Shown here piece by piece: positions 1-13,671 of a stretch of DNA of 13,671 nt. Source of the stretch: Candidatus Thorarchaeota archaeon (GTDB taxonomy: Archaea; Asgardarchaeota; Thorarchaeia; Thorarchaeales; Thorarchaeaceae). Numbering within the stretch: position 1 is the stretch's first letter; every line of letters begins with the position of its first letter. The notes under the pieces are model-generated. The model was not told the origin of the DNA, searched no databases, and worked only from the letters and a program-made list of their open reading frames with translations. Both the position numbers and the translations under genes were made by a program. Location: NCBI GenBank assembly GCA_048884785.1, contig JBHLQM010000019.1:1-13671 (forward strand), written 5' to 3'.

Positions 1-29
1 TATCAGAGCAGTCGGAATTCGAGTGCTTT
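1..29 (-). other. second tRNA intron in the T loop (probably 59/60), truncated by the window edge
   Basis: After GGG-TTCAAA the expected TCCCGG is replaced by AAAGCACTCGAATTCCGACTGCTCTGATA. This folds AGCA/TGCT plus TCG/CGA, and its TGA can pair with T55-C56-A57 as a relaxed BHB central helix. The exact 5' boundary within the A run is ambiguous. Confidence 0.7.
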
Positions 30-50
30 TTTGAACCCGGGTCTCAAGAG

Positions 51-81
51 ATCAGCTTGTGCATCAAGACGATGTCACAAT
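51..81 (-). other. tRNA intron at canonical position 37/38 (31 nt), relaxed BHB motif
   Basis: Removing 81..51 restores a 7-nt anticodon loop. BHB: central helix C32-U33-G34-U35 against GCUG (one U.U mismatch, one G.U pair), bulges CA^A and AU^C, inner helix UUGUG/CACAA followed by CAUC/GAUG. Confidence 0.85.
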
Positions 82-175
82 TGACAGTCTTGAATGCTAG
101 GCCGGACTACACTACAGGGGCACCTGTGAACCGACGTTCCAAAACGTCAGTAATCCGCCCCGATTCTTGGTTTTC

Positions 176-189
176 TATTAAACTTGTCG
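176..189 (-). promoter_or_regulatory. putative BRE/TATA promoter for tRNA-Asp
   Basis: Minus strand CGACAAG-TTTAATA about 55 nt upstream of the tRNA 5' end; resembles the archaeal BRE+TATA consensus. Confidence 0.45.
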
Positions 190-339
190 TTGTATTCTAT
201 GACCTCAAACGAACAAATCCTTCACTGCTCAGATACATGAATGAACATCTGGTGTATCTAGCACCATACAAAGAAGTCTCTAGAAAAGGAGAAATCTTTC
301 AGAATGGGGGCTTCGTAAGGATCAACGGTACCTTTCCAA

Positions 340-588
340 TTATTCTTCTGGAATCTGAATCCATAGAATATTGTTGCCCCGAAGAAGTATCTCACCATAC
401 TTAGCTATGGGCTCATTGACTCCAGCCTCAGTTGGAACAAGCTCTTCAGCATCCTCTAGGGTGAGATTCATGTAGACGTCACATCGCGTGAGACGCCCTC
501 GGAATATTCTCTGATCTTTCAACTTAATCGAAACAATCTCATTGAGATTCTGTTCGAGTGCTTTAATGGGCATTCTCTCCGTTGACAT
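340..588 (-). CDS. Sm-like archaeal protein (LSm/SmAP), 82 aa
   Basis: Sm1 motif VSIKLKDQRIFRGRLTRCDVYMNLTLEDAEE and Sm2 motif YGEILLRGNNILWI. ATG at 588 is preceded by SD-like GGAGAGGT (604-597), so it is preferred over the TTG at 606. Confidence 0.95.
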   Translation of the reverse strand: MSTERMPIKALEQNLNEIVSIKLKDQRIFRGRLTRCDVYMNLTLEDAEELVPTEAGVNEPIAKYGEILLRGNNILWIQIPEE

Positions 589-624
589 AAAATGTAACCT
601 CTCCAAAGTGCCCCTTAGTGTGCA

Positions 625-638
625 TTATAAAGGCTTTG
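625..638 (-). promoter_or_regulatory. putative TATA box for the Sm gene (palindromic TTATAA in the divergent Sm/kae1 spacer)
   Basis: Minus strand TTTATAA at 631-625, 37 nt upstream of the Sm start codon. Confidence 0.4.
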
Positions 639-712
639 CTACATCACTCAAGTGTCAATCATTGTACATCACAATTAAGAGTGAACAAAAAATAGCATTG
701 AGTGGTGGAATA

Positions 713-1699
713 ATGACTCTGTGCCTAGGAATTGAAGGGACCGCACACTCTTTTGGTGCGGGAGTGGTATCCAGTGAGGGGAAGGTCCTTTCAAACGTGT
801 GGGACATGCTTCAACCAGAGGAGGGTGGTATTCATCCTCGTGAGGCAAGCCAACACCATGCCAACCTTGGTCCAGATATAATTCAGAAGGCTCTGAAAGT
901 CGCTGGAGTAGACATGGGTGCTATAGACATTGTCGCCTTTTCTCAGGGCCCTGGTCTTGGACCTTGTCTACGTACAACAGCGACCATGGCTCGTACATTA
1001 TCACTGAAGTTCGATATTCCACTAATCGGAGTAAACCATTGCGTAGCGCATATTGAGATTGGAAGTCTTGAATCTGGCTTTGAAGACCCTGTCACTGTAT
1101 ATGTTTCAGGAGGAAACTCGCAGGTCATAGCATTTGCCGGAGGAAGGTATCGTACATTTGGAGAAACATTGGATATTGCAATAGGGAATATGTTGGATGC
1201 ATTTGGCCGCTTTTCTGGTATGAAGTTTCCAGCAGGACCGCTTGTTGAAAAGATGGCCCGCTCAGGAGCAAAATACCACGATCTCCCCTATTCGGTAAAA
1301 GGAATGGATGTGAGTTATTCAGGAATGCTTACCTCAGCAAAGCGTTTATTCACAGAGGGAGTTGGACTACCCGATATTTGCTTTAGTATACAAGAAACAG
1401 CATTTGGTATGCTGGCTGAGATTGCTGAACGTGCAATCGCCCACACAAAGAAGAAGGAGCTTCTACTCACGGGCGGAGTAGCTCGAAACAACCGGCTCAC
1501 AGAAATATTGGAAGGCGTAGCAAAGAGGCATGATACGCTCTTTCATAGAGTTACACCATCTCTTGCAGGTGACCAAGGAGCTATGATTGCATGGACAGGC
1601 ATTCTGCAACACCAGTCTGGCGATGCTCTCAACATACAAACTTCGCAAGTTCGTCCCAAATGGAGGACCGATGAACAGGACATCAGGTGGAAAGAATGA
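713..1699 (+). CDS. kae1: tRNA N6-adenosine threonylcarbamoyltransferase Kae1 (KEOPS), 328 aa
   Basis: LGIEGTAH, GGIHPREA, GPGLGPCL, metal-binding VNHCVAHIE, VSGGNSQ, GETLDIAIGN, GGVARN and GDQGAMIAW motifs. True start is probably ATG 713 with GGTGG upstream, not 542. Confidence 0.97.
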   Translation: MTLCLGIEGTAHSFGAGVVSSEGKVLSNVWDMLQPEEGGIHPREASQHHANLGPDIIQKALKVAGVDMGAIDIVAFSQGPGLGPCLRTTATMARTLSLKFDIPLIGVNHCVAHIEIGSLESGFEDPVTVYVSGGNSQVIAFAGGRYRTFGETLDIAIGNMLDAFGRFSGMKFPAGPLVEKMARSGAKYHDLPYSVKGMDVSYSGMLTSAKRLFTEGVGLPDICFSIQETAFGMLAEIAERAIAHTKKKELLLTGGVARNNRLTEILEGVAKRHDTLFHRVTPSLAGDQGAMIAWTGILQHQSGDALNIQTSQVRPKWRTDEQDIRWKE

Positions 1700-2331
1700 A
1701 TATCGAAGGTCAGTACATCGCTATAGGTGCTGAATCAACTATCACGAAGATTGAGCTTTGGGGAAGGCAATTTGCACTGAAGCGCCGTCCCAGTAAATCG
1801 TATCTTTTTCCTACAATTGATGAGTCACTAAGAAAAGGTCGCACGAGTCGAGAATGTAAGGCACTTACCATAGCGAGATCCCTAGGAGTTCCAACACCTG
1901 CTGTTCATTCAATCGATTTCTCCAGCTGTACAATAATGATGGACTTTATTGAGGGGAAACAGCTGAAGGAAATTGCAAATAATGCCAAGAACAGTGACCT
2001 TCATAAGATGTGTGTCCAATTTGGTCGTTCTATCGCACACCTCCATAATGGTGGCTTGGTTCATGGCGATCCAACTACAAGCAATCTCTTGGTAGCATCA
2101 AATGGTAGAATTTGGATGATAGACTTCGGATTAGCTGAGATGAATGCCACTCTGGAAATGAAAGGAGTGGACCTCCATCTAATCAGAAGAGCTCTTGAAA
2201 CAACACATTGGGACTTGCAGGATCAAATGCTCGAAAGCACACTCGAAGGATACGTTGAGGTCATTGGTAAAGAAGCAGACGACATCCTTGCCCGAATGGA
2301 AGAGATTCGAGAGAGGGGTCGATACCACTAG
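1696..2331 (+). CDS. bud32: KEOPS atypical kinase/ATPase Bud32, 211 aa
   Basis: GAES P-loop, KxR, catalytic HGDPTTSN, IDFGL, E.KGVDL and C-terminal RGRY. ATGA overlap with the kae1 stop; SD-like AGGTGG at 1685-1690. Confidence 0.96.
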   Translation: MNIEGQYIAIGAESTITKIELWGRQFALKRRPSKSYLFPTIDESLRKGRTSRECKALTIARSLGVPTPAVHSIDFSSCTIMMDFIEGKQLKEIANNAKNSDLHKMCVQFGRSIAHLHNGGLVHGDPTTSNLLVASNGRIWMIDFGLAEMNATLEMKGVDLHLIRRALETTHWDLQDQMLESTLEGYVEVIGKEADDILARMEEIRERGRYH

Positions 2332-2350
2332 GATTTCATATGGACCCAAG

Positions 2351-2363
2351 GAAATCCTTATAT
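2351..2363 (+). promoter_or_regulatory. putative internal BRE/TATA promoter for rps15
   Basis: GAAAT-CC-TTATAT in the bud32-rps15 spacer. Confidence 0.35.
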
Positions 2364-2430
2364 CCACACCTCGAGGCCCATCGAGAATAGACGGTTTCTT
2401 AGGAACCCAATTTATTAAGAGGCAACCTTG

Positions 2431-2889
2431 ATGGCGAGAATGCACACAAGACGCAAAGGCCAATCTGGAAGCAGACGCCCCTCCACAGTACAAGTACCTT
2501 CGTGGATGGATAAAGATGCAACCTGGGTGGAGGAGAAGGTCGTTGAGCTGGCGAAGGCAGGTAATACGCCATCGATGATCGGGTTGATTCTACGTGATCA
2601 ATATGGTATACCTCTTACGAAAGTAATAACCGGAAAGCGTGTCAGTAATATTATCCAGGAACAGGACCTTCAGAGAACAGTTCCTGAGGACCTAAGAAAC
2701 ATGATTGCCAAGGCTGTTAAGATTCGAAGACATCTTGAAGAACATGGCAAGAAGGATTTTGCATCGAAAAGAGGCCTTCAGCTTGTTGAGAGCAAGATTC
2801 ATAGACTCTCGAAATATTACCGAAAAAAGAAGGTTCTTCCCGCTGACTGGAAATACTCAGCAGACCAAGCTGCTATTCTTCTTAGATAG
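2431..2889 (+). CDS. rps15: 30S ribosomal protein uS15 (S15P/S13e), 152 aa
   Basis: MARMHTRRKGQSGSRRP, PSMIGLILRDQYGIP, PEDL, KRGLQLVESKIHRLSKYY, LPADWKY. Confidence 0.98.
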   Translation: MARMHTRRKGQSGSRRPSTVQVPSWMDKDATWVEEKVVELAKAGNTPSMIGLILRDQYGIPLTKVITGKRVSNIIQEQDLQRTVPEDLRNMIAKAVKIRRHLEEHGKKDFASKRGLQLVESKIHRLSKYYRKKKVLPADWKYSADQAAILLR

Positions 2890-2924
2890 TTTTATCATTC
2901 AAGACCATCTCCTTGTTCTCTGAA

Positions 2925-4247
2925 ATGAGTGAGAAGGTCCCAAATATTCCTGGTCTAAAGACATTGAGAAGCAAATTCTCTGCAATCAGGTCAACAAGAA
3001 TCAAAAAGATAGCTATCTATAGTACGCCCGCCCCTCATGCAATACTTGCAGCCGCAGTTCTTTGTCGTGCTGCACTCAGAGCTAATATTCTCTTTCATGT
3101 TAAATTCATAGAGCCTCTGGAATCAGTTGGGGTAGTTCCTAGGACGCTACCCAAGGAGTCTGATACATTACAAGTATACATAGACATTACATTCTATGGA
3201 AAGGAATTTCCAGACAATGAACGAATCGTTGCCATTGGGTCTTCATCCTACCCTGATTTTGTTTCAATTGAAGTAAAACGTGACTATCCTATTGCTTTAG
3301 AGGCCTATACTCTTGCAAAAGAGGTATTGAAGATAAGCAACGAGGAGCTATCTCTTGCAGCAGCAGGTTCAATTCTTGAGGGATTGACAAACAAACCATC
3401 AAATGAGATACTATCAGTTTCTACCAAGAGCAATCTCATTTCCTCTCGAAAAGGGTTCAAGATACCCGGTACTAACTTTCTTCCGCTTGATGAAGTGTTT
3501 CTCAACAGTATTCATCCATTCATCAGCAATTTGAGTGGTAATCCAGCCTCTTGTCAAAAGCTCATCAATGATGCAGACATACCGATTGATAAATGGAGTC
3601 GACCACTGAGTAAATTATCCAACAAGGAGGCACGAAGCCTCTCATCCGCGCTCATACCTCTGCTCTCATCAAACTCAGTACCCGATGTCTTTGGGTCTGA
3701 CTATGAAACACTTACAGAATCGCCCGAAAGCCCAATGCGATACATATCCAGTTTATCAGCCCTTGGTCAAACAATGTGGAGTCTTAAAACTCCGAGCATA
3801 TTTCTAGGAGTTTCAATTGGTGATAGAGCAAGATTGCTAGCCGATCTTATTGAGAGATACAAAAACCACTGTAAAGCAACAATAAATGGCACACAGAAAC
3901 TAAGTTCAATTCTAAATGAGGATGATACAAAGATCTCGAAAGAGAATCACATTTTCACTACATCTGCAATCGCTGAAATTCCTGAGGCCATAGCTCCTGA
4001 TTGTAGTCGAATCATAATGGAATCCGACTTAGGAACGGATACAACATTTCTCCTTCTTAGAACCGCGGAATCAATTTTCATCACATGGAAGAAGCAATTG
4101 CCTTCAGTAAAGGTGATGGCAGCACTTTTGTCAAAAAAGATAGCGCTGGTTTCAGCCTCATCCAATTCAATACGGGTAATGGAAAATTCCGAAAAAGGAG
4201 TGGCAAAAGTTATCGGCGCACTCACGAGCGACATACTGCGGAGCTAA
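2925..4247 (+). CDS. divergent DHH/RecJ-family protein, probable GAN/Cdc45 ortholog with degenerate catalytic motifs, about 440 aa
   Basis: Lies between rps15 and pcc1, the conserved position of archaeal GAN/Cdc45. The N-terminal pattern IAIYS...AILAAAVL..AA.R..ILFHVKF matches the RecJ-like N-terminus, and PLDEVFLNSIHPFISNLSGN...LINDADI resembles the GAN insertion. DxD and DHH are not present. Assigned by eye, without a profile search. Confidence 0.75.
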   Translation: MSEKVPNIPGLKTLRSKFSAIRSTRIKKIAIYSTPAPHAILAAAVLCRAALRANILFHVKFIEPLESVGVVPRTLPKESDTLQVYIDITFYGKEFPDNERIVAIGSSSYPDFVSIEVKRDYPIALEAYTLAKEVLKISNEELSLAAAGSILEGLTNKPSNEILSVSTKSNLISSRKGFKIPGTNFLPLDEVFLNSIHPFISNLSGNPASCQKLINDADIPIDKWSRPLSKLSNKEARSLSSALIPLLSSNSVPDVFGSDYETLTESPESPMRYISSLSALGQTMWSLKTPSIFLGVSIGDRARLLADLIERYKNHCKATINGTQKLSSILNEDDTKISKENHIFTTSAIAEIPEAIAPDCSRIIMESDLGTDTTFLLLRTAESIFITWKKQLPSVKVMAALLSKKIALVSASSNSIRVMENSEKGVAKVIGALTSDILRS

Positions 4248-4252
4248 TTATC

Positions 4253-4495
4253 ATGATTGCTAGAATTGAGATTGGATTTGATTCTGAAGATAAAGCCAAG
4301 CAGATAATGCATGCAATAAATCCCGATAACTCGCCCCTTCCAACTGGCCTTTCAATCACAACGAAAGTCGAGAACAAGAATCTTATGATTCAAATTGAAT
4401 GCAGTCGTGGTATTGACAGTTTACGAGCCACCGTTGAGGATATTATGAGCGCAGTTGACCTATCTATTCGCACGTACGACTTGGTTTCGACTTAG
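4253..4495 (+). CDS. pcc1: KEOPS subunit Pcc1, 80 aa
   Basis: IEIGFDSEDKAKQIMHAINPDN...LMIQIEC...SLRATVEDIM is the Pcc1 pattern. ATG 4253 lies 5 nt after the upstream stop, and the gene position is conserved. Confidence 0.9.
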   Translation: MIARIEIGFDSEDKAKQIMHAINPDNSPLPTGLSITTKVENKNLMIQIECSRGIDSLRATVEDIMSAVDLSIRTYDLVST

Positions 4496-5943
4496 TCTTT
4501 CATTGTTTCCTTTAATCGTGCAAATTCTCTCTTTGCTTTTGACCTAGCCACATCTGCCATTTCTTCGGTGATGAAACCTCTCTGTACCGCTCGTTTCAAA
4601 AGATGCTGGTCAATAATTCTAATCTCACCACTTCTTGGCGCTACGACATCAATCTCAAGGTCGACATACCTGATAGATCCAGGAACAGATCCATTTCCAG
4701 GATACAGTTCTATTCCTGTATTCACATTTACATAGGTACCCTTGAGTTTATCCTCTCTGGAATAATAATCAGTGACTAGAACCATCGAGCCTGGGTTAAC
4801 GTGCGTAATTGCGTAATCCCCATCATCACGTGGGACTTCTGCGTCTTCAATATACTCTGGAGTCATCTTCAGTTTTCTAGTCGTATATCGAAATTGTCGT
4901 CTTATCGATATTCCATTCTGATTTGTTTCAATTACTCTCCCTTTCGTGAGATGTATTGCACGGCCATCGAGCTTGATATGCAGGATAGTAATGGGATCAT
5001 CAACTTTCGGGATATCTCGATTTACAACTTTCTCAAGTTTTTGCCTTACATAATCATGCTCTTCTGGTCGATCTTCAATTACCATCTCGGCAAAGTCCAC
5101 AAGCGCTGCATAGCCGGCGCTCTTGTAGAAATGGTGATTCGTGATTGTGGGTCTAATCTTTGCCCGAGTCTTGTCAAGAGCATCCTTTACCTCCGCCGGA
5201 AACTCAATATCAGCATTGCTTGTCCCCTCAAAAAGGAGACCTGTCGTATCCAAGGTATTGTATTTATCACGTATCTGTTGTGCGGTTTCAAGTAGTTCGT
5301 CAATCTCGGAATACAATTCCTCATCGGTCAGTCCTACCGCGGCTGTTCTCCAAAGAATCCCCCAGTCTTCTGTATGCTCACGAAGTTTTCTCCCAAGAGC
5401 CGTTAATTCATTTCTGGCTTCCGGATCTTTAATCTTAGTACTCAATCTCACTACTTGATCCGGTAGTAAAACTGCTGCTCTACCAGGAATCGTTATGCTG
5501 GATGAGAGAACAGGTGCCTTTCGTCCATAGTCATGAGCTCGTATCTGAACCAAGAGCGTTTTTCCTTTCTCAAATGATTTCTCCGGAAGCAAGCCAGATA
5601 TTGGGCCTAAATCTACTCTTACCTGCCCTGTTTTCTCGTCTTTTCCCAATACTACTCCCTTGTAAATTGAACTCTTTGCGACTCGAGGGGTTCGGGTAAT
5701 TACCCATCCAAGTCTCCTCCGAAGTACATCTGTTAGCTTCTTTAGTATTGATTCATAGGCTATGGCAACAATGCCCTGCAAGTCACTTCTATCCCAAATG
5801 TCAACATCCGGTATGTCAGCGCGGTATGGTAAGCCAAACCTTCTTGCCACTTCAGGGATTGGCTGAACCATTTCAAAATGATTCTGCAACAATATTTGCG
5901 TTAGTGATTGAGAGTAGATTCCTCGTATCCGCGCTTTTATCAT
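4492..5943 (-). CDS. fau-1: AU-rich RNA-binding protein / ribonuclease FAU-1 (RNase E/G-like N-terminus plus DUF402), 483 aa
   Basis: N-terminal RIRGIYS.SLT.IL, WGILWRTAA, PTI.NHH.YK, HIKLDG...L..G, and C-terminal GTYVNVNT.IE...RYVDLEIDVV. Confidence 0.92.
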   Translation of the reverse strand: MIKARIRGIYSQSLTQILLQNHFEMVQPIPEVARRFGLPYRADIPDVDIWDRSDLQGIVAIAYESILKKLTDVLRRRLGWVITRTPRVAKSSIYKGVVLGKDEKTGQVRVDLGPISGLLPEKSFEKGKTLLVQIRAHDYGRKAPVLSSSITIPGRAAVLLPDQVVRLSTKIKDPEARNELTALGRKLREHTEDWGILWRTAAVGLTDEELYSEIDELLETAQQIRDKYNTLDTTGLLFEGTSNADIEFPAEVKDALDKTRAKIRPTITNHHFYKSAGYAALVDFAEMVIEDRPEEHDYVRQKLEKVVNRDIPKVDDPITILHIKLDGRAIHLTKGRVIETNQNGISIRRQFRYTTRKLKMTPEYIEDAEVPRDDGDYAITHVNPGSMVLVTDYYSREDKLKGTYVNVNTGIELYPGNGSVPGSIRYVDLEIDVVAPRSGEIRIIDQHLLKRAVQRGFITEEMADVARSKAKREFARLKETMKD

Positions 5944-6027
5944 TTACAAACACGTCTTGCTAGTGACTCATATTGCCGTTCACTCAAATGGTAACTGACA
6001 GTTTCCTATTAGGCGGTTCGCAACGAG

Positions 6028-6291
6028 CTAGTCTCGGATGGGTTCCAAAAGGCTTGAAACATGCCAAATCTTTGTTCGAGCATGGTTCGGGCAATTCGGA
6101 TCTTGACTGGGCTCATCGAGGATTGCAATTGCATTCTGAGCTCTCACTGCAGGAGAATCTGCATCATTCTCGAGAACAGCAATTGCCTCGTTAGCTGCAC
6201 GTCTGATATTTCGTGGCACTGAAGAATCTTCACTAATATTTTTGAGCAAATGTTTGCTCTGGTCTATGCTTCTCTGGGTCTCAGGGTCCAT
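6028..6291 (-). CDS. UPF0147 family protein, 87 aa
   Basis: D.SVPRNIRRAA and A..AI.ILDE...DPN.P.HART.IW signature; strong SD GAGGTGA (6304-6298). Confidence 0.92.
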   Translation of the reverse strand: MDPETQRSIDQSKHLLKNISEDSSVPRNIRRAANEAIAVLENDADSPAVRAQNAIAILDEPSQDPNCPNHARTKIWHVSSLLEPIRD

Positions 6292-6461
6292 TAGGACTCA
6301 CCTCTGAAATTGTCTCGACGCACAAAAGGGTGCGAACAACAAGATGATGATGCCTCTAATTCTCATATCATTCTTTCGGCCCAACCATATTGCGCTCCAA
6401 AAGATATACTAAAGCGCATCTCTCTTATAGTCATATAATCCTCTTACAACTAGGGTCAAGC

Positions 6462-6815
6462 ATGAATAACAAAAAGGATTCCGCAATTAAGAAGATGGCC
6501 CAACTTCTTCAGCAAGGGGCAACTATGCTGGCTGACGCATGCCCTCAGTGCGGTTCACCGCTCCTCAAGGTAGAAGAAGATATCTATTGTGCAACATGCG
6601 ATAGACGCATTGTTTATGCAACATCCAGCGAAGAAGTTGAATCTCATACAGTAAAGGAGCTCCTTCCAGAATTGAAGGAAACACTGCTCCTAAAACTCAA
6701 GACTCTGAACGATTTAATAGAGAAGGAAAACAATACGGAGAACCTAACCAAACTGGCGAATCTTATGGTATTACTCCTACAAGCACTTGATCGCCTGAAG
6801 ACAATGAACTCCTAG
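6462..6815 (+). CDS. UPF0148 / SSSCA1 (autoantigen p27)-like Zn-ribbon protein, 117 aa
   Basis: KKMAQLLQQGATML...CPQCGSPL...YCATC followed by a helical C-terminus. Start is probably ATG 6462. Confidence 0.9.
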   Translation: MNNKKDSAIKKMAQLLQQGATMLADACPQCGSPLLKVEEDIYCATCDRRIVYATSSEEVESHTVKELLPELKETLLLKLKTLNDLIEKENNTENLTKLANLMVLLLQALDRLKTMNS

Positions 6816-6866
6816 CTCTCACTCTACTATTCAGAACTGCAAATACAGATTAGAAGACATGAATGT

Positions 6867-7526
6867 CTATTCAGAGTCTTCTTTCTTCTTCTCGGTACCT
6901 CGTCGAAGCCTAGCTCGCCTTGCCTTGACTTCTTCAGGACCCTTTAGCACCTTGCTCTTTCGAATCTCGCACTCACGAATTGGGAGTATCTTCTTTACTT
7001 CCTCTCGAACTTCTGAGGCAAGTTCGCCAAGAACTACCTTCGTAACCAATTCATCAAATACGTGTTTCTTTGCATGGGTACGGATGACTTTCTCAATAGC
7101 CTTTCTGACAGAATGTTCCTGACTTGTCTTTGCACGCGAATTCGTAAAGACAATCACCGAGATCCGCATGAGATAATCGTCCTTTGTAAGAATTGGCCCT
7201 ATCCAATCAATCCTTGAAGTACCTCTTCTCACTAAACCACGGAGATAATCAGAACTCCACTCATGTCCATGAAATACAGTGTTTGCCTGTTGACCGGCTA
7301 TTTCCAGAACTTTAAACCTCAATTTGACATGGATTTGGTCAAAATTACCAGTAAGATCGTAGAGCGTGGGGGTTACTGTACGTCCAATCAGAAGGTCAGG
7401 ATTACCTGCAGGGGTGCTACCGATTTCTTTACTCTCAAAGTAATATGGTGAAACAATCTGATACCAGATTTTCTCTTTCCATTTATCTCTAGTACGGGCC
7501 GCTGCTTGCCGACTCTTTGATGACAT
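6867..7526 (-). CDS. rps3ae: 30S ribosomal protein eS1 (S3Ae), 219 aa
   Basis: RDKWKEK.WY, GRT...TLYDLTG, F.GHE...DYLR.LVRRGTSRID, KKI.P.R..EIRKSKVL. Confidence 0.97.
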   Translation of the reverse strand: MSSKSRQAAARTRDKWKEKIWYQIVSPYYFESKEIGSTPAGNPDLLIGRTVTPTLYDLTGNFDQIHVKLRFKVLEIAGQQANTVFHGHEWSSDYLRGLVRRGTSRIDWIGPILTKDDYLMRISVIVFTNSRAKTSQEHSVRKAIEKVIRTHAKKHVFDELVTKVVLGELASEVREEVKKILPIRECEIRKSKVLKGPEEVKARRARLRRGTEKKKEDSE

Positions 7527-7577
7527 TAGATACTCACGCTCTGTTATACGATAGTGGATGACAATCTAAAGAATGTC

Positions 7578-7595
7578 TTCTGCCCTCGGGCAGAA
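7578..7595. repeat. perfect 8-bp inverted repeat upstream of rps3ae
   Basis: TTCTGCCC-TC-GGGCAGAA. Confidence 0.8.
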
Positions 7596-7627
7596 CCATT
7601 GGGACTTGGCCGACTTTCTATGGTCCG

Positions 7628-7642
7628 AATAAAAACGTTGTG
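7628..7642 (-). promoter_or_regulatory. putative BRE/TATA promoter for rps3ae
   Basis: Minus strand CACAACG-TTTTTATT about 100 nt upstream of the rps3ae ATG. Confidence 0.4.
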
Positions 7643-7967
7643 ACATGGATGAAAGTGAAGAGCTCCTGAGTTTCCTAGAAGTTGTATGAGGATTTTTACG
7701 ACCTGCATTGGTAATATCTAGCATTATTTCAATTGACCAGCAAAATCCTTTTTACTCGTCAATGCAGTATGTACTCTAGGCTCATACCGAATGCCCCGTT
7801 TAGATGGTATGCCATTTCCTTGTTTTATCCAAAACCTTTTATTTCCACAAAAAGGCGTTCGAATGCTCAGCAGAACCGCTTCCCGTTCATGCATGACCAT
7901 ATGTAGCACTCTACACGATGTTTGCGACAGCCCACAGAATGCCATGTATGGTTATTTAATGCGCAAA

Positions 7968-8044
7968 GGGCTCGTGGCGCAGCTAGGTAGCGCAGCAGGC
8001 TTTTAACCTGAGGGTCGCGGGTTCAAATCCCGCCGAGCCCGCCA
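7968..8044 (+). tRNA. tRNA-Lys(TTT), intronless, CCA encoded
   Basis: Acceptor GGGCTCG/CGAGCCC, D stem GCGC/GCGC, anticodon arm GCAGG-CTTTTAA-CCTGA (anticodon 8002-8004), T arm GCGGG-TTCAAAT-CCCGC, discriminator G8041, CCA 8042-8044. Confidence 0.98.
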
Positions 8045-8091
8045 CGTTCCTTTGGCTGGCATGGAGAGAAGACGGTTGTGTCGAGTAAAAC

Positions 8092-8185
8092 ACGGGGCGG
8101 CTAGTGCGGTTACATGAGCAGACTCGGATTTTCTGGGTTATGCTATGGGAAGCGATAATGGCTGCAGTAGTTACCCCGTCCCATA
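8092..8185 (+). ncRNA. putative structured RNA element (rpoB leader or tRNA-cotranscribed ncRNA), family unknown
   Basis: 8092-8112 pairs with 8159-8179 at 19 of 21 positions, 5 of them G.U. It encloses a further hairpin at 8113-8147 and an 11-nt purine-rich bulge at 8148-8158. Confidence 0.65.
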
Positions 8186-8205
8186 CTCCTCAAGGGTGTA
8201 GCTCA

Positions 8206-11200
8206 ATGTCGGAATTGAAAGAAAGACAGAAGTATTGGCCTGTGATTGAATCATACTTCTCAGAGAAAGGATTAGTAGGCCAGCATCTCGATTCATTTAA
8301 CAGATTTGTAAGAGAGGAATTACAGCATGTAGTAGACAGTGTCGGGAGGCTAAATCCCAAGGTCGAAGGATACTTTGTCGATCTTGGTGAAATTACAGTC
8401 ATGCCTCCATCAGTCAGGGAGGCAGATGGAAGTGAACATCCACTCTATCCAAATGAAGCTCGAATTAGGAACCTCACTTATGCCAGCAAGTTGTTCCTAG
8501 ATATGACACCGGTACGTCAGGAAGGATCGGTCACCACACGACTCGAAACCATGCGAATCTATATTGGTGACCTGCCTATCATGCTTCGCAGTGAGAAGTG
8601 TCTACTATATGCAATGAGTAATGATGAACTTATCAAACATGGTGAAGACCCCGGTGATCCTGGTGGTTACTTCATCATCAATGGTTCAGAACGTGTTTTA
8701 GTCACTCAAGAGGATTTGGCGCCTAATAGGATACTAATAGAAGAAGCCAGTAAGAGCTCAAGCTACACCCACATTGGCAAAGTCTTCTCAACATCCCGCG
8801 GATTTCGCGCGCCAGTCACCATTGAGAGAAAGCGTACCGGAGAACTTCGTGTGTCATTCCCATCTGTGCCGGGCAAAATTCCACTTGCCATTCTCATGAA
8901 GTCCCTTGGTCTTGAGTCAGACCGAGATATCGCGGAAGTAATCTCTGACGACGAAGAGATTCGAAATGAGCTCATCGTAACCATTGAGCAAGCCGCACCT
9001 ATCAATGTAGGTCGTGAAGAAGAAGAAGACGCGTCAACAAAAGTGAATGCACTGGATTTCATTGGTAAGAGAGTTGCAGTAGGACAGACAAAGGAATACA
9101 GGCTCGCTCGTGCCGAGAAGGTTCTAGACAGATATCTTCTCCCACACATCGGCACTGAAGATAAGCACCGTCTGCAGAAAGCATACTATCTTGGACAGAT
9201 GGTTGAGCGTCTGCTTGAACTAGTACTTAGCAAGCGTTCAGCGGATGATAAGGACCACTACTCTAACAAACGGCTCAAACTGTCAGGAGACCTTCTCATG
9301 TCCCTATTCAGGGTGGCACTATATTCTCTAACAAGAGATATCAAATACCAGCTTGAACGTACAGCTGTTCGTGGTCGCAAACCAAACATCCGCACTGCAG
9401 TAAGAGCAGATGTAATTACACAACGGCTCAAGCATGCACTAGCAACCGGCAACTGGGTTGGTGGAAAAGCCGGTGTTTCCCAGCTACTAGATCGAACTAA
9501 CTACATCTCATCACTATCCCATCTCAGACGAGTTGTATCTCCTCTATCACGCTCACAACCCCACTTTGAGGCACGAGACCTTCATTCCACACACTGGGGT
9601 AAGATTTGTCCCAATGAAACTCCTGAAGGACCTAATTGTGGACTCGTCAAGAATATCGCGATGATGGCCTACATCTCCGTAGGTACCGAAGAGGATGCCG
9701 TAGAACGTGCCCTCTACAAAGCCGAAGTAGAGTCTATTGAGAAACTGAGAGGTAAACGTGGAGCAAAGTGGGCGGATGTATTTCTTAACGGACGCCTTGT
9801 TGGAGTTCATCCCGCTCCTCAGGTACTCGCAAAGACAATCAGACAGAAACGTCGAGCCGGAGAGCTCGATTCTGAGGTCAACATTTGCTACTATGAGGAT
9901 ACCAATGAAGTACAGATTAATAGTGATGCGGGCAGGGTAAGACGTCCTGTTATTGTGGTTGAAAACGGAAAGAGCCGACTCACTGACGAACACCTACGAA
10001 TGATCACGGATGGAGAGTGGACTTTCACTGACCTGTTAAGGAATGGGATTGTTGAATACTTGGATGCAGAGGAGGAGGAAAACACACTCATTGCTATGAG
10101 TCCAGAGTATATTGGTCCCAAGACCACACATCTTGAGATTGTACCATCCACAATCCTCGGAATCTCTGCAGCACTGATTCCATTCCCTGAGCGAAACCAG
10201 TCACCACGTAATGTTTACATGGCCGGAATGGCAAAACAATCAGTTGGAGTCCCGCCTGCAAACTTCAAGTTCCGAGCTGATACTCGGTCACACTTCTTCC
10301 ACTATCCGCAAGTTCCACTGGTCAAGACACGAGCCATGGATTCAATTGGATTTGAGGAACGACCTGCGGGGCAAAACTTTGTTGTAGCAATCCTTTCCTT
10401 TGAGGGGTACAACATTGAAGATGCGCTCATTATGAACAAGGCCTCTATCGAACGAGGTCTTGGACGAAGTACTTTTGCACGAGTGTATGAGAGTGAAGAA
10501 CGCAAGTATCCTGGTGGTCAAGAGGACCGTTTTGAAATTCCTGATAGAAGCGTTCGAGGTTATCGTGCATCAGAGTCTTACAGAAACCTTGGCGAAGATG
10601 GAGTAATCGAAACCGAAGTAGAGGTGCAGGGAGGCGATGTTCTCATTGGTAGAACCTCTCCACCCCGATTTCTGGAAGAATATTCGGAGTTTGAGATTGC
10701 TTCACCCAACCGTCGTGAAACATCAGTAGCTGTGCGCCATGGTGAGGCTGGTGTTGTCGATAGTGTAATCCTTACAGAAACCATTGACGGAAATAGGCTC
10801 GTAAAGGTAAAAGTCCGAGACCTTAGAATTCCTGAACTTGGTGACAAGTTTGCTTCTCGTCATGGTCAGAAAGGAGTTGTTGGCTATCTTGTTCCACAAC
10901 AGGACTGTCCGTTCACAGAAGATGGCGTTGTCCCTGACTTGATCATCAACCCACATGCCATTCCTAGCCGAATGACCATGGGACAAATCCTAGAGATGGT
11001 CGCAGGCAAAGCCGGTTCAATGGTCGGGAAACAGCAAGATGCAACTCCATTCTGTGGTGTGACCGAAGAGGAGCTATTCCAAGCGCTCACAAAGCATGGT
11101 TTCAAGTACAATGGCCGTGAAACAATGTATTCAGGTATCACTGGCCAGAAACTACTCACAGACATTTTTGTTGGTGTCATCTACTATCAGCGTCTACACC

Positions 11201-11577
11201 ATATGGTGGCAGACAAGATTCACGCACGAGCTCGCGGTCCTGTTCAAATTCTAACAAGACAGCCCACTGAAGGTCGTGCTCGTGAAGGTGGTCTGAGATT
11301 CGGCGAGATGGAGCGTGACGTGCTTATTGGACACGGCGCAGCAATTCTCCTGAAGGGCAGACTACTTGACGAGTCTGATAAGAGCAACATGCTGGTCTGT
11401 GAGGAATGTGGCCTCATAGGTGTTTACGACAGAAACCGTGACGCCTACTATTGTCCAATATGCGGCACTGGTTCGAAAATTAGCAGTGTCGTGGTATCAT
11501 ACGCATTCAAGCTTCTCATACAAGAAATGATGTCATTAGGCTTGGCCACTAGGCTGCGGCTTAAGGAGATGATCTAA
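8206..11577 (+). CDS. rpoB: DNA-directed RNA polymerase subunit B (Rpo2), unsplit, 1123 aa
   Basis: [69 protein letters not shown] and a C-terminal CxxC...CxxC. ATG 8206 has SD-like AGGGTG at 8193-8198. Confidence 0.98.
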
Positions 11578-11578
11578 G

Positions 11579-13671
11579 ATGATGGTGAGTACCACCAAAA
11601 AGATTGACGAGATTGAGTTCGGACTCCTCTCGCCCGACGATATACGAAAGATGTCAGTTGCACAGATAGTTGTAGCAGATACTTACGACGAGGATGGCTA
11701 CCCAATTGAGAGTGGCATTATGGACCCCCGACTCGGAGTCATTGACCCTGGTCAGCGGTGCAGGACCTGTGGAAACAGAGTTGGCAACTGTCCTGGCCAT
11801 TTTGGTCACATTGAGCTTGCTCGTCCTGTGATGCATGCTGGCTATGCCAAAGTCATTCACAAAGTCTTGCGAGCAATTTGCAGAGAATGTAACAGAGTTC
11901 TACTGACCGAAGAAGAGATTGAGCATTTCAATCGGCTATTCAAACGATATCCAGATATTGGCCAGAAGACTGCAAACCTCTCCAAGGAGATACTGAAGAG
12001 AGCTGCAAAAACAAAGACCTGCCCCCACTGTGAAGCCGAACAGCTTAAACTCAAACTCGAGAAGCCCACGTCTATCTATGAAGTGGGTGAGGCTGGTTCC
12101 GTTCGCCTGACACCAATCGATATTCGTGCACGTCTTGAGAACATCTCTGATGACGACTATCAGCTTCTGGGCATTAATCCTAGTGCAGCACGACTTGAGT
12201 GGTCTATTCTCACGGTGCTCGCAGTTCCACCAGTCACAGTTAGGCCTTCAATCACCCTTGAGTCTGGTGTACGCAGTGAAGATGATTTGAGTCACAAACT
12301 CATTGATATAATTCGTATCAACCAACGCTTGCGAGAGAACTTGGAAGCTGGTGCACCACAACTCATCGTTGAAGATCTCTGGGAGCTACTTCAGTACCAT
12401 ACAACAACATATTTCGACAATGGAGTGAGTGGCATTCCGCCAGCGAGACACAGGTCTGGTAGGGCACTTAGAACGCTTGCCCAGCGACTAAAGGGTAAGG
12501 AGGGCCGCTTCCGGTCAAATCTATCAGGCAAGCGTGTAGATTTCTCAGCACGTACAGTCATTTCACCCGACCCAAATCTAAGCATGAATGAAGTCGGTGT
12601 GCCTGAACAGATTGCCACTATCCTCACAATCCCAGAACGCGTCACAGAATGGAACTTGGAAAAAATGAAAGAATTAGTCATCCGTGGTCCCGATAGGCAC
12701 CCTGGATGCAACTATCTCATTCGAAGCGATGGACGGCGTGTTGACCTTCGGTTTGTTAAGGATCGCACAATTATTGCAGATACAATCGAACCAGGTTTCA
12801 TTGTAGAACGGCATCTGGATAACGGAGATATGGTTCTTTTCAATCGACAGCCATCTCTTCACAGAATGTCAATCATGGCTCATGAGGTGAGAGTGATGCC
12901 ATACAGGACATTCAGACTGGCACTCTATGTCTGTCCTCCATATAATGCAGACTTTGATGGCGATGAAATGAATCTCCATGTGCCACAGTCTGAAGAGGCA
13001 CGTGCAGAAGCACGAGTGCTCATGCGCGTCCAAGAGCAGATTCTATCCCCACGATATGGTGGCCCAATTATTGGAGCACTACAAGACTATATCTCTGCAG
13101 CATTTCTCCTTACGAGGAAATCAAGCCTGTACACACTGAACCAAGTGAATCAGTTGACTGCTGTAACCGGATTTGCCGGAGAGATTCCAGAGCCTGCTAT
13201 CAAGGCACCTATACCTCTCTGGACTGGAAAGCAAATCTTCAGTCTATTCATTCCGAAGGGAATCAATATCTCCTTCAAGGCAAACGTCTGCAGAAAATGC
13301 CAAGTCTGTACCCTAGAAGACTGCCCGTATGACTCATACGTGGTAGTTCGTGATGGAGAACTTCTCTTAGGGGTTGTAGATGAGAAAGCCTTTGGTGCAG
13401 GTGAGCCTGATTCGTTATTCCACCGAATCATCAAGGAGAAGGGTTCAACAGCGGCAAGAATCTTCATGGATTCTGTTGGCAGACTACTTATTCGTCTCAT
13501 CACAGACAGAGGGTTCACAATGGGTCTGAACGATGTGACTCTCCCACGTGAAGCACAGGAACGTATCAAGATTATTCTGGAAGACGCCGATAACAAGGTG
13601 AATCAGCTCATTGAAACATACAAACGGGGCGAACTAGATCCCAACCCAGGTCAGACGCTCCTAGAAACACT
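11579..13671 (+). CDS. rpoA1: DNA-directed RNA polymerase subunit A' (Rpo1N, or N-terminal part of a fused Rpo1), 3'-truncated by the window
   Basis: Absent from the ORF track because it runs off the edge. I translated it from ATG 11579 (or 11582) with no stop over 697 codons: CRTC...CPGHFGHIEL, GKEGRFRSNLSGKRVDFSARTV, NRQPSLH, and catalytic NADFDGD at 12944-12964. Confidence 0.98.
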   Translation, partial: MMVSTTKKIDEIEFGLLSPDDIRKMSVAQIVVADTYDEDGYPIESGIMDPRLGVIDPGQRCRTCGNRVGNCPGHFGHIELARPVMHAGYAKVIHKVLRAICRECNRVLLTEEEIEHFNRLFKRYPDIGQKTANLSKEILKRAAKTKTCPHCEAEQLKLKLEKPTSIYEVGEAGSVRLTPIDIRARLENISDDDYQLLGINPSAARLEWSILTVLAVPPVTVRPSITLESGVRSEDDLSHKLIDIIRINQRLRENLEAGAPQLIVEDLWELLQYHTTTYFDNGVSGIPPARHRSGRALRTLAQRLKGKEGRFRSNLSGKRVDFSARTVISPDPNLSMNEVGVPEQIATILTIPERVTEWNLEKMKELVIRGPDRHPGCNYLIRSDGRRVDLRFVKDRTIIADTIEPGFIVERHLDNGDMVLFNRQPSLHRMSIMAHEVRVMPYRTFRLALYVCPPYNADFDGDEMNLHVPQSEEARAEARVLMRVQEQILSPRYGGPIIGALQDYISAAFLLTRKSSLYTLNQVNQLTAVTGFAGEIPEPAIKAPIPLWTGKQIFSLFIPKGINISFKANVCRKCQVCTLEDCPYDSYVVVRDGELLLGVVDEKAFGAGEPDSLFHRIIKEKGSTAARIFMDSVGRLLIRLITDRGFTMGLNDVTLPREAQERIKIILEDADNKVNQLIETYKRGELDPNPGQTLLET

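Follow-up and report, generated by a model that had tools for sequence, protein, structure and literature searches.

A conserved, sense-strand-specific structured RNA between tRNA-Lys and rpoB in Thorarchaeaceae, best read as a leader of the RNA polymerase operon

What is the long, G.U-rich inverted repeat that lies between a tRNA-Lys gene and rpoB in a Candidatus Thorarchaeota genome, and what might it do there? An earlier note, made from the letters of this locus, described it as a single RNA hairpin with a one-sided bulge, selected on the sense strand, and proposed that it was either a new cis-regulatory leader of the RNA polymerase operon or a non-coding RNA released by tRNA 3′ processing. 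To our knowledge, very few cis-regulatory RNAs are known in archaea, and the way in which archaea balance the synthesis of their RNA polymerase is largely unknown; being strongly conserved, covarying, single-copy and placed directly 5′ of rpoB, the element offers a concrete, testable handle on this balance. In addition, Asgard archaea are the closest known prokaryotic relatives of eukaryotes.

The source genome is a Candidatus Thorarchaeota MAG (assembly 91%-complete), and the window, that is, the whole stretch of 13,671 nucleotides that was analysed, is archaeal DNA. Its plus strand carries Kae1, a Bud32-like kinase, S15 and a 444-aa ORF, and its minus strand carries a FAU-1/RNase E-G-like gene and S3Ae; after these minus-strand genes come tRNA-Lys(UUU), the RNA element, an unsplit rpoB and rpoA′ (as shown in Table 1). 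Past the window, the same contig continues with rpoA″, an L7Ae-family protein in the L30e position, NusA with its KH domains, S12 and S7, so that the order of the operon headed by rpoB is rpoB-rpoA′-rpoA″-L30e-NusA-S12-S7. This makeup is identical in the four other family genomes checked, and the operon content is alike in genomes with a strong, a weak or only a degenerate copy of the RNA. For the 444-aa ORF, located at 2913-4247 with S15 on one side and the FAU-1-like gene on the other, Pfam returned nothing at E≤0.001.

Table 1. Positions of the features between tRNA-Lys and rpoB, numbered within the window.
Feature	Position	Strand	Remarks
tRNA-Lys(UUU) gene, CCA encoded	7968..8044	+	ARAGORN; Rfam tRNA 67.6 bits
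Spacer from tRNA-Lys to the RNA, 47 nt (37-56 nt in relatives)	8045..8091	+	34% pairwise identity
Structured RNA element, conserved; 90 nt here, 85-97 nt in relatives	8092..8181	+	covariance model R1, 90.4 bits
Basal stem, 5′ strand: ACGGGG, unpaired C8098, tandem G.U (G8099, G8100), CUAGUGCGGUUA	8092..8112	+	
Junction strand J1	8113..8120	+	length and sequence variable among genera
Hairpin A: GACUCGGA-UUU-UCUGGGUU	8121..8139	+	stem up to 9 bp, three conserved G.U positions, U/C-rich loop
Hairpin B: UGC / UAUGGGAA / GCG	8141..8154	+	3 bp here, 4-5 bp in most genera
Basal stem, 3′ strand	8159..8179	+	followed by conserved CC 8180-8181
Shine-Dalgarno-like GGGUG, 13 nt 3′ of the RNA (7-14 nt in relatives)	8194..8198	+	
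rpoB, unsplit, 1123 aa from ATG at 8206	8206..11577	+	first gene of the operon

With regard to the fold, much of the first description of 8092-8179 can be kept. Counted by hand, 8092-8112 against 8159-8179 gives 14 Watson-Crick pairs, five G.U pairs and two mismatches (C8098.A8173 and G8104.G8167), exactly as had been stated; the apical hairpin formed by GACUCGGA and UCUGGGUU was read correctly, and the distance from the end of the hairpin to the rpoB ATG is indeed 26 nt. What has to be revised is the overall shape: the basal stem and the apical hairpin of the proposed single hairpin stand, but comparison of 63 distinct relatives identifies its one-sided bulge, GGAAGCGAUAA, as the loop and 3′ strand of what is, in most genera, a second hairpin. 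The consensus fold, as predicted from this comparison, is Y-shaped, namely, a long basal stem carrying a three-way junction with two hairpins.

The basal stem is 17-21 bp long, and its consensus consists of ACGGGG/CCCCGU, a conserved C.N mismatch, a tandem G.U, CUAUUGC/GCAGUAG and a short variable extension; its outer and inner model helices are 98.7% and 87.8% paired, respectively, and six of their pairs show double-sided changes. Hairpin A follows the consensus GAGCUCGGA-loop-UCUGGGUUC, with a U/C-rich loop of 4-9 nt. Its inner five pairs are formed in 61-63 of the copies (n = 63), the sixth in 58 and the three outer ones in 51-56, and the corresponding model helix 3 is 99.4% paired, with double changes in three pairs. 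Hairpin B, for which the 63 distinct relatives give the consensus (C)AUGC-NNNGGGAA-GCRU(G), has a loop with GGGAA at its end in 62 distinct copies and GGGAG in the remaining one of the 63, and GGGAAG at 8147-8152 is the most conserved block of the whole element. The junction strands are the least conserved parts, J1 being 4-10 nt long. The GGGAA of loop B is complementary to UUYUC, for which loop A, the 3′ tail and the anticodon loop of tRNA-Lys are candidates; in the search for such pairing, the tail variants (GAAU, GUUC) did not track loop B, and since GGGAAG is essentially invariant, covariation is uninformative on these partners. An upstream ORF starting from the conserved junction AUG was also considered and rejected, its frame being broken, as judged by eye, by loop-length changes of 1-2 nt between genera.

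Several lines of evidence show that the conserved structure is that of the sense-strand RNA. On the plus strand, RNAfold reproduces the fold of the earlier note at -41.1 kcal/mol, with z = -2.93 (200 dinucleotide shuffles, two of them as good), compared with z = 0.07 for the minus strand; G.U predominates at 8 of the 26 pairs of the covariance model; and the scores of this model are 51-94 bits in the sense direction versus at most 22 bits in antisense. On this point, the earlier reading of the element as a sense-strand RNA, and not as a DNA palindrome, holds. As for covariation, in an alignment that was fitted to the covariance model and so leans towards it, 92.7% of the cells are paired, compared with at most 46% when the partners are slid, and compensatory (both-sided) changes occur in nine pairs, compared with 3.1 ± 1.2 in shuffles, none of 500 of which reaches nine. 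An independent MAFFT alignment of 21 species points in the same direction with weaker numbers. The structure is thus conserved and covarying in the relatives, as the first reading had expected.

In Rfam 15, only tRNA matched in the window at the gathering score, and no family overlapped 8092-8181 either at that score or even at E≤10, which agrees with the novelty that had been supposed. Covariance model R1 matches 73 of the 86 Thorarchaeaceae genomes, in 15 of the 16 genera, with one copy per genome except in two contaminated assemblies, and every copy lies just 5′ of rpoB. The source genome likewise has a single copy, both by BLAST and by the covariance model. A MITE-like dispersed repeat is incompatible with this single copy, always found at the rpoB locus. 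The RNA family is real, sense-strand-specific, lineage-specific and new, its structure, strand, conservation, covariation, single-copy state, taxonomic range and fixed place all being shown by the sequence analysis. The two exceptional assemblies, G052 (contigs C151 and C66) and G062 (contigs C151 and C306), hold two copies of the locus on different contigs, and both copies of G052, when read, have the order tRNA - leader - rpoB; with a contamination of 6-7%, these assemblies most likely represent two strains binned together and no true duplication.

Beyond the family, the covariance model has no match in the sole genome of the sister family and, at E≤0.1, none in 124 genomes of 26 other Asgard families; with the filters off, the rpoB-upstream regions of one sister-family genome and four genomes of other Asgard families also yielded nothing. 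In the sister family, tRNA-Lys still lies 5′ of rpoB, and the spacer of about 210 nt between them is AT-rich and unstructured. Genus g14 (genome G019) has a degenerate copy in the same place, which scores 10 bits with a fold z of -0.5; its stem has undergone many compensating changes, and UUGGGAAC is retained. From this degenerate copy and the absence in the sister family, it follows that the element is dispensable in close relatives. When 185,579 species genomes were scanned for the pattern, the matches were Thorarchaeota records, which the covariance model confirmed, and high-GC bacterial chance matches, which fail it, as does the single viral match to the pattern.

The surroundings of the RNA are as regular as its fold. 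In 63 of 63 distinct copies, the common order is a spacer of 37-56 nt, the RNA of 85-97 nt, a gap of 7-14 nt, a GGUG Shine-Dalgarno and the rpoB start, the last lying 19-28 nt past the end of the RNA; a tRNA-Lys ending in CCA stands upstream in all 61 copies (of these 63) whose upstream sequence is readable. The interval from the tRNA to rpoB can be aligned as DNA across the family, and the RNA is its best-conserved portion: the RNA has a pairwise identity of 73%, compared with 34% for the spacer, 49% for the next 22 nt on the 3′ side and 68% for the initial 120 nt of rpoB. Neither a T5 run nor an AT-rich TATA-like box occurs in the spacer; the sequence at -25 to -22 relative to the RNA is G-rich, so that there is no TATA-like box for the element. 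The 7 nt directly 5′ of the stem are A-rich and G-poor, with A at -5 in 58 of 63. That is to say, no promoter or terminator signal was found between tRNA-Lys and the RNA; no T5 terminator follows the RNA, and the gap to the Shine-Dalgarno is too short for a promoter.

The simplest reading of the interval between tRNA-Lys and the element is a precursor that comprises tRNA, leader and operon. As there is no room for a promoter before rpoB and no terminator after the RNA, the element must belong either to the rpoB mRNA itself or to a longer transcript from which that mRNA is cut. The fixed site 7-14 nt 5′ of the Shine-Dalgarno, without room for a promoter, also favours the leader option, and it can be said with good confidence that the element is part of the rpoB 5′ UTR. 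The preferred reading is a leader of the Thorarchaeaceae RNA polymerase operon, probably untranslated and serving either to control or to protect the operon mRNA. Regarding the cis-regulatory leader proposed at the outset, its placement as a leader is thus favoured by the fixed position, and the regulatory role is what we infer in addition. The promoter search for the presumed tRNA-RNA-operon precursor gave nothing convincing: TATA-like boxes lie about 30 nt 5′ of other tRNA genes in the genome, but this tRNA-Lys has none at that distance (window 7900-7967). The sole AT-rich box near it is TTATTTAA at 7951-7958, 10 nt 5′ of the mature end, which is not conserved in relatives; in many relatives, the positions from about -25 to -15 carry a loose (C)ATATGG-like motif.

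How might such a leader work? We tentatively propose, with somewhat less than even confidence in the statement as a whole, an autogenous operator to which a protein binds and which, in addition, shields the 5′ end left by processing. The RNA would be co-transcribed with tRNA-Lys in one precursor, from which RNase P and tRNase Z would remove the tRNA, and the very stable basal stem of 17-21 bp would then lie near the new 5′ end of the mRNA. The two hairpins on top of the stem would form a compact Y, in which the GGGAAG loop of hairpin B may dock on the almost invariant, G.U-rich stem of hairpin A, and the surface of this Y would be recognised by a protein, most plausibly a product of the operon (RNA polymerase, L30e, NusA, S12 or S7). 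Bound 7-14 nt 5′ of the Shine-Dalgarno, the excess protein would hinder the loading of the 30S subunit at rpoB, which would make the translational operator autogenous, and the stem would at the same time shield the processed 5′ end against 5′-3′ exonucleases. Beyond the fold, its conservation and covariation, and its setting between tRNA-Lys and rpoB, two considerations speak for this proposal. First, the presence of four RNA-binding proteins (L30e, NusA, S12 and S7) in the operon, together with RNA polymerase, favours an autogenous operator. Second, helices and loops that are conserved in sequence, in combination with variable junctions, fit the recognition of a surface by a protein better than a ligand pocket in the junction. 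More doubtful, although possible, is the wider statement that the leader senses the output of its own RNA polymerase and ribosomal-protein operon, or else confers on the transcribing polymerase or the processed mRNA a resistance to termination or exonucleases, that it is physically coupled to the tRNA-Lys whose processing makes the 5′ end of the mRNA, and that it represents the first cis-regulatory RNA class of Asgard archaea.

There is also evidence against the operator. The K-turn needed by L30e or L7Ae, in which tandem sheared G.A/A.G pairs next to a 3-nt bulge place GA on both strands, is absent: such a GA on either side of the boundary between stem and junction occurs in 0 of 63 copies, AU and GC being the commonest dinucleotides there. 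Furthermore, the element is absent from the sister family and degenerate in g14, both with the same gene order, no conserved pairing that would sequester the Shine-Dalgarno was found, and the search for a precursor promoter was negative. Mimicry of rRNA was also examined and set aside, the only match being the 8-nt UUGGGAAG in 16S rRNA, for which the chance is about 7% for one octamer in 4.5 kb. The 16S rRNA of the source genome (G000:C29, ~36,675) contains CGCUUGGGAAGUACGG, which we take to be the 5′ side of helix 27 in the E. coli secondary structure, and shares the octamer with the commonest hairpin B loop; this is a weak lead. In bacteria, S12 contacts the helix 27 region, and S12 is encoded in the rpoB operon, a circumstance noted beside the octamer match.

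The first alternative to the operator is that the element is a pure processing or stability device without any regulatory partner, which, once the tRNA has been cut off, would mark the 5′ end of the rpoB mRNA and guard it, for example, against a 5′-3′ exonuclease of the RNase J or aCPSF2 type. The long and very stable basal stem, the folding energy of the whole element of about -40 kcal/mol, the G-poor, A-rich single strand immediately 5′ of the stem, and the tRNA that is always 37-56 nt upstream with neither terminator nor promoter signal in between are all what such a device would have, and a compact three-way junction is the kind of shape that resists exonucleases. However, an invariant GGGAAG loop and a hairpin A whose sequence is invariant across 15 genera would be needless for a simple stem, and both the sister family and genus g14 manage without the element in the same gene order, so that we regard a device of this kind, acting by itself, as unlikely.

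The second alternative corresponds to the non-coding RNA of the earlier note. Here, a stand-alone small RNA, either trans-acting or part of a ribonucleoprotein, would be released from the tRNA-Lys co-transcript, and its link with rpoB would be a matter of gene order only. Like many archaeal small RNAs, the element directly follows a tRNA; a terminal stem, accompanied by a conserved 3′ CC, joins its two ends, and its loops are highly conserved. On the other hand, it has no terminator after it and leaves no room for an rpoB promoter before the Shine-Dalgarno, its range is a single family, in whose genomes it occurs once and invariably at the rpoB locus, and it shows no features of C/D, H/ACA, SRP, tRNA or other families; a stand-alone RNA is accordingly judged rather improbable. 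The known classes tested were all rejected. None of the 63 copies has both a C box (RUGAUGA) and a D box (CUGA). In an H/ACA sRNA, one would expect an ACA box directly 3′ of a lower stem of some 9 bp, together with a two-sided pseudouridylation pocket and, at the apex, a k-turn or k-loop, but the basal stem here has 17-21 bp and no such pocket, and nearly all copies continue on the 3′ side with GUCC in place of ACA. ARAGORN and Rfam see only the tRNA-Lys at 7968-8044, and a tRNA-like 3′ NCCA does not apply either, the tail being UCC followed by U, C or A, with A in only 5 of 63. SRP (7S) RNA is an RNA of about 300 nt with an Alu domain and an S domain, present once per genome, and its full-length archaeal match lies elsewhere on the contig, at C19:35561-35871 (91.3 bits, model positions 1-317). 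This SRP RNA (G000:C19:35561-35871, L065; Rfam RF01857) scores below the gathering score of 96.5 bits, so that standard annotation would miss the gene.

The third alternative is a riboswitch or another two-state switch, in which a small molecule or a tRNA would shift the RNA between the long hairpin and the Y fold and thereby change the expression of rpoB. The starting point is the middle helix of the earlier note (CAU/AUG and AGCA/UGCU), in which J1 of the source genome may pair alternatively with 8141-8146. This claim holds mainly in the source genus, where hairpin B has only 3 bp and the middle helix belongs to the minimum-energy fold; across the family, the helix is paired in only 62% of cells. 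The three-way junction in a 5′ UTR and the occurrence of two folds within 2 kcal/mol in 43 of the 63 sequences would suit a switch. Nevertheless, when J1 is shuffled, the alternatives are nearly equal (median z = -0.41), and since shuffled J1 folds almost as well, the bistability is indistinguishable from chance and no selected switch is claimed. In riboswitches, the most conserved nucleotides are found in the junction, P1 is short and ligand-gated, and an expression platform hides the Shine-Dalgarno or forms a terminator. In the Thorarchaeota RNA, the junction strands are the least conserved, the closing stem of 17-21 bp is far above a ligand-gated P1, and neither of the two folds sequesters the Shine-Dalgarno, with which no conserved pairing was found; a typical riboswitch with a junction pocket was rejected for these reasons, and a switch of any kind is very improbable. 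The long arms of the inverted repeat might finally recall a DNA-level palindrome (a site of protein binding or recombination), a mobile repeat or a chance hairpin, but 5 of the 21 arm pairs are G.U and become C.A mismatches on the other strand, G.U is commonest family-wide, the minus strand folds no better than its shuffles (z = 0.07), and the element is single-copy, covarying and conserved above the neighbouring coding sequence, so that, as far as sequence analysis goes, these readings are already refuted and retain next to no probability.

Returning to the leader of the RNA polymerase operon, its closest parallels are found among bacterial operon leaders, such as the L10 leader of rplJL-rpoBC and the S7 operator of the str operon. 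These are likewise structured, lineage-restricted leaders of operons for ribosomal proteins and RNA polymerase, located near the Shine-Dalgarno, single-copy, and with helices and loops conserved both in sequence and in pairing. In contrast to them, the Thorarchaeota RNA is archaeal (Asgard), matches no Rfam leader, shows no rRNA mimicry beyond the UUGGGAAG octamer, lies 5′ of rpoB and just after a tRNA gene, the ribosomal-protein genes following only about 8 kb further on, and has no promoter signal of its own between the tRNA and the element. Processive antitermination leaders such as the put RNA of phage HK022 are stem-loop RNAs that open a long operon and could act in cis on the polymerase; we know of no archaeal precedent for them. 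The likeness lies in two hairpins on a basal stem at the head of an operon of >12 kb, from where the element could act in cis on the transcribing polymerase; there is no homology in sequence or structure. The xrRNAs and the 5′ stabiliser stem-loops resemble the element in the compact three-way junction, the probable processed 5′ end and the single-stranded tract before it; however, there is no evidence in the Thorarchaeota RNA for the ring-forming pseudoknots that define xrRNAs, nor any homology, and exonuclease resistance is here only predicted. The nearest archaeal precedent comes from L7Ae leaders, namely, the k-turn operator in the archaeal L7Ae 5′ UTR, together with the k-turn autoregulation of yeast L30 (PMC5539422, PMC6298567). 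The proposed translational operator in an archaeal 5′ leader and the presence of L30e, an L7Ae-family protein, in the rpoB operon are shared with this system, whereas its defining tandem G.A beside a 3-nt bulge is absent from the Thorarchaeota RNA (0/63).

In the full-text literature, no description of the element or of any archaeal rpoB leader was found, nor one of a cis-regulatory RNA in Asgard archaea. In a survey of Asgard ribosomal-protein clusters, the account of the str/L30e cluster of Thorarchaeota mentions no RNA (PMC10833476). Should the cis-regulatory reading be true, the element would give Asgard archaea their first described class of cis-regulatory RNA. Entered into annotation libraries as a new RNA family, it could be marked in the majority of Thorarchaeaceae genomes (in the present search, 73 of 86), and it indicates an unusual transcript architecture, in which a tRNA, a leader and the RNA polymerase operon follow one another.

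Some minor observations concern the genes on both sides of the element. The tRNA-Lys(UUU) gene 5′ of rpoB measures 77 nt here versus 93-171 nt in relatives (for example, L109:468-601 on the minus strand and L231:1170-1284), the greater length being due to introns. In G019, this tRNA-Lys apparently has two introns, of which the first follows the anticodon and the second lies within the T-loop; copies of this kind escape detection by ARAGORN. As for rpoH, which encodes the Rpb5 C-terminal domain, the gene is not located 5′ of rpoB in Thorarchaeaceae (window 7640-8205 and relatives); searches of the 91%-complete source assembly did not return it, and it was detected in 40 of the 40 relatives searched. 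In the family genomes in which both genes were located, rpoH lies on a contig other than that of rpoB, and in several genera there are two tandem copies about 650 nt apart. The rpoH frames of the relatives (for example, G011:C32:8313-9172 and G009:C19:28819-29687) are about 190-220 aa long, compared with about 80 aa for the usual archaeal RpoH, and their long product may be a eukaryote-like long Rpb5.
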